DNA from: Bacteroidales bacterium
GTDB lineage: Bacteria > Bacteroidota > Bacteroidia > Bacteroidales > UBA932
NCBI GenBank assembly: GCA_024401695.1
Contig: JAKSKN010000008.1
Coordinates: 2,871 to 66,870 of the forward strand
Direction: 5' to 3'
Length of the DNA stretch: 64,000 nt
Notes under the pieces: model-generated
Database searches by the model: none
Told to the model about the DNA's origin: nothing
The model's input: only the letters and a program-made list of their open reading frames with translations
Program-made: the position numbers and the translations under genes
In this document: one piece after another, positions 1 to 64,000 of the stretch
Layout: the number at the start of each line of letters is the position of its first letter
Position numbering within the stretch: the first letter of the stretch is position 1

Positions 1-76
1 TCTTTGATTTTATTTTGATTTTTTCGAAACATTCTGCCACATATGAACAATACACTGAACCGCAAGACTTCCTGCC

Positions 77-232
77 TTATTTCTTCAGCAGATAGTCACT
101 GTATTCGTGGAGTACTTTCTCGCCGTCGGCGCGGTTCTCGATGACGGCGAACTCCCAATAGCGGCGTTGGAGCACCTGCATTTTCCCCGTTGTTTCCGTC
201 AGGCTTGAAGAACAGACCGTCCTTGTAGCTCT
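77..232 (-). pseudogene. Possible frameshifted 3' gene remnant
   Basis: Two coding-looking segments (SYKDGLFFKPDGNN / GKMQVLQRRYWEFAVIENRADGEKVLHEYSDYLLKK*) would join by removing one base in GGGGAAAA; no start upstream; family not recognised. Confidence 0.25.
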
Positions 233-299
233 AAATTGATTTTTTTTGCAACCATTCCGGGCAGCAGTCCGTTTATGATAATTGATCAAGATTATGACA

Positions 300-2732
300 A
301 TGAAAGCATTTTTCAACATAGCGAGGAACATCTTTGCAGTTATTGGCCTGGTATTTTCGATTCTTCTGGTATATGTGCTGTGCAGTGGGAAGTATGCAGC
401 AATCCGCAGCAGGGCCATACAAGGGCAGGCAAGCCACATTGAGACTCTGAAACTGGCCGGACCATACGGCAAGGACAAAGTCAAGTTCAATATCCACCCT
501 GCCATCGATTCAGAGAGGGCGGCTGAGATAAGGGAATACTTCCAGCTGGACACTCTGTATGACGGAACGGCTTCCACCTGGGAGAAGACACTGGCGATCG
601 CCCGTTTCGTTGCAACCAACATTCCTCACGCCAATCAGACGATACAGCCTGAAAAGAGGAACGCCATCTATCTGTGGGAGTACACGAAGAACACCGAACC
701 GGCATTCAATTGCAGGCTTCACAGCATAATGATGTTCGAGTTGCTTTCGTCTGTGGGAATAGAAGCCACATATATCACCTGTATGCCTGAAGACAGCAAC
801 GACACTGACTGTCACGTGGTCAATCAGGTCTGGCTCCCCGAACTCGGGAAATGGGTGATGATAGATTCCGACTCCGGCGGATTCTACGCGACTGACGAGG
901 ATGGCAAGCTGCTTTCGTTGCAGGAGATCAGAGAGTCATATATTCAGGGGAAGCCTATCCTATATCACCCACAATTTATTGAAAGGGGAAGTTCTGACAA
1001 CTGGTACTATGACTACATGGCAAAGAATACCTATTGGTTCTCCTGCTGGGAGACCATTCATTTTGACCAGGAGCCGGCTTCCGGGAAAGAAGCAGGAAGA
1101 TATATCCACCTTGTCCCGAAAGGATTCAAACCGTTCGGCATAAATAATTCAGACATAGTGACAAATGATTCCCGGCAGTTCTGGGCCAAGCCAGGCCGGC
1201 CCGGGGATCGTATCCTCGAAGACTTCGATTATTTCTTCCAGGCATTCGAGCAGACCCATCCCGATCCTTATTCCGCTTTTGGCGGCGAAAGGGAATTCCA
1301 TAAAAAGGTGAAGAAGCTGCGACGCACATTAAGCCACGCCGAAGGGATGGATGCAGACCGTCTGCAGGCGGAAATCGGTCGCTTTCTCGTGCCTCTGCAC
1401 GACGGCCACACATTTTGCGGGCAGATGCGCTATTCTTTTGATTCCGAAGTCCGGTTCCTTCCTCTGAACCTGCGGACAATGACAGACGGATTCTTCGTAT
1501 GGAGTGCTCTGGAAGACTTCAAAGGGCTGCTTGGGGCAGACGTTATGAGCATCGGTGGTATGCCGCTGGACAAGCTGATGGACAGACTGGCGGAATATGT
1601 CCCTTCCGAGAATGTCTATGGCCTGTACGGCGCCGTAAGCAGCTGGAAAATGGACAGCAATATGCTTTCGCTGATGCTGGATGATTTTGACGGCAAGAAA
1701 GTGGAAATGGGATTCAGAACTGTTTCAGGTACCGATACTACAGCGATTATGCCGTTGTTTACGGATGAAGAGATGCAGAGTGCCTCCTTCAGTTCGATGC
1801 CGACCGACCCGCGTTTCCCATCCTCGAATTTCGAGTACAAGTGGGCAGACAAGGAGCTCGGTGTCATGACTTTCAAATGCAGTCACATTGTTTCGCGCGA
1901 CTGTCTTCAGTATATTCTCGATCACGGTATGGGAGAATACGATGCAATCAAGGACTGGGCGTTCCCGAATACGCCTTTCGAAGAAATCCCTTCCATTGCG
2001 GAGCGCTTCGGAGCAATGCTTTCAGAGATGAAGGAAGCGGGGGCTCAGCATCTCATCATTGACCTTCGCGGTAACGGAGGAGGATGGAGTCCGATAGTAT
2101 ATCCTGTACTTTATCAGCTCTACGGCGATGAGTTTCTTACCACGGACCTGGGCTACTGCTATGAGACAAGGCTCTCGAAGTTGTATCTGCAGAAGAACAA
2201 TGTGACCCTTGAAGGATTCAACGAGTGGCAGGGATCCTCCTACCAGATCGGAGACCTGATGTCCGGTGATGTTGATGCAGTGCCAGAGACTATCAATGAC
2301 AGCCTAAGAAACGCCGTAATCGACAGCTATACGTGTCTGGACAAGGATATGCTCCGCGCCCAGAACGGTGAACCTCTTTACAGGCCGGAGCACGTGTATG
2401 TGGTAACCAATGAGGGTACCTTCAGCGCCGCGTTCCACTTCACATATATGTTGTGGAAGATGGGGGCAACGATTGTGGGGACACCAAGTTCGCAGGCCCC
2501 TAATACTTATATGGAGTCCACGCCCTTCAGTCTGCCGAACACAGGCATCCAATGTTCCGTTTCCAATGCCATTCAGCGCTTCTTCCCTTCCGGCGACCCT
2601 CGTGCGAAGATATTCCGTCCGGATTGGGCTCCCAGCTGGGAAGACTACAAACGCCTTGGATTCGACTCCCGTGCCGACCTGCTGTATATCCTTGAGAAAA
2701 TCAAAAATCAACAGAGCTTTCATCGGTACTGA
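300..2732 (+). CDS. Membrane-anchored transglutaminase-like domain + S41 (tail-specific) peptidase fusion
   Basis: N-terminal TM helix; FNCRLHS...CHVVNQVW...WVMIDSD (Cys-His-Asp triad pattern); C-terminal LIIDLRGNGGG and VVTNEGTFSAA S41 motifs; start taken at ATG 300 (294 possible). Confidence 0.75.
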   Translation: MKAFFNIARNIFAVIGLVFSILLVYVLCSGKYAAIRSRAIQGQASHIETLKLAGPYGKDKVKFNIHPAIDSERAAEIREYFQLDTLYDGTASTWEKTLAIARFVATNIPHANQTIQPEKRNAIYLWEYTKNTEPAFNCRLHSIMMFELLSSVGIEATYITCMPEDSNDTDCHVVNQVWLPELGKWVMIDSDSGGFYATDEDGKLLSLQEIRESYIQGKPILYHPQFIERGSSDNWYYDYMAKNTYWFSCWETIHFDQEPASGKEAGRYIHLVPKGFKPFGINNSDIVTNDSRQFWAKPGRPGDRILEDFDYFFQAFEQTHPDPYSAFGGEREFHKKVKKLRRTLSHAEGMDADRLQAEIGRFLVPLHDGHTFCGQMRYSFDSEVRFLPLNLRTMTDGFFVWSALEDFKGLLGADVMSIGGMPLDKLMDRLAEYVPSENVYGLYGAVSSWKMDSNMLSLMLDDFDGKKVEMGFRTVSGTDTTAIMPLFTDEEMQSASFSSMPTDPRFPSSNFEYKWADKELGVMTFKCSHIVSRDCLQYILDHGMGEYDAIKDWAFPNTPFEEIPSIAERFGAMLSEMKEAGAQHLIIDLRGNGGGWSPIVYPVLYQLYGDEFLTTDLGYCYETRLSKLYLQKNNVTLEGFNEWQGSSYQIGDLMSGDVDAVPETINDSLRNAVIDSYTCLDKDMLRAQNGEPLYRPEHVYVVTNEGTFSAAFHFTYMLWKMGATIVGTPSSQAPNTYMESTPFSLPNTGIQCSVSNAIQRFFPSGDPRAKIFRPDWAPSWEDYKRLGFDSRADLLYILEKIKNQQSFHRY

Positions 2733-2765
2733 TAAGCAGAAAAAAGAGCTTTTTCAAAATATTTC

Positions 2766-3377
2766 TTATACCTCGGTATATTTTTGCATAAGGCAGCGCA
2801 TCTTTTCTTCAAGGATGCGGGTCTGCTCGTCAACATAGTCGGCTGACAGTCCGCCTGCAGGGACTTCGATGGTGAACGGTTCGCCGACCATCATACCCGT
2901 CCTGCGAAATATCCTGTGCGGGCCGTCGATATAAACCATAGTGACAGGCACCCTGGCCATCACGGCGAGCATCGACACTCCTGAATGGAACGGAAGCTGT
3001 TGCCGGTGCAAGCCGTGCCGCCCTTCGGGAAAGATTGCCACGCAACCGCCTTCGGAAAGTATCTTCAGGGATTCGTGTATCCACGAGGTGTCGGCGTGCT
3101 GGCGGTCGATCGGAATGCAGCACGTGTGACGGAGGAAAAATCCGAAGCCCTTCTGCTCAAAACGGTCCTTCGCAGCGAGCGAATGAATGAGGGGGCCCTT
3201 CAGTGTGGTGCCTACGATGGGACCGTCCAGGTGGCTGGTGTGGTTGCATACAAGTATAGCCGGCCCTTCTATGCGAGGTTTCCTCTTCCTGGTCCCGTCT
3301 TCGGAATATACCTTGGGGTTGTACAATATCTTGACGAGGACCGCTATGATCCCGATGAATATTCTGTCTCCGTTCAT
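2766..3377 (-). CDS. plsC: 1-acyl-sn-glycerol-3-phosphate acyltransferase
   Basis: NHTSHLD (HX4D) and IFPEG motifs. Confidence 0.85.
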   Translation of the reverse strand: MNGDRIFIGIIAVLVKILYNPKVYSEDGTRKRKPRIEGPAILVCNHTSHLDGPIVGTTLKGPLIHSLAAKDRFEQKGFGFFLRHTCCIPIDRQHADTSWIHESLKILSEGGCVAIFPEGRHGLHRQQLPFHSGVSMLAVMARVPVTMVYIDGPHRIFRRTGMMVGEPFTIEVPAGGLSADYVDEQTRILEEKMRCLMQKYTEV

Positions 3378-3426
3378 ATCTTTTCGCTATGGAATCACTA
3401 AGATACATAAATCTTTAGGAATGATG

Positions 3427-3566
3427 AAAAAATAAGTTGGTAAAGATTTATGAGGGATTGTTTATGTATTTTGGATATGGAATGAAGGAGCGTAGCCGTG
3501 CTACGTGACTGAATGACATGTTCAAAAGACAAAACAAGAACCATAAAGATTACCAAGTTATTTTTT
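3427..3566. repeat. 140-bp hairpin/MITE-like element, copy 1
   Basis: Terminal inverted repeats AAAAAATAAGTTGGTAA / TTACCAAGTTATTTTTT; central GGAGCGTAGCCGTGCTACGTGAC; same length and ends as 15416-15555. Confidence 0.75.
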
Positions 3567-3643
3567 AAGAATGACTTAAACAATCTTATTGATTATTGGC
3601 CCATTTCCACTTACTTTGTAATAACCAATCAAACACAACCAAT

Positions 3644-4495
3644 ATGATAAAGGACATAGCACACATCGCCTTGAATCCATTGGATATGGACAAGACCGTT
3701 GAATTTCTCGACAAAGTGTTCGGATGGAAGAAAGTATTCGAACTTCATCACGACAACGGTGATCCGTGGATTATGTATATAAAGATCTGCAAAGACCATT
3801 TCCTGGAACTGTTCTATGATGCAGAGAACGACCGTGACTATGCCTATGACTTCACCAGGACCGGCTTCAACCACTTTTGCGTAACCGTCGGCGACATACG
3901 CAAGGCGCTGCAGGAAATATATGAGAAAGGCTATATCGACTCGCCTGAGCCTCAGATCGAGAAGAGTCTAAACAAGAACCTGTGGATCCACGACCCCGAC
4001 GGCAACGGCATCGAACTTCAGGAGTACGTCCCAGGATCCATACAGATGCAGAGCAACGAGGCCCCTTATCAGTTCGGACGCGAGGGCTACATAGGCATAG
4101 GCCACGCCTGTTTCGTGTGCAAGGACATCAAGGCATCGCTCGACTTCTACTGCAACAAGCTTGGGATGAAGTTGGCTGGCGTACAGGACAACGACGAGGG
4201 CAAGCCGTGGCTCCACTATGTACGCATTACCGACGGTGTATTCCTCGAGCTTATCCCGGACGGACGAGGCGAGAACCCCAACATCGGCTGGAACTCCCGC
4301 GGCTTCAACCACATCTGCCTCGAGACGGACGACCTGCTCGGGGATGTGGAGCACCTGAGGTCGATAGGCGTGGAGATCGCTCAGGAGCCCAAGACCGCGG
4401 CCGACCACAACTGGCAGGCGTGGATCAACGACCCCGACGGCAACAAGATTGAACTGATGATGCTCGCCCCGGACTCTCCGCAGAGCAAGGCATAA
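3644..4495 (+). CDS. VOC/glyoxalase family protein with two tandem domains
   Basis: Two repeats of H...E...GFNH(F/I)C...DPDGN.IEL; ATG at 3644 preferred. Confidence 0.85.
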   Translation: MIKDIAHIALNPLDMDKTVEFLDKVFGWKKVFELHHDNGDPWIMYIKICKDHFLELFYDAENDRDYAYDFTRTGFNHFCVTVGDIRKALQEIYEKGYIDSPEPQIEKSLNKNLWIHDPDGNGIELQEYVPGSIQMQSNEAPYQFGREGYIGIGHACFVCKDIKASLDFYCNKLGMKLAGVQDNDEGKPWLHYVRITDGVFLELIPDGRGENPNIGWNSRGFNHICLETDDLLGDVEHLRSIGVEIAQEPKTAADHNWQAWINDPDGNKIELMMLAPDSPQSKA

Positions 4496-4498
4496 AAA

Positions 4499-5533
4499 TC
4501 AGATGAGCCTGTCGGCAAGTTCCAGGATAAGCCGCTCTGTCTTTTCCCATCCAAGACAAGGGTCGGTGATGGACTTGCCGTACACCGTCTCCCCATTCTT
4601 CTGGGCACCGTCCTCGATGTAGGACTCGATCATCAGTCCCTTGACCATTGACCTTATGGCATCGTTATGGTCCATGCTGTGGATTATCTCCTTGGCGATA
4701 CGGCCCTGCTCAAGGAATTTCTTTCCGGAATTGGAATGATTGCAGTCCACGATGACCCCGGGGTTGACTATTTCAGGATTCTCCTTGAAGGTGTCTGACA
4801 GATGTATCAGGTCCTCGTAATGATAATTGGAATGGCCGGTGCCGTGGTTGTCGACATAACCTCGGAGGATGGCGTGGGCGTACGGGTTCCCCGCGCTCTC
4901 AACCTCCCAGTTGCGGTAAATGAACATATGTCCACCCTGGGCGGCCTTTATGGAGTTGATCATTACGGAGATGTCCCCGCCCGTGGGGTTCTTCATCCCG
5001 ACCGGGATGTCAAGTCCGCTTGCCACCAGGCGGTGCTGCTGATTCTCAACGCTTCTGGCACCTACCGCCACATACGACAGCAGGTCTGACAGGAACATAT
5101 GATTCTCCGGGTAGAGCATCTCGTCTGCACAGGAGAAGCCCGTATCCATAATTGCCTTCAGGTGAAGATGACGTATGGCAAGCAGTCCCTTGAACATATC
5201 GGGGGAAGCCAGCGGATTAGGCTGGTGAAGCATACCCTTGTAGCCTGCGCCCGTCGTCCTTGGCTTGTTGGTGTAGATTCTCGGGATGATGACTATCTTG
5301 TCCTCGACCTTTTCCTGCACCTTGCGCAGGCGGCTGATATAGTCCAGCACCGCATCCTCCCGGTCTGCCGAGCAAGGGCCGATGATCAGCAGTATCCTGT
5401 CCGACCCGCCGTCAAGAACTTCCCTGATGCGTCTGTCGTTTTCCGCCTTTGCCCTCCGGCCTTCTTCAGGCAGAGGATACAGTTCCTTTATTTCCTGAGG
5501 GCTGAACAGCTCCCTGTTGAATGTCATATTCAT
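4499..5533 (-). CDS. aroG: 3-deoxy-7-phosphoheptulonate (DAHP) synthase, class I alpha
   Basis: IIGPCS, KPRT, VGARS, VGMKNPT, DCNHSNS, GLMIESY motifs. Confidence 0.92.
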   Translation of the reverse strand: MNMTFNRELFSPQEIKELYPLPEEGRRAKAENDRRIREVLDGGSDRILLIIGPCSADREDAVLDYISRLRKVQEKVEDKIVIIPRIYTNKPRTTGAGYKGMLHQPNPLASPDMFKGLLAIRHLHLKAIMDTGFSCADEMLYPENHMFLSDLLSYVAVGARSVENQQHRLVASGLDIPVGMKNPTGGDISVMINSIKAAQGGHMFIYRNWEVESAGNPYAHAILRGYVDNHGTGHSNYHYEDLIHLSDTFKENPEIVNPGVIVDCNHSNSGKKFLEQGRIAKEIIHSMDHNDAIRSMVKGLMIESYIEDGAQKNGETVYGKSITDPCLGWEKTERLILELADRLI

Positions 5534-5551
5534 AATCCGTCTTCTGTTGAA

Positions 5552-6400
5552 TTAATTCTTCTCAAATTGTTTCCTCTTCTGTGAGGAGTCCCTCATCACG
5601 GCCCTGAGCGTTTCGGTATCACCGTCCGCGATGGCCTTCTTCAACGCCTCCATACTGTTGACAAACATATCGATCTGGTGTATCAGGACATCGCGGTTCA
5701 GGAGGAAGAGCTCGCTCCACATCGTCTCGTTGATCGCCGCTATCCTGGTGAGGTCCCTGAAAGAATCGCCCGAATACTTCGCCATCTCGGAGGTTTCGCG
5801 GCAGGTCATCAGCGACACGGCCACACAATGGGTCAGCTGGCTCAGGAAGCCTATCATCTCGTCGTGCTCTTCCGGAGACAGTTCCGATATCTTGCCGAAA
5901 CCCATCCTCCGTCCAAGTTCCTTGCACGTCTCTATCGCCGGCTGCGTGTTGGCCGAAGTCGGAGTGACCAGATAGTTGGCGCCCTTGAATACCGAGCAGT
6001 CGCTGTTGACCACTCCAGACCGCTCCCGGCCCGCCATAGGATGGGCGCCTATATATTCCAGGTCAGGCCTGAGAATACGCTGGACTTCATATACTACCGG
6101 CACCTTCACGCCGGATGTGTCGGTGATCAGCGTGCCGGGAGCGATAAGGTCCTGGCAGGTCCTTATCCACTCGACGAAGGTGTTCGGATAGAGACAGGAA
6201 ACGATCAGCCTGTATCTCGAGATGAATTCCTTCTCCGGCCGGACAGTCCCTTCCGTTATGATGCCTTTGGCAAGCGCATAATCGAGCGATTCCCTGTTCC
6301 TGTCAATGGCACCTACCTGAAAACCGGCGTTGGTGAGGGCTTCGGCATAACTGCCTCCTATGAGTCCCAGACCGACGATCAATACCTTATCTTCAATCAT
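5552..6400 (-). CDS. tyrA: Prephenate dehydrogenase
   Basis: VGLGLIGGS Rossmann motif, HPMAGRE, HDEMIGFLSQLTH, FRDLTRIA; ATG 6400 overlaps the aroC stop. Confidence 0.9.
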   Translation of the reverse strand: MIEDKVLIVGLGLIGGSYAEALTNAGFQVGAIDRNRESLDYALAKGIITEGTVRPEKEFISRYRLIVSCLYPNTFVEWIRTCQDLIAPGTLITDTSGVKVPVVYEVQRILRPDLEYIGAHPMAGRERSGVVNSDCSVFKGANYLVTPTSANTQPAIETCKELGRRMGFGKISELSPEEHDEMIGFLSQLTHCVAVSLMTCRETSEMAKYSGDSFRDLTRIAAINETMWSELFLLNRDVLIHQIDMFVNSMEALKKAIADGDTETLRAVMRDSSQKRKQFEKN

Positions 6401-7508
6401 TTCCGTCACATTGTCTGGTCGCACTCAAGAAATCCCTGCCGTATCTGAGGGCAAGCATATCACAAAGGACGATGGCCGTCAGGCTTGACACCACGATGCA
6501 GATCCGCCTTATTATGGCCGGGTCGTGGCGGCCTTTGACGCAGAGCTTCGCAGGCTGTCCGCTGAGCAGGTCAACCGTGTCCTGTTCCTTCGAGATGGAA
6601 GGGGTCGGTTTGACCGCGCAGTTGAACACCACCGGCATACCATTGGACATTCCACCGTTGATCCCGCCGTTATTGTTCGAGGATGTGACAATCTTTCCGC
6701 CATCGACGGTCCACGGGTCGTTGAGTTCAGACCCTGTGCCTTCGGCAAACCCGAACCCCAAGCCGAACTCCACACCCTTGATGCCGCCAATGGAAAACAT
6801 CGCATTGGAGATGCAGCCCTCCAGCGAATCGAACCAGGGCTCACCTACTCCGGCATCCAGGCCTATGATTGCAGTCTGGATCTTTCCTCCGAGCGAATCG
6901 CCGTTCCTTCCGGCTGCTTCGATCTTCTCTATCATTTTCTTCCCGGCAGCATCATCTATCACAGGGAAGGCCTTGGCGTTCAGGGATTCTATCTCTGCCG
7001 GAAAATCGGCAAAGGCAGAGTCGTCAACCCCGCCGCAACGCAGGATATGGGTGGCAAGACGGATGCCCCTGGATTCGAGGGCCTTGATGGCAAGAGCCCC
7101 GGCAGCCACTATGCCAGCCGTGATACGGCCGCTGAAATGGCCTCCGCCGCGATAGTCCTCGAAGCCCGCATAGCGGACGTGGGCCACGAAATCGGCGTGC
7201 GACGGACGGGCCAGGAAGCGGAGTTCATCGTAATCTGCGCTTTTGACGTTGACATTCGGGATTAGGATGGTGACAGGTGCGCCGGTGGTCATACCGTTGA
7301 ACACCCCGCTTACGATCCTGAAATCATCCGGTTCCACGCGCGCGGTTTCGGTGATGCCTGAAGGCCTGCGCTTCGAGAGTTGCGCCGCAACGAATGCTTC
7401 ATCGACCGGGATACCTGCAGCAAGACCGTCCAGAACGGCGCATATCATCTCCCCGTGCGATTCCCCGCTGAGAGTCAGGGTGATGCTCTTACCTATGCTG
7501 TTGCTCAT
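6393..7508 (-). CDS. aroC: Chorismate synthase
   Basis: GESHG, RPSHAD, RGGGHFSGRIT, NNNGGINGG, KPTPSI, GRHDP signatures. Confidence 0.95.
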   Translation of the reverse strand: MSNSIGKSITLTLSGESHGEMICAVLDGLAAGIPVDEAFVAAQLSKRRPSGITETARVEPDDFRIVSGVFNGMTTGAPVTILIPNVNVKSADYDELRFLARPSHADFVAHVRYAGFEDYRGGGHFSGRITAGIVAAGALAIKALESRGIRLATHILRCGGVDDSAFADFPAEIESLNAKAFPVIDDAAGKKMIEKIEAAGRNGDSLGGKIQTAIIGLDAGVGEPWFDSLEGCISNAMFSIGGIKGVEFGLGFGFAEGTGSELNDPWTVDGGKIVTSSNNNGGINGGMSNGMPVVFNCAVKPTPSISKEQDTVDLLSGQPAKLCVKGRHDPAIIRRICIVVSSLTAIVLCDMLALRYGRDFLSATRQCDGND

Positions 7509-8520
7509 ATTTTCTTTTGATTATCAGTTGTCTTAATTCTTCCTGTGTGAATTCGCGGAACTCAAAACGTCCTATCCCGCTTACCCATACGGCAGTTACG
7601 CCGGAAGCCCCCGCCTTCTTGTCGTGACCGGCCAATTCACACAGCCTGTCGGTATCGAAGTCGTCCGAAAGAGGAAGCCCATACTTCTCAAGGGCCGCCG
7701 CAATCCGCTGTCTGGCGCTGCCTTCCGACATATACATCATACCGGCTGCCACACATTCCCCGTGATACAAGGTGCCACCGGCCGCCGATTCAATGGCATG
7801 GCCGATGGTATGGCCGAAGTTGAGGACCTTGCGCAGCCCCTTTTCGTACGGATCGCTCTGCACCACATTGAGCTTGATCCCCAGGGCGCCGGCTATCATC
7901 CCGCAGAGTTCCGTCCTGTCCCCTTCCCAGGAGCAGATGCGCTCGAAAAGGGTTTCATCGGATGTGGCCGCCATCTTGATCATTTCCGCAATGCCTTCGG
8001 CAAATATCCTTGGCGGCAGCGTGTCAAGGCACTCCGGGTCCACAATGACCCCGGATGGATTGTGGAACGCGCCGACAATATTCTTCACACCACGGAAATT
8101 GATGGCCGTCTTGCCGCCGATGGACGAGTCAACCTGCGAAAGCAGAGTCGTCGGCACGCTGTAGAAGGCTATCCCACGCATATAGCAGGCGGCAGCAAAG
8201 CCGCATAGGTCTCCGACCATCCCCCCACCTACTGCCACAATGACATCATTGCGGGAAAAGCGCTGCCCGACCAAGGTGGAAAAGATGTCTTCCAGCGCGG
8301 AGATGCTCTTGGTGGACTCACCCGCCTTCAGCGTCAGTATCCGGCTTCCGGCAAAGGCAGCGGCCACTTTCTCCGCATATTCCGACGGGACACCGTCGTC
8401 TGTCACCACAAGCACCTTCCTGCCGGAAAGGTCGAGCAGAGCGCCGATCCTGTCCAATGAACCGGCTTCAACCACTATGTCATAACCTTTCCCACATTCG
8501 GGATTGCATCTGAGTGTCAT
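7489..8520 (-). CDS. aroB: 3-dehydroquinate synthase
   Basis: GESTKS, VGGGMVGD, PTTLLSQVDSSIGGKT, LNFGHTIGHAIE, HGECV; ATG 8520 overlaps the pheA stop. Confidence 0.93.
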   Translation of the reverse strand: MTLRCNPECGKGYDIVVEAGSLDRIGALLDLSGRKVLVVTDDGVPSEYAEKVAAAFAGSRILTLKAGESTKSISALEDIFSTLVGQRFSRNDVIVAVGGGMVGDLCGFAAACYMRGIAFYSVPTTLLSQVDSSIGGKTAINFRGVKNIVGAFHNPSGVIVDPECLDTLPPRIFAEGIAEMIKMAATSDETLFERICSWEGDRTELCGMIAGALGIKLNVVQSDPYEKGLRKVLNFGHTIGHAIESAAGGTLYHGECVAAGMMYMSEGSARQRIAAALEKYGLPLSDDFDTDRLCELAGHDKKAGASGVTAVWVSGIGRFEFREFTQEELRQLIIKRKYEQQHR

Positions 8521-9383
8521 ATTTCCTGATGTCTGTATGATCCTACAAGGCGCAGATTGTCGCACACGGTCTTCATCTGGCGGAGCAGTTCCTTTCCGTT
8601 GTCTCCTGTCACGTCGCCTTCAAGCTCCACGAAGAAATAATGGTTCCAGTCCGGCCCGTATGAAGGGCGGCTGTGGATATAGCTCATATTGTAGCCGTGC
8701 GCACCGATGATGTTCAATGCCTTCGCCAGCGCTCCCGCCTCATTGCGGACGGCGAACACAAGTATGAAACGGGTGTCGTGTCCGGAAGTCTTGAGGTTGT
8801 TCATGGAACGCGAGAACACGGCGAAACGTGACTGGTCGTGAGAGGTCCTGTCGCTCTGCTGCGCCGTCACATCCAGAATCGAGTTGATGTAAAGGTCGCC
8901 GTGGTATGCAAGGTCGATTACAGTACCGACATCCCCCGCGGGACTGTTTTCTATCGGGAGTATCGCCACATCAACGTCCCCGTTGACGCAGGCGGAGTAA
9001 GCTTCGGCGAAATCAGGGAAGGATACGGTCTCCGCCTCAGGGAATGCCTTCTGGGCCGCGTTGTGGGCAAAGTCACCGGAGACTCCGCAATATGCTATTT
9101 TCATCCCCTTGAAAAGACGCCTCTGGTAGTCCTTCGAAAGCCCCATCAGGTGCTTCTGGAAAAGAACATAGAACTCCCGCTTTTCGGAGTCCTCCACCAG
9201 TTCGCAGGCATTTTCAATCTTGGCCCGCTCACGGCTGTCGTCAATGATGCTGAGGCCGCTCCTTATCTTGTACTCTGCGACTTCACGGCATTGTTGCATC
9301 CGCCGTTCGAACAGTTCCGCCATCTGAACATCTATTTCATTGATGGCCTTGCGAGCTTTGTCAAGTTCATTGTCTTGTCCCAT
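8517..9383 (-). CDS. pheA: Chorismate mutase + internally deleted prephenate dehydratase + ACT domain
   Basis: CM domain (RKAINEID..MAELFERRM), PDT start (IAYCGVSG, LPIENS), ACT (NEAGAL, HSRP); second PDT lobe absent. Confidence 0.85.
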   Translation of the reverse strand: MGQDNELDKARKAINEIDVQMAELFERRMQQCREVAEYKIRSGLSIIDDSRERAKIENACELVEDSEKREFYVLFQKHLMGLSKDYQRRLFKGMKIAYCGVSGDFAHNAAQKAFPEAETVSFPDFAEAYSACVNGDVDVAILPIENSPAGDVGTVIDLAYHGDLYINSILDVTAQQSDRTSHDQSRFAVFSRSMNNLKTSGHDTRFILVFAVRNEAGALAKALNIIGAHGYNMSYIHSRPSYGPDWNHYFFVELEGDVTGDNGKELLRQMKTVCDNLRLVGSYRHQEI

Positions 9384-9393
9384 ACCATGTCAT

Positions 9394-9454
9394 AAAAAAT
9401 AAGACCGCCCAAAAATCGGACAGCCATCATATCCTAACCAACAATACAAATCTA
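9394..9454 (-). promoter_or_regulatory. aro operon promoter (-7 TAGATTTG) followed by a terminator-like leader hairpin
   Basis: TAGATTTG at 9454-9447; GGCTGTCC-N7-GGGCGGTC hairpin then TTATTTTTT just before pheA. Confidence 0.45.
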
Positions 9455-9540
9455 TACGAATTTCCGTAAACATCCAAATTTATCAGGGAAATGAGTGAAA
9501 AATATAGCGGATCCTTTTTGCAAATTCAAGCAATTTACAG

Positions 9541-9548
9541 TAAATTTG
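9541..9548 (+). promoter_or_regulatory. Bacteroidetes -7 promoter box
   Basis: TAAATTTG matches TAnnTTTG, 28 nt before ATG 9577. Confidence 0.55.
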
Positions 9549-9576
9549 AATGAGCCATATTAGGTCAACCAAACAA

Positions 9577-12297
9577 ATGCAGGATTATATCTATTCCGTC
9601 ATCGGACTGATCGCGATTGCAATCCACCTCATCATCAATGTGAGAGTGATGTTCAAGCCCGACGGCAGCAGCAGCCAGAAAGCGGCCGGCAAGTACCGTT
9701 TCCTGATGATTGCCTTCTTCTTGTACTATATCACCGATATTCTGTGGGGTGTTCTGGCCGGACTGAACTGGATTCCGGCGCTTTTTGTAGATACGACGGC
9801 CTACTATATAGCGATGTCATTGGCAATCGTCGGCTTCTACCGGTACATCGTCGAATATCTGGGAATGGAAGGCTGGCGGGCCAGACTCTTCAACTACCTG
9901 GGTGGCGGATTCTTCATACTTGAGAACATCTTCCTGATAATCAATTTCTTCTATCCGTGCTTCTTCTGGTTTGACGCGAGCGATGCCTATATCGCAGGTC
10001 CTGTAAGATATGCTGCTCTCCAAGTCCAGGTGGGGATGTTCGCATTGTCCACCATAATCATCGGCATTGAAGCCTTCAAATCAGGAAGCGCTGAAAAGAA
10101 ACGCCACGTCGCGATCTTCTCCTTCAGCCTGATAATGCTGCTTGCCATCATTTTCCAGGAAAAGTATCCGCTGCTCCCTCTCTATGCACTTGGCTGCCTC
10201 ATCGGAAGTTGCGTGCTCCACATCTATGTCATCTGGGATGAAATGGAAGAATCTTCCAGCAAGCTTTCTTATTACAAACAGGCCATTCTTTCAGATGCTC
10301 TGATTTCGCTTGAAACCAATCTTTCGAAGGACGAGCTGTTCTACGGCGCGTGGAAGGATGATGACGGCAACAAAGTGCCTTTGAAAGAAATAATAGGGCT
10401 TGACCTGCCCTGCAGCTACGACGAATACATCAACGCGTGGAACAGCCGCTTTGTCCTGAAGAACGACATAAGATCCTTCGAGAACAAAACCGACAGGGAA
10501 TATCTGCTGCACTGCTTCGAGAACGGCAAGAGTGTGGTCACTTTCGATTACGAAGCCAGGACCATTTCCGGGAAAGCCACCTGGCTGCGCCGCAGCATCT
10601 CGATGATCCGGAATCAGGCCGGCGACGTGATTGCCTATACAAAGGTTAAGGATGTGTCCGACCTTATTGCACAGCAGAAGCGCGAGGAAGCCTATATGCA
10701 GGCACTTGCGACCGAATATGACAGCATTTCGATCATCAGCTTCGCAAAAGACAAGGCAGATGATAAAGTCCTGGTCGTCAGCCGTCTGACCGGCACTATG
10801 GCATCCTTGATCGATGAGGAGACCACCAGAGAGGAGAATTTCAGCAAAAAGCTTGATCTGATGCTGCGGGTCGTCCATCCGGACGACAGGGACAGCTTCC
10901 GGGCGAACACCTCCCGGGAGAAGACCCTGGAGACATTTGCAGAAGGCAGGAACCACGTCGTGGATTTCAGAATCATCGGGAAGGATGGCTCCGCTCTGTA
11001 TTACCAGCTCTGCTTTGTGGCGCTCAGGGATGAAGACGAAAAACCTGTAGGGATGGTTGCAGGCATACGAAGCATAGACGAGGAGATGCGCAAGGAAATC
11101 GGGGCCCGGCACGAATTGGAACAGGCGAAGATTGCCGCCGAAGCTGCGAACCAGGCGAAATCCACGTTCCTCTTCAATATGTCACACGACATCCGCACGC
11201 CTATGAATGCCATCATCGGATTCACTGATATCGCCGAGAAGCATATTGATGACAAGAAGAGCGTCCTTGAATCCCTGGGCAAGGTCAAGATATCCAGCAA
11301 CCATCTGCTACAGCTTGTCAATGACGTGCTGGATATGTCCAGGATCGAGGCGGGTACGGTCAGGATCGAGACAGAACCGGTCTGCATCGATACAGCAAAG
11401 GATAATCTTTTCAGCCTCCTGAACGGCAGCGCGGAAGCGAAGGGTATCACCTTCACATCAGAAATCGATGATTCCGTAATCCACCACTGGATATATTCAG
11501 ACAGGCTGCACGTGATGCGCGTCCTCACCAATGTCATTTCAAACTCAATAAAATATACCAACCCTGGAGGGAAGATCGGAATGCTCATCGAGGAGTTGCC
11601 GTGTGAAAAAGAAGGATTTGCGCATTACCGCTATACCGTCACCGACACAGGAATAGGAATGAGCGAAGAATTCCTCTCTCACATATTCGAACCTTTCTCC
11701 AGAGCTGAAAGCGCGACGAAGAGCGGCGTGATAGGGACCGGGCTTGGTATGTCGATCACGAAATCGCTCGTGGACCTTATGGGCGGCACGATTTCCATCG
11801 AGAGCAAGCCTGGCATCGGCACCACGGTGAGGATTGAGTTTGAAAACAGGATTGCAGAGCCTGTATCCCCTGCCTCGGATATTCCTGAAGACGTTGATTT
11901 CAATCTCGAAGGCAGGAAGATACTCCTCGTCGAGGACAATGAACTCAACCGCGAGATCGCCACAATGATTCTTGAAAATGAGGGCATCGTCATCGATGTC
12001 GCCGAGGATGGCGACATTGCCGTGGAAAAGATGCGCAATGCCGAAGAGGGGCAGTACGACCTGATCCTGATGGATATCCAGATGCCGCGTATGAACGGCT
12101 ATGATGCAACCAGGGCGATACGCGCGCTTCCGGGCGGCTATGCTTCCGGCATACCTATCATTGCGATGACCGCAAATGCCTTCGAGGAAGACAGACAGAA
12201 CGCATTTGCCGCCGGTATGAACGGCCACGTGGCAAAACCTATCGATGTGCCTACCCTGCTGAAAACACTTTCGGAAACAATGAGAGGAATGGAATGA
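9577..12297 (+). CDS. Membrane-bound hybrid sensor histidine kinase/response regulator with PAS-like domains
   Basis: About 7 N-terminal TMs; [17 protein letters not shown]-box; N, G1, F, G2 boxes; receiver [10 protein letters not shown]...LMDIQMP...KP. Confidence 0.92.
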
Positions 12298-12299
12298 TT

Positions 12300-12315
12300 T
12301 AGGGGAAAACCCCTA
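12300..12315. promoter_or_regulatory. 6-4-6 palindrome, candidate operator
   Basis: TAGGGG-AAAA-CCCCTA, 23 nt upstream of a -7-like GAAATTTG (12339-12346). Confidence 0.45.
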
Positions 12316-12375
12316 TTTCCGAGGCCGTAGTTTTTTCCGAAATTTGCATCCAATGGAAATCATATGCATCTATTT

Positions 12376-13875
12376 ATGAAAAAAGCTCTCATCATTCTAT
12401 CAGCGCTGTTCGCCGCGCTTTGTGCTTACGCCGGAAATGACATCGAATACTATTGGATCGGCGACCTTCCCGACGACGCCGGACAGATAAAGATAACCGC
12501 CGCGCGCCGCACGACGGACAACCTCCTCATCGGCCAGCTCTACTGGGATGAAATCACTTACGACATCGCCGGCTGGCAGGACCCCACCGACCCGGACAGG
12601 ATAGGATTCACGATGTTCAGAAGCGGCTTCAATGAAGGCTCGGTAATGGCTTCCATCGATGATGAAGGGAATCTCGAGGGCAGGATCAAGATTGGCTATT
12701 TCTCATCGAAGATGCACCTCACCGGCCTAAAGCCGGCGGCTGGTTACCCTGACCAGTTCACACATCCGTCAATCAACGATATGGCCAGGTTCACCTGCTA
12801 TTCAGCGACAATGGCGGAAGTGCAGGAGGACGACAACGACCTGTACACGCCAAGCGTCGTCATCGAAAAGGACGGAGCCGGCAAGTTTGCGTTCAAGCAT
12901 ATCAGATACGAACTGGAAGATGGCCTGAGCTCACTTGACCTTCTCATTGACGGCACCGAGATAAATGATTCATACGAATATGTCGATGGTGTCTTCACCT
13001 ACGAGAACCCGCCTCACTATGTTGAATTCGAAGTCTTCAACAAATTCCTCGTCGTTCACTACGCGAATGAGGAAGGACTGGAAGAGGGAGCGTCCAACAG
13101 ATACTCGAGGGCAGACGGCATCTACGCATACAAGGCTTCATTCGATGAGTATGAGAACGCTTTCTTCCACCCTTATTTCTACGGCTTCTACGCCGACGGA
13201 GATGGTGAGAACGATGACGAAGGAGATTTCCTGGGCGACGAAGAGAGCGATTACGTGGTCGGAGACGCTGCATGGGGTGTCAGACAGGACTATGAGGATG
13301 TGCTGGAACTGTCACTTCTCATCAACACCAGCCGCATCTACCAAAAGAAGTTCCCTGTCGATCTCGCACAGGCTTCCAGACCGAACATCGACCTGTATTT
13401 CCGTTCACTCGCATACGAATTCAAGGATTTCAAGGGCCTTTTCAAGAACGCTCTGCCTAAGGCTCAGCCTGATATGAAGAACGGCTATCTCAACGTGAGC
13501 GTTCCTGGCAAGTTTGGCGGCGAAGGCATCGAGATGTGTTTCTGGCGCGGAGCCGAAGGCAAGGACGTAGTAGCCCTCAAGCTTAGCTACGACGAATTCG
13601 ACGTCAACGAGGAATGGGGCGACAGATTGGCCTGGACGCTGTATTTCTTCAAATACAATCCTTCTGACAATTCCCTCTCATTCCTCAGCAGATGGAGCAA
13701 ACGCGGGGCAAGCGGCGCCGCAGATGAGCGATATGACTGCCCTGCTGATCTTGGAGAAGTGGAAGAAGTCAAGCTCCCGCAGGTAGGCAAGACCATCAAG
13801 TTCCTGGACGCCAATGGCAACGTGATGCAGTCCTGCGAATGGAATGCCGACGCCCAGTGGTTCAAGTGGAATTAA
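12376..13875 (+). CDS. Exported acidic hypothetical protein, paralog of the next gene
   Basis: Signal peptide ending AYA; GIEMCFWRGAEGKDVVAL motif shared with 13891-15357. Confidence 0.8.
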   Translation: MKKALIILSALFAALCAYAGNDIEYYWIGDLPDDAGQIKITAARRTTDNLLIGQLYWDEITYDIAGWQDPTDPDRIGFTMFRSGFNEGSVMASIDDEGNLEGRIKIGYFSSKMHLTGLKPAAGYPDQFTHPSINDMARFTCYSATMAEVQEDDNDLYTPSVVIEKDGAGKFAFKHIRYELEDGLSSLDLLIDGTEINDSYEYVDGVFTYENPPHYVEFEVFNKFLVVHYANEEGLEEGASNRYSRADGIYAYKASFDEYENAFFHPYFYGFYADGDGENDDEGDFLGDEESDYVVGDAAWGVRQDYEDVLELSLLINTSRIYQKKFPVDLAQASRPNIDLYFRSLAYEFKDFKGLFKNALPKAQPDMKNGYLNVSVPGKFGGEGIEMCFWRGAEGKDVVALKLSYDEFDVNEEWGDRLAWTLYFFKYNPSDNSLSFLSRWSKRGASGAADERYDCPADLGEVEEVKLPQVGKTIKFLDANGNVMQSCEWNADAQWFKWN

Positions 13876-13890
13876 AATCACTATAACTAT

Positions 13891-15357
13891 ATGATTATCA
13901 AAAGGTTATTCAGCGCGCTCTGCGCGCTGGCCGTTTGCGTCGGCTGTGCCGGCGCAAAAAAGGTTGAATGCAAGTCGGCATCGGGCATTCTCGATCCGCT
14001 CGGCTACAGGCTCGATCTGAACATAGCATACAACGCCGACGGCTACTACGCAGGCAACTTCACCTTCGATGAGAAGACGTATATCGCCTTCGGCCGCACA
14101 TATGATGTTGACGACCCGGAAATCTCATTGCAGCTGTTCGAGAACGGATGCCTTGTCGGGGATCTCAATGTGATGTACGAGGAGGATATGGACCGCTGCG
14201 CCGGCACTTTCAACCAGGAAGACGGCAACAGGTTCGACATCGAGATGCGCACGAAGTCGGGCGCCACGATGGAGGACCCGTTCGAGCACCCGTCCTTTGA
14301 CAGCTTCGGCAGATACAACATCTACCACTTCCAGGTGGAGAGCGCAGATTATTTCTTCGCCAAGAGCATGATTCTCGTCAAGGACAGGAACGGCTTCGCC
14401 TTCTACCTGTCAGGCACGGGCGTCAACGGATACGGTTCCGTACAGAACTTCAACACGGAGAGCTGGACGGTCGTTCCGTACAAGGATGGCAAGATCACTT
14501 TCAAGGATGCTTATGACGACACCTTCGTGATTGAATTCTACAAGGATTTCATCATCGCGAAATGCCTTGAGGCCGAGGCCGTAGAGGATTACGAGAGCGA
14601 TGCAGCCTTCGCAAGCGGTGTCTTCATGTACACGGAAAGTACCGGAACATTCAATGAGTCCTGGCTCTCCCAGGGCGGTGAAGGAGACTGGAGCGATATG
14701 CCGGGGTCAGCCCTCACCAACTATTGGCCGTCCGGGAACTATCCGGACGTGGAGGATTTGCGGAACCACATCAAGGCATACGATATGGATGACCTGAGGA
14801 TCCCTGTTGACCTTGGAGGCGCTGATAGGACCAATATCCTGTCTTACTTCCGCGCCATTGCAAAGTCATTCAACAAAGGCATTCTCGGCAAGGCGCTCAG
14901 GGCTGCCGACGGCAAGGCCGCAGCCGGAGTCCAGTGGACCCTTGACACCCGCAACGGCTACTGCAAATGCATTGTCCCGGACAAGACGGGAAAGGAAGGT
15001 ATGGAAATGTGCTTCTGGCGCGGCCGTGACGGCAAGGACGTCGTCGCGCTAAATCTGCAGTACATAGGCTTGAACCCGAACGACGAGTCAGATATGCGCA
15101 TGCAGTATCTCGGGGTATTCTTCCAGTACAACCCTGCGAACAAGACACTCATGCCGGTCAGCACGAACGGCAACAACACCTTCTCGCTTTTCCAGTGCAC
15201 TGAATTGTACGGTGTCTTCCCTGACGACGCCGAGGATATCGATTCGATGAAGCTCCCTCGCGAGGGCAAGACCATCGAGTTCCTCACCTCCGACGGCGCA
15301 GTCAGGCACGCACTCCAGTGGAATGCCGAATCGCAGTGGTTCGATTGGACCAAATAG
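13891..15357 (+). CDS. Hypothetical lipoprotein, paralog of the previous gene
   Basis: Lipobox-like AVCVGC; GMEMCFWRGRDGKDVVAL; C-terminal WNAESQWFDW matches WNADAQWFKW. Confidence 0.8.
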   Translation: MIIKRLFSALCALAVCVGCAGAKKVECKSASGILDPLGYRLDLNIAYNADGYYAGNFTFDEKTYIAFGRTYDVDDPEISLQLFENGCLVGDLNVMYEEDMDRCAGTFNQEDGNRFDIEMRTKSGATMEDPFEHPSFDSFGRYNIYHFQVESADYFFAKSMILVKDRNGFAFYLSGTGVNGYGSVQNFNTESWTVVPYKDGKITFKDAYDDTFVIEFYKDFIIAKCLEAEAVEDYESDAAFASGVFMYTESTGTFNESWLSQGGEGDWSDMPGSALTNYWPSGNYPDVEDLRNHIKAYDMDDLRIPVDLGGADRTNILSYFRAIAKSFNKGILGKALRAADGKAAAGVQWTLDTRNGYCKCIVPDKTGKEGMEMCFWRGRDGKDVVALNLQYIGLNPNDESDMRMQYLGVFFQYNPANKTLMPVSTNGNNTFSLFQCTELYGVFPDDAEDIDSMKLPREGKTIEFLTSDGAVRHALQWNAESQWFDWTK

Positions 15358-15415
15358 GATCGATCTCATCAAATTTTCATCTCAAGATATTTCCATAGCT
15401 AAGTTAAGTGAAGCG

Positions 15416-15555
15416 AAAAATATAAGTTGGTTAAGATTGTCGAGAATTATTGAGGACAGATTTTGCTCTGAAGAGGGAGCATAGCGGGCTATGTGACCGA
15501 TGAAGAGTGAAATATGGACCAATAAGTCGAAGACAAGATTACCAAGTTATTTTTT
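15416..15555. repeat. 140-bp hairpin/MITE-like element, copy 2
   Basis: AAAAATATAAGTTGGTTAAGATT ... GGAGCATAGCGGGCTATGTGAC ... AAGATTACCAAGTTATTTTTT. Confidence 0.75.
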
Positions 15556-15626
15556 GAGATACACTAACATCTTTTTTGCAATAATAGTCTTATCTTTATA
15601 CGGCGAAACAATTAACTCCACCGGAT

Positions 15627-16061
15627 ATGGAACTGACAGAAAGCACCGCATTGATACGTTTGGGCATAAGCCTTCTTCTGGGAGCCTGCATAGGCATTGA
15701 GCGGGAGATACACAACCATCCTGCAGGACTGCGCACGTTCACACTCATCAGCATCGCTTCAACTCTGGCAATGCTCGTGTCAATCTGGGTCTGCCAGACA
15801 AATACTCATCTTATTAACGGTGACCCCGGCCGCATCGCGGCCCAGGTCCTCACCGGTGTCGGCTTCATCGGCGCCGGCCTCATCATCAAGAATTCCGCCA
15901 GCATCTCCGGCATCACGACCGCGGCCTGCGTCTTCGTGACATCCGTCATCGGCCTTGCCGTTGGCGCCGGCATGCTGCTCACAGGCGCCGCCGTCACGGC
16001 AGCAACAATAATCCTGCTCGTCTCATCACAGTTCCTCAAATTGGGGAAAGGAAAGAAGTGA
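15627..16061 (+). CDS. mgtC: MgtC/SapB family membrane protein
   Basis: IGIERE..NHPAGLRTF, DPGRIAAQVLTGVGFIGAG. Confidence 0.88.
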   Translation: MELTESTALIRLGISLLLGACIGIEREIHNHPAGLRTFTLISIASTLAMLVSIWVCQTNTHLINGDPGRIAAQVLTGVGFIGAGLIIKNSASISGITTAACVFVTSVIGLAVGAGMLLTGAAVTAATIILLVSSQFLKLGKGKK

Positions 16062-16097
16062 TCATCTGACTGCTCCCACGAATGAATTCGTGGGGTT

Positions 16098-17240
16098 CTA
16101 CTCTATCGCTCCCAACGGAGCGATTGGCGAGTACCGGGACAGCCCTTCCCGGAGTATGTTTTCCGCGGCGTTGCCGTCACGGTCGTGATGCGTCCCGCAT
16201 TCGGGACAGGTCCAATCACGGACGTTCAGGTTCTTGACCCTAATGTTCTTATAGCCGCAATTGCCGCAGGTCTGACTCGATGCGAACCAGCGGTCAATCT
16301 CAATCACCGTGTCGCACTTATACCTCAGCATTTCCTTGAAAATTGTCCAGCCACAATCCGATATGGCTTTTGCAAAATGCCGGTTCTTCACCATACCCTT
16401 GACGTTCAGGCTCTCAACGCAGACAATGCTGTATTCGGATGCAATCAGGCTGCTGACCTTATTCAGGTAGTCCCGTCTCTGGTTGCGGATCTTTTCGTGA
16501 CATCTGGCAACCGCCTCCTTCGCCTTGTACCAGTTCTTTGACTGAGGCTCACGCTCTCCAATCTTGCGACCCCTGTCATCGTAGATGTCCTTTGACTTGT
16601 CATAGCGTCTGGCCATCGTACGCTGCAGAACCCTCAGGTGCTTCAGTTCGGAAGTGTAGTGTTTTTGGTTTTCAAACACCACTCCGTCCGAACATACGGC
16701 AAAGGATTTCACACCGACGTCAATGCCGACAGCCTGACCGTTGTTCAGGGGTATGCGGTCCGGAGTTTCATAGAGTACGGATATGTAATATCTGTCAGTC
16801 GTTGTGCGGCTGACGGTAAAGGAATGTATCTTCGACTGTTCTATGGGCTTGTCCCTGTAGAACTTCACGGAACCCAGTTTCGGGATGCTCACCCTCCAAC
16901 GGGAATAGTCTATTCTGCAGGGTACCGGGATACGGAAAGACTCGTTGTTCCCCTTGCGGTGGAACACCGGCCAGCCGTTGTGTCCGTTCCATTTGTTCCT
17001 GAAAGCCTTGCCGAGGTCGATGATTGACTGCTGCAGGGCCTGTGACGGCACTTCCTTCAGCCATTCGTTCTCTGCCTTGAGTTGCGGAAGGCGCTTTATC
17101 AGAGCATAGTTGGATACTTTGTTCTCCCGTGCGAATGCCAGGGCGTTGTTATACACGAACCGGCAGCAGCCGCAGGTGCGGTTGATTAGCGAACGCTGCG
17201 TGGCGTTCGGACGGAGCTCGTATTTTATCGCCCTAAGCAT
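16098..17240 (-). CDS. tnpB: TnpB RNA-guided endonuclease
   Basis: N-terminal HTH (GCCRFVYN), RuvC VGIDVG / VESLNV / DRDGNAA, zinc finger CGNCG...CPECG. Confidence 0.95.
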   Translation of the reverse strand: MLRAIKYELRPNATQRSLINRTCGCCRFVYNNALAFARENKVSNYALIKRLPQLKAENEWLKEVPSQALQQSIIDLGKAFRNKWNGHNGWPVFHRKGNNESFRIPVPCRIDYSRWRVSIPKLGSVKFYRDKPIEQSKIHSFTVSRTTTDRYYISVLYETPDRIPLNNGQAVGIDVGVKSFAVCSDGVVFENQKHYTSELKHLRVLQRTMARRYDKSKDIYDDRGRKIGEREPQSKNWYKAKEAVARCHEKIRNQRRDYLNKVSSLIASEYSIVCVESLNVKGMVKNRHFAKAISDCGWTIFKEMLRYKCDTVIEIDRWFASSQTCGNCGYKNIRVKNLNVRDWTCPECGTHHDRDGNAAENILREGLSRYSPIAPLGAIE

Positions 17241-17673
17241 TTTTCTGATTCTCGATGTATTTGCGGATAGTCTCTTCCGAGATACATCCGATAGTCTCGC
17301 AATAGTACGAGCGGGTCCACAACGTATTCAACCGTTTGTTCAGATGCGGAAATTCAGCACGAAGCATCCTGGAACTTATTGCCTTGAGATTCTTTACAAT
17401 CAGATGCACAGGGGTGATCGGATTCCCCTTCAGGAACACATGCACGTGATCCGGCATTACTTCCATTGACTGTATCTCACAGTCCAAGGATCTTGCGATT
17501 TCAGGCAACAGCTCCTTTAACCTCTCGTCAACACCGTCCACAAGCACCTTGCGTCTGTATTTCGGACACCAGATGATATGGTAGTTGATGTTGACTACGG
17601 ATTTGTTGTTATGTGCAAGAACCTTTCCCATATTCGTTATGTACAAATATAGCGAATATTCTTTGATTTTCAT
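17233..17673 (-). CDS. tnpA: TnpA HUH (Y1) transposase
   Basis: YHIIWCPKYRR, MPDHVH (HUH), LWTRSYY; start may be ATG near 17631. Confidence 0.95.
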   Translation of the reverse strand: MKIKEYSLYLYITNMGKVLAHNNKSVVNINYHIIWCPKYRRKVLVDGVDERLKELLPEIARSLDCEIQSMEVMPDHVHVFLKGNPITPVHLIVKNLKAISSRMLRAEFPHLNKRLNTLWTRSYYCETIGCISEETIRKYIENQKNA

Positions 17674-17736
17674 AGAAAATCACGCCCTCTCATCCCACGA
17701 TTGAAATCGTGGGTTTTCCCGGGCGGAACTCATAAA

Positions 17737-17877
17737 CTTCGAAAGGACCTGGTTCAGGCGCAGCTTGTCGCAGACGATGCGTTCATCCCTGAGGTCAACG
17801 GTTTCAATCGAGAAATCGTGGCGCTTGTTCTGAATGTCGGCCATAGATATATCCTTTATGGTGCCGATGCTCTTCAA
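17737..17877 (-). pseudogene. Orphan internal fragment of a hybrid histidine kinase
   Basis: ADIQNKRHDFSIETVDLRDERIVCDKLRLNQVL resembles the HisKA-to-HATPase linker preceding the N box; both ends missing. Confidence 0.6.
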
Positions 17878-17885
17878 ATAGCCGG

Positions 17886-19145
17886 TCAGATATGCTTCTT
17901 CAGGGTCAGCGTGCGGCTGATTGAGTCCGGAAGTTCGTTGTCGAAATGGGTGACGAACAGAAGGGTCTTGTGCGGTCTGGCAACGAATGCGTCGATTATC
18001 TGACGCACACGGTGGCAGTTCTGCGGATCGAGTCCGTGCATAGGCTCGTCGAGAATCAGCAGTTCCGGGTCCTTCACGAATGCGCGCGCGAGCAGGCAGA
18101 GCCGCTGCTCGCCGCTGGAAAGCTTGAGATAAGGCCTGTCAGCAAGTGCATCGATGCCGAATATCCGCATCCATTTACGGACTGTCTCAAGCTGCCCGGC
18201 GTCAGCGTGCATATACGTGCCCACCGTATCGAAAAAGCCGCTTGCAACAGCTTCCAATGCAGAGATATTCTTCTGGTAGGCGCGATGCATCTCCGGGCTT
18301 ACATAGCCTATGTGCTTCTTTATGTCCCAGATGCTCTCGCCCGAGCCGCGCTTGTGGCCGAACAACTCGATATCGCAGGCGTAGGCCTGCGGGTTGTCGG
18401 CGCATACAAGCGACAGAAGCGTCGATTTGCCGGAGCCGTTCTCGCCTCTGACAGCCCAGCACTCCCCTTCGTGCACGGTCCAGTCGAGCGACTTCAGGAT
18501 TGTCCGCTCGCCATAGCGTATGGACACACCGTTGCACTTCACTATTTCAGCATTCTCGCAGGAAGGATAGAACCTGACAGCGGAAAGGTCTTTTTGAGGC
18601 AAGGAAGCTATCGCTTCGCGGCATTCTTCAGGAAGGTCGCGGACCGGAGTGTCTTCGCCCACACGGACTACGCGCGTTATGAAGGAAGGCATAATCGCAT
18701 CGCCCGGCATCACCAGAATGATGCTTCGGCCGCCTTCTGCGGCAATCTGCGCGAGCATTTCCGTGAAATCCTCGCGTGAACGGACGTCCAGTCCGAGGTA
18801 AGGATTGTCTATTATGAGATACGTCGCGCGCGACTTGAGAGCGCGCGCTATCCTGCGCTTGCGCAGTTCTCCGCTGGAAAGCGAGAACATATCCTTGGAC
18901 GAATCGTCAAGCTCGATGAGATTCGCCAGTTCCTGGGTGTTCCACCGGAGTTGCAGATAGTACGCACCGTCGGCATCGTCGCCATAGGTATCCTTGAACG
19001 CAATATATTCAGTATCAAACGGATGCTCCCGGCAGAACGCTTCTACGACCCGGGTCTTCCCCGCACCGTTGTTCCCTGTCAGCGCCACATTCTCGCCGGG
19101 CGACACGCACAGTCGCCCGTCAGGCTGCATATGCTCAGAATTCAT
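17886..19145 (-). CDS. modF: ModF-like ABC ATP-binding protein with two ATPase domains
   Basis: GNNGAGKT and GENGSGKS Walker A, LSSGE signatures, LILDEP; start at 19145 overlaps the nudC stop. Confidence 0.8.
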   Translation of the reverse strand: MNSEHMQPDGRLCVSPGENVALTGNNGAGKTRVVEAFCREHPFDTEYIAFKDTYGDDADGAYYLQLRWNTQELANLIELDDSSKDMFSLSSGELRKRRIARALKSRATYLIIDNPYLGLDVRSREDFTEMLAQIAAEGGRSIILVMPGDAIMPSFITRVVRVGEDTPVRDLPEECREAIASLPQKDLSAVRFYPSCENAEIVKCNGVSIRYGERTILKSLDWTVHEGECWAVRGENGSGKSTLLSLVCADNPQAYACDIELFGHKRGSGESIWDIKKHIGYVSPEMHRAYQKNISALEAVASGFFDTVGTYMHADAGQLETVRKWMRIFGIDALADRPYLKLSSGEQRLCLLARAFVKDPELLILDEPMHGLDPQNCHRVRQIIDAFVARPHKTLLFVTHFDNELPDSISRTLTLKKHI

Positions 19146-19869
19146 AGTGGATGAGTTTATATGAGATTGAGCCGCGACGCGGAGAAGCGGGAATCTCACC
19201 GCGCTTGAACCAGCGGCCTTCAAGGATTTCGGATTCCTGGACTTTCAGCTCACCTGATGCATATTCGGCATAAAAGCCGCACATCAGCTGATTCGGGAAC
19301 GGCCAGCCCTGGCTGCCGGCATAGCGTATGTTCTTGATTTCAAGGCCAACTTCCTCCCGCACCTCGCGGCGGAGAGCCTCTTCAAGCGATTCGCCTGTCT
19401 CCACGAAGCCTGCAAGGCAGGCAAATATATCCTGATTGCGCAGCCTGTGGCGAAGCAGAAGCATCTCGTCACCTCTCTCGATGACGGCAATCACGCAGGG
19501 GCAGATACGCGGATAATGCACTTTGCCGCAGGACGGGCAGACGAGGGCACCTTCGCTTTCGTGCGGCTGCAGACGGACTCCGCAGGAACAGCAGAAGCGG
19601 TTCTCGGAAAGCCAGCCGGCAAGGCCCTTCATCCTGGCGGCAAGCGCCGCATCCTCTTCCCCGCCAACGGCAAAGAACTCCCGCAGCTGCATCCATTCTC
19701 CCTCGGCCGCCTCGCCCGCAATCGCGCCCACAGCGCCGCAGGAGGTGTCTTCAAATACCAATGAACAGCCTTTGAGCGACTCTTCTGTCGCTCCTTTCAT
19801 CATCTCCTTGCCCCGGAATACGAATATCTTTTTCCCGCGGGCATCAATATCATTCAGCCTGATTGCCAT
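19135..19869 (-). CDS. nudC: NAD(H) diphosphatase
   Basis: FCCSCG...CPSC..VHYPRI zinc ribbon, Nudix box GFVETGESLEEALRREVREEVG, SQGWPFP. Confidence 0.9.
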   Translation of the reverse strand: MAIRLNDIDARGKKIFVFRGKEMMKGATEESLKGCSLVFEDTSCGAVGAIAGEAAEGEWMQLREFFAVGGEEDAALAARMKGLAGWLSENRFCCSCGVRLQPHESEGALVCPSCGKVHYPRICPCVIAVIERGDEMLLLRHRLRNQDIFACLAGFVETGESLEEALRREVREEVGLEIKNIRYAGSQGWPFPNQLMCGFYAEYASGELKVQESEILEGRWFKRGEIPASPRRGSISYKLIHYEF

Positions 19870-19891
19870 CGAGATGCAAAGATAGCATCAT

Positions 19892-21646
19892 TTATTTTAG
19901 ATTCATCTTGAGATTGTATTTCTTGAAAAGCTCGGCCCAGTCTTCTTTTGTAGCTTCCAGAGCCTCACGCGGGGCAGGCTGTATCTCCTGTGTCAGGAAA
20001 AGAGTGAATTTTCCCGGTGGAATGGTGTAAGAGATGTAGTCTCCCGGACCTGAAGCGTTCAATGCCTCCTTTGCACTGTGCTCGAAAGAGGTTATTCCGC
20101 TCCTGGAGTCCGACTCATAGAATGAATACTTTCCGCCCTTTACACCTTCTTTCACAACAACCTTATGACCCAGCTTTTCACTGATTGCAGTAAAGCCTTT
20201 CTCAAAAGAATAATCCAGCTTGACATCACCTTCCTTGGAGGACTGTGTCAGGCCCATCGCGTCCATCACACCTTCCTTATTGAAAGTTAAAGGATCGTCT
20301 TCGAATTCCACCAAATCCCAGAAATAAGTCGGGCTTATCTCAAGGAAATTCACTTCCGGGCTATCATTCATCTCAATCTTGACATACATAGGCGAGGCAT
20401 ATGTAATCTTGAGTTGTGAAGCTCCATTCTTCACCCCGGAAACCGAATATAAAGGATCCACCTTATATCCGTTAAGACTGCTTCTAACCGCATCCGCAGC
20501 CACTATCGGCTTGGATTCCGCCACAATATTGACGAATGGATTCTCACTATCGCCATTCAATCCCAGAACATCTTCAACAGTAGTCTTCCCAACGTAGTTG
20601 GAGTCGTAATTTGAAAGGTCGAAATCAGCGACAGCATTCAGATATCCGAAGTATTCGCCTTCAAACGAGGCATCACGGGGATCACCGTAATACTTAGGTA
20701 GCGGAATCAGTTTCAGAGCGCCTCCGGCAATCTTCCAGGTCACGCTGCACATCTCGCCCCTGTAGTTGAACGGAAGAGTCTTTGACTCAGGCGAAATTGC
20801 CAGCAACCATACTTTCTGATAGGCACCGGCACCCTCGCGCAAATATTTGTTTACAAGATTATAGAAGTAATCGATTCTGCACATATTCAGGAGGTGCACC
20901 CAGTTCGCACATTTCTGCTGGTCCCTTTCAAACTGCGCATACGTCATTTTGGCCAACTGTGCTACGGAAACTGCCGTACCGAGTCCCTTGCTGATTTTTC
21001 CCGCCTTGCTGAGTTCTTTCGGGTTCACTATCGTCTGGTATGCCGTAACGGAAAGGCCACCCGCATTCAAGCCGTGGTCAATTGCATCCATTGACGAATC
21101 TGTCAACGCAGAAGATGCATAACCGACTGCTGTCGAGCCTGCTCCGTAGATGGCACCGCCGACCCTTCCCATAGGAATGATCAAGGAGCCGGAGGCAATG
21201 GCCAGATTAAGCATATCATTGGCCCACTGCTCGGTAGAGAGTCTGTACTCCTTCAGCTCCGGAGTTGCCGCTATCAAGCGGGCAAGTTCGTCCCTGGTAT
21301 TGAGCCGGGAATCAATGAGCGCCCTTTTTATGCACCATTCGACAAAATCAGGCGTGATATTATAAGAGTGGACGAGTTCTCCCCTGCAATGCATCACGTT
21401 CTCCATCACAGTGACACTGTCCTGCTTTTCAAGGAATGTAAGGAAATTCATCATCTGCGTATGGTCATCCTCTCCCTCAAGCCTCATTGTGAACAAAGCC
21501 GGAATCGATGGCTCATCGGATGGCAGGCGGAGCCTGCTGTAGTCCACGGGATCATTCGGAATCGAAGGGTTGGGCGCAATCTGCGCAAATGACTGCATAA
21601 GTGCCAGAAGGAAGGCAGATATAGTTATCAGATACTTTTTCATCAT
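19892..21646 (-). CDS. Exported hypothetical protein with Gly-rich hydrophobic central segment
   Basis: Signal peptide (QSFA-Q); 584 aa; no recognised family. Confidence 0.75.
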   Translation of the reverse strand: MMKKYLITISAFLLALMQSFAQIAPNPSIPNDPVDYSRLRLPSDEPSIPALFTMRLEGEDDHTQMMNFLTFLEKQDSVTVMENVMHCRGELVHSYNITPDFVEWCIKRALIDSRLNTRDELARLIAATPELKEYRLSTEQWANDMLNLAIASGSLIIPMGRVGGAIYGAGSTAVGYASSALTDSSMDAIDHGLNAGGLSVTAYQTIVNPKELSKAGKISKGLGTAVSVAQLAKMTYAQFERDQQKCANWVHLLNMCRIDYFYNLVNKYLREGAGAYQKVWLLAISPESKTLPFNYRGEMCSVTWKIAGGALKLIPLPKYYGDPRDASFEGEYFGYLNAVADFDLSNYDSNYVGKTTVEDVLGLNGDSENPFVNIVAESKPIVAADAVRSSLNGYKVDPLYSVSGVKNGASQLKITYASPMYVKIEMNDSPEVNFLEISPTYFWDLVEFEDDPLTFNKEGVMDAMGLTQSSKEGDVKLDYSFEKGFTAISEKLGHKVVVKEGVKGGKYSFYESDSRSGITSFEHSAKEALNASGPGDYISYTIPPGKFTLFLTQEIQPAPREALEATKEDWAELFKKYNLKMNLK

Positions 21647-22629
21647 TCAGCGTTATCCAGGATCTTTATTTGCTTAAGGTACTTTTGAGCGCCATACCGA
21701 TTCTCGAGGAAAGAGTATATTGCAAGGCAGTTATATGCATTTTCCGCCTTGAACGGATTTGCAGCGAAAGCAGCTTCAAGATAGTTCTGGGCCTTGACAT
21801 AATCAGGGCTTTTACTGTCGAGGACAGCCTGCGCCATATCTCTCATCACAGTGTCATCCCAAACCGGAGCATCAATATCAAAATGCATCAGGCCTTCGCT
21901 GATAGAGCCCTGATAACGTGACTGATATGGAAGCAGTCTTTGAGACAATGCGACCAATTCAGAATATGACAATGAATCCAGAAATGAAAAATCAAATTCA
22001 AAATCCGGGAAGTACGGATTGGCATCGGCGCGACGGTAATATATCAAGGCATCGTCAGCTTCTCCCCTATAATCGTGCACAAGTCCGCGGAAATAGTCGG
22101 GCCAGGGAGAGGCAATGCAGAGGTCTCTCACTATCCACCACATTTCATTCTCTATCCTGAATACATAGAAGCCCCATTTCTCCATTCTGTCAGACAGGTT
22201 CTCATTCAAGTCATCCAATTTATCATTGACTTTTTCCATACTGGCAGTGAAGCTGCTCAGGCCTTCCATCATACCCAGAAAATCAAAACCGCCGCCGAAC
22301 GCCTCATTGATGGAATCAATGTCATCCTGATCCATATTGCGCACGTCCTCCAAAGCCTGTGCGGCGGCATCCTTTCCCGCCGCATCACGGAGATCCAGAC
22401 CTATTTCAGCGATAGCTGTACGCAGAGAGGCTATAGCCGATGCCGCCTGCCCATAAAACCAGTCCGCCTGACGCAGGCATCCGGACGATGCCCACTCGTC
22501 TCCATAGGCGGAAATCGCCTCTGTATATTCAATGAATCGTTTCTCCTCGGGATATGGCTCCTGTTGCGCCATTACGGGAAGTGACAGAGGCAACGCAATT
22601 GCGATTGCCAACAAATATGATCTCATCAT
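21643..22629 (-). CDS. Exported helical (TPR-like) hypothetical protein
   Basis: Signal peptide; A..YY..A / YLEAAFAANP TPR-like patterns; 4-nt overlaps with both neighbours. Confidence 0.7.
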   Translation of the reverse strand: MMRSYLLAIAIALPLSLPVMAQQEPYPEEKRFIEYTEAISAYGDEWASSGCLRQADWFYGQAASAIASLRTAIAEIGLDLRDAAGKDAAAQALEDVRNMDQDDIDSINEAFGGGFDFLGMMEGLSSFTASMEKVNDKLDDLNENLSDRMEKWGFYVFRIENEMWWIVRDLCIASPWPDYFRGLVHDYRGEADDALIYYRRADANPYFPDFEFDFSFLDSLSYSELVALSQRLLPYQSRYQGSISEGLMHFDIDAPVWDDTVMRDMAQAVLDSKSPDYVKAQNYLEAAFAANPFKAENAYNCLAIYSFLENRYGAQKYLKQIKILDNAE

Positions 22630-23348
22630 TTTCCGAATATTTCTCTGAAATGCCTTACGGCTATATCGCCATAGACATAACGTTTTGTGTTTTTATTTGG
22701 GATTATGGCGGTGTGGAACTGCTTCTCGTGCGAACGGGCACGCAGTTCCTCCAGCGGGCCGTAGCCAGCGTTCACCCACCTGCAACCGCGGTTATAGGCG
22801 GCTGCAGCGAGTCTCACCTGCTCCCTGATGGGCAGCGTGTCGAGGCCGTCCTGCGTATGCTCACCATTCTTGTCGAAGGAGCCGTAGTCCAGATAAAGCA
22901 TTTTCAGAAAGACCGCCAGATACACGCACTGCCACTCCTCGTCCTCGAGGCGGCTGATGCGTATGCGACGTGCGGTTTCGTTGTCCTTCGTGTCAAAATA
23001 CAGGTTATACTGCCTGGCCAGTCCGCTACGCATCCAGCGCTTCTCCAGCGTCTCCGCAAAGGATGGCTTCATCTGGAAGCGTCCGATGCTGAAGTCGCAG
23101 CCGCCGGTGCCTTTTGTCACATAAAGTGACTTCACGGCACCGGTCTCCATCTTGTCCTGGAAGATGCTGTAGCGTATGAGTTCCGGGAAAATGACGGACT
23201 CGGCGACTTCCGGCTGCACGCCGAACTGCTCCCACACCGCGCGCCATTCCGCGCGGTGCTGTTCGCAATATACGCTTGCAGCGTCATCATCCAATGATGG
23301 CGCTGCAAGCAATAGGAACAAGGAAGTGATTACAGCTTGTAGGTACAC
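22626..23348 (-). CDS. Exported lysozyme/lytic-transglycosylase-like protein
   Basis: Signal peptide; FPELIRY (candidate catalytic Glu), SIGRFQM (GxxQ), AAAAYNRG motifs in SLT/G-lysozyme order. Confidence 0.6.
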   Translation of the reverse strand: MYLQAVITSLFLLLAAPSLDDDAASVYCEQHRAEWRAVWEQFGVQPEVAESVIFPELIRYSIFQDKMETGAVKSLYVTKGTGGCDFSIGRFQMKPSFAETLEKRWMRSGLARQYNLYFDTKDNETARRIRISRLEDEEWQCVYLAVFLKMLYLDYGSFDKNGEHTQDGLDTLPIREQVRLAAAAYNRGCRWVNAGYGPLEELRARSHEKQFHTAIIPNKNTKRYVYGDIAVRHFREIFGK

Positions 23349-25192
23349 TTGATAATTCTGTACTGAACGCTGTTGTCCTGCATCTGGGCGCTTTCGACCT
23401 CCGCCCAGACAATGTATCTGCCCTGCTTCTCCCAGGCAACCGGATAGATCACGTCACCTTCAGGAAGTGTGATGAAACCGCCTTCCGCGTTGAATGTCGC
23501 GGTGCGCTTGCCGTCCATACTTGTCCAGCTGGCGCTTTGAGGCGCCTTCTCGGCAGGTGCTGCCTGCTCCTCGAAATTGTCAGGAACGAGGTTCCAGGAA
23601 CCCTTGTTGAACTGATATACCTTGCCGTTTGACTCCTTGAACATATTTCTTCCTTCAAGGACACTCACAAGATCTGAAGAAACGTAGAACTCAGGCCACC
23701 AGGCGCTCTCGCCCTCACCAATTATGAGCTGGCGGACAGTCTCCTTAATATACATATCAGGATAGTTGCTCGGGAAATCGCTGTATGCCTCGGCAAGCAC
23801 GTCACCTGCCTCTACAACGAGGTTCAGAGGGACACGCCAGAGGGCGCACTCAGGGATGATGCCTTCAGCGACAGCCTGACGCTGGATCTTGATGATGTCG
23901 CCCATACCGTTCTTGACCTTGTCGAAGCGGCCCTGAACGTCAGCGGCCCATACCTTTGCAGCCCTTTCACGATAAGTCTTGATGATCTCCATCGCCTGGA
24001 GGTAAAGAGGATCATATACCTTAGGGTCGTCGGTTGCCGCAATCTGATTGAGGATATTCTCAATCTTCCTGCGCTCAGCCTCCGAGAACTTCGCGTCGGC
24101 ATCGCTCCAGGTTCCCTGCGGCCAGGCTGCAGCAACGTCCTGCGCATACTTCTGAAGCTTCTGGTATTTTTCAAGAAGCGGAGAGAGCTGATTCTGGAAG
24201 TTCTGTACGTTCTTTGCAATCTGCATTCCGAGATCGGCTCCCGGAACAGAGCCCATTGCAGCCTGCATAAGTTCTTTCTGGAGTGCATTCTTGAATGCCT
24301 TGGCTTCCTTCTGCTCTTCAGGGCTGAGGGTCTTGATATATGCGTCGGTCTTTTTCTCGATTGCGCGGCTTGCCGCATTGTCTTCGCTGGCCATACTTGC
24401 GCGTGTGGCCTGCTTGTACTCTTCTGCAGTGCATCCGAAATACTTCCTGAGCTGTGCGTCATATTTGTCGAACACCCTGTCAGAAGCTGTTACTGCAATA
24501 TCCTGGAACTGATCTTCAGTCATATTCTCTGACTTCTTAGCCTCTTCCAGAAGCTGGTTCTCGTCTATGCCGCCAAGAATCTTGGCGCGCATACGCGCTG
24601 TCAACGCCTCTTCTTCAGCCTCGCTCAAGGTACCGTTCTTCAATGCCTCCATCTCAGCGGCAGTGATGCCGTATGCATCCTGGAGGGCCTTCTCAGCCTC
24701 GGCGCGCCACTTCTCCGTGAAGTTATCCTCGCAGGTGGTGTCCGCGTTGAGTTCCTCGGCGCGCAGGGTGACAGCCTTGACTGCCTGGTAGTACGCAATC
24801 TGGGCCTCCTCGGTAGGGTTTGCAAGCTGGCTTGCAGACGGAACCGCAGGGAATTCGTTCATAAGGGGAATCGGGAAGCTGGCGGTACTTGGGGTGACGG
24901 CGCCGCTCCATCCGAAGGAGCTGCTTCGTCTTGGCTGCAGGGTCTCCTTGCTGTCCGGCACAGGCATCTGTGAGGCTTCGGACATCTGCTTCATATTGTC
25001 GACATTGATGCCGGTCTTCTCCTCGATCTTGTCGTTGACCTTTTCGGTAACCTTCTCGGTCACTTTCTCAGAAATCTTCTCGGAAACTTTCTTTGAAACT
25101 GCATTTCCGAGTCTTCCCAGAAGGCTCTGGGCATTTGCTGCCGGGGCAGCGAGCAGCACTGCGGCTGCAAATAATACAAGTATCTTTTTCAT
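23330..25192 (-). CDS. Large exported alpha-helical hypothetical protein
   Basis: Signal peptide (ANA-Q); N-terminal (V/I)(S/T)EK tandem repeats; Ala/Glu/Lys/Gln-rich coiled-coil-like body. Confidence 0.78.
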   Translation of the reverse strand: MKKILVLFAAAVLLAAPAANAQSLLGRLGNAVSKKVSEKISEKVTEKVTEKVNDKIEEKTGINVDNMKQMSEASQMPVPDSKETLQPRRSSSFGWSGAVTPSTASFPIPLMNEFPAVPSASQLANPTEEAQIAYYQAVKAVTLRAEELNADTTCEDNFTEKWRAEAEKALQDAYGITAAEMEALKNGTLSEAEEEALTARMRAKILGGIDENQLLEEAKKSENMTEDQFQDIAVTASDRVFDKYDAQLRKYFGCTAEEYKQATRASMASEDNAASRAIEKKTDAYIKTLSPEEQKEAKAFKNALQKELMQAAMGSVPGADLGMQIAKNVQNFQNQLSPLLEKYQKLQKYAQDVAAAWPQGTWSDADAKFSEAERRKIENILNQIAATDDPKVYDPLYLQAMEIIKTYRERAAKVWAADVQGRFDKVKNGMGDIIKIQRQAVAEGIIPECALWRVPLNLVVEAGDVLAEAYSDFPSNYPDMYIKETVRQLIIGEGESAWWPEFYVSSDLVSVLEGRNMFKESNGKVYQFNKGSWNLVPDNFEEQAAPAEKAPQSASWTSMDGKRTATFNAEGGFITLPEGDVIYPVAWEKQGRYIVWAEVESAQMQDNSVQYRIIKCTYKL

Positions 25193-25231
25193 TCTAAACG
25201 ATATTATCATATGACACACGCTTCTGCAGCG

Positions 25232-26734
25232 TTATTTCTTGATGAACTCTACGCGGCGGTTCTTGGCGCGGCCTTCATCCGTGCTGTTGTCAGCGATAGG
25301 TGTGCTTGAGCCCTTACCCACAGCAGTCAGACGGTCGGCAGAGATGCCCTGAGCCACGAGTGCGGCGACAATCGCCTCGGCGCGCTGCTGGCTGAGCTTG
25401 TCATTGACAGCTGCGGAGCCGGTGTTGTCGCAGTGGCCCTGGACCTCGAACTTGATACTCGGATCCTGGTTCATAAGATCCCTGATACGGTTGATTTCAC
25501 CGGTTGACTCAGGCTTTATGGTAGCCTTGCCGGTGTCGAAGGTAATGCCGTAGGTCACAATCCTGCCCTCTCCCTGTACACGCTCGTAAAGAGGCACGGC
25601 GCCTTTTGCTATGCGGAAGTTCTTCCAGAAATAGAGGCCCGGATAGTCGCCGTCTCCCCGAAACTGAACCCACTTGGGAGCTTTCATATTCGGTATGTTG
25701 GCTACCCTCTGCTCATCGAAATATATCTTGCAGGCCCTTTTGTTGAATGAGATGGCAACGTGATGGAAACAGTTGTATTTATCGTTGTATTCAAAGTTGA
25801 AGGAACCTTCCCTGCGATCTCCGCCAGGAGTGTACCATTCATACCAGATATTGCACGGATAATTGTCCGAAACGCAGGCATCGATTTCGAGCTTTAAGGC
25901 AATCTGACCCTCATACGCCTGAACTCTGCTTAACTTATCAGTCTCAGCCAGGTAAATTGTATAGTTATTGATGCCTACACCTACATTCGGATGATTCTTT
26001 TCGTAAGTGCTCCTGTCATACAAATACACATCGAATTCGATGGTGAATGCATCAGTAAGGTATGGCTCGTCGAAAAGAGGGGTGAATATGCCGTCTTCCG
26101 AGCTGATGCACTTGACTCCGTCAATCGTGACAATCTGGCAGTTGCCCTGGAAGAGATCCATCCTTGACGGGAATTCGCCCATCTGCTCGCCCTCAAGATT
26201 GTCGTCGTGAATGATTTCGTCTCCGGCCACGAAGTCGTAGTTGTTCCATACCACTGCGGATGCTGCCGGCTTCTTAGGCTCGGAAACCTGACCGCCGGCC
26301 GAAGGCTTCCTGGCCCCGCAGTCTGCGCAGAAATTGCCGGTATTACCGGTCTTGCCGCACTCAGGGCAGTTCCAGCCGCTCTGGGCGGATGCTGATGATC
26401 CGGTTCCAGGCTTCTTCGCGCCACAATCGTCGCAGAAATTGCCGGTGTTGCCTGTCTTGCCGCACTCAGGGCAGGTCCAGCTGCCGGCTGCAGGGGCAGA
26501 TTGTGTCTGCTGGTTGTCGGCAGGAGCCTCTTGTCCGGCCTCTTTTTTATCTTTCTTTGAGAACAGACCTTCTACAGCGTCAAACGCCTTGTCGACCGCC
26601 CTGTCGGCGGCAGATTCAGTCCTGGACACAGCCTTGTCAAGCGCTTTTTGTCCGAGCTTCTCCAAAAAGCTCTGTGCATTTGCGCTTGAGCATACGAAAG
26701 CAAGCGCCGCGGTGATGATAAGTATTCTTTTCAT
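25232..26734 (-). CDS. OmpA-family peptidoglycan-binding protein with two N-terminal zinc-ribbon repeats
   Basis: Signal peptide; 2x W.CPECGKTGNTGNFC.DCG; C-terminal VQGHCDNTG..LSQQRA..NRRVEF. Confidence 0.88.
   Translation of the reverse strand: MKRILIITAALAFVCSSANAQSFLEKLGQKALDKAVSRTESAADRAVDKAFDAVEGLFSKKDKKEAGQEAPADNQQTQSAPAAGSWTCPECGKTGNTGNFCDDCGAKKPGTGSSASAQSGWNCPECGKTGNTGNFCADCGARKPSAGGQVSEPKKPAASAVVWNNYDFVAGDEIIHDDNLEGEQMGEFPSRMDLFQGNCQIVTIDGVKCISSEDGIFTPLFDEPYLTDAFTIEFDVYLYDRSTYEKNHPNVGVGINNYTIYLAETDKLSRVQAYEGQIALKLEIDACVSDNYPCNIWYEWYTPGGDRREGSFNFEYNDKYNCFHHVAISFNKRACKIYFDEQRVANIPNMKAPKWVQFRGDGDYPGLYFWKNFRIAKGAVPLYERVQGEGRIVTYGITFDTGKATIKPESTGEINRIRDLMNQDPSIKFEVQGHCDNTGSAAVNDKLSQQRAEAIVAALVAQGISADRLTAVGKGSSTPIADNSTDEGRAKNRRVEFIKK
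26304..26479 (-). repeat. Intragenic tandem duplication (105-bp period) encoding CxxC-x-CxxC ribbons
   Basis: 26407-26479 and 26304-26374 encode nearly the same peptide with synonymous differences. Confidence 0.85.
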
Positions 26735-26775
26735 ATGATCATTGGTTTTTGTTTCAAAAAGTGAACATAAACACG

Positions 26776-26821
26776 CAAATTTACCCATTCAACAATCAAA
26801 TAACACCACCCTTATGGGTGG
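26776..26821 (-). promoter_or_regulatory. Promoter of the ompA-like operon with upstream 6-4-6 palindrome
   Basis: TAAATTTG at 26783-26776; CCACCC-TTAT-GGGTGG at 26806-26821 where a -33 TTTG would be expected. Confidence 0.55.
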
Positions 26822-26889
26822 AACAACAGAGTACATAAGCGTCAAAAACAAAAAAAAATGGTATCTTTACAACAGACTTGATCGATATC

Positions 26890-28125
26890 ATGAAAGGCAA
26901 ATTCATTTCCGGCGCAATTGCCGCACTGCTGCTCTCCTGCCAGATTCTGGATGCAGACAATTACATTGACCACCGGGGCCACAACGTGGACTCGCTGGAA
27001 AGGGTCGTCGCGGCCTGGAGCGACGACAGGATTGCACAGGCAGGCGACGAGGAGCTTGCCGGTCTCAACCGGGACTGGCGCGAGCTTATGCTGGGATATC
27101 TGCAAACAGACACGGGCCGATCAATGTCATTTGCGCGGAAAGCGCTCCGGATGGGCCTGGACAAGGACTGGAAAGTCGCTGTCTGGGATGCCTCAAAGGT
27201 CATCGGGCAGCACCATTGGCACGGCGAGAGGTACGACAGCGCGGCTTTCTACTACAACATTGCCGTTGATGCCATAGAAAAGATGGAGGTCGGCGCGGTA
27301 GATGCAGCGCATCCGGAAGGACTTTCGCAGTTCGACATAGACAACGCCCGCAGCGCAATGCTGGGCACGATGGGCAACCTCTACAGCATGCAGGACAGCA
27401 TAGACCTGGCGATGTCATACTACGCCAGAGCCGGCGAAATCTTCAAGCAGTACGGATGGAACAGCAGCATCGCGTGCCTGCAGTACAACATCGGCGAGAC
27501 CTGGCGCGAAAATGGCGAATCCGCAAAGGCTGACAAGGCATTCGAGGAAGGGCTGACTTATGCAAAGGAGGCCGGCGACTCCCTCTGGATCGCCGCAAAC
27601 AAGGCCGGCATCGGCAGGGTCGCGCTCGAGCGCGGACGCCTCCGCAAGGCTATCAGGTCCCTTGATGAAGCCAACCAATATTATGAGGCGTACGATGACC
27701 AGGAATTCGCCGCGCTTCTTGAGAATCTGGACTATACCAACCAGGTGCTCCGCCTCCAGAAAAGACAGGCTACAATAGGGATGATTTCTGCCCTGGCAGC
27801 ACTTGTTCTGTTGATAATCAGCATATTCGCCATTTACAGGATGGAGAAGTTCAAGAAACATAATTCACAGACAGCAGAAGTCCTCGAGGAGGCCATAGGC
27901 GAAATAGGCACAAACACCGCTGAAGCTGACATAAAGCTCAGCGAGCGCGAGGCGGAGATATTGAAACTGATAGCCGACGGCCTGGTCAACAAGCAGATAG
28001 CAGACAAGTTGTGCCTTAGCCCCGAGACGGTCAAATGGTACCGCAAGAAACTTCTCGCAAAATTCAACACCACCACATCCTCGGCGCTCATTTCCGAAGC
28101 GTTCAAGAGAGGATTCCTTAATTGA
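26890..28125 (+). CDS. Transmembrane one-component regulator: exported TPR domain, TM helix, LuxR-type HTH
   Basis: Signal peptide, TPR helices, TM (MISALAALVLLIISIFAIY), LSEREAEILKLIADGLVNKQIADKLCLSPETVKWYRKKL. Confidence 0.88.
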   Translation: MKGKFISGAIAALLLSCQILDADNYIDHRGHNVDSLERVVAAWSDDRIAQAGDEELAGLNRDWRELMLGYLQTDTGRSMSFARKALRMGLDKDWKVAVWDASKVIGQHHWHGERYDSAAFYYNIAVDAIEKMEVGAVDAAHPEGLSQFDIDNARSAMLGTMGNLYSMQDSIDLAMSYYARAGEIFKQYGWNSSIACLQYNIGETWRENGESAKADKAFEEGLTYAKEAGDSLWIAANKAGIGRVALERGRLRKAIRSLDEANQYYEAYDDQEFAALLENLDYTNQVLRLQKRQATIGMISALAALVLLIISIFAIYRMEKFKKHNSQTAEVLEEAIGEIGTNTAEADIKLSEREAEILKLIADGLVNKQIADKLCLSPETVKWYRKKLLAKFNTTTSSALISEAFKRGFLN

Positions 28126-28126
28126 T

Positions 28127-28879
28127 ATGGGTATTTTCAGAAAAATCACCGGTGCAATCTACTATTGTGCGCTCAGCCTGGGCTGCATAGGCAATTCTGA
28201 AACCACGGCGTACGTTGAAGTCAATGGCCAGAGGCTTCTCTATGCGATGCGGGGGCCGGAGGACGGCAAGCCCGTCGTGCTGCTGCACGGCAACGGAGGG
28301 TCGCACAAAAGTATGGAGACGCAGGCGAAGCAGCTTGCCCGCAAGGGCTACCGCGTGTACAGCCCTGATTCGCGCGGACAGGGAGCCAACCCACCCCTTG
28401 AAGAATACCATTACGCCGATATGGCGGAAGACGCCTGGGCGTTCATCAATGAGCTGAAGCTTAACAAGCCGGCGGTTTACGGCTGGTCAGACGGCGGCAT
28501 ACTCGTGCTGATGCTGGAAATGGCTCACCCTGGCACGATCGGACTTGGCGCGATAAGCGGAGCCAACCTCTTCCCGGACTGCGGCGAGGGATTCGAGGAA
28601 TTCAAGGCCTGGATACTCGAGCAGGGCACTCCCCTGGCGCTTATGATGCTTGATGAACCGGACATCAATCCTGCAGACCTGAGATCCATTTCCTGCCCCG
28701 TGCTGGTAACCGTCGGGGACAAGGATCTGATAAGTATCGAGCACACCCATCTGATTTCCGACAACATCCCGAATTCCGAACTTGTCGTGGTAAAGAATGC
28801 GACCCATTCCAGCTTCATCAAGAAGAATCCGCGTATGGGAGCACTCCTGATTGACTTTTTTAAGCGAAATGGATATTGA
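28127..28879 (+). CDS. Alpha/beta hydrolase
   Basis: VLLHGNGG, DSRGQG, GWSDGG nucleophile elbow. Confidence 0.88.
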   Translation: MGIFRKITGAIYYCALSLGCIGNSETTAYVEVNGQRLLYAMRGPEDGKPVVLLHGNGGSHKSMETQAKQLARKGYRVYSPDSRGQGANPPLEEYHYADMAEDAWAFINELKLNKPAVYGWSDGGILVLMLEMAHPGTIGLGAISGANLFPDCGEGFEEFKAWILEQGTPLALMMLDEPDINPADLRSISCPVLVTVGDKDLISIEHTHLISDNIPNSELVVVKNATHSSFIKKNPRMGALLIDFFKRNGY

Positions 28880-28932
28880 TTTGTCACTAATTTTTCTTAA
28901 ATTGGTGACAAATTTGCAATACTGACCGCCAT

Positions 28933-30510
28933 ATGAGCCCTAATCTAGGAGCGTTACCTCTGTCTCACGACCTTCTGCTCAAGTCAAAATTGGGTATGTG
29001 GGCCTTCGAGCTTGATGAAGGAAAGGCGCCGAGGATGTATGTCGATGAAGCGATGCTCTCGCTCATCGGACTTACAGAACAGATTTCGCCTGAAGACACA
29101 TATCACGCCTGGTACGACCACGTTGACCCCGCCTACTACGGCCTTGTCGAAGAAGCGGTGGCGAAGATGTCCGCCGGACAGCACGCTGAAGTCAAATACC
29201 CCTGGCACCATCCTGACGGACGTGTGTTCACCGTCCGCTGCGGAGGGGTCAGGAACCCGGCTTACACCGCAGGTGTGCGCATCGAGGGCTGCCATCAGGA
29301 CATAACCCAGATCCAGAGTTTCACGATGGAGTTCAAGGAGCAGAGGCAGCGTCTCGAAACCGACTACCAGACCATCCAGGGACTCTCCAACGAGTATGAC
29401 ATACTCCATCTTCTCAACCTTGAGACCGATGAATTCACTCCGTTCTACATCGAGAACGTGAATATGTTCGACACTGAGTTCCTCCTCGCAAGCTTCGAAG
29501 GGTTCTACAACGCAATGAAGGCATCCATCACAAGCATAATCCACCCGGACCACCTTGAAAGGATGCTCAAATACTCGGACAAGGAACACATCAGGCGCGC
29601 ACTGAGGCACAAGAGCAGGGTTGTCGAGCGCGTACTCGTAAAGAACATAACCGGAGAATATATCTGGTGCGATTTCGTCCTCATCAAGTTCGATGACATC
29701 GACTGCGAGCCTACCAGGATAGCTGTCGGCTACATAAATGTGGACGAAGAAATGAAGGCGATGATTGCGGAACGCAACCGTATCGAGGACATCGAAAGAA
29801 AGGTCGAGGAAGAAAGGCGCGCAAAGGAATCCGAAGAGGAAAGGTACAATTTCCTCATCAATGTCGCCCACGAGATCAGGACTCCCCTCACCCTCATTCT
29901 GGGTCCGCTGGGAAGATTCCTCACCACGGAACAGCTTTCCGAAAAGGGTTTGAAGACAATATCACGCGTACGCCAGCAGGCCAACAGGATAAACATCCTG
30001 CTCGACACCGTCCTCACCAGCAACAAGATGGAGGAAGGCAGCGGTGAGATATGCCCGGAGCCCGTCAAGTTCAACGAATGGCTGCAGCGGAATGCCGATG
30101 ACTTCATCGAGGAGGTCGCCAATCGCGAGATGACACTTGAATGCAGCTTCGACACGTCGCTCGATATCGTGGATATGGATGAGCATCTGTGCACGATCGC
30201 CCTGTCCAACCTCATCATCAACGCGATGAAGTTCAACGAGCCGGGCTACCCTATCCTGATATCAAGTTCGTTGTCGGAAGATGGCGGAATGGCCAGGATA
30301 AGTGTCAAGGACCACGGAGCTGGCATCGGTGACGTGGATGTCAACAAACTGTTCGAGCGCTACTACCGCGCCACTGAAGACAAGACAGGTTTCGGCATCG
30401 GACTGTTCTACTCGCGGAACATAATAAGTGCGCACAACGGCAGGATTGGCGCCTATAACAATGAAGACGGATCCGGAGCAACCTTCTGGTTCGAACTTCC
30501 AATCAATTGA
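28933..30510 (+). CDS. Cytoplasmic PAS-domain sensor histidine kinase
   Basis: PAS-fold-like N-terminus, NVAHEIRTPL H-box, NLIINAMKF, VKDHGAGI, GFGIGLF; no TM or receiver. Confidence 0.88.
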   Translation: MSPNLGALPLSHDLLLKSKLGMWAFELDEGKAPRMYVDEAMLSLIGLTEQISPEDTYHAWYDHVDPAYYGLVEEAVAKMSAGQHAEVKYPWHHPDGRVFTVRCGGVRNPAYTAGVRIEGCHQDITQIQSFTMEFKEQRQRLETDYQTIQGLSNEYDILHLLNLETDEFTPFYIENVNMFDTEFLLASFEGFYNAMKASITSIIHPDHLERMLKYSDKEHIRRALRHKSRVVERVLVKNITGEYIWCDFVLIKFDDIDCEPTRIAVGYINVDEEMKAMIAERNRIEDIERKVEEERRAKESEEERYNFLINVAHEIRTPLTLILGPLGRFLTTEQLSEKGLKTISRVRQQANRINILLDTVLTSNKMEEGSGEICPEPVKFNEWLQRNADDFIEEVANREMTLECSFDTSLDIVDMDEHLCTIALSNLIINAMKFNEPGYPILISSSLSEDGGMARISVKDHGAGIGDVDVNKLFERYYRATEDKTGFGIGLFYSRNIISAHNGRIGAYNNEDGSGATFWFELPIN

Positions 30511-30537
30511 CCAAAGCGATATCCATTTTAGAAAAAT

Positions 30538-30894
30538 ATGACAGTTCAGGATTTATACAACAATCTGCACGGCGACTTCCAGGAGGCCTGCAAACGCCTT
30601 CTCAACGAGAAGATGGTCGCCAATTTCGTACTTAAATTCCCAGCAGACCCTTCTATGCAGCAGCTTCGCGACGCAGTTGCCGCACACGATATCGAGACTT
30701 CATTCCGTGCCATCCACACGTTGAAGAGCGTCTCCGGCGTCCTTTCCTTCACTCAGCTTTACAAAGTCGCCTGGGACCTCACCGAACAGCTCCGCCCGCG
30801 CCTGGACGAGGCGGATCCCGCACTTCTGGAGCTTGTCGAGAAGGAATATGCCGTGTGCATCAACGCCATCAAGGAGTTCGCCGAAAATCAGTAA
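30538..30894 (+). CDS. Stand-alone Hpt phosphotransfer protein
   Basis: FRAIHTLKSVSGVL (H-x-L-K-G/S Hpt motif), 118 aa. Confidence 0.82.
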   Translation: MTVQDLYNNLHGDFQEACKRLLNEKMVANFVLKFPADPSMQQLRDAVAAHDIETSFRAIHTLKSVSGVLSFTQLYKVAWDLTEQLRPRLDEADPALLELVEKEYAVCINAIKEFAENQ

Positions 30895-30948
30895 TCTGAA
30901 ATTTGTTTCAAACAAACATTAATACATCAACTAATAATTTATTTCACT

Positions 30949-31122
30949 ATGGTAGGAAAAATTATCTACATCCTTGGCATCATCGCAGCCATCTGGTGTG
31001 TTCTTGACATCTGGAAAAAGAACCTTGACCTTCTTAAGAAGATTCTCCTTACTGTGCTCGTCCTCGCGTGCAGCTGGATCGGCATCGCCATCTACTACTT
31101 CCTCATCAAGGACAAGATCTAA
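30949..31122 (+). CDS. Small two-TM membrane protein (PLDc_N-like), not in the ORF track
   Basis: Translated by hand: MVGKIIYILGIIAAIWCVLDIWKKNLDLLKKILLTVLVLACSWIGIAIYYFLIKDKI*, 57 aa. Confidence 0.75.
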   Translation: MVGKIIYILGIIAAIWCVLDIWKKNLDLLKKILLTVLVLACSWIGIAIYYFLIKDKI

Positions 31123-31147
31123 TTTCTATTAATCATCAGAAATAACG

Positions 31148-31180
31148 AAAAAGGGGGCGGCTTCAGGCCGTCCCCTTTCT
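31148..31180. terminator. Bidirectional intrinsic terminator
   Basis: AAAAAGGGGGCGGC-TTCAG-GCCGTCCCCTTTCT between convergent genes. Confidence 0.8.
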
Positions 31181-31201
31181 GTATTATGTGTCAAGCAATG
31201 A

Positions 31202-33403
<2,202 letters not shown>

Positions 33404-33538
33404 TTATTATTGAATTGGCATTTATGTATCGGATGGTCTAAGATACAACTTTTCTTCTTAAAATACGGCAAAAATTATACCATTTTTAAGCAACGTTCAA
33501 GGGATTTGCTGCATCTATATTTCAAAACAAGTCCAATT

Positions 33539-33841
33539 ATGCAGCCTAGAATAATAACCCTTTTCACAGTTCTCGTCGGATACTGCCGCCAGACACGCTG
33601 GATCATCAACCGCCAGTTCATCAAGAACCTCTCTCTCAAGACCCTCATCGCCATCCGCTCCGGAGAGATTTCCGAGAAGCGTCTTCTCTACATCGTGAAC
33701 ATCGCACTCAACTGCGGTTTCCCTGTCAGCAAGAACAACTACGGGCTGGAGACGATAGTTTTCGAAGTCTACAACAAGGTTGCCCACACCGATGAATTCG
33801 AGCGCAGCCGCGAATTCGGATTCAGTATGGAGGCTCTGTAA
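33539..33841 (+). CDS. Hypothetical protein
   Basis: Genome-typical codon usage in the 3' two-thirds; start uncertain; family not recognised. Confidence 0.5.
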   Translation: MQPRIITLFTVLVGYCRQTRWIINRQFIKNLSLKTLIAIRSGEISEKRLLYIVNIALNCGFPVSKNNYGLETIVFEVYNKVAHTDEFERSREFGFSMEAL

Positions 33842-33870
33842 TTATCCGATATTTTTCGTACCTTCGTGAC

Positions 33871-34578
33871 ATGATACAGACAAGATCCTATCACGGAGCA
33901 ATAATTGACGAATGTGTAGCAGAAGGTTCCAATAAGATAGCATACCTGATATTACCTGAACGTCTGGACGCCGACGGACTCAGATGGATCGAAAGGACTT
34001 CGGCATCCTACAACATTTCAATAGCCATAATCTCCGGCATCGACTGGAACAATGACCTTACTCCCTGGGTGGCCGACAGCCTCGGCAAGAAGGATATGCC
34101 TTTCCGCGGTCACGCCAGTTTCTTTCTGGGTACATTCATCAAGGATTACCTGACCAACATCGAGGACCGGCTCAATATCGCCAAGGCCTCCAGGACGCTG
34201 GTCGGCGTATCACTGTCGGGCCTCTTTGCCTTGTGGACCGCCCATAACTGCGATTCGTTCGACAACATCGTTTCCATATCCGGGTCTTTCTGGTACGATC
34301 ATTTTGCAGAGTGGGTCCAGGGACACGACATCTTCAAGCCTCTTGACCGCGCATACATCGCGATCGGAGACAAGGAAAAGAAGAACAAGGATCCACGCCT
34401 CAACAATCTTCTCCCCTGCACCGAAACCATCGTTGAAGATATGCGGAAGAAGGCCAGCCGCCTGAAGTTCGAGATCGAGCCCGGCACAAGCCACTTCTCA
34501 TCCATCATCCCAAGACTCGAAAAGGCTTTCGACTACATCTATTCAAGCAAGACCGAAGGCGACGGTGACGATGACTGA
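33871..34578 (+). CDS. Alpha/beta hydrolase-fold esterase (IroE/Fes-like)
   Basis: DWNNDLTPW, GVSLSGLFA, SISGSFWY, IGDKE. Confidence 0.78.
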   Translation: MIQTRSYHGAIIDECVAEGSNKIAYLILPERLDADGLRWIERTSASYNISIAIISGIDWNNDLTPWVADSLGKKDMPFRGHASFFLGTFIKDYLTNIEDRLNIAKASRTLVGVSLSGLFALWTAHNCDSFDNIVSISGSFWYDHFAEWVQGHDIFKPLDRAYIAIGDKEKKNKDPRLNNLLPCTETIVEDMRKKASRLKFEIEPGTSHFSSIIPRLEKAFDYIYSSKTEGDGDDD

Positions 34579-34637
34579 TAAAGAACGAGGGTGACTCTGA
34601 CCGTTCTGAGCAAGTTGCTATAACTCAATAAAATAAA

Positions 34638-34674
34638 CGAAATGACCCCCACGAAATTCAGAGGGGTCATTTCG
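34638..34674 (-). terminator. Probable terminator hairpin
   Basis: CGAAATGACCCC-N13-GGGGTCATTTCG, followed by TTTATTTT on the minus strand. Confidence 0.6.
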
Positions 34675-34717
34675 CGTAATTATTGTTATATCAGTTACTT
34701 CCACAGAACACAAGTGA

Positions 34718-34908
34718 GCAGAGCTTCGCAGCGGGCAGCAGCTTGCCTGTCAGAGGCGTGTCCACCCCCGGACACGGGCAGGGGGAAGGGTCCGCCGGAG
34801 ACAAGTTATCGCGAAGCGATGACGCAGGAAACGGTGGAAGGGGCCGGAGCGAACGAATGTGAGCGGAGTCCTCTGACAGGCAAGCTGCTGCCCGCTGCGA
34901 AGCCCTGC
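34718..34908. repeat. 191-bp inverted-repeat (MITE/REP-like) element
   Basis: 34-bp perfect inverted repeat (34723-34756 / 34870-34903), extendable to 39 bp with one mismatch; internal hairpins. Confidence 0.8.
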
Positions 34909-34940
34909 AAATTATCATTTGCTGCGAAGCTATGAAATTA

Positions 34941-37532
34941 TCATTCGCTGATGATATGGATATCCCGCTGAGGGAACGGAATCGATATCTTGTGTTCGCC
35001 GAGTGCGTTGTAGATGATCTCACTGGCCTTTGAGACATAGGATGATTTCTCGGACACAAGCACGTATTGCTTCACCGCCACATTGACCGAACTGTCACCG
35101 AAAGACTCGAACACGACGGAAGTGTCACGCTTCGGGTCCACGATTTCACGGCCATACTTATCCTTGACACGGAGACCGGCCAGAGCCTCGAGCAGTACAC
35201 TGCGGACCTGATCGATGTCGGAACCATATTCCACACCCACAACGATCTTGACGAACTCATAGCTGTTGTTGCGCGTGAGGTTCTTGAAATTCTTATTGAA
35301 AAGCGATGTATTGAGGAAAGACATCACGGCGCCGTCTATCGTTTCGATCTGGGTGCTCTGATAGCTGATTGCGGTGACCTTGCCCCTGATACCGTCACAC
35401 TCCATCCAGTCCCCCACACGCAAGCGGCCGGACATAAGCTGGATGCCATAGATGAAGTTGTTGAGGATATCCTTCATCGCAAGACCGATACCGGTCGCCA
35501 GGCCCGCGGCAATGATGGAGACAGCACCCATCGGAATCTTCAGCAGGAGAACCACAACGACGATATAAATGCCCCAGACAATGATGGCGATCACATTGTT
35601 TGCCAACGTGAGGTTGATCTCATTCGCCATCACGTGCTCCCTGTCGTTCTTCATTCGGAAGCCTTCGATCTTGAGTTCCCTGTACATTGCCTTGAAGGCA
35701 TAGCTTCCGAAATTGAAAGCAAAATACAGGCATACGACAAGGACGATCTTGTAGAATGACAGGTGGAAGATCACAGAGCCATCCTTTGTCGTGAAGTCAA
35801 AGAACGGTTCATAGAAGATGGTGTTCCATATCTCCTTGAGGTCAAAGACCGAAAGTGCCTGGTTGATGCAGACCGCCAGCGAGACCACGCTCGCGACCGG
35901 AATCACCACCATCCTGACAAGGTCGTACAGCCAGGTGATGTTGAAGAAATCTCCGTTTGACGCAGTCGCACCTGAGATTTTTGATTCCTTCTTCGCCTTG
36001 TCGAGCTTGTGACGCAGAGTGTTTTTCTTGAATGCATCAAGGATGATGTTCAGGGCGCTCACGATAGCTACCACCGACAGCTGGAACAGCCACCAGATAA
36101 GGACAATGAGCGAAAGCATAGTCAGCCCGGCCCAGGAAAGCCCTGTAACCACGGCAAGCACAAGAAGGCTGATATAACTTACAATGCTGTCAATCTTGTC
36201 GGCCTTTCCTCTGTATCTGACATTCTCGGCCAATTGCCAGAAGAATACGGCGAGAAGTGCAGGAGGGAAAAGAATGTTCATCATTCTGTTCGGGAGGAAC
36301 AGAATACGCAAGGCGACTACCATTATGCCGGCAAGAATGACAGGCATGTAAAGTTTCAGTCCCAGATTGATATTCTTCGGATCAGGACGCACAAGCATCG
36401 AGAGGAAGATTGCCCCTATGATAAGGGACAAAGTCAGGAGACGCTCCGACGCCATCAGGAAAAAATGATTCTCCATCGAGAAATGGACTATCGAAACGGC
36501 GATAAGGAAAACCAGGATACCCAGGAAGAACACGGCACACATTCTCCTCGGAGCGAAATCCGCGCTGCTGAAATAGCTGACATATTTCCTGAGGATCCTG
36601 AAGATCAGGATGCCCAGCCACGTGGCGACAGCCAGGCAGATGATGATGATGAACAGGAATCCGCTCACGACAGGGCCCCTCCACTCGCTTCCTCTCAGGC
36701 TTTCGTCATTGGATATGTTACGGCTGTACTTGACCTCCGAGTCATTGACCGCATTACGGAAATATGACGGGAAGGAGAACAGAACCTTGAAGAAATTGTC
36801 CTTGCTCTTGAAGAACTCATTCTTCTGGAGGGCGGCATATCTCTCGTGCGCATAATCATACGATTCCTTCAACCGCTCGCTCGCCTCATCATAATACTTG
36901 TTGTCCGCAACTATCTTGTCCTTCTGCTCCTGATACATCTTCAGGAGGCGGCTGGCATACATAATGCAGGAGTCCCTGTCTTCCTGTCCTGACTCGTCAA
37001 GGACGAAAGCATACGCTCCGGCGCGTGCTATGCTGTCCAGCTCAGGCGACAGATTCTGGAAGACCTGCAGTGAGTCATTGTGATACTCAAGGCTGTCCGG
37101 CACTTCTTCGAGGTCCGTCCTTTCGGGAGGAAGCCTGCGGAGAGATTCGATCAGACGGGAATACCTGACGATCTCGACATCCATCCTGTTGGTTATCTCA
37201 TCGAAAGGCAGTCTCTTCTTGTTGAAGGAATCATACTCTTTGGTCACTTCCTTCAGAGCATAAGCAATGTCAAAGGTATAGTCCTGGCTCTGGGAATATA
37301 GCATCAGGGAGAGTTCGTTGCACTTCTTGAGTGTCTCGATAATCTTTTCGTGCTGTGCGAGCTCCCGTTTCTGAAGGCTTTTCGTATGAAGGTCGCTCTT
37401 TGAGCACTCCTGCTTCAGTTCGAAACGGAGGACGGAAAGAGTGTGCGCAAGATTCTTCTCGTTGAACACCGCCCAAAGCGGCATTGCAACGAGTAATGCG
37501 GATATTGCCAGAATGATACCTTTTCTCTTCAT
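34941..37532 (-). CDS. MscS-family mechanosensitive channel with large N-terminal exported domain
   Basis: GLATGIGLAMKDILNNF, RVGDW, FGDSSV, IPFPQRDIHI; many TMs. Confidence 0.9.
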   Translation of the reverse strand: MKRKGIILAISALLVAMPLWAVFNEKNLAHTLSVLRFELKQECSKSDLHTKSLQKRELAQHEKIIETLKKCNELSLMLYSQSQDYTFDIAYALKEVTKEYDSFNKKRLPFDEITNRMDVEIVRYSRLIESLRRLPPERTDLEEVPDSLEYHNDSLQVFQNLSPELDSIARAGAYAFVLDESGQEDRDSCIMYASRLLKMYQEQKDKIVADNKYYDEASERLKESYDYAHERYAALQKNEFFKSKDNFFKVLFSFPSYFRNAVNDSEVKYSRNISNDESLRGSEWRGPVVSGFLFIIIICLAVATWLGILIFRILRKYVSYFSSADFAPRRMCAVFFLGILVFLIAVSIVHFSMENHFFLMASERLLTLSLIIGAIFLSMLVRPDPKNINLGLKLYMPVILAGIMVVALRILFLPNRMMNILFPPALLAVFFWQLAENVRYRGKADKIDSIVSYISLLVLAVVTGLSWAGLTMLSLIVLIWWLFQLSVVAIVSALNIILDAFKKNTLRHKLDKAKKESKISGATASNGDFFNITWLYDLVRMVVIPVASVVSLAVCINQALSVFDLKEIWNTIFYEPFFDFTTKDGSVIFHLSFYKIVLVVCLYFAFNFGSYAFKAMYRELKIEGFRMKNDREHVMANEINLTLANNVIAIIVWGIYIVVVVLLLKIPMGAVSIIAAGLATGIGLAMKDILNNFIYGIQLMSGRLRVGDWMECDGIRGKVTAISYQSTQIETIDGAVMSFLNTSLFNKNFKNLTRNNSYEFVKIVVGVEYGSDIDQVRSVLLEALAGLRVKDKYGREIVDPKRDTSVVFESFGDSSVNVAVKQYVLVSEKSSYVSKASEIIYNALGEHKISIPFPQRDIHIISE

Positions 37533-37535
37533 CTG

Positions 37536-39446
37536 CTATCTTACAATGATTACTGCGCCGTCGTTCACGGCAATCTGCAGAGGTTTCCTGAACTTGAGCA
37601 CTTCTGAAGTCTCTCCCTTCACCGTTGCTATGACACGGGCTTCAGCGCCACCCAGACGGGCAACGATGGCCTTTACGTCGAGATTCAGAGGAGCCTCGAC
37701 CGCATTGACCGCACCTACATACCAGGTGTCGCCATTGCGCCTGGCAATGACGGCGTTTTCACCCGGCGTACCGTCGAGATACCTCGTCTCATCCCAGGTC
37801 GTAGGCACCTCGGTAAGGAAATCAAGCGCCAGCTTTGGTGCATCCGTAAGGTTGTTCGGGGCAAGCGCGAAATTCTGGATCGGGTTCTGGAAAATGACTG
37901 CCGTCGCGAGCGAAAAGGCATCCGTCGTGCGGCGGATGTTACCGCGGACACGTCCGCGGGCATCAGGCTGGCCGTTCAGTCGGTCCATCCTCTCATTGAG
38001 GAACGATCCGCCATACTCCATACAGCCGACGGCATTGCGGATGAAAGGATGCAGCGACGCGCACTGAGCCTCGATATCACAGTCGTACTGACTGAAAATA
38101 AGATTTTCGGAGGCACGCACGGCTTCGCTTCCGACATAGTTCGGATACATTCTCTCCCAGCCGCGAGGCAAGGTGCAGCCGTGGAAGATGACCATAAGGC
38201 CGTGGTCGTCGGCATCGCTGAGGATGCTCTCGTAGTGACGCATCGTCTCCTGCTTGTCGCCGCCGAAGAAATCAACCTTGATGCCCTTCACGCCCACCTT
38301 CTCAAGCCAGGCCATCTCACGCTTGCGCAGAATCGGATCGCTCATTATGTTGATCGGGCCCTGCTCGATGTCATTCCACCAGCCGCTTGAAGAATACCAA
38401 AGCAGGACGTCAATGCCCTTTGAGTTGGCATAATTCACGAGATCGGGAATCCTTTCACGGGTTATGTTCACGTCCCACCAGTTGTCCACAAGGACATACT
38501 TGAAGCCCATTGCCGCTGACAGGTCGATGTATTTGACCTGGTCATCGAAATTGATGGAGTTGTCCTGCCAGAGAATCCAGCTCCAGGTTCCCTTGCCGAA
38601 ACTGTATTTGTGGGAGCTCTCATAACGGGGTTCGACCACATCAAAAGGAATCGTGGTCTCGACTATCGGGGCCAGGTCAAGTCCTACCGTGATGGTCCTC
38701 CACGGAGTCGCGCCCGGAAGGGCGAACGCAGGCTCGACCGTGCCGTTGCCATTGTTCTCCTCCGGCATAGGGAATTCAAGCTTGTAACCCTTGCCTTCCG
38801 TGTAGTCGGAAAGGCGCGAGCCGCAGTAGCGACTGTCAACGCCGGTTTCGCTGACAAGCACCCAGCCGGCCCCGCCCACCTTGAACAGGCAAGGGAAAGT
38901 GTATCCGTGGCCGAACTGTGACTTTTCGGCCATCGGGGCGTCAAGCTTGTAATACTCCTCATAGCTCGGCTTGGTGCGCTTCCAGCCCACCATCGCATCG
39001 CTCTGCGGGCACATATACGTAGTCGTACCCTCCGGGAAATTGAACCAGGTCTGCTCGTCGAGCACCCTCACGCTGCCCGTCTCCCCCGTTTTCGGAAGCA
39101 CGTAGCGGAAGGCGACATCGTTGTTGAAAACATAAAACTCGACAGCCAGGCCGTGCGGCTGCTTGTCAACCCCGTATTTCAAGAATGCGTGCGTAGCTTC
39201 CTTGCAGACGCTGCCGACCTTGATGCGGTCAAGCTCATACGATACAGTCGTACGTTCCTGTGTGAGTTCGAATTCACTCAGACCGGTAAAATCCGCGCAG
39301 TTGGTCCTGATGCCGAAATGCGACGGCGCCACGAGCTGCTGGTCATCATAGGAAATGCTGTAGACAGGACCGTCCACGGTAACTTTCAGGCGGGAATCAG
39401 GGCTTGCAATCACAACGGCAAGCAGGGCGGAAATCAAAAAGTTCAT
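37536..39446 (-). CDS. Glycoside hydrolase family 97
   Basis: SPDSRL N-terminus, GIKVDFF, FHGCTLPRGWERMYPN..GSEAV, WDETRYLDG. Confidence 0.92.
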   Translation of the reverse strand: MNFLISALLAVVIASPDSRLKVTVDGPVYSISYDDQQLVAPSHFGIRTNCADFTGLSEFELTQERTTVSYELDRIKVGSVCKEATHAFLKYGVDKQPHGLAVEFYVFNNDVAFRYVLPKTGETGSVRVLDEQTWFNFPEGTTTYMCPQSDAMVGWKRTKPSYEEYYKLDAPMAEKSQFGHGYTFPCLFKVGGAGWVLVSETGVDSRYCGSRLSDYTEGKGYKLEFPMPEENNGNGTVEPAFALPGATPWRTITVGLDLAPIVETTIPFDVVEPRYESSHKYSFGKGTWSWILWQDNSINFDDQVKYIDLSAAMGFKYVLVDNWWDVNITRERIPDLVNYANSKGIDVLLWYSSSGWWNDIEQGPINIMSDPILRKREMAWLEKVGVKGIKVDFFGGDKQETMRHYESILSDADDHGLMVIFHGCTLPRGWERMYPNYVGSEAVRASENLIFSQYDCDIEAQCASLHPFIRNAVGCMEYGGSFLNERMDRLNGQPDARGRVRGNIRRTTDAFSLATAVIFQNPIQNFALAPNNLTDAPKLALDFLTEVPTTWDETRYLDGTPGENAVIARRNGDTWYVGAVNAVEAPLNLDVKAIVARLGGAEARVIATVKGETSEVLKFRKPLQIAVNDGAVIIVR

Positions 39447-39919
39447 CGTTCAGTGTATTTATCGGCGCCCTTGTGCCAGAAGCGGTGGGTGATATCCTCC
39501 CGGTGAAGGTAAAGGCGCTGGTTGGTTGTCCGTTCATTCAACGGGCCGTATTCGGCAATATATGGCCCGACTTTTACATAATCGAACGCCTCGTAGAGCT
39601 CAGGCTCCACTTCTTCGCGTCCGGAATAGATCGCCCGCGCGATGAACGGGTGTCTGGTGCGGAGGTGCTCCGCAATGGCAAGCACCGCCGCAGGGTCCTT
39701 CCCCTCTCCCAGCAGCAGGAAGCAGTTCACGCCGAAATTGGCTGCAATCAGGGCGTCGACGACGCCAGGCGTCAGTTCTTCGCCTATGTCCTGCCTCAGG
39801 AATGGGGAATGGCATCCTACGCAGGAACCCTGGCAGTTGGATATCTCAACTGCCAGGGTCACTTTGTCCGGGATCTCCTCGAGGACGATATTTGTCATCC
39901 TCGGAACGTACTTAAGCAT
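39443..39919 (-). CDS. nrdG: Anaerobic ribonucleotide reductase activating enzyme (radical SAM)
   Basis: CQGSCVGCHS (CxxxCxxC), KVGPY, TTNQR; directly after nrdD. Confidence 0.9.
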   Translation of the reverse strand: MLKYVPRMTNIVLEEIPDKVTLAVEISNCQGSCVGCHSPFLRQDIGEELTPGVVDALIAANFGVNCFLLLGEGKDPAAVLAIAEHLRTRHPFIARAIYSGREEVEPELYEAFDYVKVGPYIAEYGPLNERTTNQRLYLHREDITHRFWHKGADKYTER

Positions 39920-42107
39920 CTTTCGGAGTGTAATAGCGGTGCTGGGCTTCAATCTGTCTAGGCTCTGCGAACGAAGACACTCTCTTAAGGTAACCGATCA
40001 CCCTGGTGAGGTAATCGATGTCCGTGCTGCCGCACTTAGGGCACTCGGTGTGGGTATCCTTGCTGATGTGGCCGCACTTGTTGCAGACGGTATTGCGGCA
40101 GTTGAATGTGAAGTAATTCGTGCCGTAATGCGCCGCAACGTTGAGAAGTTGCCTGTACTGCTCCTTGGAAAGATGCTCCTGGAGGTTCATATGGAGGGCG
40201 GATCCGCCGTCGAGGTACTTGACGAAGTCCTCACCGTGAAGTTTGAACTTGTCGATCATGCTGACCTCGGTATCTTCAGGATTATAGAAGTACGAGCTGT
40301 AGAGGTTGTGCTTGTCGGATACGAAATAACCGTCCTTCTTGTCCCATTTGTAGTTTTTGGCGGCAAGATTCTCGGCAGGCACGAACTCGGTGTTGAACAT
40401 TGCATCAGGGGTCCTGTCCTTGCGGTTCGCAATGTTGATGGTCTCGAGAATGGTGTTGACGAATGCGCCGTACTCCGGATTAGGAGACACCTCGAGTCCG
40501 AGGAATTCGGCGGCTTCGGTAAGTCCATTCACACCTACAGTCAGATACTGGCGTCTCATATCGATGAAACCGGCCTTGTATACATCAAGCATATCGGCGT
40601 TGAGGAAGTCCTTGATGATCTCGTTGAACGCAATCTGATACTTGTGGACACGTTCTGTCATCTCCCTGAGGTCCTTGTCGATGTAATTGACGTACAGGTC
40701 ATCCTTGTCGTAGAAGTTTGACACAGGATTGAGCGGTTTGCCGGCTTCAAGATTGACACCGCGGCGCTCGAGGAAGTAGCGGCGCACTGAGTCCTGAATA
40801 ATGCGGTTAAGATTGATGGTCATAACGGATTTGGAACCGGTTGAAACCGACGCAGTACCCATCGAATACTGGTGAGTGGTGTGGTTGTGGTCCACATCTT
40901 CCATATCCTTGAGGCTGTTGCGCAGACGGCAGCAGCTTGAGAGTGAATCCGGGCTGTTTGAAAGGTAGCAGAAGAAGCTGTGGCCCTTTGCCCACATCTC
41001 CGACGTGAAATCGGCATACGCCTGGTCGGCGAAGTCGTCTCCACCGTTGGTAAGGAGGGCCATGGTCTCTACCGGGAAGGTAAGGATGTAGTTCCTGCGT
41101 TCCTCGTTGAACCAGTTCATGAAATGCCTCTGGAGCCAGTCGAGGGTCTCCCAGATTGGGGCTGACCCGTCAGGGAAACGGAACTCTCCGAAGACGCCTT
41201 CGAAATACGGCTTGTCGAAATAGCTGATGTTCCAGAACACGGTCTGATAGCCGCGATTGCCCGCAGGCATGTTCATCGAGTGGACTACCTGCTGGAAATA
41301 GTTGTCGATGACCTTGGAGAGAGTGCGCTTCTTGACATTGTTCTCCACAACGTCGTCGAGGTGCTCGATATAGTCGTCGCCGTAGTCCTTGCGGATGAAG
41401 TAGTCGAGATACATAAGGAACTCCGGAGTGGCAACGGCACCCATGAACTGCGAAGAAACGGAATACACGAGGTTGATGAACTCTCCGCAGAAGCTCTTGA
41501 GATCGGTAGGGGCTATGGACACGCCGCCCAGTTCCTTGAGACCGCTGACGAGGAAAGGATACATCGTGATGGCGACACAGTAAGGGAAGCCCGGAGTGCC
41601 GCTTTCATCGTGCTTGTAGAGGACGTGCGAATTGAGGTCGGCAAGATACTGGTCTGCGAGCGCGCGGCCGTAGAGCGTCTTGATCTTGTCGCACATGATG
41701 TAGCGGTTCTGCTTGATGTTGTTCTCCTTGTAGAGTTCGTTACCGAGCGTGACGATGTTCTTCCTGGTCACATTTGCATTGGCATCGAACTTCGAGCCCG
41801 TGGCGGCGTTCTTGGCCACGATGTAGTCCTTGATGAAGTCGCGCTTCTTGCGGAGGTCAAGGTCGGCGTCGAACTTGTCGATGTAGGCATGGGCCACCTT
41901 CTTGTTGATGCCCATCAGAGCATCCTCCACCTGACGGCGGATTTCCTGACTGGTGATACCCTCGTAGATGTAAAGGTTGTTGATAATGGAGACTACTATC
42001 GCGTCATCGCAATACTGCCCCGCCGATTTGTAGGCCTCGTGGATACCACGGGCCAGTTTGGCTTTGTCGTACTCTTCAAGCGAGCCGTTGGTTTTACGTA
42101 CGTCCAT
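39912..42107 (-). CDS. nrdD: Class III anaerobic ribonucleoside-triphosphate reductase with ATP cone
   Basis: ATP cone, PYCVA, SSCCRL, CNKCG..CPKC, RVIGYL glycyl-radical motif. Confidence 0.95.
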   Translation of the reverse strand: MDVRKTNGSLEEYDKAKLARGIHEAYKSAGQYCDDAIVVSIINNLYIYEGITSQEIRRQVEDALMGINKKVAHAYIDKFDADLDLRKKRDFIKDYIVAKNAATGSKFDANANVTRKNIVTLGNELYKENNIKQNRYIMCDKIKTLYGRALADQYLADLNSHVLYKHDESGTPGFPYCVAITMYPFLVSGLKELGGVSIAPTDLKSFCGEFINLVYSVSSQFMGAVATPEFLMYLDYFIRKDYGDDYIEHLDDVVENNVKKRTLSKVIDNYFQQVVHSMNMPAGNRGYQTVFWNISYFDKPYFEGVFGEFRFPDGSAPIWETLDWLQRHFMNWFNEERRNYILTFPVETMALLTNGGDDFADQAYADFTSEMWAKGHSFFCYLSNSPDSLSSCCRLRNSLKDMEDVDHNHTTHQYSMGTASVSTGSKSVMTINLNRIIQDSVRRYFLERRGVNLEAGKPLNPVSNFYDKDDLYVNYIDKDLREMTERVHKYQIAFNEIIKDFLNADMLDVYKAGFIDMRRQYLTVGVNGLTEAAEFLGLEVSPNPEYGAFVNTILETINIANRKDRTPDAMFNTEFVPAENLAAKNYKWDKKDGYFVSDKHNLYSSYFYNPEDTEVSMIDKFKLHGEDFVKYLDGGSALHMNLQEHLSKEQYRQLLNVAAHYGTNYFTFNCRNTVCNKCGHISKDTHTECPKCGSTDIDYLTRVIGYLKRVSSFAEPRQIEAQHRYYTPKDA

Positions 42108-42241
42108 CTATATAGGAAGGTTAGAACTATGGTTATTATTTCGTTTTCCGCAAAGCGGGTTGACAACAAAATTAGCCATATTAATCTCACCAATTCCCAA
42201 CGCCCCGGACAAGTTTTCAACAAAGTTTTGAACAAGGGAAA

Positions 42242-43360
42242 CTATATCGCCTTCCTGTACGCCCTGCGCCGCATAAAAGGCTCGGTTTCGTACTGTTCGA
42301 AGAGAGACTGGACCTTGACATTGTCTTCAAGCTGAGGATTGAGTATCATCCTTTTTATGCCGCGCTTCAGGCAGTTTTCGTGCAGATACTTGAACATCAG
42401 CACATTCGCGCCCTTCCCCTGATATTCCGGCAGGACGCCTATCATCAGGTCCTCGATGGTGTCGTTGTGGCGTAGCGCCCGGAGGATACGCAGGAATCCG
42501 AACGGGAAGAGCTTGCCCTTCGACTTCTTCACCGCCTTCGAGAGGGACGGCACACAGAAAGTGAAGCCGACAGGATTGTCGTCCTCGTCCAGACAGATCG
42601 CCACGAAGTCCGGGATCAGAATCGGGACATAAGTCCTGAGATACCTGTCTATCTGCCTGTCGGAAAGGGGCGTGAACTGGAACAGCGGTGCAAAGGACTC
42701 GTTGTACATATGGAATATCGACAGTCCGTACTTCTCATTCATCTCCGATACGCTTCTGCACTTGGCAACCTTCAGGCCATAGCGCTTCCCTATCAGGTCG
42801 GCATACTGGAACATAGGCGGAAGATCGGATGTCACCTTCACGATACGCTGCGTCCAGTCGACATCCTTCTCGAATCCCAATTTCTGGAGCATGGAGTCAT
42901 AATAAGGATAGTTGTACAGGCAGGTGAAAGGGCTGAGCTTTTCGTAGCCCTCCACAAGCAGGCCTTCCTTGTCCATGTCCGTGAACCCCAACGGACCCTT
43001 GATGAAAGTGCATCCGCGTGCGCGGCCCCATTCCACCACCTTGTCCATCAACGCGCGCAGCACTTCCTCGTCCTCAATGAAATCAAGCCATCCGAATCGC
43101 ACTATCTTCTCGCCCCAGAGTTCATTCGCCTTCCTGTTGATGATTGCCGCCACGCGGCCTGCGACGCGACCGTCCTTGTATGCAAGGTACAATTCAGCCT
43201 CGCAGTACTCGAAGGCACCGTTGGTCTTGGGATTCAGCGTGTCATATTCGTCCCCCTCGAGGGCGGGAACCCAGTTTTCGCAATTCTTGTACAGCTCATA
43301 AGGGAATTTAACGAAAGCGCGGAGAAGCGGCTTCGAGTCAACAATTCTGGTCGTAATCAT
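42242..43360 (-). CDS. Double-GNAT acyltransferase of the bacterial ceramide synthase (bCerS)/YghO-like family
   Basis: FPYELYK..WVP, LAYKDGRVAGRVAAIIN, RFGWLDF, GPLGFTD, YNYPYY, IGVLPEYQGKG. Confidence 0.75.
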   Translation of the reverse strand: MITTRIVDSKPLLRAFVKFPYELYKNCENWVPALEGDEYDTLNPKTNGAFEYCEAELYLAYKDGRVAGRVAAIINRKANELWGEKIVRFGWLDFIEDEEVLRALMDKVVEWGRARGCTFIKGPLGFTDMDKEGLLVEGYEKLSPFTCLYNYPYYDSMLQKLGFEKDVDWTQRIVKVTSDLPPMFQYADLIGKRYGLKVAKCRSVSEMNEKYGLSIFHMYNESFAPLFQFTPLSDRQIDRYLRTYVPILIPDFVAICLDEDDNPVGFTFCVPSLSKAVKKSKGKLFPFGFLRILRALRHNDTIEDLMIGVLPEYQGKGANVLMFKYLHENCLKRGIKRMILNPQLEDNVKVQSLFEQYETEPFMRRRAYRKAI

Positions 43361-43459
43361 TCTGTCCTGGAAGTTTTAGTCTTTACAAATTTAGATATTT
43401 TTCTTATATTTGAAGAATAAAACCAATTAGAAAAACTTCAAGACAAAGGAGAAGAGATT

Positions 43460-44953
43460 ATGGGAAACTACTTTTATGACATGCTCCCTTCGGAGGAGAT
43501 CGCACAGTTGAAGTATATTCCGACCGTGCCCGAATTTTTAACCTGGATCGAGGAAAAGTGGGCTGATCTGCCAGCAGTATCCGATACGAACGTCACCTAC
43601 ACCTATTCGCAGATGTGCAGCCGCATCGCACGCCGCCGCGCCTTCCTTGAAGACTGCGGTCTCTCAAAGGGAGACAAGGTCGCCATCTGGGAGAAGACGT
43701 CCATCGATGCGGTCGAGATGTTCCTTGCGGCCCTTTCTGCCGGTTACATCGGGATCATCCTTCCTACCGGCCTTCCGGAACAGGCAGTCATCGGCTGCTG
43801 TATGAAATTCGGCGTCAAGCTGCTCGCCGTCCGCGACGAGTTCGCCGGAAAAGTGGCCGCAGCCCCCTGCAAACTTGTGTCATCTTCATCAATGGCAGAC
43901 AGAGAAGCTCCGTCAGCGGCTGTCAGCAAGGATGACCCTGCAGCAATATTCTTTACCGGAGGCACCACAGGCGCTCCTAAGGGAGCCATCCTGCCTCATC
44001 GCGCGCTTATGCGCGGAAGCTTCAACGGATGCTTCGCCCCGGGCAGCCAGCTGGGACATCACCGTATGGTCTGCCTGCTTCCGCTCAGCCACGTGTTCGG
44101 ACTTGTCCGCTCAACCCTTTCCGCATTCTATACGGGATCGCTCTGGTATCCGGCCGAAGATATGAAAGCCACCATCGGCAAGCTGCCGGTCATCAAGCCT
44201 ACCCTCCTCGTACTTGTTCCGGGCCTGTGTGACATCCTGTACGGACTCACCAGGATGTATGGCCCGCAATTTCTGGGCGGCGAGCTCAAGACGATCATTG
44301 CCGGAGCGGCAAACGTTCCGCCGCGCCTTATCTCCGAATTCGACAAGCTCGGCATCGCCCTCCTTGCCGGCTATGGAATGACAGAAGGCGCCAACCTCAC
44401 TTCCGGCAACAAGGACGTCAAGGACAAACCGACTTCAGTCGGCAAGATATACCCGGAGCAGGAAGTGAAGATCGTCGACGGCGAGATCTGGTTCCGCGGC
44501 GACAACGTATTCCTCGGATACTACGGAGACCCTGAGGCCACCAGTGCCACCCTTACGGAAGACGGCTGGGTCAGGACCGGCGACCTCGGACGCCTCGATG
44601 AAGAGGGATACCTCTATATCACCGGCAGAATCAAGAACATCATCGTCCTCGCCAACGGCGAAAACGTCTCACCGGAAGAGATCGAGGAGCCGTTCTACAA
44701 ATGCGCCGCGCTCAAGGACTGCCTCGTGAAGGAAGTCGATTCCGACGGAGAGAAGGTCATCGGTATCGAGATCTTCCCTCAGATGCCCGCATTCGAGGGC
44801 AAGCCTTGGGAACAGGTCGAGGCCTTTTTCAATGACCTCGTCAACAAGGTCAATGCAGAACTTCCAAGCACCCACCGGATCCAGAAGGTGATCGTCCGTC
44901 ACGAAGACTTCAAGCGCACCGGTTCACTCAAAGTTTCACGAAACCAGAATTAA
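43460..44953 (+). CDS. AMP-binding long-chain acyl-CoA/acyl-ACP synthetase
   Basis: FTGGTTGAPKG, GYGMTE, RTGDLG, GRIKNII..NGENVSPEEIE. Confidence 0.9.
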   Translation: MGNYFYDMLPSEEIAQLKYIPTVPEFLTWIEEKWADLPAVSDTNVTYTYSQMCSRIARRRAFLEDCGLSKGDKVAIWEKTSIDAVEMFLAALSAGYIGIILPTGLPEQAVIGCCMKFGVKLLAVRDEFAGKVAAAPCKLVSSSSMADREAPSAAVSKDDPAAIFFTGGTTGAPKGAILPHRALMRGSFNGCFAPGSQLGHHRMVCLLPLSHVFGLVRSTLSAFYTGSLWYPAEDMKATIGKLPVIKPTLLVLVPGLCDILYGLTRMYGPQFLGGELKTIIAGAANVPPRLISEFDKLGIALLAGYGMTEGANLTSGNKDVKDKPTSVGKIYPEQEVKIVDGEIWFRGDNVFLGYYGDPEATSATLTEDGWVRTGDLGRLDEEGYLYITGRIKNIIVLANGENVSPEEIEEPFYKCAALKDCLVKEVDSDGEKVIGIEIFPQMPAFEGKPWEQVEAFFNDLVNKVNAELPSTHRIQKVIVRHEDFKRTGSLKVSRNQN

Positions 44954-44956
44954 GAT

Positions 44957-45199
44957 ATGACACGCGAAGAAATACTCGACAATCTCAAGGAGATAGTTCT
45001 TACAATCAAGCCAAAGCTCGACTTTTCAAACATCACCCCGGACTCATCCCTCGTGAAGGACCTTGGCATAGACTCGCTTTCAATGCTTCTGCTTTCACTT
45101 GCAATCGAGAACAAGTTCGGATTCCAGTTCGACTCCCAGGCTAAATTCAACACCATCGGCGAAGTCATCGACTACATCGAAAAGGTCCTGAACAAATAG
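44957..45199 (+). CDS. Acyl carrier protein
   Basis: LGIDSLS phosphopantetheine site, 80 aa, acidic. Confidence 0.92.
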   Translation: MTREEILDNLKEIVLTIKPKLDFSNITPDSSLVKDLGIDSLSMLLLSLAIENKFGFQFDSQAKFNTIGEVIDYIEKVLNK

Positions 45200-45216
45200 C
45201 TTTACACGAACGCAAG

Positions 45217-45253
45217 AACGGGCGGCTTCCCACAAGGAAGACCGCCCGTTTTT
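45217..45253. terminator. Intrinsic terminator after ACP
   Basis: AACGGGCGG...CCGCCCGTTTTT. Confidence 0.8.
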
Positions 45254-45294
45254 ACGACAAAGCAATTACAACAGACTAATACTACAGATTGCAG

Positions 45295-46005
45295 TCATAT
45301 ATGCAGACGGAGTATGGAGGCGCCGTGAAGAATGGCGACGGCGTGCGCCAGAGCGGTGTTTCCGCGGGTGAAGCGTTTGTCGGAAGCGCCTATGAGGACA
45401 GGATGTCCGAGGGCTGCAAGTTCCTCGAGCCTGTATAATATCTCCCAGCACTGCTCCGGGGTCTTGGCGAATCCCAGCCCCGGATCAAGTATCCAGTCTG
45501 AGATGCCTGCAGCGGAGGCACGTTTTTCAAAGTCCCTGAAATAATTGACGAGAGCGGGCACGACCCCTTCCGGATAGTCGGACAGCCCGTCCATAGTGGT
45601 CGGGCAACCTCTTTTGTGCATCGCGACATACGGCAGATGCAGTCTGCCGGCGGCACGGAGCATCGCGGGGTCATCCTCCCCAGACGAGATGTCATTGACG
45701 ATGAATTCTCCCAGGACCGCATAGGCACGGAGGACAATCTCCGATCTGGTGGTATCGATTGAAATCTGTGGCCGTGACGGCATCGGGGCCACAGCCCGCA
45801 ATGCGGGTTCAAGCCGCTGCCACTCCTCTTCAAGGCTGACCGTAGCGGCACCGGGACGGGTTGACACGGCGCCCAGATCAATGATGGACGCTCCGGAATC
45901 CTGCATCGAGCGTATGCGTGCCGGGACATCGGCCGCCACGACCCTGCTGGACTCGATGAAAGAGTCCGGCGTAAGATTCAGGATGCCCATCAACCTGACC
46001 ATCAT
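45295..46005 (-). CDS. folP: Dihydropteroate synthase (compact)
   Basis: MGILNLTPDSF, STRPGA, SIDT, VNDIS, LDPGLGFAK, LIGASDK. Confidence 0.9.
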   Translation of the reverse strand: MMVRLMGILNLTPDSFIESSRVVAADVPARIRSMQDSGASIIDLGAVSTRPGAATVSLEEEWQRLEPALRAVAPMPSRPQISIDTTRSEIVLRAYAVLGEFIVNDISSGEDDPAMLRAAGRLHLPYVAMHKRGCPTTMDGLSDYPEGVVPALVNYFRDFEKRASAAGISDWILDPGLGFAKTPEQCWEILYRLEELAALGHPVLIGASDKRFTRGNTALAHAVAILHGASILRLHI

Positions 46006-46949
46006 TCGACGTGTTCTTTAAGGAATCTGCGCACGACAGCGGTATATTCCGCCGGGTGGTCAGGATAACTGTATGCGTGCCTTGACCCGCTTACAATCCA
46101 GATTTCACGATATCCGTTGACCTTTGCGTCATAATTCACCCGGGACATTGAAGTCGGCGTGATCTGGTCGGCATCGCCGTGGATGAACAGCATAGGCTTG
46201 GAGCACTTTGCAACCTGGCGCGAAGGGACATCGTCAAGGACTGACCATCCGAAACGGCGTTTTACCTGAGTCTCAATATTCTCAAGAATCGGCCCGGCAG
46301 GCAGCTTGCGCTCGGTAAGCAGGGTGTCCGCGACATCCCACAGAGAAGAGAATCCGCAGTCCGCAATGAATCCGCGCACATAGTCGGGAGTGCCTTCTCC
46401 GCCGGCATTCATAATGGAAGCCGCACCCATCGATATGCCGTGATACACCTGCAGGGTGTCGCCAAAGACTTCGTGGGCGATTGCAGACCAGTCGAGTACA
46501 TCAAAGCGGTCGAGCCAGCCCATCTGTACGGCAGCCCCTTCGCTCAGGCCGAGGCGTCTCAGGTCCGGCAGCAGCACATTGTATCCAATGGAATCCCGGA
46601 ACATCCTGGCGATATGCATCATATTCATATTGTTCGCGCCATAGCCGTGGATGATCACAGCCGTCCTGCGGGAAGGCACCGGTGCTGCAGCATAGTTGGC
46701 GTGAAGCTTGAATCCATCGCGCACGATGGTCGTGTCGTGCATCTGCCCGCTCAGAAACATCCGGTCCACCCAGGCGGTCAGACCCGGAACCCTCTTTTCC
46801 ATCTCTTTCTTCGACCTGGCGAAGGCCATAGGGTCATAGTTCCTTTCCAATCCGCGCCGGACTATGATGGAGCCGGCGATACCGCAGCTTTCAAAGACAA
46901 GCAGGGCTGAAGCCAGGACGACGGCAATAATAATTCGTTTATTCATCAA
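46002..46949 (-). CDS. Membrane-anchored/lipoprotein alpha/beta hydrolase
   Basis: IIHGY, HGISMGA, FIHGDAD, GSRHA. Confidence 0.88.
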   Translation of the reverse strand: MMNKRIIIAVVLASALLVFESCGIAGSIIVRRGLERNYDPMAFARSKKEMEKRVPGLTAWVDRMFLSGQMHDTTIVRDGFKLHANYAAAPVPSRRTAVIIHGYGANNMNMMHIARMFRDSIGYNVLLPDLRRLGLSEGAAVQMGWLDRFDVLDWSAIAHEVFGDTLQVYHGISMGAASIMNAGGEGTPDYVRGFIADCGFSSLWDVADTLLTERKLPAGPILENIETQVKRRFGWSVLDDVPSRQVAKCSKPMLFIHGDADQITPTSMSRVNYDAKVNGYREIWIVSGSRHAYSYPDHPAEYTAVVRRFLKEHVE

Positions 46950-47595
46950 GTATCTCGGAAATATGTTCAGAAAGTTCTTTCATTGAGTGGTAAAGCACGT
47001 CAGCTCCTTCAGCAAGCAGCATCTCGTCCGGAAGCGGGCCTGTGTTCACGGCAACCACATAGCAGCCGGCAGCGTGCCCTGACCGGACTCCCAGCGGCGC
47101 ATTTTCGATGACGACGGCCTCGGATGCGGGGACCCCTGCCCTCTCCATCCCTTTCAGATATGGTTCAGGGTCGGGTTTCCCCTTGACGACATCGGCTGCC
47201 GTAACCATCCATTCCTTGCGGAAAAGTCCGCCATAATTTTCGTCTATGCGGTCCAGCATATGCTTCTGACCCGACCCTGTCACGACTATGGCAGTCGCAC
47301 CGAAGTCGCGGACGGCCTTGACGGCATCCCAGGCGCCAGGCATTGCCGGAGCTTCCGGCATGGCATCGAAATATCTGCATTTGCGTTCATACAGACGCGG
47401 CCACTCCTTCTCCCCTCTTTCAACACCCAGAAAAAGACAGATGGAGGACTTGCCGGTACGTCCCTCGTTCTCATAAATACGGGATTCAGGGAAGTCAAGC
47501 CCCTCGTCCAGCATCGTCTGCCGCCACGCCTTGGCGTGCCTCGGCATAGAGTCGAACAGGACTCCGTCCATATCAAACATCACAAGTCTCTTCAT
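46939..47595 (-). CDS. HAD-family phosphatase (beta-PGM-like)
   Basis: FDMDGVLFDS, VTGS, GKPDPEPY, IENAPLG; start at ATG 47595, not 47919. Confidence 0.9.
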   Translation of the reverse strand: MKRLVMFDMDGVLFDSMPRHAKAWRQTMLDEGLDFPESRIYENEGRTGKSSICLFLGVERGEKEWPRLYERKCRYFDAMPEAPAMPGAWDAVKAVRDFGATAIVVTGSGQKHMLDRIDENYGGLFRKEWMVTAADVVKGKPDPEPYLKGMERAGVPASEAVVIENAPLGVRSGHAAGCYVVAVNTGPLPDEMLLAEGADVLYHSMKELSEHISEILDE

Positions 47596-47613
47596 TATCG
47601 TTTGATTTAAGCG

Positions 47614-47630
47614 CAAAATTAGTAAATTTG
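47614..47630. promoter_or_regulatory. Back-to-back divergent -7 boxes
   Basis: TAATTTTG (minus, 47621-47614) and TAAATTTG (plus, 47623-47630). Confidence 0.55.
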
Positions 47631-47644
47631 TGTAAAAGACGCGT

Positions 47645-48163
47645 ATGAAAAAGATCTTGTTACTTGCAACAGTGCTTCTCCTGTCCTTCACCCTGAACGC
47701 ACAGGATTTCTCGAAATACCTCGGCAAGGTTTCCGGCACCCCGTTCATCGTCATCAGCAAGGCTGACTTCCAGCTGACGCTGGTCGGCGCCGACGGACAA
47801 GCCATAAAGCAGTACGGCTGCGCCGTCGCCAGGAACCTCGGTCCGAAGGAGAAGCGCGGCGACCACAAGACCCCGGAAGGGACCTTCAAGATCAACGAGC
47901 TGCTGAATTCCAAGAGCATTCCTCACGATTTCCACGACGGGAAAGGCCCTATCATCGGCGCGTACGGTCCCTGGTTCCTCAGGCTTGACGTACCGGGATT
48001 CCGCGACATAGGCATACACGGCACCCATCTTCCCGAATCAATCGGCTCCCGCGCCACGGAAGGCTGCATACGCCTCAGGAACGAAGACATACTGGACCTC
48101 AAATCACGGATCAAGCTTGGAACCGAAGTCATCATTCTGCCGGAAGGCGTGAGCGCATTATGA
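47645..48163 (+). CDS. L,D-transpeptidase (YkuD family)
   Basis: GDHKTPEG, IGIHGT...SRATEGCIRL; signal peptide. Confidence 0.92.
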   Translation: MKKILLLATVLLLSFTLNAQDFSKYLGKVSGTPFIVISKADFQLTLVGADGQAIKQYGCAVARNLGPKEKRGDHKTPEGTFKINELLNSKSIPHDFHDGKGPIIGAYGPWFLRLDVPGFRDIGIHGTHLPESIGSRATEGCIRLRNEDILDLKSRIKLGTEVIILPEGVSAL

Positions 48164-48200
48164 TTCTTGTAACATTTTTATAACCAATAATACTGATACT

Positions 48201-48662
48201 ATGGCATCTATTACCGATTTCATCCTCAAACAGGCCACTGCACAGACCAGCGGTATCAACATCCCTTCAAATCTCAAGGACCAGGTTCTCGGCGGACTTT
48301 CAAACTCCATCATCGGAAGCCTCACCCAGACTGCAGCCCAGCCAAGCGGAATTGACCAGATCAAGGGACTTCTCACCGGCAAGACATCCGCCGCAGCAAG
48401 CCCTATCACCGGCCTCGCTACAAACCTCTTTGCCAACAACATCGTCAAGAAGCTCGGCCTCGACGCCAACCTCGGCAGCACACTCTCAGGCCTCATTCCT
48501 TCCATAATGGGCAAACTCTCCGGATTCCTCAAGGACCAGGACGGCGACGGTGACGTGGACATCAACGACATCATCATCTCACTCAAGGGCGGAAACTCAC
48601 AGAAGAAGAGCTCCCTCCTCGGTACCGCAACCTCGATCCTCGGCGGTATCCTGAGAAAATAA
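48201..48662 (+). CDS. Gly/Ser-rich hypothetical protein (DUF937-like) with DxDxDG motif
   Basis: DQDGDGDVDIND EF-hand-like loop. Confidence 0.7.
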   Translation: MASITDFILKQATAQTSGINIPSNLKDQVLGGLSNSIIGSLTQTAAQPSGIDQIKGLLTGKTSAAASPITGLATNLFANNIVKKLGLDANLGSTLSGLIPSIMGKLSGFLKDQDGDGDVDINDIIISLKGGNSQKKSSLLGTATSILGGILRK

Positions 48663-48665
48663 CAT

Positions 48666-49262
48666 ATGCTTGCTGTCAATATCTTTGACATAGCCGACAA
48701 CTTTGACGCCACTGCGGGATTCCGGGACATCAGCCCCCTTCTTCCGCAGTGGCGTCTTGATAAGTCGATGTCATACAGGAACGACATCGACAGGTTTCTC
48801 TGTGCAAAGTCATTTCTTATCCTTGAAGAAATGCTCCGCGTGAACTTCGGGCTCGTTCATTGCCCTGAATTCTCATACGGAAGCCACGGGAAGCCGTATT
48901 TCCGGGAATATCCCGGAGTGTTCTTCAACATCAGCCACTGTCACCGTGGCATTGCCTGCGCAGTTTCCGACAGAGCTGTAGGGATAGACATTGAAGATAT
49001 CCAGTACGACGACGAGCTTGCCAGGATGATCCTCAATCAGGATGAGCTTGCCGCCGTCAGATGTTCGGATGATCCAGGTACGGAATTCACCAGGCTATGG
49101 ACCCTCAAGGAAAGTTTTCTTAAACTGAACGGGGAGGGCCTCCGTGACAATATGAAAGATATCCTTTCCGGGACGGAAGGGATATGCTTCAAGACCGGAA
49201 GCAACAGTGCGGCCGGTTATGTCTGTTCAACGGCAGTCTGCCGCCAGTCACAGGGGGAATGA
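48666..49262 (+). CDS. Sfp-type 4'-phosphopantetheinyl transferase
   Basis: HGKPY, FNISH, VGIDIE, WTLKESFLK. Confidence 0.92.
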   Translation: MLAVNIFDIADNFDATAGFRDISPLLPQWRLDKSMSYRNDIDRFLCAKSFLILEEMLRVNFGLVHCPEFSYGSHGKPYFREYPGVFFNISHCHRGIACAVSDRAVGIDIEDIQYDDELARMILNQDELAAVRCSDDPGTEFTRLWTLKESFLKLNGEGLRDNMKDILSGTEGICFKTGSNSAAGYVCSTAVCRQSQGE

Positions 49263-50177
49263 ACGGATATTCTCCGCAATGGCATCGACAAGGCGCCGGC
49301 GAGCCTCTACGGAAGCCCAGGCGGTGTGAGGCGAAAAGCGGAATCGCTCCGGATGGCTTACGGAAAGCAGAGGGCTGCCGGCAGGGATAGGCTCACGTTC
49401 AAACACATCGAGTGCGGCGCCGGCAATTATCCCTTTGTCTACGGCTTCAGCCAATGCCGCTTCAGACACGATCCCGCCACGCCCGGTGTTGACAAGGACA
49501 GCAGTCCTTTTCATCAAGCGCAGTTCATCAGCCCCCAGCAGACCCTCTGTACGCTCATTCAAAGGAGCGTGGATGGTCACCACATCGGATGCGGCCAGAA
49601 ACTCACGCAGCGGCAGCGAGACATATTCCTTGCAATGGGACGTCCCTGAAGTGGAGTAATACACCACCTTCATACCGAATGCCTCGCCTATCCTTGCGAC
49701 TTTGGAGCCTATGGCACCCATTCCGATGACGCCCAGCGTCTTGCCGGCAAGTTCGTTCCAGTTCAGGGAAAGATCGGTGAACAGCCCGGATGACGAATAG
49801 GTGCCATCCTTGACACGGCCATCGAAATACGGGGCCTGCCCGCTAAGTGACAGGATATGCGCCCAGGTCAGCTGCGCAACCGAATCAGTGGAGTAGCCGG
49901 CAACGTTCCTGACAGGAATCCCCCGCTCTGCAGCCGCAACGGCGTCGATGTTGTTGATGCCCGTTGCGGCTTCGCATATCAACCGCAGCTTTGGAGCCGC
50001 GTCCAACAGTTCACGGGTGACTTTGACTTTATTTACAATCAGCACCTCGGCATCCGAGACCCTTTCCAGAGCCTCATCAGGAGCGCTTACGGAATATGTC
50101 ACAAGTTCTCCAAGTGCCGCAACCGGCGCGAGCGAAGTGTCGCCGAGCGTGGCGGCATCAAGGAATACAATTTTCAT
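49248..50177 (-). CDS. D-isomer-specific 2-hydroxyacid dehydrogenase
   Basis: GVIGMGAIG, HAPL, NTGRGG, ALDVF..EP, SPHTAW. Confidence 0.92.
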   Translation of the reverse strand: MKIVFLDAATLGDTSLAPVAALGELVTYSVSAPDEALERVSDAEVLIVNKVKVTRELLDAAPKLRLICEAATGINNIDAVAAAERGIPVRNVAGYSTDSVAQLTWAHILSLSGQAPYFDGRVKDGTYSSSGLFTDLSLNWNELAGKTLGVIGMGAIGSKVARIGEAFGMKVVYYSTSGTSHCKEYVSLPLREFLAASDVVTIHAPLNERTEGLLGADELRLMKRTAVLVNTGRGGIVSEAALAEAVDKGIIAGAALDVFEREPIPAGSPLLSVSHPERFRFSPHTAWASVEARRRLVDAIAENIRSFPL

Positions 50178-50178
50178 C

Positions 50179-53100
50179 TCAGTCCAGATGTGAATAGATT
50201 ACGCCATTGTTCGGCTCCAGCGCGACGCCCTTGATTTCGAACATCTGAGGGACTGTCACAAAGGTATAGCCCATTTTCTTGAGCATAGGGATGACGGTCT
50301 TGAGAGCCTCGACGGTATTGTCATTGCCTTCGAAGTCGTGGAGAAGCAGTATGTCTCCATCCTCAACCATTCCGAGTATGCGGTTTGCACGCTCGACGGC
50401 AGACACCTCGGCAACCCAGTCTTCACAGCCCTTGCCGCAGATGAAGGTCAGATCGATAAGCTTATGCATCCTCTCGTCGACATTGATATACGGCGGACGG
50501 AAGAAAGCAGGCTTCACACCGGTATATTTCTCAATCAGTGCGCTTGTCTGTGCAATCTCGTCCTTTATGGCATCGTCGGAAAGCGTCGTCATAGGAGAAT
50601 GCGTCAGGGAATGGTTCTGATAGTCACAGCCGAGGGAAAGACCTCTCTTGATGACCTTCTCTGCACTCTCTTCGTTGATGAAGTTCCCCCAGAGGAAGAA
50701 AGACGCCGGGACGCCGTTTGCCTCTAGTACATCAAGCATCTTCGGGCTGGTGACAAGGTTAGGGCCGTCATCAAAGCTCAAGGCCACATATTTCGGAGAA
50801 GCCTGAGGCTTCGCTGTCACGCGGCCGGAACGGACAATGTCATATTCGTAGACGGCTATGCCGCACTCACTGCGCACATACTGTTCATTCTTTATGCAGC
50901 GTCCCTCAAGAGGCTGGTAAGAACGAAGCTTCAGCTGCGATCCGCGAGGCACATTGACACGTGCAGTGGTGATACTGCCTTCCTTCCAGTCAATGTCCAC
51001 CTTAGCGCCACCGCGTGCGCGGAAACCTCTCAAGCTGCCCTCCTGCCATACTTCAGGAAGCGCAGGAAGAAGGAAGATGGCGCCGTCGTGGCTCTGGAGA
51101 AGCATCTCGGCGATGCCGGCACAGACACCGAAATTACCGTCAATCTGGAATGGCGGATGCGCATCGAAGAGGTTCGGATAAATGCGTCCGTTGCGGAATG
51201 CCGCCGGATTCTTCCTCATTTCGGCGAAGGATGTCGGAAGGAGATGGAACATATTGCTGATGATCTTGAATGCGTGGTCACCGTCGAGAAGACGTGCCCA
51301 GAAATTGGTCTTCCAGCCGAGACTCCAGCCGGTAGCCATATCGCCACGGTGCACAAGGGTGACCTTGGCCGCGTTGAAGAGTTCAGGCGTGCTGAAAGGG
51401 CTTATCTGTGAAGACGGATGAAGCCCGTAGAGATGGGACACGTGGCGGTGCTCGTCATCCGGGTCATCCCCGTCTATCTGCCATTCCTGGAGCTGGCCGA
51501 AGCGGCCGACCTTCATAGGAGGGATGCGGTCAAGGGCAGCCTGAACCCTGGCCCGGTATTCAGGGTCCTCGCCAAGGATCTCGGATGCCTGGAGAACGCT
51601 GGTAAACGTGTCGTAGAGAATCTGGTTGTCGTTGGTGCTGCCGGAGCATACCGGAGAACGCTTGCCCATAGGGCCGTGCTCCGGACTTACTGAAGGGCAG
51701 ATGACCATATATCCGGTATTCGGGTCTTCAACCATGAAATCAAGGAAAAAGTCGGCCGCACCCTTGAGGACAGGATAGTATTCGCGGAGGAAATCCTTGT
51801 CGCCGGTAAAGAGATAATGGTCCCAGAGATGGGTGGCGAGCCAGGCGCCTCCTGTCGGGTACATACCCCAGTCAGCACCATCCACAGGGCCTGCAATGCG
51901 CCATATGTCGGTATTGTGATGCGCCATCCAGCCGCCGCAGCCATACATTTCCCTGGCTGTCACCGCACCGGTCTCGCTGAGGTCCTTTACAAGGGTGAAC
52001 AGAGGCTCGGCAGCCTCGGTAAGGCCGCATACCTCCGCAGGCCAGTAATTCATCTCAAGATTGATATTGATGGTATACTTGCTGTCCCAAGGGGCGTCAA
52101 TCTCCTTGTTCCATACACCCTGAAGGTTCGCCGCCTGTCCGCCGGGCTGTGAGGAACTGATGAGCAGATAACGGCCATAGTTGAACATAAGCGTGACCAT
52201 ACCCATATCGTCGCTGCCGGTGAAGGCCTCGAGGCGCTGGTCCGTGCGGAGTCTGGCATTCTCCTCATTGACCGGGAGATCGAGCGACACCCTGTCGTAC
52301 TGCTCCCTGTATGCCTTTATGTGCTTCTTGAGAAGTCTCTTGAACGAAATGCTCTCAGCAGAAGCAAGACGGGCCTCGTTGACCGGGGCCGGGTCGCCGC
52401 TGACATCCTTGTAATTCACGAAATTCGTTGCAGCACTGACATACAGGGTTGCCTTGGTGGCATTCTTAACCTCCACCTCGCTGCCATCAGCGGTGACATC
52501 GCCGTCGGCGACAATGTCGATGACGCACTGGGCGGTGAGCTTCGGATCGATTCCCTCGAGGGCGGAGCCCGGAACGGAAACGGTGAGACGACTGCCCTGA
52601 GCGACGGCTGTGAATGCCGTTTCGCAGTCATAGCCGGCTTTGAAATTCAGTGCGCCTTTCTTGTCTGCCTCCAGACTTATCACTATGACTTTCTCCGGAA
52701 GGGATGCAAAGACGGTACGCTTGTAATTGACTCCACCCTGGTTGAAATTGACGTGTGCGGTAGCCGTGTTGAGGTCGATGTCGCGATAGTAACCGCTCAC
52801 TTCCCCGCGGTTGCCGAAATCAAGCATAAGGCTGCCCATAGTGAGGAACTTCATTCCGTGAGGGCCGAGGATGAAATACTCGTTTATCTTGCGACCGGCC
52901 TCTTCCTCATTGCCGTCCCAAACCAGCTGGCGCACCTCGGTGAGATGCTCCAGGGAATACGGAGAATTGTTGCTGTGCGGACCTCCGGACCAGAAAGTCT
53001 CTTCGTTGAGGGCTATCCTTTCCTTTTCGGGACCGCCGAATACCATACCGCCCAGATTGGAATTGCCGACAGGCAGGGCCTGAAGCCAATCCTCGGCAGG

Positions 53101-53181
53101 AGTGTCATACCAAATCTTGTCCTGTGCAGAAGCACACAGCCCTGACAGTATCGCCAGAACTGATATGATCCATCTTTTCAT
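50179..53181 (-). CDS. GH95 alpha-L-fucosidase/galactosidase + C-terminal CE4 polysaccharide deacetylase
   Basis: [41 protein letters not shown] (GH95); SFDDGP, NHSLTH, FRPPY, LLHD (NodB/CE4). Confidence 0.9.
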
Positions 53182-54422
53182 TATTTAAGAACCCAGTTTG
53201 ATTTTCTGAAATTACCGCTAAGATGAAGCAGTGAGAATATGTACTCAAGACCATCGTAGTAAACGTCGTAGTAGCCGTCTTCATAAGGTTCGAGCTTCAT
53301 TTCCCAAAGATGTTCCACGAATTCGCGGCTGAGGTCGGTATCCGTCATAAGGCTGGCGACCGCCGTCGTGCCGACGAGACCGATCGAGTGACGCAGGCAC
53401 CTGTATCCGCCGGCACCCATTATGAACTGAGGCTTGCCGCCGTCGAGGCTGAACTGGTCAGGGAACTCCTTGACGCCATAACCTGCCATAGTGGCCTGGA
53501 ACCTGTCGGCATAGTCCTTCTGCCATTCGGCATCCTTGTGTGACCAGCAGAAGTCGCAGGCGATGTTCATAGGCACACGCCAGGAATCATAGTGGAATTC
53601 GGAAATCATCTTGAACGGACCGAATTCGTGGACTGTCTGCCTGCCGTCGAACTCAGCCTGGTCAGGGTTGATGCCCGTGACAGGGTCGCAGGTCCTGTGA
53701 AGGAACTCACGTTCGTTGGCGGCAATCTCGCGATAGAGGTCCTCGCGACCGTCCTGAGCGCTTTCAGCCCACACTTCCATAAAGGCAGGAAGATGGTATG
53801 AAGGGTCAGTCCACTTGTTGCTGACGGTATCAGGGCAGAAATTTATGAGTTTGTGCTCCATATTGAAGATATTGCACACGCCTTCAGAGCCGTCCTTTGA
53901 GAAAAGGGTATTCAGAAGCTCCTGAGCTTCAGCAAGATAGTTATATCTTCCACTGCTGTTGCCCCAGCGGCGCGATGCAAGCAGGAGGTCGGTGACATAA
54001 TACATCTCACCGTCGCTTGCGGACCCTTCATCGATATGGGTTCCGTCATAGCGGCAATGCCAGGCGTAAAGCCCCTTCCATTTACCTTCCTTCTGGAGCA
54101 TATATGTCTTGCACCAGGTCCACAAACGGTCAAACATATCCTGACGGCCAAACTGTACGGCCACCATCATTCCGTAGGACATACCTTCTGTCCTGATATC
54201 CTTGTTCTTGACGTCTGCGACATAGGCCATATCCTCGCCTACTTCATAATAAGCACGGCGTTCGCTCTCAAACACCTCGTAAAAGGCATCGTTGAGCTTC
54301 TGGTTGATCTCTTTCTGAGAATGGCCGAGTTCCTTGAAATAATTGCGGTAAACCGGAGCATCGGCATTATTGCAGCCCGCAAGGAAAGGAATGAATGCAA
54401 GCAGAACAAAAAACTTTTTCAT
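53181..54422 (-). CDS. GH8, reducing-end xylose-releasing exo-oligoxylanase-like lipoprotein
   Basis: [30 protein letters not shown]; lipobox LAGC. Confidence 0.88.
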
Positions 54423-54439
54423 CTTATCCTGACAGTGAT

Positions 54440-56482
54440 TTAGTTGATGAGGAATATCTTCTTCTGGCCCTTGTATGTACAGGTGACCGTTGTGCGCCCG
54501 GCCGAAACAGGAGCGATTTCAATCTTGACTGAAGGGTCGTTTGACCTGACATCAAGGACGGAGTTCTCTCCGAGCGGTCCGTAGACCTGATAGCGTGAGA
54601 CGTCGGCATATCCGTTGGCATTCGTGAAGCGGATAGGAGTATCAGGGATATTGAGCTTCTTTCCGTCAACCTTTATGGTGATGACAGGGACTGAAGGACG
54701 CTCGACCGCCACGTTCTTGTTGCTGAAGCCGATGCCCTGAAGGTCGAACAGACCCTTAGGCCGCTGAGGACGCATCATCATAGGAGGGCGGCGCTGCTGT
54801 GCGGGAGCAGCGATCTCAGGACCGTCAGCGACAAGATAGATTGCGTGCTTGCCCTTGAGTCCCTCGACCGCCTTGGCGACGTCAGCGGTAAATCTGGTGC
54901 ATACCTGAGGTGAATCCGCAGGGACATCGATCACGGCGATTTCCTTGCCGTTCCAGGTATCATTTGCATACGGACCGTCAAGCATCACGTGGATCCTGAA
55001 CGCATCCTTCACAGTCGGGGTGAGGAAAAGCTCGAGTCTGGTCTGATCCTTCTTCTTTGCGCCGGCAAATGCCTTGATACCCTTCTCGTCCTTTGCAAGT
55101 CCGCCGAAGCCGAAATACTTGAAGCCGACCACGCCGCCGTTGGTGATGCCGGCAAGATCCATATGGTTGTCCCAGTTGTCCCAGGTATCCTGAAGCCAGT
55201 CATTGCCTGTCATATAGCAGGCGATGCCGGCAGAATAGTATTTGAAAGGATCGAGGCCGAAGATGTTGAATCCCTCTGAAGTCACTTCGCCACCACGGTA
55301 GCAGGTACCGTCGGAAGCAGCTGCGACCCACTCGCCGTCCTTCAAGAACGGATCGTATCCGGTGATGCGCACTTCCCCGCCTTCAGCAACCGGTTTTTCG
55401 TCCCATTCGATCTTGACCGGTGCGACCATTGCCTGACGGGCATAGCCGAAGCCGCGCGGCGGACGATGATAGAATACATACCACTGGCCGTTGATCTCCT
55501 GGAGGGAACCGTGGGTGTTGTGTGCTGCGTTGGTGGTGGTGAGATGCTCGCCGTTGGCATCCGGGACAACGCCGCGGGAGTCAACGAGGACGCCGCCTGA
55601 GCGCCAAGGCCCGAGAGGGCTGTCGCCAAAGGCATAGCGGAGGGCGGAGTTGGTGCTTTCAAGCCCGTAGTCAGGGCCTGAGTATCCTGAGAACACCATC
55701 ACGTATTTATTGCCGACCTGGCGGATCGACGAAGCCTCGAAGAAATTGAATTCACCGGGATTCTGACCTTTGTAGAGAGAAGGATACTGAGTGCCTTCCG
55801 GGTCACGTACGACGCCGTATCGGGCACTTGCCGGAATGAAATAGTCGTGGATTTCAGTCCCGGGGCGCTTGCTGAACATCGTCCTCTGGTCAAGTTCCAC
55901 GGCCGTGGAGTGCTGGAAACCGTAATATACATATGCGCGGAACCCGATTTCATAGTCAGGGTCGGCAGGGTCGTTCACGTATTCGATGAACACTGAAGGG
56001 TCGAAGTCGATGAGACTGCCGGGCACGCAGGAGCGTCCGTCAGGAGTCAGGTTGACCGGTGTGAACGGGCCGTCGGGACGGTCACCCTTGCAGACGGTCG
56101 GGGTACGCCCCCAGCCGCGGCTGTGCGGATACAGCCAGTATGTCTTCTTTCCGTCCTTCCCTATGACTTCAACGAGGTCAGGAGCATACATTATATCCCA
56201 CTGGCCATCGACGAAATGCGTATAGATTGGACCTTCGTCAACCCAGTTGTTCAGGTCTTCCACCGGAGCGGACCACATATGGATATCCGGGCCGCAGTAC
56301 TGTGTATAAGCGAGGTCGTGCGAGCCGATGATGTAGGCACGGAGATGGCCCGGGTTGTCGGGATCTTCAAATACACGGGGTTCGCCGTCCGGAATATGCT
56401 CCCACAAAGGGAGATATGGGTTCTGGGCAAGCGCGATGACAGAAACGAGCGCTGCCGCTGCAATGGTGATGATTTTTTTCAT
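54440..56482 (-). CDS. GH43-like beta-propeller glycosidase with C-terminal accessory domain(s)
   Basis: NPYLPLWEHIPDGEPRVF, YAPD, DFDPSVF, FFEASS, NTHGS. Confidence 0.78.
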   Translation of the reverse strand: MKKIITIAAAALVSVIALAQNPYLPLWEHIPDGEPRVFEDPDNPGHLRAYIIGSHDLAYTQYCGPDIHMWSAPVEDLNNWVDEGPIYTHFVDGQWDIMYAPDLVEVIGKDGKKTYWLYPHSRGWGRTPTVCKGDRPDGPFTPVNLTPDGRSCVPGSLIDFDPSVFIEYVNDPADPDYEIGFRAYVYYGFQHSTAVELDQRTMFSKRPGTEIHDYFIPASARYGVVRDPEGTQYPSLYKGQNPGEFNFFEASSIRQVGNKYVMVFSGYSGPDYGLESTNSALRYAFGDSPLGPWRSGGVLVDSRGVVPDANGEHLTTTNAAHNTHGSLQEINGQWYVFYHRPPRGFGYARQAMVAPVKIEWDEKPVAEGGEVRITGYDPFLKDGEWVAAASDGTCYRGGEVTSEGFNIFGLDPFKYYSAGIACYMTGNDWLQDTWDNWDNHMDLAGITNGGVVGFKYFGFGGLAKDEKGIKAFAGAKKKDQTRLELFLTPTVKDAFRIHVMLDGPYANDTWNGKEIAVIDVPADSPQVCTRFTADVAKAVEGLKGKHAIYLVADGPEIAAPAQQRRPPMMMRPQRPKGLFDLQGIGFSNKNVAVERPSVPVITIKVDGKKLNIPDTPIRFTNANGYADVSRYQVYGPLGENSVLDVRSNDPSVKIEIAPVSAGRTTVTCTYKGQKKIFLIN

Positions 56483-56488
56483 ATCGGA

Positions 56489-58048
56489 TTATTGAATGAT
56501 TTGCTGATGGAAATAGTCGAAGTCGGCATAGCCGCCAAGCTGCTCCGTGGCGAAGCAGAAGAGGCCTGTGCGGTATCCGGTGAAATAGTCCAGGGTGAAC
56601 CGCATCTGGAGCTTGTAATCGATCTGGAGCCAGGTCTTGCGGTCATAGGAGTATGCCATCGTGGCGGTATCGTCGGTAAAGTCGTAGTCGAGACGCAGGA
56701 ACACGACGTCATCTTCAACAGGTATGTGGGAGAGAACCTCAAGAGGACGGCGGAAGCCCTCGACGGTAGCCTGGATGAACCTGTCACCGTCTTCGGCCTT
56801 GACGCCGATGGCGATCCTGTTGCTCTGGAACGTGCAGATGCCGGCAAAATCGCCGTCCTTGAGTCCGGAGGCGTCCATCTTGACGATGCTTGCACATTTA
56901 GGGCCGACGGTGCGCTGCGTGAGCGTATTGCGTGCGTCGGATATGCCTGTGGCAAGCTGTCCGGTGGTCAGGCGGAGCCATCCCTTGCGTTCGCTGTTGA
57001 TGGACCAGCAGCCATCGAGAGGCTTGTGGTTCCACTGCCATACGAGTGCAAGGTCCTTCTTGTTGAAATCGTCATTGTCCCAGACATATTCCTTGCCGGA
57101 TGCAGGGAGATTCACCTCGAATGACTCGAGAGGTTTGGTATCATCTCCGAAAATCGGCCAGCCGTCGACCCAGGTCACCGGCTGAAGCGTGATCACCCGG
57201 CCGACTGCACCGTGGTCCTGGAAGATGATGGAATACCAGTCTCCGTGCTGGGTCTCCACGATTGCGCCCTGTGCCACACCGTCGCCACGGCCGCCTATCG
57301 TGCCGTCGCATACCACCTTCTGCTCGTACGGGCCGGTGATACTGCTGCTGCGCCAGCACCGCTCGGTACGGTGTCCGCCGCGAGGCCAGTCGATCTCAAG
57401 AAGATAATAGTAATCACCTATATGGTAGAAGCGGGTGCCTTCGGCGCAGAGATTGAATCCCTCAGGGTTGAAATCGACGATGAGCTCGTTCACACCGCCT
57501 TCCTTGACACCCGACAGATCGGATTCAAGTTCGACAACGCGGAGCTCGCGGTTGCCGAATACGACATAATTGCGGCCGTCCTCATCGAAGAGGAGCGACG
57601 CATCGTGGAAGAAATCGTCTATGACGGAAACCTGTTCCCAATTGCTCTGCATCGCATCCTTCGTACGATAGATGAAAGTCTTGTGCAGGTCGTTGGTAAT
57701 GAAAAGGACATAGAAATATCCGTTGTGATACTGGAGTGACGTAGCCCACTGCCCCTTGCCGTATGCATTTCTGCCATTCTTCAGAAGGTACTGGTCAGCA
57801 TCGCCCAGGTCCGGGGTGACATAGCTTACGATTCTCCAGTGGACGAGGTCCTTTGAATGCATGATCGGCACCATCGGGCAGAAATACATCGTCGTGGTAA
57901 CCAGATAATAGTCATCCCCGACCCTGAGGACGTCGGGGTCAGGAGAATCCGAATAAGTGAGAGGATTGACGGCGATCGCATTCTGCTGCTGCGAGCAGGA
58001 GCACAGGACGCCGAAGCAAAGGACAATGGTTAAAAGTACACTTTTCAT
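56489..58048 (-). CDS. GH43 beta-xylosidase/arabinofuranosidase lipoprotein
   Basis: SPDPDV, WATSL, HDASL, AEGTR, VAQG; C-terminal beta-sandwich; lipobox-like LCSC. Confidence 0.9.
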   Translation of the reverse strand: MKSVLLTIVLCFGVLCSCSQQQNAIAVNPLTYSDSPDPDVLRVGDDYYLVTTTMYFCPMVPIMHSKDLVHWRIVSYVTPDLGDADQYLLKNGRNAYGKGQWATSLQYHNGYFYVLFITNDLHKTFIYRTKDAMQSNWEQVSVIDDFFHDASLLFDEDGRNYVVFGNRELRVVELESDLSGVKEGGVNELIVDFNPEGFNLCAEGTRFYHIGDYYYLLEIDWPRGGHRTERCWRSSSITGPYEQKVVCDGTIGGRGDGVAQGAIVETQHGDWYSIIFQDHGAVGRVITLQPVTWVDGWPIFGDDTKPLESFEVNLPASGKEYVWDNDDFNKKDLALVWQWNHKPLDGCWSINSERKGWLRLTTGQLATGISDARNTLTQRTVGPKCASIVKMDASGLKDGDFAGICTFQSNRIAIGVKAEDGDRFIQATVEGFRRPLEVLSHIPVEDDVVFLRLDYDFTDDTATMAYSYDRKTWLQIDYKLQMRFTLDYFTGYRTGLFCFATEQLGGYADFDYFHQQIIQ

Positions 58049-58099
58049 ATACAAAGATTATTAGTTTCAATTCAGTCCTGCAATTTAGCAATAATAAAG

Positions 58100-58255
58100 G
58101 AAAAAACCTCGTTGCATCACTGCGACGAGGTTTCGAATCAAACTAATAACACAATTTAACCAATATATTCTTTTATAGTCTAAGTTCAGTGCCGTTGAAA
58201 ACAGCCGTAGCGGAAACTATAAACGTCAAGCATGATCCTTGACAGTGCAAATATA
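58100..58255 (-). ncRNA. Candidate sRNA or attenuator leader (promoter, hairpins, 15-codon ORF, terminator)
   Basis: TATATTTG at 58255-58248; GTCAAG/CTTGAC and TTTATAGT/ACTATAAA stems; terminator AAACCTCG...CGAGGTTTTTT. Confidence 0.5.
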
Positions 58256-58281
58256 AAAAGCCGCTTCAAGAACGGCTTTTG
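58256..58281 (-). terminator. Intrinsic terminator after the sensor-AraC gene
   Basis: AAAAGCCG-TTCTTGAAG-CGGCTTTTT. Confidence 0.7.
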
Positions 58282-58328
58282 AAAATGGATATTTAACTTT
58301 TGAAATTGGATAAATCAGGCGTGTACGG

Positions 58329-61022
58329 CTATATTTCGTTTGGAGATTTGCCGTAGAACGACTTGAAAGCCGTACTGAAGTAGCTTGACGATGAATATCC
58401 GCACATTTCTCCAACTTCCGTCACAGTGTATTTGTGAGACTGAAGAAGCTTGAGGGCATTGGTCATCCTGATGGTCTTTATGAATTCGGATGGCGACTGG
58501 TCGGACTGCGCCTTGAGTTTCTTGTAGAGGGAAGAAGCGCTGACGTTCATTTCCTTGGCAAAAAGGTCCTTGTCGAAAGACGGGTCCTGGATATGTGCAT
58601 ATACCACGCTGACAGCTTTCTTCACGAACGGGTCGTCAAGGTTTTCAAGGTCCTCCTCAGGCATCTGGCTTTCAACTTCCCTTGTAATGCCCATTATGGA
58701 CACAAAGCGGCTCTTCAGCTTGCCTGCATACAGTGTCCAGGCGGAATAGACCAGGAAATACAGCAATGCAAGTTCGATGAGTATGAACCACCAGCTCAAC
58801 CAGAACGGAGGCCTTACGGTGATGGTCATATCCCAGCTGTCAATGACTTCGTTGCCTGAAATGTCTGTCAGAAGAAGGTGGAAGGCATTCTTCCCGATGT
58901 TCAGCCTGTTAAAACGGCAGGACGAGGCGGTGGACAGGGGCGACCAGGCGCCGTCTATCCTTTCCATCCTCCATCGGAAGCGATAATCCTCCCGGTTCCC
59001 TCCCGTGACATTAAAATAAAATATGGCATTGCGCTGCGAATACTTCACAGTCAGCTCCTTAAGGTCATTGGCGGGAAGGATGTCCTCCGTGCCCTGAAGA
59101 TCCCGTACCGACACTCCGGAGAACACGATGTCTTCAACATAAAGCCGCATATCCGGCTTCCCGCATTTGATAAGCTTGGGGTCAAACCTCAGCAGACCGG
59201 ACTGTGTCCCCCAGAGCTGGACACCATCCGCCTTCAGCCAGCAGGCACCGGCATTGAAATTGCTGCGGGAAAATTCAATGATGTTCGGGAATGTCTCCAC
59301 CTTGTCAGTGAGCGTGTCGTAGCAGTCGAGCCCGACTTCATTGCCAAGCCAGAGCTTGCCTTCTTCCACAAGCACGGAATTCACGAAATTCGAATGCAGG
59401 CCCGAATTCATATCCAGATATCTGCAGGCTCCGGACGGAGTTTCGCAGAACAGCACTCCCCTTCCCGAAGTCGAGGCCCACACGCCATCGGAAGTCATCG
59501 CCACATCAGTCATCATCCCCTCGGCAAGCGTGCGTTCGTACATCGTATGCTTGTCGAACGCCAGCAATCCGTGCCGGCAGGCGAGATACAGCAGCCCGTC
59601 AGGGCCTGTGCAGCCGCCCTGTATGTCGTACGGTTCATATTCCTGGTATTTGCCCGTGCGGGCATCCTTGCGCAGCATAACACGGTTGCCGAGTATCCAT
59701 ATGTCGCCGTCACCATCCTCGACAAAGTCAAGGACCACATTCGGATTCCTGCCGTCAGGGACAAGAGCCCGGTCGTGATGTTCGAGTTCCCTGAGGGTGG
59801 CGGCATCGTAAATGAAGAAGCCGTTGCCGAAAGTGCCGACCCAGAGACGTCCGCTTCTGTCAAGATGGATGGCCCGGCAGGTATTTCCTATGCATATATG
59901 GTACCACCGGTGTTCTGGAAACCTCATCACGCTCACCCCTCCGTCCGTCGCCACGGCAGTTATACTAGAATCCTCAAAGACATCGTTGACGTGGTCGTTG
60001 ACAAGTGAATCATCGTCATTCACCCTGTGCCGTATGCAGCTCACGGGAGTGATCTCATCACGGAAATAATAAAGTCCGCCGCCATAGGTAGCGACCCAGA
60101 ACACGTTGTCGTGGTCGCAGAAGACATCATATACACCGTTGGAACCAAGACGCGTCTTGTCATCGTTGTTCTCGCTCTCGACTTCGACCAGAGAGCCGTC
60201 GGATGCCTTGCGGAACCAGAGCCCTCCGCCGTCATAGCTGACAATAAGCATATCGTCCCCATAAGGCCTGATGGTGCTGCACCAGTATGTAGGCGCATCA
60301 TCGATCTGATGAAGCGAATAGTCGGAAAGCTCGAGATAATAAAGTCCGAGGTAGCGGGTGCCTATCCAAAGCCTCTGCCTTGAGGCATCAAGATACAGCG
60401 ATGTCGCGTTGAGACGAGGGTCTCCGGTGGTCAGCGACTCGATACGTCCATCCCGGAGATTGACCCGGAACAGGCCGCAGCGCGACACGGCAAGGAGATT
60501 CCCGTTTTCATCAAAGCAGATTGAGGAATGGTTCGGGGCCCGGTTTTCATCCAGAATGGTGGACAGTCCTGCGGATTCATCATATTTCAATATTCCGACG
60601 GATGTCGCGGCAATGAGGCTGCCGTCCGGTGCGACAAGCAGCTGGTTGATTGCAAAATAATTGACATTCGCAACCTCGGCGAAGTCACAGAGGCGCTCGA
60701 AGCGGTCCTGAGCCTCGTCATAGACATACACGAGACCGCAGTCGGCGTGGGCGTACAGCCTGTGGTTTCCGAATGTAAGCCGGTTGATGTTGACCGCCTG
60801 GCCCTCGCGCGGCAGACGATATGTCTTGCTGCCGCTGAAAGTGAAACGCACTACACCAAGCTTGTAGGACGCCCAGATGAAGCCGTGCTCGTCTTCACAT
60901 ACCGATGCCGTCTGGCGGATTGCAAGGCCCAGCTCGTCATTGATACAATGAAACTCCCTTCCGAATGCAAGACACGCATCCAGAAGCAGGGCAAACGCAA
61001 ATATGAACCTCCTACCTGACAA
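58329..61022 (-). CDS. HTCS-like periplasmic beta-propeller + Y_Y_Y sensor fused via one TM directly to an AraC HTH
   Basis: Repeated D..G.LWIGT/GL..Y propeller blades, PPFWLSWW-TM, then SLYKKLK...IRM..A..LL...VGYSSSSYFSTAFK..YG.SP; TTG start. Confidence 0.88.
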   Translation of the reverse strand: MSGRRFIFAFALLLDACLAFGREFHCINDELGLAIRQTASVCEDEHGFIWASYKLGVVRFTFSGSKTYRLPREGQAVNINRLTFGNHRLYAHADCGLVYVYDEAQDRFERLCDFAEVANVNYFAINQLLVAPDGSLIAATSVGILKYDESAGLSTILDENRAPNHSSICFDENGNLLAVSRCGLFRVNLRDGRIESLTTGDPRLNATSLYLDASRQRLWIGTRYLGLYYLELSDYSLHQIDDAPTYWCSTIRPYGDDMLIVSYDGGGLWFRKASDGSLVEVESENNDDKTRLGSNGVYDVFCDHDNVFWVATYGGGLYYFRDEITPVSCIRHRVNDDDSLVNDHVNDVFEDSSITAVATDGGVSVMRFPEHRWYHICIGNTCRAIHLDRSGRLWVGTFGNGFFIYDAATLRELEHHDRALVPDGRNPNVVLDFVEDGDGDIWILGNRVMLRKDARTGKYQEYEPYDIQGGCTGPDGLLYLACRHGLLAFDKHTMYERTLAEGMMTDVAMTSDGVWASTSGRGVLFCETPSGACRYLDMNSGLHSNFVNSVLVEEGKLWLGNEVGLDCYDTLTDKVETFPNIIEFSRSNFNAGACWLKADGVQLWGTQSGLLRFDPKLIKCGKPDMRLYVEDIVFSGVSVRDLQGTEDILPANDLKELTVKYSQRNAIFYFNVTGGNREDYRFRWRMERIDGAWSPLSTASSCRFNRLNIGKNAFHLLLTDISGNEVIDSWDMTITVRPPFWLSWWFILIELALLYFLVYSAWTLYAGKLKSRFVSIMGITREVESQMPEEDLENLDDPFVKKAVSVVYAHIQDPSFDKDLFAKEMNVSASSLYKKLKAQSDQSPSEFIKTIRMTNALKLLQSHKYTVTEVGEMCGYSSSSYFSTAFKSFYGKSPNEI

Positions 61023-63291
61023 AGAGACTTACCGCCCGGCCCTTGTAATCAACTTCCACGGTCCGGCCCGAACCGACGAAGCATACCTTGAACTTTCTGG
61101 TCTCCGACATCCCGTCAAAACGGCCTTTCCTGTCACCGATGGTGAAGTTGTTCCCCTTGAGGGTCATCTTGATCGTGGAATACCTGCCGTTCTCGTAATT
61201 ATGGTTGTCGCCTTCGTCCTCATAGAGCGTGAATTCACCGTTGGCGCCATCATATACGAGGATGGTAAGGTCGTCCATAGGCTTCTCCCCTATGTAGTTG
61301 ATGTCTTTTTCATATAAAGGAAGGATGCTTCCCGCACGGGCGAACATAGGGATATCGGACAAGCCCGCGCTGACCATAACGGAAGCGCCGCCATTGTATT
61401 TCTTTCCGGTGGACATCTCATACCATTTGCAGCCGGCAGGCAGGTAGACCTGGAATTCCTTCTGCACGCTCCAGTCGACGGATTCTTCAGACCATTCGCG
61501 CTTCTCCCTCGTGAAGAGGGCCTTGTTGACAGGTGCAACCAGGATGTTGCGGCCGAACATGAATTCGGATTCGAGGTTCCATACATTGCGGTCATTCTTG
61601 AAATCCATGAACAGCGCACGCTGGAAGGTGCCATTCTGGGAAGAGACCTCCCAGGCCGTGCTGTAGATATAAGGCATAAGCTTATATCTGAGCCTGATGG
61701 TTTTCTCTATCGCATCATAGACAGGAGTGCCCTGCTCACCGAATTCCCATATCTCGCGACGTGACGATTCGCCGTGGCTGCGCATCATCGGGCAGAACAG
61801 GCCATACTGCAGCCAGCGTACATACAGTTCCTGGAACAGAGGATTCTGCGAACAGGTCTGGGTGACGCCCGGCTTGTTGTACCCTGAAGGGAAGAAGCCG
61901 CCGCAGTCCGAATTGAAGTTAGGATTGCCGGTAAGGGCAAAGCCCAGTCCGGCAGGGATCTGATGACGGAAATCATCCCAGGTTGACTGGACATCACCGC
62001 TCCAGGTATTGGCGCCTGTGCGCTGCTGCCCGGCCCAGGCAGAACGTGTCAGGATCATCGGACGGCGGTCAGAGACCTTGAGCTGGTTCTCGACCACGCC
62101 GCTTACAGAAAGAAGCGGGAACGCGTTGCGCACCTTGCGGAACGAACCGACGCCGGTCTCGACATCAAGGTCGGAATCCTTGAAATCAAGGTGGTCAGGC
62201 TCAGTGGAGTCCATCCACCAGGCATCAATCCCCATATTCTCAAGACGGAGAAGATGCTTCCAGTAGATATCGCGCGCTTCAGCCACATACGGATTGTAAG
62301 GGCGCACTCCGGACGGATAGTCACGGCGAGGCGGCCAGTCGCTGAGGCCTGACTGCGGCCAGGTGCTGAAGTTGAACAGGAGTCCTTTAGCATCAAGCTC
62401 GCGGTACGGCTTGGTCATAGGGCCGAAGGAGGCCCAGATTGAAATCATCATATGCGCGCCCTGCGCGTGGATCTCGTCTATCATCGCCTGCGGACGGCGG
62501 AAGTCCTCGTTGAGGAACTCCATGGCATTCCACTGGTAGTTGTTCCCCCAGTACTGCCAGTCCTGTATGATGCAGTCAAGCGGGATGTTGCGCTCGCGGT
62601 AGCCGTGCAGGGCTCCCAGAAGTTCGGCGCTGCTCTTGTAGCGTTCGCGGCTCTGCATGAAACCGTAGCTCCATTTCGGAAGCATCGGCACCTCGCCCGT
62701 CAGCTGACGTATGCCGGCGATCACACCGTCGGCGCTGCCGCCGTATATGAAATAATAGTCAATGGCATCACCGACTTCGGAAGTGAACGACATCCCGTCG
62801 GCATTGTCCTCGAAAGTGGTGGGCGAAGTGTTGTCCCAGAAGATGGCATAACCCTTTACGGAGTGCACGATCGATACGAAATCCTCCGTATTGCCCTGGA
62901 TCATATAACGCTTCTTGCCGCGCAGGCTGAGCGCACCATCCTGAAGGATGCCCAGGCCGTATATTGCCTCGTCCGGATCAAGGACGAAGGTCTGGCTGAG
63001 TGCCGAGGACTCCTTTTCCCTCAGGATATCGCGGCCGTTGACCGCAAAGCTCACCTGGTCCCCCTTCACGGTGACGGCAAGCCTTGATGACATATAGATT
63101 GTGGAATTCTTTCCCCTTGAGACCTTGACCTTCACTTCTTCAGGCGAAGCGGTCACGGCATAGCTGCCCTCCGGAGCCTTGTCTCCCTTTACGATGCGGA
63201 CTGTGGTCGGAGTGTAGAACTCCACCTTGACGTTCTGGGCCGCTACCGATGCCGATACCAGCATCGCGGCAATGACGAGTATTCTTTTCAT
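61012..63291 (-). CDS. GH31 alpha-xylosidase-like
   Basis: QSRERY, IIQDWQYW, WWMDSTEP nucleophile, WSGDV, FNSDCGGF, MRSHG. Confidence 0.92.
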   Translation of the reverse strand: MKRILVIAAMLVSASVAAQNVKVEFYTPTTVRIVKGDKAPEGSYAVTASPEEVKVKVSRGKNSTIYMSSRLAVTVKGDQVSFAVNGRDILREKESSALSQTFVLDPDEAIYGLGILQDGALSLRGKKRYMIQGNTEDFVSIVHSVKGYAIFWDNTSPTTFEDNADGMSFTSEVGDAIDYYFIYGGSADGVIAGIRQLTGEVPMLPKWSYGFMQSRERYKSSAELLGALHGYRERNIPLDCIIQDWQYWGNNYQWNAMEFLNEDFRRPQAMIDEIHAQGAHMMISIWASFGPMTKPYRELDAKGLLFNFSTWPQSGLSDWPPRRDYPSGVRPYNPYVAEARDIYWKHLLRLENMGIDAWWMDSTEPDHLDFKDSDLDVETGVGSFRKVRNAFPLLSVSGVVENQLKVSDRRPMILTRSAWAGQQRTGANTWSGDVQSTWDDFRHQIPAGLGFALTGNPNFNSDCGGFFPSGYNKPGVTQTCSQNPLFQELYVRWLQYGLFCPMMRSHGESSRREIWEFGEQGTPVYDAIEKTIRLRYKLMPYIYSTAWEVSSQNGTFQRALFMDFKNDRNVWNLESEFMFGRNILVAPVNKALFTREKREWSEESVDWSVQKEFQVYLPAGCKWYEMSTGKKYNGGASVMVSAGLSDIPMFARAGSILPLYEKDINYIGEKPMDDLTILVYDGANGEFTLYEDEGDNHNYENGRYSTIKMTLKGNNFTIGDRKGRFDGMSETRKFKVCFVGSGRTVEVDYKGRAVSLFVR

Positions 63292-63298
63292 ATCAGAT

Positions 63299-64000
63299 TT
63301 ACTTTACAAGACATACAAATCCGCCGTTCGGACGGCACTCCACAGATTTTACGGAACTCTGTTTTGAAATTGCGAACTCGCGGTCGGCAGCGCCGTCGGC
63401 GAAGAGGGTTATGTCACCGGTGAGTTCAGGGAATTCGAGGGTGAGGGTCTCGCCGGTACCGTTGATTCCGCCTACGAACCATACATCACCGCTGCGGCGG
63501 GCAATGACTGCGTGGTGGCCGGGATAGCCGCTGAGAAGCTTTGTCTCATCCCACACAGCCGGAAGTTCCTTCAGGAAGTCGATAACCTCCTGCGGCTGGC
63601 TCAGATAGGCCTCAGGCTTGTCTGCCATATGCTGCAGGCTGGACTGGAAGAGGACAGGAAGAGCAAGCTCGTGTGCATAGGTTGTGATATGCGGATGCTG
63701 TGAGTCGGAGAACGTGCAAGGGGTGTAGTCCATCGGTCCCATCAGACCGCGGGTGAAAGGAAGGGTTGCATTGTGCGAAGCGGCCAGTTTCGTGAAGAAC
63801 GGGACGTTGTTATACCATTCGGCGCCGTAAACGCCCTCCATCGACATCAGGTTCGGCCAGGTTTTCTGCCAGCCGCGGGGAGCCGTGCTTCCGTGAAGGT
63901 CAACGAGGAGATGGTGCTTTGCGGCATCCTCAAGAAGGTCAAGGTAATAGTTCACCATTTCGGAGCCGTCCTCGGCGAAGAAATCGATCTTGACACCGGC
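63299..64000 (-). CDS. GH97, 3' part only (runs off the window)
   Basis: Frame continues upstream as AGVKIDFFAEDGSE; DLHGS..PRGWQKTWPN..SMEGV, GPMDYTP, WDETKLL. Confidence 0.88.
   Translation of the reverse strand, partial: AGVKIDFFAEDGSEMVNYYLDLLEDAAKHHLLVDLHGSTAPRGWQKTWPNLMSMEGVYGAEWYNNVPFFTKLAASHNATLPFTRGLMGPMDYTPCTFSDSQHPHITTYAHELALPVLFQSSLQHMADKPEAYLSQPQEVIDFLKELPAVWDETKLLSGYPGHHAVIARRSGDVWFVGGINGTGETLTLEFPELTGDITLFADGAADREFAISKQSSVKSVECRPNGGFVCLVK

Follow-up and report, generated by a model that had tools for sequence, protein, structure and literature searches.

Among the small transposable elements described in bacteria, the closest to those reported here are Nezha, Correia/NEMIS, RUP and ERIC: they too combine small size, terminal inverted repeats (TIRs) and target site duplications (TSDs) with a stable predicted hairpin, lie in AT-rich intergenic targets and are polymorphic between filled and empty sites. 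Correia and RUP duplicate TA. A 3-bp duplication of TTA or TAA is a hallmark of the PIF/Harbinger-Tourist group and of some IS5 subgroups. Nezha is a cyanobacterial MITE related to ISNpu3, with the matching insertion sequence (IS) in another species (PMC3184786), and for Correia, ERIC and similar hairpin MITEs, action at the RNA level is known (reviewed in PMC3184786). MITEs of Bacteroidales are described, in the searchable literature, from Porphyromonas gingivalis only. As far as it could be searched, the literature mentioning the ISAzo13 family of ISs describes no MITEs and does not state a TWA target.

Here we analyzed a 64,000-nt stretch of DNA (the window) from a Bacteroidales genome (G000; 74 contigs, 2.66 Mb, G+C content of 52%) that contains two long hairpins. 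Both are very probably MITEs of a family derived from ISAzo13-family ISs. Bacterial MITEs are a well-known kind and the class itself is ordinary; the noteworthy parts are the parent family and a conserved, strand-specific core. Compared with Nezha, Correia/NEMIS, RUP and ERIC, this family differs in sequence and host phylum (Bacteroidota), and its parent family is taken to be different as well. As for Nezha, the matching IS was found in genomes other than that of the MITE's host. In contrast to Correia and RUP, the duplication is a 3-bp TWA and the hairpin carries a conserved apical core of tandem G·A pairs. We found no description of this family in the searchable literature or in Rfam.

RESULTS

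Bounds and target site duplications

A preliminary description of the window had placed two hairpin elements, both of 140 bp, at positions 3427 to 3566 and 15416 to 15555 and had seen no TSD. Comparison of 16 genomic copies, whose span of identity runs from GGAATGATG to AAGAATGAC, set the bounds of copy 1 at 3418 to 3575, and copy 2 was corrected to 15408 to 15564, so that the earlier coordinates were 9 to 10 nt short at each end. Each of the 140-nt stretches is real, but the full elements measure 158 and 157 bp, respectively, and at the corrected bounds duplicated triplets appear, namely, TTA/TTA around copy 1 and TAA/TAA around copy 2. The subfamilies of copy 1 and copy 2 are termed e1 and e2. 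The features of the two sites are as follows.

2766 to 3377, - strand: PlsC-like acyltransferase, 203 aa; start codon 40 nt from the MITE; PF01553 matches the orthologous gene in L182 to L191
3415 to 3417, no strand: left TTA of the TSD of copy 1, repeated at 3576 to 3578; a single TTA in the empty alleles L182 and L183
3418 to 3575, + strand: MITE copy 1 (e1), 158 bp, GGAATGATG...AAGAATGAC; 130.7 bits with covariance model R1
3418 to 3451, + strand: left TIR and subterminal region of copy 1 (GGAATGATGAAAAAATAAGTTGGTAAAGATTTATG); pairs with 3542 to 3575
3480 to 3516, + strand: apical core of copy 1, GA-AU-GA-AG-GA-[GCGUAGC CGU GCUACGU]-GA-CU-GA-AU-GA
3542 to 3575, + strand: right TIR of copy 1 (...CATAAAGATTACCAAGTTATTTTTTAAGAATGAC), from folding, copy comparison and the match to an IS end
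3576 to 3578, no strand: right TTA of the TSD of copy 1, matching the left triplet
3644 to 4495, + strand: VOC/glyoxalase-family protein, 283 aa; start codon 68 nt from the MITE; PF00903
15405 to 15407, no strand: left TAA of the TSD of copy 2, same triplet on the right side
15408 to 15564, + strand: MITE copy 2 (e2), 157 bp, GTGAAGCG...GAGATACAC; 144.6 bits with R1
15565 to 15567, no strand: right TAA of the TSD of copy 2, same triplet on the left side
15627 to 16061, + strand: MgtC-family protein, 144 aa, downstream of copy 2; PF02308

Other elements of that description held. The termini are shared, the 21-nt right terminus AAGATTACCAAGTTATTTTTT having two matches in the window compared with zero expected and the left terminus being common too, and the apical motif is present in both copies. 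Pfam matches agree with the setting given for copy 1, an intergenic region between divergent acyltransferase and VOC genes. Elements of the family are 157 to 158 bp long and lack a conserved ORF, the short ATG frames varying, on inspection, among subfamilies. TIRs of about 30 nt are kept across 67 aligned copies; the canonical ends are 5'-GTAA(G/T)...AAAAAATAAGTTG and CAAsTTATTTTTT...TTAC-3', and the end pattern of e1/e2-type elements is G[T/G]AA-N5-AAAAAATAAsTTG....

Copies in the genome and choice of target

Of the 16 e1 copies in G000, 15 share one sequence and the other differs by one mismatch; this exactness may be inflated in part by the assembler collapsing near-identical repeats. All 16 lie between TTA and TTA or between TAA and TAA, the middle base being the same on the left and on the right in every case. 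Identical 3-bp flanks were found in 62 of 78 family members, 60 of these flanks being TTA or TAA, and the insertion target reconstructed from the 78 members is T|TWA|R in AT-rich DNA, with the 3-bp TWA duplicated.

Copy 2 is the sole full e2 copy in the genome, which additionally holds an e2-like short form beside an e1 copy on contig C8. This composite recurs at the end of C5, and fragments lie on C14, C7 and C5. In the composite (C8:22945-23231 and C5:72588-72716), an e1 copy or fragment abuts an inverted short e2-like element with TAAATTA between them; its twofold occurrence, once at a contig end, is due to duplication of the composite or to a break in the assembly. At C12:145630-145800, the flank after an e1 copy repeats the last 10 nt of the element (…TAAGAATGAC TAAGAATGAC TG…), and the ATG inside this repeat may start the downstream gene.

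Empty, filled and remnant alleles in conspecific strains

Empty-site alleles were recovered from contigs that encode an exactly identical flanking protein, either the 283-aa VOC protein or the 144-aa MgtC protein, and exact empty alleles were obtained for both window positions. The acyltransferase and VOC genes are 105 nt apart in contigs from other samples, compared with 266 nt in the window; L182 and L183 have exactly joined flanks with a single TTA, and point variants of the site occur in other conspecific contigs. In L186, a 19-bp remnant of the left end (GGAATGATGAAAAAATAAC) stands between two TTAs. The copy 2 site is empty, with a single TAA, in seven contigs encoding the identical MgtC protein. 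A 13-bp flank deletion lies adjacent to the copy 2 site in two contigs (L193/L196), and L201 carries the final 15 bp of e1 (its right end) at a TTA overlapping the TAA of e2. These remnant alleles (L186, L201 and L193/L196) may be excision footprints or hairpin-mediated deletions. A DNA search for the empty site in 40 relatives found none close enough, and an exact-protein look-up of the 203-aa acyltransferase returned no matching record.

Since filled and empty alleles coexist among strains, both window insertions are strain specific, and the e1 remnant of L201 marks the copy 2 site as a hot spot struck more than once. The MITE family has been recently active in this Bacteroidales species.

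Strains differ greatly in the region after mgtC (window positions 15900 to 17800 compared with L192 to L201). The window strain and L195 have an IS200/IS605 element (Y1_Tnp and OrfB/TnpB) downstream of mgtC, while an esterase gene, a hybrid kinase gene or a gene for an ABC-type ATPase directly follows mgtC in other strains.

ISAzo13-family ISs share the ends and the target

In genome G042, two inverted TIR matches (GTAAAATGTAAAAAATAACCTGCATCA and GTAATGTGTAAAAAATAAGTTGCATCA) lie 1459 bp apart between TTA/TTA flanks and enclose one 406-aa ORF (L053/L057). This ORF encodes an ISAzo13-family DDE transposase, scoring 404.8 bits with NF033519 (cutoff, 200 bits) and 305.6 bits with PF07592 (DDE_Tnp_ISAZ013). 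Three further full ISs (L056, L058 and L063; 1443 to 1471 bp) have the same end type, and two loci (L059 and L062) are internal-deletion derivatives of 671 to 707 bp. The full ISs are thus 1.44 to 1.47 kb long, with a single ORF and with ends and a TWA duplication as in the MITE. The flanks of the L058 IS are GTA/GTA; on the small contigs of L056 and L063, the 3-bp flanks disagree (TAA/TTA), perhaps because repeat collapse made them chimeric. In both e1 and e2, the two arms have their greatest similarity, over about 27 to 37 nt, to the transposase-3' ends of L056, L065 and L060, and in the left terminal region of copy 1 the resemblance covers about 35 to 40 nt.

A metagenome scan with a transposase alignment gave 80 ISAzo13 loci. 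Gut and environmental copies end in G(G/T)AA-N8-9-AAATAAsTT beside TTA or TAA, and most complete environmental copies lie between matching TTA or TAA triplets. Since the same terminus and TWA flanks recur in these metagenome ISs, they are properties of the wider ISAzo13 family, and the e1 end, GGAATGA, reads as an ordinary variant of the ISAzo13 terminus.

Within the genus, the family model detected an ISAzo13 transposase in 7 of 201 genomes, at full length in three, and all seven are among the 66 MITE-positive genomes (hypergeometric P of ~3e-4). ISAzo13 ISs therefore resemble the MITE in terminal type (G[T/G]AA...AAATAAsTT), in the 3-bp TWA duplication and in being restricted, in the genus, to MITE-positive genomes. 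They differ from it in that the MITE is about 158 bp long, has no ORF and has two arms that both resemble the transposase-3' end only, around a central core that is absent from all of the 80-plus ISs examined.

In the G000 assembly, neither tblastn nor the NF033519 model detected an ISAzo13 transposase, and a search for an autonomous copy by a fuzzy TIR scan and by a TSD-anchored TIR-pair scan gave MITEs and fragments only. One apparent IS pair, at C5 70918-72627, turned out to consist of a full MITE copy and an internally deleted copy.

The full IS of L053 (G042:C28, positions 1500 to 3120) lies within a CRISPR array, with repeats visible on either side, and its insertion point is the TTA of the 36-nt CRISPR repeat (cTTAatccttgttttagtggaatatagtctctgag). 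Metagenome contigs L221 to L225 contain a full ISAzo13 IS whose flanking TWA is the exact insertion point of a 148-bp MITE, one with ISAzo13-type ends and no GA core.

Distribution in the genus and beyond

R1, a covariance model built from five copies, matched 66 of the 201 genomes of the genus, often with at least 14 scored matches per genome; the genus comprises records titled Candidatus Cryptobacteroides and allies, gut and rumen Bacteroidales. Genome G180 holds about 45 family copies. Lone TIR matches in G004 all proved to be mini-derivatives or MITE copies truncated at the end of a contig. The shared terminus also occurs in public records titled Candidatus Cryptobacteroides sp., Alistipes sp. 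CAG:514 and CAG:435 and Bacteroides sp. CAG:770, as well as in those of horse-feces Candidatus taxa and of Bacteroidales MAGs. The plasmid and phage collections searched for the element gave no match.

G159, a genome placed in a different species of the genus, has an e2 element (L029) nearly identical to window positions 15408 to 15564, with few differences over 157 nt, which points to recent horizontal spread or to very recent shared activity. Among contigs classified as viral, one of 28 kb (L322; IMG/VR UViG_3300045988_155481) contains a full family member at positions 14760 to 14918, whose core scores 98.4 bits with the core-only model, R2.

A strand-specific hairpin with a conserved apical core

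The two 140-nt stretches of the window, folded as RNA, reach an MFE of -53.7 kcal/mol in copy 1 (z = -10.1) and of -49.5 kcal/mol in copy 2 (z = -9.1), and for neither hairpin was any of 200 shuffles equally stable. Comparison and folding confirmed that the arms differ between the copies yet pair within each. The same conservation of structure despite sequence change holds over 67 diverse copies, in a strand-specific manner. When these copies were aligned by MAFFT without fitting to a model (alignment A4), the inner hairpin predicted by RNAalifold showed compensatory changes in 27 of 31 pairs. Over the full 49-pair hairpin, 94.7% of cells are standard pairs, compared with 39 to 55% when the partners are slid by 1 to 3 columns. 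Double changes occur in 32 of the 49 pairs, and the covariation score is 0.339, compared with at most 0.114 in the controls, shuffle controls for covariation being unable to exclude effects of shared ancestry. Covariation in a palindromic transposon is insufficient by itself to establish an RNA gene.

The + strand folds better than its complement in 69 of 69 copies (mean, -49.6 versus -31.2 kcal/mol), and the paired columns contain 156 G·U cells versus 27 A·C cells. DNA energy parameters reproduce the asymmetry of the + strand; because RNA and DNA parameters give the same result, an RNA form and a single-stranded DNA (ssDNA) form are inseparable here. It is plausible that a single-stranded form, of RNA or of DNA, is under constraint.

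The tip of the hairpin follows the pattern GA-(1-2 bp)-GA-(2 bp)-GA-[6-7-bp stem, 2-5-nt loop]-GA-(2 bp)-GA-(1-2 bp)-GA on the + strand, each of the six GA dinucleotides being conserved in 58 to 67 of the 67 copies. The stem and the pairs between the GAs covary. In e1, this core (3480 to 3516) is a 7-bp stem flanked by three tandem G·A/A·G 2x2 loops. Pairing of the hairpin runs for about 70 nt, whereas the homology to the IS end stops at about 40 nt, and the core was not found in the autonomous ISs and their flanks, including all 80 metagenome IS loci. In G000 it is confined to MITE copies, and of 401 Bacteroidota genomes sampled, two gave a match to R2. A search of Rfam with the whole window gave no match at the gathering threshold, and a permissive scan of positions 3380 to 3620 returned chance-level matches only (E of at least 2).

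Consecutive 5'-GA-3'/3'-AG-5' mismatches are common to tandem sheared G·A motifs such as those of the kink-turn, box C/D and hammerhead RNAs, and the right arm of the core reads CUGAUGA, as in the hammerhead core (CUGAUGA...GAAA). The likeness is one of resemblance only. A kink-turn or box C/D motif was rejected, as the Rfam C/D matches were at chance level (E of at least 2), there is no 3-nt bulge and the loops are symmetric 2x2 in every subfamily; inspection showed no three-way junction, NUH site or second hairpin of a hammerhead, and no conserved frame by which the core could be a small ORF or a Shine-Dalgarno-hairpin-ATG arrangement.

A second MITE-like family of about 175 bp, with ends (A)GAAGCTGTTTTGAAAT..., was observed at L003, L006 and L009 (G006) and at L016 and the right flank of L002 (G004). 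Its termini are different, but its apical GA core is the same, with 88% identity over 50 nt. A 38-nt mini-palindrome with the ends of this second family adjoins a G004 copy, and the family is absent from G000.

Gene context and orientation

The e1 copies are intergenic and mostly near gene starts, 9 in divergent, 6 in tandem and 1 in convergent contexts (n = 16, by a crude ORF-based call). Among the 67 diverse copies, 18 lie in divergent and 8 in convergent contexts, and of those in tandem contexts, 14 are sense and 10 antisense. Tandem e1 copies were sense in four cases and antisense in two, so that orientation relative to transcription is at most weakly biased. An ATG lies 10 to 19 nt past the right end in about 8 to 9 of the 16 e1 copies. 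Start codons within 20 nt were tallied by hand at 14 right ends versus 6 left ends among the diverse copies and by eye at about 8 versus about 3 among the e1 copies, which is suggestive of a bias of the right end toward starts.

A scan for promoters and simple terminators detected neither in the element, the terminator scan covering positions 3300 to 3700, and no Bacteroidetes TAnnTTTG box was seen by eye in e1. An intrinsic terminator was also rejected: a GC-rich stem followed by a T run is missing, and within the hairpin the T run that is present pairs with the A run of the 5' side.

In G000, 15 of 17 insertions have the + strand of the MITE on the strand richer in C (negative GC skew); the counts for G138 and G180, from loci L282 to L354, are about 16 of 22 and 13 of 29, respectively. 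The skew of coding strands in G000 is ~0, so gene orientation does not explain the 15 of 17. The counts are heterogeneous across genomes, and a replication-related orientation bias of recent insertions is no more than a possibility.

DISCUSSION

The preliminary description had left the choice between a MITE or REP-like element and an unnamed noncoding RNA. Its MITE alternative is borne out by the TSDs, the copy number, the matching ISs and the empty sites; REP-like and free-standing RNA elements are not. In the model that we favor, an ISAzo13-type transposase supplied in trans would bind the ends of the MITE and move it. Since the G000 assembly contains no such transposase, the helper would have been lost, left unassembled or located elsewhere, in other strains or on mobile DNA. 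As both arms resemble the same, transposase-3', IS end, the element probably originated when one IS end was folded back on itself, with an unrelated core at the center.

The TTA/TAA duplication would also fit a Tourist-like MITE of the IS5 or PIF-Harbinger group, for which TWA duplications are classic. We consider such a parentage very unlikely: the TIRs are unrelated and no such transposase is associated with the MITE, PF13359 (DDE_Tnp_4) is absent from G000, G004 and G006, the PF01609 (DDE_Tnp_1) matches of G000 are on small contigs with ends unlike those of the MITE, and the MITE ends do match ISs of the NF033519/PF07592 type that themselves lie between TWA duplications. Scarcely credible, in turn, is a free-standing structured RNA family or a palindrome (of the REP/REPIN type or a PATE derived from IS200/IS605) that an HUH enzyme mobilizes, despite the long covarying hairpin and the presence of an IS605 element about 0.5 kb from copy 2. 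To our knowledge, HUH-mobilized elements have neither target duplications nor TIRs, whereas the present family has TIRs, consistent 3-bp TSDs and precise empty sites. Moreover, strains without the IS605 element keep MITE remnants at the site, L195 has the IS605 element and an empty site, and the core matches no Rfam family and occurs in G000 only within MITE copies. Derivation from ISAzo13-family ISs thus accounts best for the elements as such.

What the core does is a separate question. One could suppose that the covariation arose without selection, by independent fold-backs of diverged IS ends in each subfamily or by homogenization of the arms through intrahairpin repair, and the proximity of both arms of e1 and e2 to the same IS end, together with the shared-ancestry effects that shuffles leave in place, points that way. 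We hold this to be improbable, since fold-back predicts perfect palindromes that decay symmetrically, not an excess of G·U over A·C on one strand, and since the positions at which the six GAs interrupt the palindrome are shared by all subfamilies and by the second MITE family, while pairing continues well beyond the IS-end homology. If the core is selected, our tentative preference is that it serves the element's own propagation, as ssDNA or as a protein-bound structure. Nearly as likely, though we would still call it doubtful, is a role at the RNA level, the hairpin being transcribed inside 5' leaders or operons as a processing, stability, attenuation or protein-binding signal; the element would then still be a MITE, with an effect on the host or on RNA keeping the core conserved. 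The uniform asymmetry of the + strand and the prevalence of G·U over A·C would fit such a role, as would the invariant GA/GA loops, which are classic stable 2x2 loops of RNA, and the clustering of insertions just upstream of start codons, more often with the right end facing the start. Against it stand the only slight excess of sense over antisense insertions in tandem contexts, the lack of a Bacteroidetes-type promoter motif, a sigma-70 promoter, a simple terminator and an Rfam match, and the equal asymmetry under DNA parameters; selection on propagation is also the simpler reason for features that all subfamilies of a selfish element keep.

Because the core is confined to one strand, is absent from the parent ISs and is common to a second MITE family, we entertain, with some reserve, the idea that its ~37 to 80 nt constitute a functional single-stranded nucleic acid module that MITEs carry and exchange. 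Such a module might be a propagation enhancer, nucleating a hairpin or recruiting a protein on ssDNA, or else an RNA processing or regulatory signal for neighboring genes.

These findings tie a widespread repeat of a very large uncultured genus of gut and rumen Bacteroidales to the little-studied ISAzo13 family. With most of its insertions no more than a few tens of bases from a start codon, the element is a likely source of strain-level differences in expression, and it likely also causes contigs to break when MAGs are assembled. Conservation is as strong at the hairpin tip as at the transposase-binding ends, with a strand specificity that goes beyond plain palindromy, and the tip thus offers a concrete, mutable target for asking what the nonterminal parts of a MITE do.

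What the first reader, a model, noticed from the sequence alone, without database searches (positions are those of the whole stretch)
19892..28125. Five-gene operon of mostly unknown exported proteins (Zn-ribbon OmpA, helical giant, lysozyme-like, TPR-like, Gly-rich hydrophobic) facing a TPR-TM-LuxR regulator
Seen: five co-oriented genes, tightly packed or overlapping, all with signal peptides, one -7 promoter, a 6-4-6 palindrome, and a divergent transmembrane LuxR regulator. Inference: a peptidoglycan anchor, a putative peptidoglycan-cutting enzyme, a long helical protein and a possible membrane-inserting protein would suit an inducible envelope-spanning or antibacterial module. I do not recognise it as any named secretion system (no T6SS, T9SS or Tra core motifs).
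Basis: partly seen in the sequence, partly recalled or inferred. Interest (0 to 1): 0.75.

Follow-up and report, generated by a model that had tools for sequence, protein, structure and literature searches.

The report
LuxR-controlled cell-wall module of Bacteroidales
A gut Bacteroidales bacterium carries an unnamed but widespread gene set (a cell-wall-binding protein, a large helical protein and a hidden lysozyme-like enzyme) that a membrane sensor-regulator appears to switch on through a conserved DNA site, with two fast-evolving extra genes attached in this strain; its function is untested.

Summary
Five tightly packed or overlapping minus-strand genes (19892-26788) face a TPR-transmembrane-LuxR regulator. 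A Bacteroides-type -7 box and the 6-4-6 palindrome lie between them.

The conserved module is the regulator plus three genes:
- g1: lectin-like plus OmpA-type peptidoglycan binder.
- g2: about 620 aa, helical plus beta domains, no known family or fold match.
- g3: 240 aa, a cryptic lysozyme/lytic-transglycosylase-like protein.

This order recurs in most of 78 related loci, including Parabacteroides goldsteinii and Xylanibacter ruminicola. Every named copy is annotated "hypothetical".

The palindrome CCACCC-N4-GGGTGG is unique in this genome. It is conserved in 26 of 53 related loci and sits exactly 30 nt from the end of the -7 box, so it is very probably the regulator's operator. In Prevotellaceae the same sensor is split into a kinase and a LuxR-type response regulator.

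g4 and g5 occur only in a narrow subclade. They are 25-30% identical between near-identical genomes and relocate within the locus. g5 has no membrane-grade hydrophobic segment.

Best reading: an inducible periplasmic cell-wall remodelling module with strain-variable exported add-ons. The function is untested. No secretion-system or toxin signature was found.

The parts
26878..28125 (+). R: one-component membrane regulator. Order of parts: signal or anchor helix, periplasmic TPR sensor, one transmembrane helix, cytoplasmic LuxR/GerE helix-turn-helix. The likely start is ATG 26890.
   Evidence: Pfam GerE 5.8e-16, TPR_12 4e-8, TPR_MalT 3e-5. Hydrophobic segment at 292-321. A 37-46% identical homologue sits divergently upstream of g1 in most clade loci. 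Prevotellaceae loci instead carry a TPR-HisKA_3-HATPase kinase plus a Response_reg-GerE regulator.
26806..26821 (.). Candidate operator: palindrome CCACCC-TTAT-GGGTGG.
   Evidence: Unique in the genome. Present with at most 1 mismatch in 26 of 53 related loci, against 1 such site in 720 kb of background. The arm sequence is conserved while the 4-nt centre varies. The TTTG of the -7 box ends exactly 30 nt downstream in 22 of 31 distinct sites.
26776..26783 (-). Bacteroides-type -7 promoter element TAAATTTG for g1-g5.
   Evidence: Read directly. It lies 42 nt upstream of the g1 ATG at 26734. The same element is found at the same spacing from the palindrome in related loci.
25232..26788 (-). g1: exported protein. 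Order of parts: signal peptide, amphipathic helix, two zinc-ribbon-like CxxC-N9-CxxC repeats, concanavalin/LamG-like domain, OmpA_C peptidoglycan-binding domain. The likely start is 26734.
   Evidence: OmpA PF00691 4.4e-24. The LamG_3 / 3-keto-disaccharide-hydrolase-like domain scores better in homologues. Present in 58 of the related loci. Only 51% identical to the copy in the nearest relative, L031, whose flanking genes are 90-95% identical.
23330..25219 (-). g2: core protein of about 620 aa. Order of parts: signal peptide, Lys/Glu-rich amphipathic helix, conserved linear motif, helical domain (about 100-470), beta domain (about 480-620) ending in KCTYKL. The likely start is 25192.
   Evidence: No Pfam, NCBIfam or PADLOC family; the only PHROGs match covers the short N-terminal helix. 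AlphaFold2 pLDDT 77.5. No Foldseek match in PDB or BFVD. Weak apolipophorin-III HMM hit, E 4e-4. Present in 72 of the related loci, always directly upstream of g3. Three Cys are invariant.
22626..23348 (-). g3: cryptic lysozyme-like / lytic-transglycosylase-like protein, translationally coupled to g2.
   Evidence: 713 homologues and 773 clusters at 50% identity, none with a Pfam family. AlphaFold2 pLDDT 89.8. Foldseek top hits are MltE, goose-type lysozyme, MltC and EtgA, at E about 0.6 and TM 0.3-0.5. The deep profile's only PDB hit is goose lysozyme, E 0.07. hhalign against SLT gives E 0.003-0.008, decoy 0.34. P55, E56, S87, G89 and Q92 are invariant; E68, A184, Y185 and N186 are nearly invariant.
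21643..22629 (-). g4: accessory exported helical protein with a TPR-like C-terminus, coupled to g5.
   Evidence: No family hit. Homologues were found only next to g5 homologues, in L002, L021, L023, L031, L110 and L111. 30% identical to the L031 copy.
19892..21646 (-). g5: accessory exported protein. It has a conserved N-terminal motif (DPVDYSRLRLP), a variable Gly/Ala/Ser-rich stretch and a conserved globular part.
   Evidence: Only 8 homologues among 5.8 billion proteins. Absent from 40 related genomes. No Pfam hit in any of 11 members. No PDB hit. No hydrophobic 19-mer beyond the signal peptide. 25% identical to the L031 copy.

Best explanation
This is a regulated periplasmic cell-wall module.

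Shown:
- A membrane-bound regulator R (periplasmic TPR sensor, one transmembrane helix, cytoplasmic LuxR-type DNA-binding domain) sits divergently from an operon.
- The operon's promoter carries a conserved 16-bp palindrome, placed so that its centre lies about 38 nt upstream of the end of the -7 box. This is where the -33 element would normally be.
- The conserved products are g1 (lectin-like domain plus OmpA-type peptidoglycan-binding domain), g2 (a large helical plus beta protein of unknown fold) and g3 (a divergent lysozyme/lytic-transglycosylase-like protein).
- g2 and g3 are the oldest and tightest pair, and their genes overlap.

Inferred:
- An envelope signal sensed by the TPR domain lets the helix-turn-helix domain bind the palindrome and activate transcription.
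- g1 then docks on peptidoglycan, g2 acts as partner or scaffold for g3, and g3 cuts or binds glycan strands locally to remodel the wall.
- g4 and g5 are strain-specific exported passengers of this operon. They are not part of the core mechanism and their role is unknown.
For: Synteny. The order R(divergent)-g1-g2-g3 recurs in most of 78 loci found with a g3 profile among GTDB species genomes. These include Parabacteroides goldsteinii DSM 19448, Prevotella sp. MA2016 and Xylanibacter ruminicola. Clustering of all neighbouring ORFs gives only these four conserved families. A shorter g2-like gene plus g3 recurs in other Bacteroidia orders.

Regulation.
- The palindrome is unique in the genome.
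- It is enriched upstream of the operon: 26 of 53 loci, against 1 site in 720 kb.
- Its spacing to the -7 box is fixed at 30 nt in 22 of 31 sites.
- It is present where a regulator is present and absent where none is, as in the X. ruminicola group.
- It is retained where the sensor is a kinase plus a LuxR-type response regulator.

Domains. OmpA_C at 85 bits, and the peptidoglycan-contact motif NDKLSQQRAEAIV can be read in g1.

Lysozyme-like evidence for g3..

Location. All products are exported, so they act in the periplasm or beyond.
Against: - No enzymatic activity or expression data exist.
- g3 fails the Pfam SLT model. Every similarity score to known lytic transglycosylases is individually non-significant.
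- The catalytic Glu is ambiguous. E56 is invariant, but hhalign aligns the SLT Glu-Ser with E68-T69.
- g2 has no informative relative, so its 'scaffold' role is a guess.
- The module is patchy: about 10% of Bacteroidales genomes and 3 of 25 genomes in this genus. That fits an accessory function better than core wall maintenance.
- g1 is only 51% identical between near-identical strains, and accessory genes turn over within the locus. This suggests diversifying pressure, which a pure housekeeping remodelling role does not explain.
Confidence: 0.42

Rival explanations
1. It is an envelope tether or stabiliser, not an enzyme. In this reading g3 is a catalytically dead lysozyme-fold protein that only binds glycan strands. 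Together with g1 and g2 it forms a stress-induced link between the outer membrane (through the amphipathic N-terminal helices of g1 and g2) and peptidoglycan.
For: - g3 diverges strongly from active SLT enzymes, and its Glu-to-GxxQ spacing is non-canonical.
- g1 and g2 share a post-signal-peptide amphipathic helix motif (AQ[GS][FL]Lx[KR]L) found in no other protein of this genome.
- g2 has a weak apolipophorin-III-like hit, i.e. to lipid-surface-binding helices.
- g1 is a member of the OmpA_C family.
Against: - Two acidic residues (E56, E68) and the GxxQ and AYNxG motifs are conserved across 61 sequences at about 31% mean identity. That is more than a purely binding role usually requires.
- There is no lipobox and no beta-barrel to anchor anything in the outer membrane.
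Confidence: 0.2
2. It is a delivery or competition module with strain-specific cargo. In this reading the core opens the wall locally to release or position variable exported proteins that act on competitors, phages or the host surface. The variable proteins would be g4-g5 here, and WG-repeat proteins and lipoproteins elsewhere.
For: - Accessory exported genes differ between loci and move within the locus. Between the window and L031, g2 is 90% and g3 95% identical, but g4 is 30% and g5 25% identical, and the pair sits between g1 and g2 in L031.
- WG-repeat proteins occur at different positions in 7 loci.
- g4-g5 homologues were found only inside this locus type.
- The phyletic pattern is patchy and accessory-like.
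Against: - g4 and g5 show no toxin, pore-forming or enzyme domain.
- g5 has no membrane-grade hydrophobic segment.
- There is no consistent small immunity gene downstream.
- There is no outer-membrane channel, ATPase or known secretion component.
- Most loci have no accessory genes at all.
Confidence: 0.13
3. g4-g5 and the variable middle of g1 are surface- or envelope-exposed targets (for example of phage or host immunity) under diversifying selection. In this reading the module builds or anchors a surface structure.
For: - Divergence of g1, g4 and g5 between near-identical genomes is extreme.
- g1 has a lectin-like domain.
- Zinc-ribbon insertions in g1 are lineage-specific.
Against: - There is no outer-membrane targeting signal: no lipoprotein export signal, no T9SS C-terminal domain and no beta-barrel.
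- The OmpA_C domain places g1 in the periplasm.
Confidence: 0.12
4. The genes are unrelated neighbours with no functional link.
For: Four of the five proteins have no annotated family.
Against: - Gene order is conserved across families of Bacteroidales, and the g2-g3 pair extends to other orders.
- Start and stop codons overlap.
- The shared operator is conserved.
Confidence: 0.02

Closest known systems
Family-1 lytic transglycosylases / GH23 (E. coli MltE, MltC, Slt70; Pfam SLT PF01464) and goose-type lysozymes
   Same: - g3 is all-helical and carries a G-x-x-Q-M-x-P motif, an A-Y-N-x-G motif, a later P-x-x-T-[RK]-x-Y motif and conserved Glu residues, in the same order as SLT domains.
- These proteins are the top Foldseek hits and the only hit of a profile search of PDB sequences.
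   Different: - g3 does not reach the Pfam SLT threshold: no hit for g3, and 1 of 61 relatives at E 0.089.
- TM-scores are 0.3-0.5.
- There is an extra N-terminal helical segment, and the catalytic Glu position is ambiguous (E56 or E68).
- g3 is always coupled to a roughly 390-650-aa partner gene.
OmpA_C-type peptidoglycan-associated proteins (Pal, YiaD, YfiB, MotB, T9SS PorE)
   Same: The C-terminal 100 residues of g1 are a clear OmpA_C domain with the peptidoglycan-contact motif.
   Different: - g1 has no lipobox, no beta-barrel and no transmembrane stator helix.
- It instead carries an N-terminal amphipathic helix, zinc-ribbon repeats and a LamG/ConA-like domain.
- All NCBIfam equivalog scores are far below their cut-offs.
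TPR-sensor two-component systems of Bacteroidota (FimS-type kinases with NarL/LuxR-type regulators), and membrane-bound one-component regulators such as ToxR (the ToxR comparison is from general knowledge)
   Same: - R has a periplasmic TPR sensor domain. The NCBIfam FimS model hits its TPR part at E 6.5e-7.
- The output is a LuxR/GerE helix-turn-helix domain.
- Prevotellaceae loci have the orthologous sensor as a HisKA_3 kinase plus a Response_reg-GerE regulator.
   Different: - In the window the sensor is fused through one transmembrane helix directly to the DNA-binding domain. There is no kinase and no receiver domain.
- The target operon and the operator (CCACCC-N4-GGGTGG) were not found in two full-text literature searches.
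Specialised lytic transglycosylases of envelope machines (EtgA of the T3SS, VirB1, FlgJ), and enzyme-plus-partner pairs such as SleB-YpeB (from memory; a lead only)
   Same: A wall-cutting-type protein is encoded with dedicated partner proteins and a peptidoglycan binder. EtgA is among the Foldseek hits.
   Different: No secretion, flagellar or pilus genes are in or near any of the 78 loci.

Membership tests
SLT / GH23 lytic transglycosylase (Pfam PF01464) | Sequence matches the family model above its curated threshold | tested here: not met
   g3 has no Pfam hit at E<=0.1. Of 61 diverse relatives, one matches SLT, at E 0.089. The genome's three genuine SLT proteins score E 1e-22 to 1e-26.
SLT / GH23 lytic transglycosylase (Pfam PF01464) | Catalytic Glu (the E-S motif) at the end of a helix, upstream of the GLMQ motif | tested here: inconclusive
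   There are two candidates. P55-E56 is invariant in 61 sequences. E68-T69 is conserved in at least 90% of them and is aligned to the SLT E-S by hhalign, with near-canonical spacing to G89.
SLT / GH23 lytic transglycosylase (Pfam PF01464) | The G-L-M-Q and A-Y-N-x-G motifs, in order | tested here: met
   S87-I-G89-x-F91-Q92-M93-K94-P95 is invariant or nearly so, as is A184-Y185-N186-x-G188. Both are aligned to the SLT motifs by hhalign.
SLT / GH23 lytic transglycosylase (Pfam PF01464) | Lysozyme-like fold | tested here: inconclusive
   The AlphaFold2 model has pLDDT 89.8. 21 of the 25 best Foldseek PDB hits are lytic transglycosylases or g-type lysozymes, but at E 0.6-2 and TM 0.3-0.5.
OmpA_C-like peptidoglycan-binding domain (PF00691) | Match above threshold, and the N-x-x-L-S-x-x-R-A peptidoglycan-contact motif | tested here: met
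   85.1 bits against a cut-off of 27.2, covering residues 416-511 of g1. NDKLSQQRAEAIV can be read in the translation.
LuxR/GerE-type transcription factor (PF00196) | C-terminal GerE helix-turn-helix above threshold | tested here: met
   58.3 bits against a cut-off of 23.5, covering residues 354-406 of R.
Two-component response regulator (NarL/FixJ class) | N-terminal receiver domain with a cognate histidine kinase | tested here: not met
   R in the window has no Response_reg hit; it has TPR repeats and a transmembrane helix instead. The split kinase-plus-regulator form exists only in Prevotellaceae loci.
Known secretion or defence systems (T6SS, T9SS, T4SS/Tra, Zorya) | Presence of core components scoring above model cut-offs | tested here: not met
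   The NCBIfam models for TssL, DotU, PorE and TraB, and the PADLOC ZorB models, match only the OmpA_C domain of g1; the NCBIfam scores are far below their curated cut-offs (PADLOC models carry none). No other component was found in the locus.
Polymorphic toxin / effector-immunity cassette | A recognisable toxin domain and an adjacent, co-varying small immunity gene | tested here: not met
   No toxin or enzyme family appears in g4 or g5 or their relatives. The gene after g5 is a conserved NUDIX hydrolase 22 nt downstream, and downstream genes differ between loci.

The most novel reading that the evidence does not exclude
The g2-g3 pair with g1 is an undescribed, sensor-controlled 'wall gate' of Bacteroidota. 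In this reading a cryptic lytic transglycosylase is held on a novel helical partner and opens peptidoglycan on demand. In some lineages this lets strain-specific exported proteins (g4-g5, WG-repeat proteins) cross or be installed in the envelope. That would make it a new kind of accessory export or competition system, with a defined on-switch: the TPR sensor, the LuxR domain and the CCACCC-N4-GGGTGG operator.
Probability: 0.12. Interest if true: 0.8.

Novelty: new variant of a known kind. Interest (0 to 1): 0.55.

Why it matters
- Scale. The module is common in animal-gut Bacteroidales. At least 539 loci were found among GTDB species genomes, and g3 has 773 sequence clusters at 50% identity. 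Every named copy is annotated "hypothetical protein", and g2, g3, g4 and g5 have no Pfam or NCBIfam family.
- Testable circuit. It offers a regulatory circuit that can be tested directly: a periplasmic TPR sensor, a LuxR-type output, and a 16-bp operator at a fixed position. The circuit exists in both a fused one-component form and a split two-component form.
- Possible new families. It may add a new, sequence-cryptic branch to the lysozyme/lytic-transglycosylase superfamily, together with an obligate partner protein of unknown fold.
- Tractability. Copies exist in cultured Parabacteroides goldsteinii and Xylanibacter ruminicola, so genetics and biochemistry are feasible.
- Open question. The rapid turnover of g1, g4 and g5 between near-identical genomes points to a selective pressure that is not yet understood.

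Tried and rejected
Searches that found nothing informative:
- Pfam, NCBIfam and PADLOC gave no family for g2, g3, g4 or g5. PHROGs gave only a short N-terminal-helix hit in g2 and noise.
- PDB sequence searches with single sequences and profiles found nothing for g4 (not run) or g5. g2 gave only a weak apolipophorin-III hit, and g3 only goose lysozyme at E 0.07.
- Foldseek of the g2 model against PDB and BFVD gave no match with a meaningful TM-score. START/Bet v1-like hits to the beta domain had TM<=0.24 and were rejected.
- tblastn of g3 against phages and of g2 against plasmids gave no hit, so there is no sign of a phage or plasmid origin.
- Two literature searches found no description of the module.
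- Earlier scan notes held only an unchecked first-reader note on a g3 homologue.

Ideas rejected:
- The palindrome as an intrinsic terminator (flagged). It lies in a divergent promoter region, and its arm sequence is conserved, not just its ability to pair.
- A canonical -33 element at 26797-26800. It is only 13 nt from the -7 box, which is too close, so the operator occupies the -33 position instead.
- g5 as a membrane-inserting protein. Its hydrophobicity is too low, and the Gly-rich stretch is the variable part.

Full report
**What is in the sequence**

ORF listing confirms five co-oriented minus-strand genes.
- g1: 25232-26788. The likely start is the ATG at 26734 (MKRIL...).
- g2: 23330-25219. 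The likely start is 25192, which gives the 620-aa product found in databases as P0129.
- g3: 22626-23348, with a GTG start.
- g4: 21643-22629.
- g5: 19892-21646.

g2 and g3 overlap by 19 nt. g3/g4 and g4/g5 each overlap by 4 nt. g1, g2, g4 and g5 have classical signal peptides that are cleaved before Gln. g3 has a hydrophobic N-terminal helix without a basic n-region.

The divergent gene R (26878-28125) has TPR repeats (TPR_12, E 4e-8), one strongly hydrophobic helix at 292-321 of the 411-aa product from ATG 26890 (about 296-325 in the 415-aa ORF used for the Pfam coordinates), and a C-terminal GerE/LuxR helix-turn-helix (E 5.8e-16). The DNA-binding domain must be cytoplasmic, so the TPR domain must be periplasmic.

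g1 ends in a clear OmpA_C domain (85 bits). The peptidoglycan-contact motif NDKLSQQRAEAIV can be read in it. It is preceded by a weak LamG/ConA-like match that scores better in homologues, and by two CxxC-N9-CxxC repeats.

In the intergenic region I read a -7 box TAAATTTG (minus strand, 26776-26783) and the palindrome CCACCC-TTAT-GGGTGG (26806-26821).

**No annotated family for g2-g5**

Pfam, NCBIfam and PADLOC give no family for g2, g3, g4 or g5. PHROGs adds only a short hit to the N-terminal helix of g2. Scanning 32 g2 relatives and 11 g5 relatives one by one gives the same result. In NCBI, the copies in cultured Parabacteroides goldsteinii and Prevotella/Xylanibacter are all "hypothetical protein".

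**What the conserved unit is**

Homologue counts differ sharply between the genes:
- g5 has only 8 homologues among 5.8 billion proteins and is absent from 40 related genomes.
- g3 has 713 homologues and 773 clusters at 50% identity.
- g2 has at least 220 homologues.

A g3-profile scan of GTDB species genomes gave at least 539 confirmed loci, of which I kept 78. tblastn mapping of the window's six proteins onto these loci, and clustering of all neighbouring ORFs, gave only four recurrent families: g2 (72 loci), g3 (67 or more), g1 (58) and R.

The order is R(divergent)-g1-g2-g3. g2 is always directly upstream of g3 and usually overlaps it. Some loci have g2-g3 without g1 (L017, L030, L067, L068). 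In other orders of Bacteroidia, a shorter g2-like gene of 386-388 aa precedes a g3 homologue. It has the same AQ-G-L-L-x-K motif after the signal peptide. The g2-g3 pair is therefore the oldest core.

The module is patchy. It occurs in 30 of 301 Bacteroidales genomes and in 3 of 25 genomes of this genus. It is absent from the phage and plasmid collections. The genome is probably a Candidatus Cryptobacteroides, because L008 is 93-100% identical.

**The regulatory link**

This is the best-supported part of the finding.
- The exact palindrome occurs once in the 2.66-Mb genome, against 0.23 expected.
- Of 53 related loci with enough upstream sequence, 26 carry a copy with at most one mismatch upstream of the operon. 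The remaining 720 kb of the same loci hold one such site.
- The arms are conserved in sequence while the 4-nt centre varies (TTAT, GAAC, AAAC, TTTG, TTTT, TTTA, ATTT). This points to protein recognition and not to a hairpin.
- In 22 of 31 distinct sites, the TTTG of a -7 box ends exactly 30 nt downstream of the palindrome. This puts the palindrome centre near -43, where the -33 element would normally sit. That geometry is typical of an activator-dependent promoter; this last step is inference.
- Several loci have two sites 21 bp apart (L005, L012, L026).
- Loci without a regulator, such as the X. ruminicola group, lack the palindrome.
- In Prevotellaceae, the regulator is replaced by a TPR-HisKA_3-HATPase kinase plus a Response_reg-GerE response regulator. 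Its TPR part is 28-30% identical to R, and the palindrome is unchanged there (L081, L082).
- At least 13 loci also have a 64-71-aa GerE-only gene between the operator and g1. The window lacks it.

**g3**

The alignment of 32 close relatives and of 61 diverse relatives shows invariant P55-E56, S87, G89, Q92 and K94. E68 and A184-Y185-N186 are nearly invariant.

The similarity evidence is as follows:
- The AlphaFold2 model is confident (pLDDT 89.8).
- Its best PDB neighbours are almost all lytic transglycosylases or goose-type lysozymes: MltE, MltC, MltF, EtgA and cod and salmon g-lysozyme. However, E is about 0.6-2 and TM is 0.3-0.5.
- The deep profile's only PDB sequence hit is goose-type lysozyme, E 0.07, aligned over the AYNxG region.
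- hhalign against 20 genuine SLT domains from this genus gives E 0.003-0.008, against 0.34 for a reversed decoy. The alignment is collinear and matches GxxQMxP, AYNxG and the later P-x-x-T-R-x-Y motif. It places the SLT Glu-Ser on E68-T69.

Each line is weak on its own, but they agree. I put about 0.75-0.8 on a lysozyme-like fold. g3 does not qualify as a Pfam SLT member, and which Glu is catalytic remains open.

**g2**

The model (pLDDT 77.5) has four parts:
- a disordered N-terminus that follows the signal peptide;
- a conserved linear segment at about residues 85-125;
- a long helical domain at about 100-470;
- a beta domain at about 480-620, ending in the near-invariant KCTYKL.

Three Cys are invariant, which fits an extracytoplasmic protein. 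Foldseek finds nothing meaningful in PDB or BFVD. A profile search gives only a weak apolipophorin-III hit (E 4e-4), which may reflect amphipathic-helix composition.

g1 and g2 share the motif AQ[GS][FL]Lx[KR]L after the signal peptide. They are the only two proteins in the genome that have it.

**g4 and g5**

Both are exported and have no detectable family. g4 is helical with a TPR-like end. g5 has a conserved N-terminal motif and a conserved globular part. Its Gly/Ala/Ser-rich stretch is the most variable, indel-rich part, and it never reaches transmembrane-grade hydrophobicity.

The pair always travels together and was found only inside this locus type (L002, L021, L023, L031, L110, L111).

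The nearest relative, L031, shows how variable the pair is:

| Gene | Identity, window vs L031 |
|---|---|
| flanking NUDIX | 94% |
| flanking ABC | 90% |
| g2 | 90% |
| g3 | 95% |
| g1 | 51% |
| g4 | 30% |
| g5 | 25% |

In L031 the g4-g5 pair lies between g1 and g2, together with two other genes. A different exported protein follows g3 there.

Other clades carry WG-repeat proteins at varying positions in the locus. The locus is therefore a hot spot for variable exported genes. I found no toxin domain and no consistent immunity-like neighbour.

**Interpretation**

The most likely reading (0.42) is an inducible periplasmic cell-wall module. The TPR sensor controls the LuxR output, which acts at the palindrome. 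g1 docks on peptidoglycan. g3 cuts or binds glycan strands, with g2 as its obligate partner. g4 and g5 are lineage-specific passengers.

Three rivals remain open:
- a non-enzymatic tether (0.20);
- a delivery or competition module with variable cargo (0.13);
- a surface or antigenic structure (0.12).

Chance adjacency is excluded.

The envelope-spanning and antibacterial ideas have no support so far.

**Limits**

- Only two structure jobs were available, so g4, g5 and complexes were not modelled.
- All functional statements beyond domain content, synteny and operator conservation are inference.

Noticed in passing
L009:4555-4750, L005:6395-6610 and at least 11 other related loci: A stand-alone 64-71-aa GerE/LuxR helix-turn-helix gene lies between the conserved operator and promoter and g1 in many related loci. 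It is absent from the window. It might be a soluble co-regulator or an anti-activator acting at the same palindrome.
   Followed up: partly
L081:2346-4843, L074:1012-3672, L082:2285-4776: In Prevotellaceae the fused TPR-TM-LuxR regulator is replaced by a TPR-HisKA_3-HATPase kinase plus a Response_reg-GerE regulator. L081 and L082 keep the same CCACCC-N4-GGGTGG site; L074 has a variant palindrome. This is a natural pair of one-component and two-component versions of one circuit.
   Followed up: yes
L031:1710-6151: In the nearest relative, four genes are inserted between g1 and g2: a lipoprotein, a 312-aa protein with no signal peptide, and diverged copies of g4 and g5. The 312-aa protein has a g1/g2-like amphipathic N-terminus and strong double zinc ribbons (DZR, E 6e-10).
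   Followed up: partly
window 26260-26500 (g1 residues about 97-165): Two tandem CxxC-N9-CxxC zinc-ribbon-like repeats lie in a protein that is exported and must be periplasmic, because of its OmpA_C domain. L002 has one repeat and the Prevotella and Parabacteroides copies have none. Periplasmic zinc ribbons are unusual.
   Followed up: partly
L070:4968-5819 (Parabacteroides goldsteinii DSM 19448): A Bro-N domain gene (E 1e-12) and a 102-aa ORF lie between g1 and g2 in P. goldsteinii. This looks like a phage- or mobile-element-type insertion into the operon.
   Followed up: no
P0261 (597 aa, metagenomic): A g3-type domain (residues 21-186) is fused to, or miscalled together with, a CotH kinase domain (PF08757, E 5.6e-32).
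   Followed up: partly
L077:6290-7906 (X. ruminicola D31d) and G010:C40:3204-5069: g2 appears interrupted in some genomes. The D31d copy is annotated as 437 aa, with the N-terminal part in a separate stretch. G010 has an in-frame TAA. These may be pseudogenes or assembly errors.
   Followed up: no
L111:6387-6845; L044:11825-13820: Other cell-wall genes lie next to some copies of the module. A YkuD L,D-transpeptidase follows g5 in L111. In one clade, ORFs whose N-terminal sequences resemble a glucosaminidase and MltG (read by eye; no family search run) lie downstream.
   Followed up: no
window 17886-19869: A NUDIX/NADH-pyrophosphatase-like gene starts 22 nt after the g5 stop, and an ABC-ATPase gene overlaps it on the same strand. 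No terminator-like site lies between them, so the transcript may read through. The same two genes flank the locus in L031 but not in other loci.
   Followed up: partly
L005:6304-6340, L012:4566-4602, L026 (about 4376-4412): Two operator copies lie 21 bp apart (two helical turns) in several loci, which suggests cooperative binding. The window has a single copy.
   Followed up: partly

Follow-up and report, generated by a model that had tools for sequence, protein, structure and literature searches.

Does a ceramide-synthase-like N-acyltransferase of a Bacteroidales receive its acyl chains from a ligase and an acyl carrier protein (ACP) of its own? This question is raised by a locus in the window analysed here, a stretch of 64,000 nucleotides from a Bacteroidales of gut or rumen. 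There, the genes for a GNAT and an adenylate-forming ligase diverge from a common spacer, an ACP gene follows the ligase gene, and a gene for a 4′-phosphopantetheinyl transferase (PPTase) lies further downstream (Table 1). The open reading frames of these four genes agree exactly with the limits given in a first-pass annotation, and its description of the divergent layout holds as well. The PPTase, which it placed about 3.5 kb downstream, starts 3.47 kb past the ACP stop codon.

Table 1 Positions of the predicted features of the locus in the window
Feature	Position	Strand	Basis
bCerS/YghO-family tandem-GNAT N-acyltransferase (predicted), 372 aa	42242..43360	-	Pfam Acetyltransf_1, residues 248-355
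Divergent intergenic region, 99 bp, AT-rich	43361..43459	.	between GNAT and ligase
Candidate Bacteroidetes -7 box TAAATTTG	43386-43393	-	TAnnTTTG pattern match
Candidate Bacteroidetes -7 box TATATTTG	43405-43412	+	TAnnTTTG pattern match
Adenylate-forming (AMP-binding) ligase, 497 aa	43460..44953	+	PF00501 E 8.5e-55 and AMP-binding_C_3
Stand-alone ACP, 80 aa, pI 4.6, GIDSLS phosphopantetheine site	44957..45199	+	PF00550 E 6.5e-9
Intrinsic terminator closing the ligase-ACP unit	45214..45254	+	GC-rich hairpin, UUUUU tail
Sfp-type 4′-phosphopantetheinyl transferase, 198 aa, extra copy	48666..49262	+	PF01648 E 5.9e-14

The ligase stop codon and the ACP start codon are only 3 nt apart, and the hairpin located downstream of the ACP gene has a folding energy of −29.9 kcal/mol (z = −8.09; none of 200 shuffled sequences was equally stable). 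In the spacer, a pattern search found one TAnnTTTG box on each strand. Since this motif is not enriched over the window (23 found versus 18.6 expected), the two boxes can be regarded only as candidate promoter elements.

The 372-aa GNAT aligns end to end with YghO of E. coli BL21 (ECD_02850; 27% identity, residues 1–372 versus 7–380, E = 1e-45), and a profile comparison with hhalign gave a probability of 100% (E = 2.6e-53). YghO, also called “aca”, is the E. coli homologue of the Caulobacter CerS CC_1154 (PMC9386255). An AlphaFold2 model of the GNAT (pLDDT 97.3, pTM 0.93) has the tandem-GNAT proteins 5kf1, 2wpw, 7q3a and MshD as its top Foldseek matches (E down to 2.6e-15), and residues 314–318 read QGKGA, a predicted pantetheine/pyrophosphate-binding motif. 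Judged against YghO as the reference, the GNAT is a genuine bCerS/YghO-family protein, and its modelled fold is a tandem (double) GNAT; the full-length homology and the model thus bear out the earlier label of a double-GNAT, ceramide-synthase-like protein. As characterized bCerS enzymes we take Caulobacter CCNA_01212 (= CC_1154) and B. fragilis BF9343_4218. The homologue search started from YghO yielded members of Enterobacterales, Pseudomonas and Rhodothermales alone, and the only name found among the clusters was “Protein YghO”, carried by one metagenomic member. We also considered whether the sole true PF13480 protein of the genome (344 aa, C5:58225–59259), which adjoins a Kdo transferase and NeuB, is the real bCerS and the 372-aa GNAT is unrelated. 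This was rejected, because the GNAT aligns with YghO over its whole length and the PF13480 protein is FemAB-like.

The relation of the GNAT to the ligase and the ACP was examined in 80 related loci, about 70 of which contain the GNAT-ligase-ACP trio, while the remaining neighbours vary. Three arrangements were found: ligase–ACP–GNAT in that order (about 48 loci, with intergenic gaps of roughly 20–45 nt), the divergent one (about 20 loci), and GNAT–ligase–ACP (2 loci); the ligase and ACP genes are neighbours in every one. This recurrence in three arrangements means that the grouping exceeds chance by far. The GNATs linked to the ligase and ACP (hereafter, type A) form one clade with a long stem (SH-aLRT 100). 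A small subclade of type A (L029, L037 and L041) occurs in genomes without the ligase, and the GNAT-ligase coupling is therefore not obligate. The orthologous ligase-ACP pair is also found in three other families, where it lies beside a PlsC-type acyltransferase and without an oxoamine synthase; thus, an acyltransferase is the constant partner of the pair. From this conservation across gene orders, the ligase and ACP appear to be functionally tied to the GNAT, as had been proposed for the pair in the window. The mean pI is 7.0 in the type A clade and 8.2 in its Spt-linked relatives; the clade thus shows no excess of basic charge and lacks a global-charge signature of ACP docking. No ACP-GNAT Rosetta-stone fusion was found among the longer GNAT homologues, whose extra domains are MsrA, DGC and CerR; the single informative fusion joins a GNAT relative to a CerR-type reductase.

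The best NCBIfam matches of the ligase are fatty-acid-CoA ligases, with scores far under the cut-offs, and the structures nearest to it are those of acyl/aryl-CoA ligases (E about 1e-33); no close characterized relative was found. The 497-aa ligase resembles the 562-aa E. coli AasR (24% identity with gaps, E = 5e-16) only as ANL-superfamily members do in general. The ACP resembles AcpR over no more than 29 residues, those that surround the Ser site (E = 3e-7). Because all its scores against the ACP equivalog models fall under the cut-offs, the ACP is regarded as divergent from the housekeeping AcpP; three further ACP-like ORFs occur elsewhere in the same genome. By these comparisons, the ligase and the ACP are not orthologous to AasR and AcpR but analogous to them. 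The 3-nt spacing and the invariable adjacency suggest that the ligase would load the adjoining ACP.

Does the trio accompany sphingoid base synthesis? Canonical Spt of Bacteroidota was defined by NCBIfam NF047600 (cut-off 640 bits), for which the relatives score 596–720 bits. Among 201 Bacteroidales genomes, the bCerS family is present in 168 and canonical Spt in 58. In at least 13 of these 58, a bCerS-family gene adjoins canonical Spt (in a 14th, it lies 2.4 kb away), and it is located 3′ of the adjoining Spt in all cases but one. In the annotated Spt-GNAT operons, a CerR-type epimerase gene comes next after the GNAT gene, and some of the operons include PAP2 or CDP-alcohol transferase genes. 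As for the trio itself, a convergent Spt-SDR pair abuts it in 10 of the 80 loci, a canonical-type Spt is found elsewhere in the genome in 27 of 35 other trio genomes, and about 80% of the trio-bearing genomes have canonical Spt. Within the genus (19 members), Spt occurs in 5 of the 6 trio genomes versus 3 of the 13 trio-less genomes (one-sided Fisher p = 0.024, ignoring phylogeny), and the trio tracks Spt, not SulA.

A lack of spt in this genome would count against the reading of the first-pass annotation. No canonical Spt was found in the genome, which is 97% complete: the best NF047600 scores were 316 (Kbl), 297 (a ligase-ACP-oxoamine-synthase fusion protein) and 283 bits (SulA), and the site syntenic to spt of the genus member G014 is contiguous, with a flavoprotein gene in its place. 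What the genome does encode is this fusion protein and a close homologue of SulA/CFAT (E = 2e-167 to PDB 7U7H) that keeps the diagnostic Lys and has an SDR gene next to it. SulA and this reductase constitute the start of sulfonolipid synthesis, and they lie on a different contig from the trio. The ceramide reading of the relatives is therefore not directly transferable to this genome and, because SulA and the fusion protein are present without spt, ceramide can be regarded only as a possible product here. The three genes are nonetheless under purifying selection here: dN/dS relative to L015, the closest relative, is 0.10 for the GNAT, 0.07 for the ligase and 0.16 for the ACP, with 0.11 for the neighbouring FolP.

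Taken together, it seems reasonably probable that the bCerS/YghO-family GNAT, the ligase and the dedicated ACP compose a three-gene amide-lipid acylation module of a Bacteroidales subclade. In this module, the ligase would adenylate a free fatty acid and load the acyl group onto the thiol of the phosphopantetheine arm of the small ACP; the GNAT would then move it from acyl-ACP to the amine of a long-chain amino-alcohol base, which would give a ceramide-type amide lipid. We infer the use of acyl-ACP by the GNAT, as well as the identities of the acyl chain and the acceptor. In most relatives, the base would come from canonical Spt and a short-chain reductase, so that the product there would be (keto)dihydroceramide. 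In this genome, canonical Spt has been lost and the module is retained under purifying selection, and the acceptor is probably a salvaged sphingoid base, capnine/3-ketocapnine from the SulA-SDR pair, or the product of the fusion protein. A specific Spt-independent route, in which the module N-acylates the capnine/3-ketocapnine or re-acylates scavenged sphingoid bases and fatty acids, can be put forward only tentatively. The ACP-dependent route for amide-lipid acylation suggested earlier stays the best reading.

The PPTase calls for separate consideration. Any ACP requires a PPTase, and this one is located close by, which would fit the reading that the entire interval 42242–49262 is one biosynthetic cluster with the PPTase as the dedicated activator of the ACP. 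However, the terminator closes the unit after the ACP gene, and genes for FolP, an alpha/beta hydrolase, a HAD pyrophosphatase and a YkuD transpeptidase intervene on mixed strands. Moreover, a PPTase gene is absent from all of the 80 related loci, the 90%-identical relative included; in the closest relative, orf153 and the 2-hydroxyacid dehydrogenase gene lie too close together to accommodate it. Each member of the genus has one PPTase (open frame of roughly 210–260 aa; C13:7926–8123 in this genome), the second copy occurs only in this genome among the 19 members, and the trio-bearing G007, G010, G014 and G016 have just the genus-wide one. Thus, the Sfp-type PPTase, which had been noted as lying nearby, is not part of the trio module, and the single-cluster reading, already contradicted by these comparative data, is highly improbable. 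The fusion protein was also considered as a reason for the extra PPTase, but this found no support: its homologues are encoded by isolated genes in housekeeping surroundings, without a PPTase or GNAT gene nearby.

Two other readings concern the partner and the product of the trio. One is that the ligase and ACP feed a condensing enzyme (Spt or SulA), while the GNAT uses acyl-CoA or housekeeping acyl-ACP and is merely co-regulated. The precedent of AasR and AcpR in Caulobacter and E. coli B agrees with this: in BL21, yghO diverges from a FAAL gene, and the epimerase gene, acpR and spt follow (PMC9386255). Spt is also present in most trio genomes, and acyl-ACP has been shown to be a donor, and the preferred one, of Alistipes SulA (Radka et al. 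2022, PMC9304779); the latter result means that the assumption of acyl-CoA use by Bacteroidales, on which the first-pass annotation drew, was already contested. However, the ligase and ACP are not orthologous to AasR and AcpR, and spt is never found directly 3′ of the ACP gene in the 80 loci, a GNAT gene or a terminator being there instead. The nearby Spt-SDR pair is a separate convergent unit, the orthologous ligase-ACP pairs adjoin PlsC-type acyltransferases but not oxoamine synthases, and the trio is kept here without Spt and with SulA on another contig. Based on the ligase–ACP–GNAT operon order and on what follows the ACP gene, it is most likely the N-acyltransferase, and not Spt, that the pair would supply, and the supply of a condensing enzyme is considered unlikely. 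The other reading is that the type A clade left ceramide synthesis; the module would then produce N-acyl amino acids, acylated polyamines or other amide lipids that contain no sphingoid base. The long stem of the clade, the selection on the genes here despite the missing Spt and the commonness of bCerS-family paralogues in Spt-less genomes are in line with it. Against this, the trio shows a strong association with Spt within the genus and across the trio genomes, and adjoins the Spt-SDR pair in some loci; we regard such a departure as quite unlikely.

Bacteroidales sphingolipids and sulfonolipids affect host immunity and metabolism, and the origin of the chain in amide linkage is poorly defined for them. 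A ceramide-synthase clade with its own ligase and ACP points to a separate N-acyl pool, possibly of exogenous fatty acids, and the trio would add genomic weight to the view that lipid synthesis in Bacteroidota draws on acyl-ACP rather than acyl-CoA. If capnine is the acceptor, the module would be the sulfonolipid N-acyltransferase with a private acyl-ACP supply; if bases are scavenged from the host, the diet or neighbouring microbes, it would represent a bacterial sphingolipid salvage pathway. This Spt-less, SulA-positive genome may serve as a natural test case between the two.

Comparison with known systems places the module as follows. The GNAT shares the family over its full length and the predicted tandem-GNAT fold with the bCerS/CerS enzymes of Caulobacter, E. 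coli B (YghO) and B. fragilis; Bacteroidales members of the family occur in Spt-GNAT-CerR operons, and long-chain-base N-acylation is the expected chemistry. The GNAT differs in belonging to a separate clade that is genetically linked with a ligase and ACP of its own, in a genome without canonical Spt, and in its presumed donor, acyl-ACP, whereas the Caulobacter enzyme was reportedly assayed with acyl-CoA. The bCerS/YghO family itself is already known; what is new here is the clade with its own ligase and ACP, a pairing of which no description was found in the literature searched. With the sulfonolipid pathway of Bacteroidota (SulA/CFAT, CapC; PMC9304779, PMC13692747), the genome shares the SulA homologue and SDR. 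This pathway requires an N-acyltransferase, none being named in the literature searched, and its SulA uses acyl-ACP; nevertheless, no adjacency of SulA to any bCerS-family gene was seen, and within the genus the trio follows Spt. The AasR-AcpR-Spt system of Rhodobacteria (PMC9386255) offers an analogy in that sphingolipid synthesis is supplied there by a specialised ACP that a ligase of its own charges, and the yghO/aasR pair of E. coli BL21 has the same divergent geometry. However, AasR is a 562-aa FAAL and the ligase here a 497-aa ANL enzyme of generic similarity, and the ACP, which is no orthologue of AcpR, is followed by the N-acyltransferase gene or a terminator, not by spt; therefore, the step served by the pair is probably N-acylation.

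The four genes that the first-pass annotation had described were found at exactly the positions claimed (Table). The GNAT and ligase genes are divergent and separated by 99 bp, the ligase stop codon and the ACP start are 3 nt apart, and a strong hairpin with a U tract lies 3′ of the ACP gene (−29.9 kcal/mol, z −8.1). The interval between the ACP and the PPTase contains, on mixed strands, genes for FolP, an alpha/beta hydrolase, a HAD pyrophosphatase and a YkuD transpeptidase, and one unknown ORF. The source is a Candidatus Cryptobacteroides-like Bacteroidales MAG, 97% complete. The GNAT gene is also adjoined by nrdD (anaerobic ribonucleotide reductase) and a putative nrdG activase gene, which recur close to it in loci L015, L017-L020, L023 and L040; this proximity is probably conserved housekeeping synteny.

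Coordinates of the genes and loci discussed (plain numbers, window positions; L numbers, other loci compared; C numbers, contigs of the window's own genome)
Feature	Coordinates	Strand	Remarks
GNAT protein, 372 aa	42242-43360	-	sole Pfam match, C-terminal GNAT domain
AMP-binding enzyme (ligase), 497 aa	43460-44953	+	AMP-binding domain
Carrier protein (ACP), 80 aa	44957-45199	+	GIDSLS phosphopantetheine site
Sfp-type PPTase	48666-49262	+	family match
nrdD and putative nrdG	39443-42107
Ligase-ACP-PlsC locus	L118:6960-12417
Ligase-ACP-PlsC locus	L119:6985-9363
Ligase-ACP-PlsC locus	L120:7945-10365
GNAT-epimerase fusion, 706 aa	L107:7472-9592
E. coli BL21(DE3) yghO region	L122:1282-6885
Oxoamine synthase, 421 aa, with SDR gene (C2)	L095:6751-8803
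Ligase-ACP-oxoamine synthase fusion, 1,107 aa (C5)	L096:7313-10636
Second bCerS-family paralogue (C45)	L117:7866-9047
FemAB-like protein, 344 aa (C5)	L002:8225-9259		PF13480

Profile searches of Pfam and NCBIfam gave the GNAT protein no name from a curated family, and a sequence search of the PDB returned nothing useful. Its family is large (5,652 representative clusters), is conserved along the whole length, and occurs in 168 of the 201 Bacteroidales genomes sampled, frequently with at least two paralogues per genome. An AlphaFold2 model built from 96 diverse homologues (pLDDT 97.3) finds its best structural matches among tandem-GNAT enzymes. Full-length alignment of the protein with E. coli YghO gave 27% identity (E 1e-45), and in a profile comparison the family matched YghO at a probability of 100%. 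YghO is a homologue of CC_1154, the product of the Caulobacter CerS gene, and its gene comes first in the BL21(DE3) cluster yghO-aasR-epi-acpR-spt (PMC9386255). Of the 58 Bacteroidales genomes with Spt, at least 13 have a family member directly beside canonical Spt, and in a 14th the distance is 2.4 kb; where the two adjoin, the GNAT comes after Spt in all cases but one. In the annotated Spt-GNAT operons a CerR-type NAD-dependent epimerase comes next, and some of these operons continue with PAP2 or CDP-alcohol transferase genes. A GNAT-epimerase fusion, encoded in one genome directly downstream of canonical Spt, is a Rosetta-stone arrangement that fits acylation and reduction in close succession. 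From the YghO homology, the tandem-GNAT model and the Spt/CerR context, the reading as a ceramide-synthase-like double GNAT is therefore right at the family level. In BL21(DE3), too, yghO and a fatty acyl-AMP ligase gene are divergent, in the geometry that the window shows, and YghO homologues are widespread in Serratia, Citrobacter, Erwinia, Rosenbergiella and some Pseudomonas.

We examined 80 loci from named genome records, each carrying a close relative of the window GNAT. Three arrangements are kept among them while the remaining neighbours vary from locus to locus: ligase>ACP>GNAT (about 48 loci), the divergent ACP<ligase GNAT> form of the window (about 20) and GNAT>ligase>ACP (2). The proposed linkage of the ligase/ACP pair to the GNAT is thus borne out. 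In a tree rooted on YghO, every ligase/ACP-linked GNAT falls in a single clade (type A; SH-aLRT 100, stem 0.69), nested among Bacteroidales sequences that adjoin Spt/CerR. The coupling is common, not obligate: in the nine type-A genomes that have no adjacent ligase, the ligase lies elsewhere in 4 and is absent in 5, three of which form one subclade. Order-wide the ligase orthologue is rare (5 of 201 genomes). Orthologous ligase-ACP pairs (51–65% identity) were also found in three other Bacteroidales families; there the neighbour is an acyltransferase of the PlsC type (PF01553, about 210 aa), and one of the three loci also has LolA-like and MMPL genes. These sets may represent another lipid module that depends on acyl-ACP. 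No oxoamine synthase occurs near these three loci, and thus the constant partner of the ligase-ACP pair is an acyltransferase. Because of this constant partner, the acyl-ACP made by the pair would be used at the N-acylation step rather than by Spt.

The nearby PPTase does not belong to the system. None of the 80 related loci has it. In the nearest relative (L015, 90% identical), orf153 and a 2-hydroxyacid dehydrogenase gene lie 12 nt from each other, too close for the PPTase gene to fit between them; set against that locus, about 590 nt have been inserted or deleted. Each of the 19 genus genomes has one PPTase, the second copy, that of the window, being found only in its own genome, and the trio-bearing relatives in the genus manage with a single one. 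The window PPTase is accessory and not a component of the trio module.

Elsewhere, the trio keeps company with Spt. A convergent SDR<Spt pair with canonical Spt adjoins it in 10 of the 80 loci, and a canonical-type Spt is encoded elsewhere in 27 of 35 further trio genomes; the order-wide baseline is 58 of 201 Bacteroidales genomes. Within the genus, Spt was found in 5 of the 6 genomes with a type-A GNAT versus 3 of the 13 without (one-sided Fisher p 0.024, for genomes that are phylogenetically non-independent and many of which are incomplete MAGs). The first-pass annotation had directed the search for spt to the rest of the own genome. Canonical Spt was not found in this 97% complete assembly: the best scores against the Spt model NF047600 were 316 (Kbl), 297 (a fusion protein) and 283 bits, against a cut-off of 640 bits and 596–720 for relatives. 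The genus genome G014 has spt immediately 5′ of an SDR gene; the orthologue of this SDR in the own genome (69% identity) lies on an unbroken contig, and a flavoprotein gene occupies the site where spt is expected. Spt is also absent from the genomes of L015, L016 and L017, the three closest in the locus set, whose assemblies are smaller. Despite the lack of Spt in its own genome, the trio is under purifying selection, with dN/dS relative to L015 of 0.07–0.16 (FolP, 0.11).

Which acyl acceptor would then serve the trio? Contig C2 encodes an oxoamine synthase closely homologous to PDB 7U7H (E 2e-167), regarded here as Alistipes SulA, and to a cysteate-C-fatty acyltransferase (E 6e-161). The Lys by which SulA differs from Spt is retained (QxYAKSLP; PMC9304779), and an SDR gene follows. 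The genome, though without canonical Spt, can probably make capnine, the sulfonolipid base. An oxoamine synthase of similar score and size is present in most genus genomes. On contig C5, a single protein combines AMP-ligase, ACP and alpha-oxoamine-synthase domains; homologues of it (53–95% identity) are widely distributed among Bacteroidales and Clostridia of gut and rumen and stand isolated between housekeeping genes, one having PEPCK, radical SAM and RecG as its neighbours and another gyrase. The protein may be a long-chain aminoketone synthase complete in itself. The same contig carries a FemAB-like protein gene unrelated to the trio, flanked by a Kdo transferase gene and a NeuB/aminotransferase/GNAT sugar-modification cluster. 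The second bCerS-family paralogue groups with the Spt-SDR-adjacent GNATs of other genomes. In the genus (relatives G001-G018 compared), 9 of 10 Spt-negative members have a SulA-like oxoamine synthase, and the Spt-negative members retain one or two bCerS-family paralogues; these, like the C45 paralogue of the own genome, are candidates for a capnine N-acyltransferase. In these same genomes, no bCerS-family gene was seen next to SulA. Since the own genome holds the SulA-SDR pair, the fusion enzyme and the second paralogue, the acceptor of the trio could be capnine or ketocapnine, the product of the fusion enzyme, or a salvaged sphingoid base; gene adjacency in this genome favours none of these.

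Already established are the Caulobacter enzymes bCerS, CerR and Spt and the B. fragilis genes cerS and cerR (PMC11087976; bioRxiv 10.1101/2023.05.23.541633); Alistipes SulA takes acyl-ACP as its donor (PMC9304779). A full-text literature search that combined ceramide synthase with acyl-ACP and Bacteroid* found nothing beyond a Caulobacter paper, and the sulfonolipid literature examined names no capnine N-acyltransferase. As judged from homology and gene context, a clade of putative bCerS-family N-acyltransferases is coupled to a private ligase and ACP, here in a genome lacking Spt. The gene observation of the first-pass annotation was confirmed and its interpretation is supported in part: the GNAT family and the ligase/ACP linkage stand; the PPTase lies outside the module, and the ligase and ACP are not orthologues of AasR and AcpR. 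In Rhodobacteria, Spt is supplied by AasR and AcpR (PMC9386255). The window ligase has only generic similarity to E. coli AasR, and the similarity of the window ACP to AcpR is confined to the region around the Ser site. The window system is analogous, but not orthologous, to the rhodobacterial AasR/AcpR system.

Follow-up and report, generated by a model that had tools for sequence, protein, structure and literature searches.

The window, by which we mean the whole 64,000-nt stretch of DNA analysed, derives from a metagenome-assembled genome of Ca. Cryptobacteroides, an uncultured rumen/gut member of the Bacteroidales. The unit described here lies inside a xylan locus at approximately 58243-58101, and it and all of the features for which coordinates are given below are on the minus strand. 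Upstream of the unit is the gene for an 897-aa regulator (58329-61022, stop codon at 58329) in which domain annotation identified Reg_prop, Y_Y_Y and AraC-HTH domains while kinase and receiver domains were absent. Downstream is a gene encoding a GH43 + GH43_C2 protein (56489-58048, ATG at 58048), which is the first gene of a glycoside hydrolase operon and is followed by genes for a 680-aa protein, a GH8 enzyme and a GH95/CE4 protein. The earlier note had described these neighbours as a sensor-AraC gene, two GH43 genes, GH8 and GH95/CE4; this was borne out by domain annotation except for the second "GH43", which is the 680-aa protein and has no Pfam match.

Promoter, operator-like repeats and predicted structure of the RNA

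The proposed promoter of the unit, P1, carries a -7 box TATATTTG (58248-58255) which fits the Bacteroidota consensus TAnnTTTG. An exact match to this consensus was found ahead of all seven RNA copies (7/7), in the forms TATATTTG, TATCTTTG, TACTTTTG and TAACTTTG; of the genes whose free upstream sequence spans 120 nt or more, only 30% have an exact box and 70% are without one. No clear -33 element was seen for P1. Just upstream of P1 we observed two 16-bp direct repeats separated by 5 bp (58312-58276), a layout which had not been listed in the earlier note. The distal repeat TATCCAATTTCAAAAG (58297-58312) is part of the regulator gene's 3' UTR, and the proximal repeat TATCCATTTTCAAAAG (58276-58291), placed 21 bp from the first, overlaps the expected -33 region of P1. 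The pair occurs once in the 2.66-Mb genome and is kept in five related loci. Predicted HTCS motifs have the same architecture, with 16-bp sites and a 5-bp spacer (PMC3878776), and from their sequence the repeats look like an HTCS/AraC-type operator, of which the adjoining regulator is the presumed binder. A terminator hairpin of the regulator gene, AAAAGCCGTTCTTGAAGCGGCTTTT (58256-58280), was identified by terminator scan between the putative operator and the -7 box; L168 and L166 have a hairpin of unlike sequence at this site.

The predicted transcript is approximately 143 nt in length (58101-58243), with its 5' end placed from the -7 box and its 3' end from the U-tract. When a 151-nt RNA was folded a free energy of -42.4 kcal/mol was obtained (z = -3.53), and none of 200 shuffled sequences was equally stable. 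The 5' end forms hairpin 1, GTCAAG-N7-CTTGAC (58225-58243), which in the alignment of related copies is paired in 100% of cells, with two of its seven pairs changed on both sides, the variants across copies being GUCAAG/CUUGAC, GUCAGG/CCUGAC and GUCAGA/UCUGAC. This is followed by stem 2 (58172-58224), in which GTTTATAGTTT (58224-58214) pairs with AGACTATAAA (58181-58172) to enclose an inner hairpin GGCTGTTTTCAACGGC (58191-58206). Each of these two helices contains one compensatory pair. The stem-2 domain belongs to a variable 5' region; in L170 part of it is rearranged, and in L168 a single short hairpin takes its place. The 3' end is formed by an intrinsic terminator, GAAACCTCGTCGCAGTGATGCAACGAGG followed by six U residues (58101-58134), which has a 13-bp stem with one mismatch and a folding energy of -17.2 kcal/mol. 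Its apex GCA-GUGA-UGC (58123-58114) lies inside CGCAGTGATGCA (58124-58113), and in L168 and L145 the lower terminator stem has covarying pairs. This terminator was visible by folding and was absent from the list produced by the simple terminator scan, probably because of the internal mismatch. The regulator terminator, the -7 box, hairpin 1, the stem with its inner hairpin, the strong terminator before the GH43 start and an imperfect TAAATTG box beyond it all lie on the minus strand where the earlier note had placed them.

Conservation and relatives of the RNA

The unit was found in six related loci (L023, L024, L169, L170, L168 and L166), and in every regulator orthologue, at 88-91%, 44% or 42% identity, the RNA unit comes next. 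At two of the six loci the adjoining regulator is just 42-44% identical, and one of these contigs stops within the RNA. In L168 the gene after the RNA is likewise a GH43 + GH43_C2 gene. GH43 orthologues within the genus which are approximately 60% identical were rejected as they have another upstream gene and the RNA is absent. With covariance model R1 the scores were 137-183 bits for L023, L024, L169 and L170; L168 scored 61 bits with this model and 93 bits with covariance model R2, which gave 79 bits for L145.

The most conserved part of the unit is a GU-rich core of 34 nt, AAUAUAUUGGUUAAAUUGUGUUAUUAGUUUGAUU (58136-58169), which is identical in the window and in L023, L024, L169, L170 and L168, that is, in every complete copy. 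Three-way identity was 0.98 in the bin at 58173-58124 as compared to approximately 0.78 in flanking coding DNA, making this the most conserved 50-nt bin in a 4.5-kb alignment. The invariance of the core had gone unmentioned in the earlier note. In the structural alignment 91.9% of cells were paired, and, from five to seven sequences only, five pairs had changed on both sides versus 2.4 in shuffled alignments (6 of 500 shuffles reached this number) and 0-2 in slid controls.

A 15-codon ORF, MLDVYSFRYGCFQRH, which runs from ATG to TGA, is present at 58233-58186 as previously noted. It was found not to be conserved across related loci and was judged to be non-coding: the start codon is GTT in L023, L024 has TTG followed by a stop after four codons because of a 1-nt deletion, the in-frame start codon is missing in L170, and the whole segment is missing in L168. 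The unit has three features expected of a terminator-bounded sRNA gene of the Bacteroidota, namely a canonical -7 box, an intrinsic terminator and no conserved coding potential. The description of the unit as self-contained was upheld, since the exact -7 box, terminator, stem covariation and invariant core are all kept in related genomes. Judged by these sequence comparisons, the unit is a conserved, folded non-coding RNA gene with its own predicted promoter and terminator, and its product is most probably a small regulatory RNA from a hitherto undescribed family.

Searches of Rfam 15 with permissive E-values returned no family at its gathering threshold; the best matches all had E > 1 and none reached even 25 bits (PyrR, 22.9 bits with a threshold of 54; trpB, 21.6 with 59; BTnc049, 20.2 with 81.9). 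The related RNAs from 12 loci gave no Rfam match at E <= 0.1. BLASTn with the intergenic region identified no paralogue in its own genome, where the RNA is single-copy, and when run on 36 species belonging to the genus and on 24 further genomes from the order it gave no relatives. RNA relatives were reached solely through flanking proteins and covariance models. The Rfam and BLASTn searches which the earlier note had suggested revealed no homologue ahead of other CAZyme operons in the RNA's own genome.

More distant, stand-alone relatives elsewhere, on which the earlier note was silent, were identified in this way. The RNA at L145 (79 bits with model R2) has a divergent radical-SAM gene on one side and a convergent GH3 gene on the other, and at L156 and L173 convergent ORFs likewise come next, so these three RNAs cannot be leaders. 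Genome-wide, just two terminator-like hairpins have the general apex GC(A/U)-GNRA-(A/U)GC, both of them in sRNA-like genes, and the apex GCA-GUGA-UGC is common to other, otherwise unrelated sRNA-like genes of the genus. Two further groups (families B and C) and the loci L161, L174 and L175, all with weaker covariance-model scores, have mainly the terminator apex and GU-richness in common with the unit and are possibly related modules, not members. A stand-alone unit at L176 was rejected, being the 3' UTR of a coding gene.

Putative pairing partners and alternative readings

The core holds two putative seeds, R1 (58169-58157) and R2 (58151-58135). Seed R2 is complementary to a segment of the GH43 5' UTR, CUGAAUUGAAACUAAUAAU (58057-58075; -27 to -9), a relationship which was not mentioned in the earlier note. 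Duplex energies of -13 to -14.6 kcal/mol are predicted for the window and three close relatives; the complementarity is absent in L168 (-5.4 kcal/mol), though the core is invariant there. When start regions were ranked by duplex energy and longest helix, a measure that was suggestive and not significant, the GH43 start region ranked 31 of 2261 and was the best match within the locus, while the susC start region of the locus ranked 1824 of 2261 with no match to the core. Genome-wide there are only two perfect complements to the core of at least 13 nt (13-14 nt), located at a GH9 gene (-19; C2:63799) and a GH3 gene (-18; C23:118065). In G790 and G791 both sites are conserved while the 5' UTR around them diverges; in G123 the GH3 and GH9 orthologues have no complementarity to the L145 RNA. 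The observed number of 12-mer matches in start regions was equalled by shuffled cores in approximately 5% of trials (p ~0.05), and GU-rich seeds match A-rich 5' UTRs generally, so that statistical support for the predicted complementarity to the GH43, GH3 and GH9 start regions is marginal. A k-mer-seeded duplex scan of the genome was uninformative, its highest ranks going to GC-rich windows in which the predicted long loops are unrealistic.

The reading which we consider best, and to which we would give somewhat better than balanced confidence, is that the unit encodes a regulator-driven base-pairing sRNA which may also serve as a leader. The kinase-less AraC-type glycan sensor would bind the 16 + 5 + 16-bp operator upstream of P1, and transcription would start near 58243 and mostly end at the strong terminator near 58101, freeing an RNA of approximately 143 nt. 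Such an RNA would have three parts, a variable structured 5' domain, the invariant 34-nt GU-rich region and the terminator hairpin with a GUGA tetraloop at its tip. The core may act as one or two seeds which pair with A-rich translation-initiation regions of glycoside hydrolase mRNAs. Proposed targets comprise the mRNA of the adjoining GH43 gene, reached in trans or, where transcripts read through, in cis, together with the unlinked GH3 and GH9 mRNAs, and pairing would modulate translation of the targets as GibS and FopS do in Bacteroides. The earlier note had put forward three alternatives, an sRNA acting in trans, a leader ahead of GH43 and, in its title, a peptide-leader attenuator; the conserved promoter, terminator, covariation, core and synteny speak for the first two, and the peptide leader fell away.

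A purely cis-acting leader or attenuator is the strongest competitor, and we regard it as a possibility to be taken seriously while doubting it. P1 would then be the glycan-induced promoter of the GH43-GH8-GH95/CE4 operon and the 143-nt segment its 5' leader, with the terminator as a checkpoint overridden by some factor, either a protein or another RNA; upon read-through the core would pair with the GH43 start and set its translation, and the released short RNA would be without function. The HTCS-type operator stands ahead of P1 and nothing else, the order regulator-RNA-GH43 on one strand is retained even at 42% regulator identity, and the gap between terminator and GH43 ATG is just 33-53 nt, with an exact TAnnTTTG in none of five copies (0/5). 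Since the putative operator fronts P1 and there is no exact consensus promoter before GH43, the RNA could be primarily a leader of the GH43 operon. In the fold of the read-through transcript the core also pairs with the GH43 5' UTR at a probability of 0.9-1.0.

Several observations argue against this view. Folding of the nascent RNA revealed no alternative antiterminator pairing; when the 3' arm of the terminator was withheld the 5' arm met weak partners only and was essentially free, and the 5' hairpins were unchanged across the sRNA, nascent and read-through folds. The complementarity in cis is gone in L168 despite the invariant core, and there are stand-alone relatives which precede convergent genes. 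The missing exact -7 box before GH43 was down-weighted as evidence for read-through because only the minority of comparable genes noted above have one, so that a second promoter may exist. A possible weak one, TATTATTG together with the conserved GCTAAATTGCA (58079-58096), has one mismatch to TAnnTTTG (TAAATTG, 58087-58081) and is kept in the four close relatives and not in L168.

A more far-reaching form of the base-pairing sRNA reading, which we think unlikely, is that the output of the sensor is the sRNA instead of, or besides, the enzyme operon, so that translation of GH43, GH3 and GH9 would be co-ordinated, and that the GUGA apex marks a clade-wide class of sRNAs. Under such a scheme the phosphorylation-free sensor would bind the repeats and fire P1, the invariant bipartite seed of the RNA would act on unlinked hemicellulase genes, and the GUGA-apex sRNAs of Cryptobacteroides would be recognized by a common RNA-binding protein.

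It is improbable, in our estimate, that the RNA is a protein-binding sponge or scaffold in which the core and the GUGA hairpin provide a platform for an RNA-binding protein, such as an RbpB-type RRM protein, and the core is not a seed. The 34-nt invariance across lineages whose predicted mRNA sites vary would suit such a role, as would the terminator apex common to otherwise unrelated sRNA-like genes of the genus, and RbpB binds both GibS and FopS in Bacteroides (PMC11697453). Against it, GH start regions contain long stretches perfectly complementary to the core, and the examples known from Bacteroides combine protein binding with base pairing, the one not substituting for the other. We give very little credence to an element acting at the DNA level only, made up of regulator sites and GH43 promoter elements with no discrete RNA: direct repeats typical of AraC/HTCS operators are present in the region, but RNA helices are kept intact by compensatory changes, the hairpin and U-tract are conserved while the lower stem covaries, relatives exist without such a regulator nearby, and the 34-bp invariant block is far longer and stricter than an operator half-site. 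A peptide-leader attenuator, in which translation of the 15-codon ORF would control terminator formation, can be practically dismissed, since although the ORF has an ATG start and overlaps the 5' hairpins it is not conserved, and it ends 52 nt ahead of the terminator with no alternative pairing found.

Significance and comparison with known systems

What is understood of post-transcriptional sRNA control of glycan utilisation comes, to our knowledge, from only a small number of Bacteroides and Segatella strains in culture (GibS, FopS, DonS and SrcF), and we know of no description in the Bacteroidota of a circuit running from sensor to sRNA to regulon inside a polysaccharide utilisation locus. 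The present case suggests that fibre degraders among the uncultured Bacteroidales of rumen and hindgut have unrelated sRNA families of their own, and that one such sRNA may be wired directly to a glycan sensor via a putative promoter operator. If confirmed, this would provide a compact module of sensor, operator, sRNA and GH targets for the study of priorities in hemicellulose degradation and would assign a definite output to the unusual HTCS-like regulator alongside, which has no kinase, while the GU-rich seed and GNRA-capped terminator would serve as a signature for finding sRNAs in metagenome-assembled genomes.

In the riboswitch-derived SreA and SreB of Listeria a promoter-proximal terminator frees a short RNA able to act in trans and read-through gives the mRNA; in the RNA described here, however, Rfam searches and folding identified no ligand-binding aptamer or alternative structure. 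The Bacteroides sRNA candidate BTnc049 (RF04179) bears a weak likeness in its GU-rich stretch and terminator, but with a score of 20.2 bits against a gathering threshold of 81.9 and E = 1.4 membership of this family was rejected. The DonS-type RNAs are cis-antisense RNAs in Bacteroides glycan loci (cited in PMC13750123); like the RNA here, DonS is a small RNA within a polysaccharide utilisation locus, and it controls that locus, but it is antisense to its target operon while the present RNA is intergenic, on the sense strand and has short imperfect complementarity to its neighbour.

SrcF is a 272-nt sRNA of Segatella copri whose repression through HTCS-Inu is mechanistically unexplained (bioRxiv 10.1101/2024.04.05.588293). 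It too is a Bacteroidales sRNA tied to a glycan-sensing HTCS, and it affects glycan-utilisation loci; compared by description, SrcF is not reported to adjoin HTCS-Inu, whereas here an operator-like repeat is found on the sRNA promoter beside the regulator.

Pairing of Bacteroides sRNAs with translation-initiation regions of glycan-utilisation mRNAs is established (PMC11697453). The FopS sRNAs of B. thetaiotaomicron are 14 paralogues of 65-70 nt with a 5' seed which target SusC transporters and, by base pairing close to start codons, repress the translation of genes for glycan utilisation (PMC11697453). They resemble the present RNA in having canonical TAnnTTTG promoters, a terminator-bounded transcript and a module common to several sRNA genes. 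FopS RNAs are short and multicopy, in contrast to the longer, single-copy RNA with a putative internal seed and no match to the susC of its locus, and no homology between the two was detected.

GibS is a 145-nt intergenic sRNA of Bacteroides thetaiotaomicron which is glycan-responsive and uses two single-stranded seeds to target carbohydrate-metabolism mRNAs, including that of a GH13 enzyme (PMC11697453, PMC13750123). It belongs to a different Bacteroidales family and has no sequence or covariance-model similarity to the RNA described here, its promoter motif is non-canonical in contrast to the canonical -7 box and direct-repeat operator of P1, and the RNA here lies inside a glycan-utilisation locus directly ahead of a GH operon. 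The two are alike in length and in being stand-alone genes with an intrinsic terminator, and the seed regions and the pairing with translation-initiation regions which are known for GibS are proposed here for the Cryptobacteroides RNA.

Elements and promoter of the RNA

All of the elements which the earlier note had described on the minus strand between the regulator and GH43 genes were found in place, namely the regulator terminator (58280-58256), a -7 box TATATTTG (58255-58248), a hairpin GTCAAG-N7-CTTGAC (58243-58225), a long stem (58224-58172) around an inner hairpin (58206-58191), a 15-codon ORF (58233-58186) and a strong terminator (58134-58101). The folding energy of the 151-nt RNA was -42.4 kcal/mol (z = -3.53) with none of 200 dinucleotide shuffles equally stable, and the isolated terminator hairpin (-17.2 kcal/mol) is followed by six U residues. 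An exact TAnnTTTG box (TATATTTG, TATCTTTG or TACTTTTG) precedes the first hairpin at a constant distance in every copy, and such a match was observed in just 30% of those genes of the window's own genome (G000) whose free upstream DNA spans at least 120 nt. It is very probable that this promoter, P1, gives rise to a discrete structured RNA.

Directly upstream of P1 we observed a pair of direct repeats, each of 16 bp and with 5 bp between them, which the earlier note did not contain. The distal repeat TATCCAATTTCAAAAG (58312-58297, minus strand) and proximal repeat TATCCATTTTCAAAAG (58291-58276, minus strand) sit within the 3' UTR of the regulator gene, and the interval from the proximal repeat to the -7 box is occupied by the regulator's terminator hairpin. 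The pair occurs once in the genome and is kept, with drift, in related contigs L023, L024, L170, L168 and L166; at L166 (5650-5745), where the regulator is 44% identical, there are apparently three repeats rather than two (AATTATTCGGATTCAAAC, AATTACCTGTTTTCAAAC, ATTTACTCAATTTCTAAC). Exactly the same architecture, for example two 16-bp sites with a 5-bp spacer, was predicted for operators of AraC-type HTCS regulators by comparative genomics in Bacteroides (PMC3878776). From this arrangement we infer that P1 may be under the neighbouring sensor, or under a complete HTCS farther upstream.

The neighbouring sensor is a minus-strand regulator of 897 aa (58329-61022) with Reg_prop, Y_Y_Y and AraC-type HTH domains, in which a domain scan found no HisKA, HATPase or receiver domain; its orthologues (42-91% identity) are unchanged in size. 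A complete 1318-aa ORF, hybrid two-component-like by sequence, lies 4 kb upstream of it on the same strand. Also upstream of the regulator on the contig are GH31, a protein of 543 aa with an orthologue elsewhere (on a related contig) that has GH97 domains, and divergent 1018- and 642-aa ORFs which by size are putative susC/susD. Downstream of the RNA the GH43+GH43_C2 gene (56489-58048, minus strand, ATG at 58048) is followed by a 680-aa protein (54440-56482, minus strand), a GH8 gene and a GH95/CE4 fusion. The 680-aa protein had been taken for a second GH43; Pfam gave no match for it at E <= 0.001. A gene of 680 aa likewise comes after GH43 on L169 and L170. The window corresponds to C73:2871-66870 in a MAG of 2.66 Mb and 74 contigs, and the nearest relatives of the MAG, from ruminant and other gut metagenomes, were deposited as Candidatus Cryptobacteroides. 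Past the right end of the window (C73:81121-95267, minus strand) there is a 3464-aa putative NRPS ORF with condensation-, adenylation- and reductase-like sequence, beside an 820-aa adenylation/thioesterase-like ORF and a 432-aa ORF, a cluster unusual in a small Bacteroidales genome.

Conservation of the module and its relatives

The Rfam and BLASTn searches proposed earlier gave no Rfam model near its threshold and no BLASTn copy in 60 related genomes, nor a second in the window's own genome. Copies were reached through searches with the flanking proteins. Two sister species (L023 and L024, GH43 94% and 91% identical) have the same regulator-RNA-GH43 order, and the regulator search returned an 88% cluster (contigs L169-L171) together with two distant orthologues of 44% and 42% identity (L166, L167, L168). 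With R1, a covariance model built on the first three copies, L169 and L170 scored 137-143 bits and L168 61 bits. On L166, whose contig stops within the RNA, the beginning of the core can be seen along with the -7 box and the CCGCUAC-hairpin segment. Since the L168 and L166 regulators are only 42-44% identical yet the RNA is retained, followed on L168 by a GH43+GH43_C2 gene as in the window, the module is conserved to a depth where regulator identity is only 42%.

Of all bins in a 4.5-kb alignment of three sequences, 58173-58124 had the highest identity (98%; coding bins, mean ~0.78). It includes the 34-nt core AAUAUAUUGGUUAAAUUGUGUUAUUAGUUUGAUU (58169-58136), which is identical in the window, L023, L024, L169, L170 and L168. 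The 5' domain is variable in sequence with its helices kept: hairpin 1 occurs as GUCAAG/CUUGAC, GUCAGG/CCUGAC or GUCAGA/UCUGAC, the inner hairpin and stem 2 each contain one compensatory pair, and in L168 both sides of the lower terminator stem are changed. Across five sequences 91.9% of cells were paired and five pairs were changed on both sides; shuffles gave a mean of 2.4 (at least five in 6/500) and slid structures 0-2. For so small a sample this covariation is supportive rather than conclusive.

Few additional members emerged when R1 was run against 400 genomes from the genus and R2, a model of the core, against 400 from the family. The clearest is L145 in genome G123 (79 bits with R2); here the box is TAACTTTG, a 5' hairpin and the stretch GAUUGGUUAGUUGUUAUUAAUUGAUU are present, and the terminator has the apex GCUGUGAAGC. 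Many weaker matches were different RNAs with nothing in common but the apex CGCAGUGAUGCR, carried by a lower stem that covaries. Among them is family B (GAAGUUUUUCAUAGUUUAAGUUUAGGUUAAGUAGC plus hairpin), which is also present in G000 (C12:~193000), there with the loop GGGA. A genome scan for GC(A/U)-GNRA-(A/U)GC on a stem of 5 bp or longer with a T-tract returned exactly two hairpins, those of the studied RNA and family B, and the apex is therefore specific to sRNA-like genes and no general terminator feature.

Family B is an sRNA-like gene of ~75 nt with a TAnnTTTG box (C12 ~192997-193075, plus strand, outside the window), found also at L146-L150, L152, L153, L155, L159 and L160. G000 and most copies from other Cryptobacteroides species share a 29-nt stretch, UUUUUCAUAGUUUAAGUUUAGGUUAAGUA, without any difference. 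The gene closes with a terminator hairpin of apex GCA-GNRA-UGC, and in several of those species it lies just 5' of a conserved lipoprotein of ~360 aa. A third intergenic RNA-like element, family C (AAUAGUUUUUUCAUAGGUUAAGUUUUAGGUUAGAAUUGC plus a hairpin with apex GCAGUGAUGC or GCUGUGAAGC), was found in other Cryptobacteroides genomes (L151, L154, L157, L158) downstream of a conserved 234-249-aa ORF, with a convergent ORF next in L154, L157 and L158. Family B and the other related RNAs of these genomes were without Rfam match. Right behind a coding gene of genome G482, a 3' UTR (L176:1501-1574, minus strand) has ACUAUAAAAUAAUUGGUUAAUUGG and a GNRA-capped terminator, resembling the stem 2/core junction of the studied RNA; it is possibly a 3'-UTR-derived relative, or a chance likeness.

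Independent sRNA or leader

The earlier interpretation is partly supported, as an sRNA and/or a leader but not as a peptide leader. An independent sRNA is favoured by the strong conserved terminator, for which folding revealed no alternative pairing, by the core being invariant even where the cis site is lost, and by relatives standing alone. L145 cannot be a leader, because its neighbours are a divergent radical-SAM/SPASM gene on one side and a convergent GH3 gene on the other, and convergent ORFs also follow at L156 and L173. A leader of the GH43 operon is favoured by the operator-like repeats on P1 and by the RNA being always 5' of GH43 on the same strand in regulator-linked copies. The gap of 33-53 nt to the ATG holds just one-mismatch -7 boxes, which also speaks for a leader but is a weak argument because only 30% of comparable genes have an exact one. 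The two readings are compatible, in that a promoter-proximal terminator can free the sRNA while some transcripts read through. We consider the chances about even that the RNA acts in trans by base pairing, and dependence of GH43 operon expression on read-through somewhat less probable than that. The peptide leader was rejected since the 15-codon ORF is not conserved, with GTT for ATG and no in-frame start in L023, a TTG start and a stop after four codons in L024, no in-frame start codon in L170 and the entire segment missing in L168.

The core shows complementarity to the 5' UTR of GH43 (UGUUAUUAGUUUGAUUC, 58151-58135, with CUGAAUUGAAACUAAUAAU, 58075-58057, -27 to -9; one bulge), and in the fold of a read-through transcript the two pair at a probability of 0.9-1.0, lengthening the terminator stem. 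The energy of this duplex was -13 to -14.6 kcal/mol for the window and for L023, L024 and L170, and three substitutions within it replace A by G opposite U. L168 lacks this complementarity (-5.4 kcal/mol) with the core unchanged, and GH43 pairing thus cannot be the cause of core invariance. Across the genome, perfect complementarity to the core over at least 13 nt was confined to two sites: CAAACUAAUAACA, located at -19 relative to a GH9 gene (C2:63799), and UAACCAAUAUAUUC, located at -18 relative to a GH3/PA14 gene (C23:118065). Both are conserved islands in genomes G790 and G791, where the rest of the 5' UTRs has diverged. Further good matches included those to GH5-like, GH127 and more GH43 genes, of which only the GH127 and one GH43 were confirmed by Pfam. 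Among 2261 ranked start regions GH43 was 31st, the best in the locus, and the putative susC 1824th. GH43, GH3 and GH9 are only hypothetical targets, because shuffled cores equalled the observed 12-mer match count in start regions in ~5% of trials, GU-rich sequences match A-rich Bacteroidota 5' UTRs generally, and the L145 RNA has no match in the start regions of the GH3 and GH9 orthologues of G123.

Comparison with known sRNAs

In size and proposed mode of action, the closest known system would be GibS of B. thetaiotaomicron, a 145-nt RNA with two seeds which base-pairs at the start regions of mRNAs for carbohydrate metabolism (PMC11697453). The FopS sRNAs, which are bound by RbpB and repress SusC translation, come second (PMC11697453). 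The level of the sRNA SrcF in Segatella copri is HTCS-dependent by an unknown route (bioRxiv 10.1101/2024.04.05.588293; review PMC13750123). The studied RNA belongs to none of these families and we rate it as a new family of a known kind of regulator, from an uncultured lineage. It differs in being single-copy, in its position within a glycan locus immediately 5' of a GH operon, and in having its own promoter with an operator-like repeat beside a kinase-less sensor.
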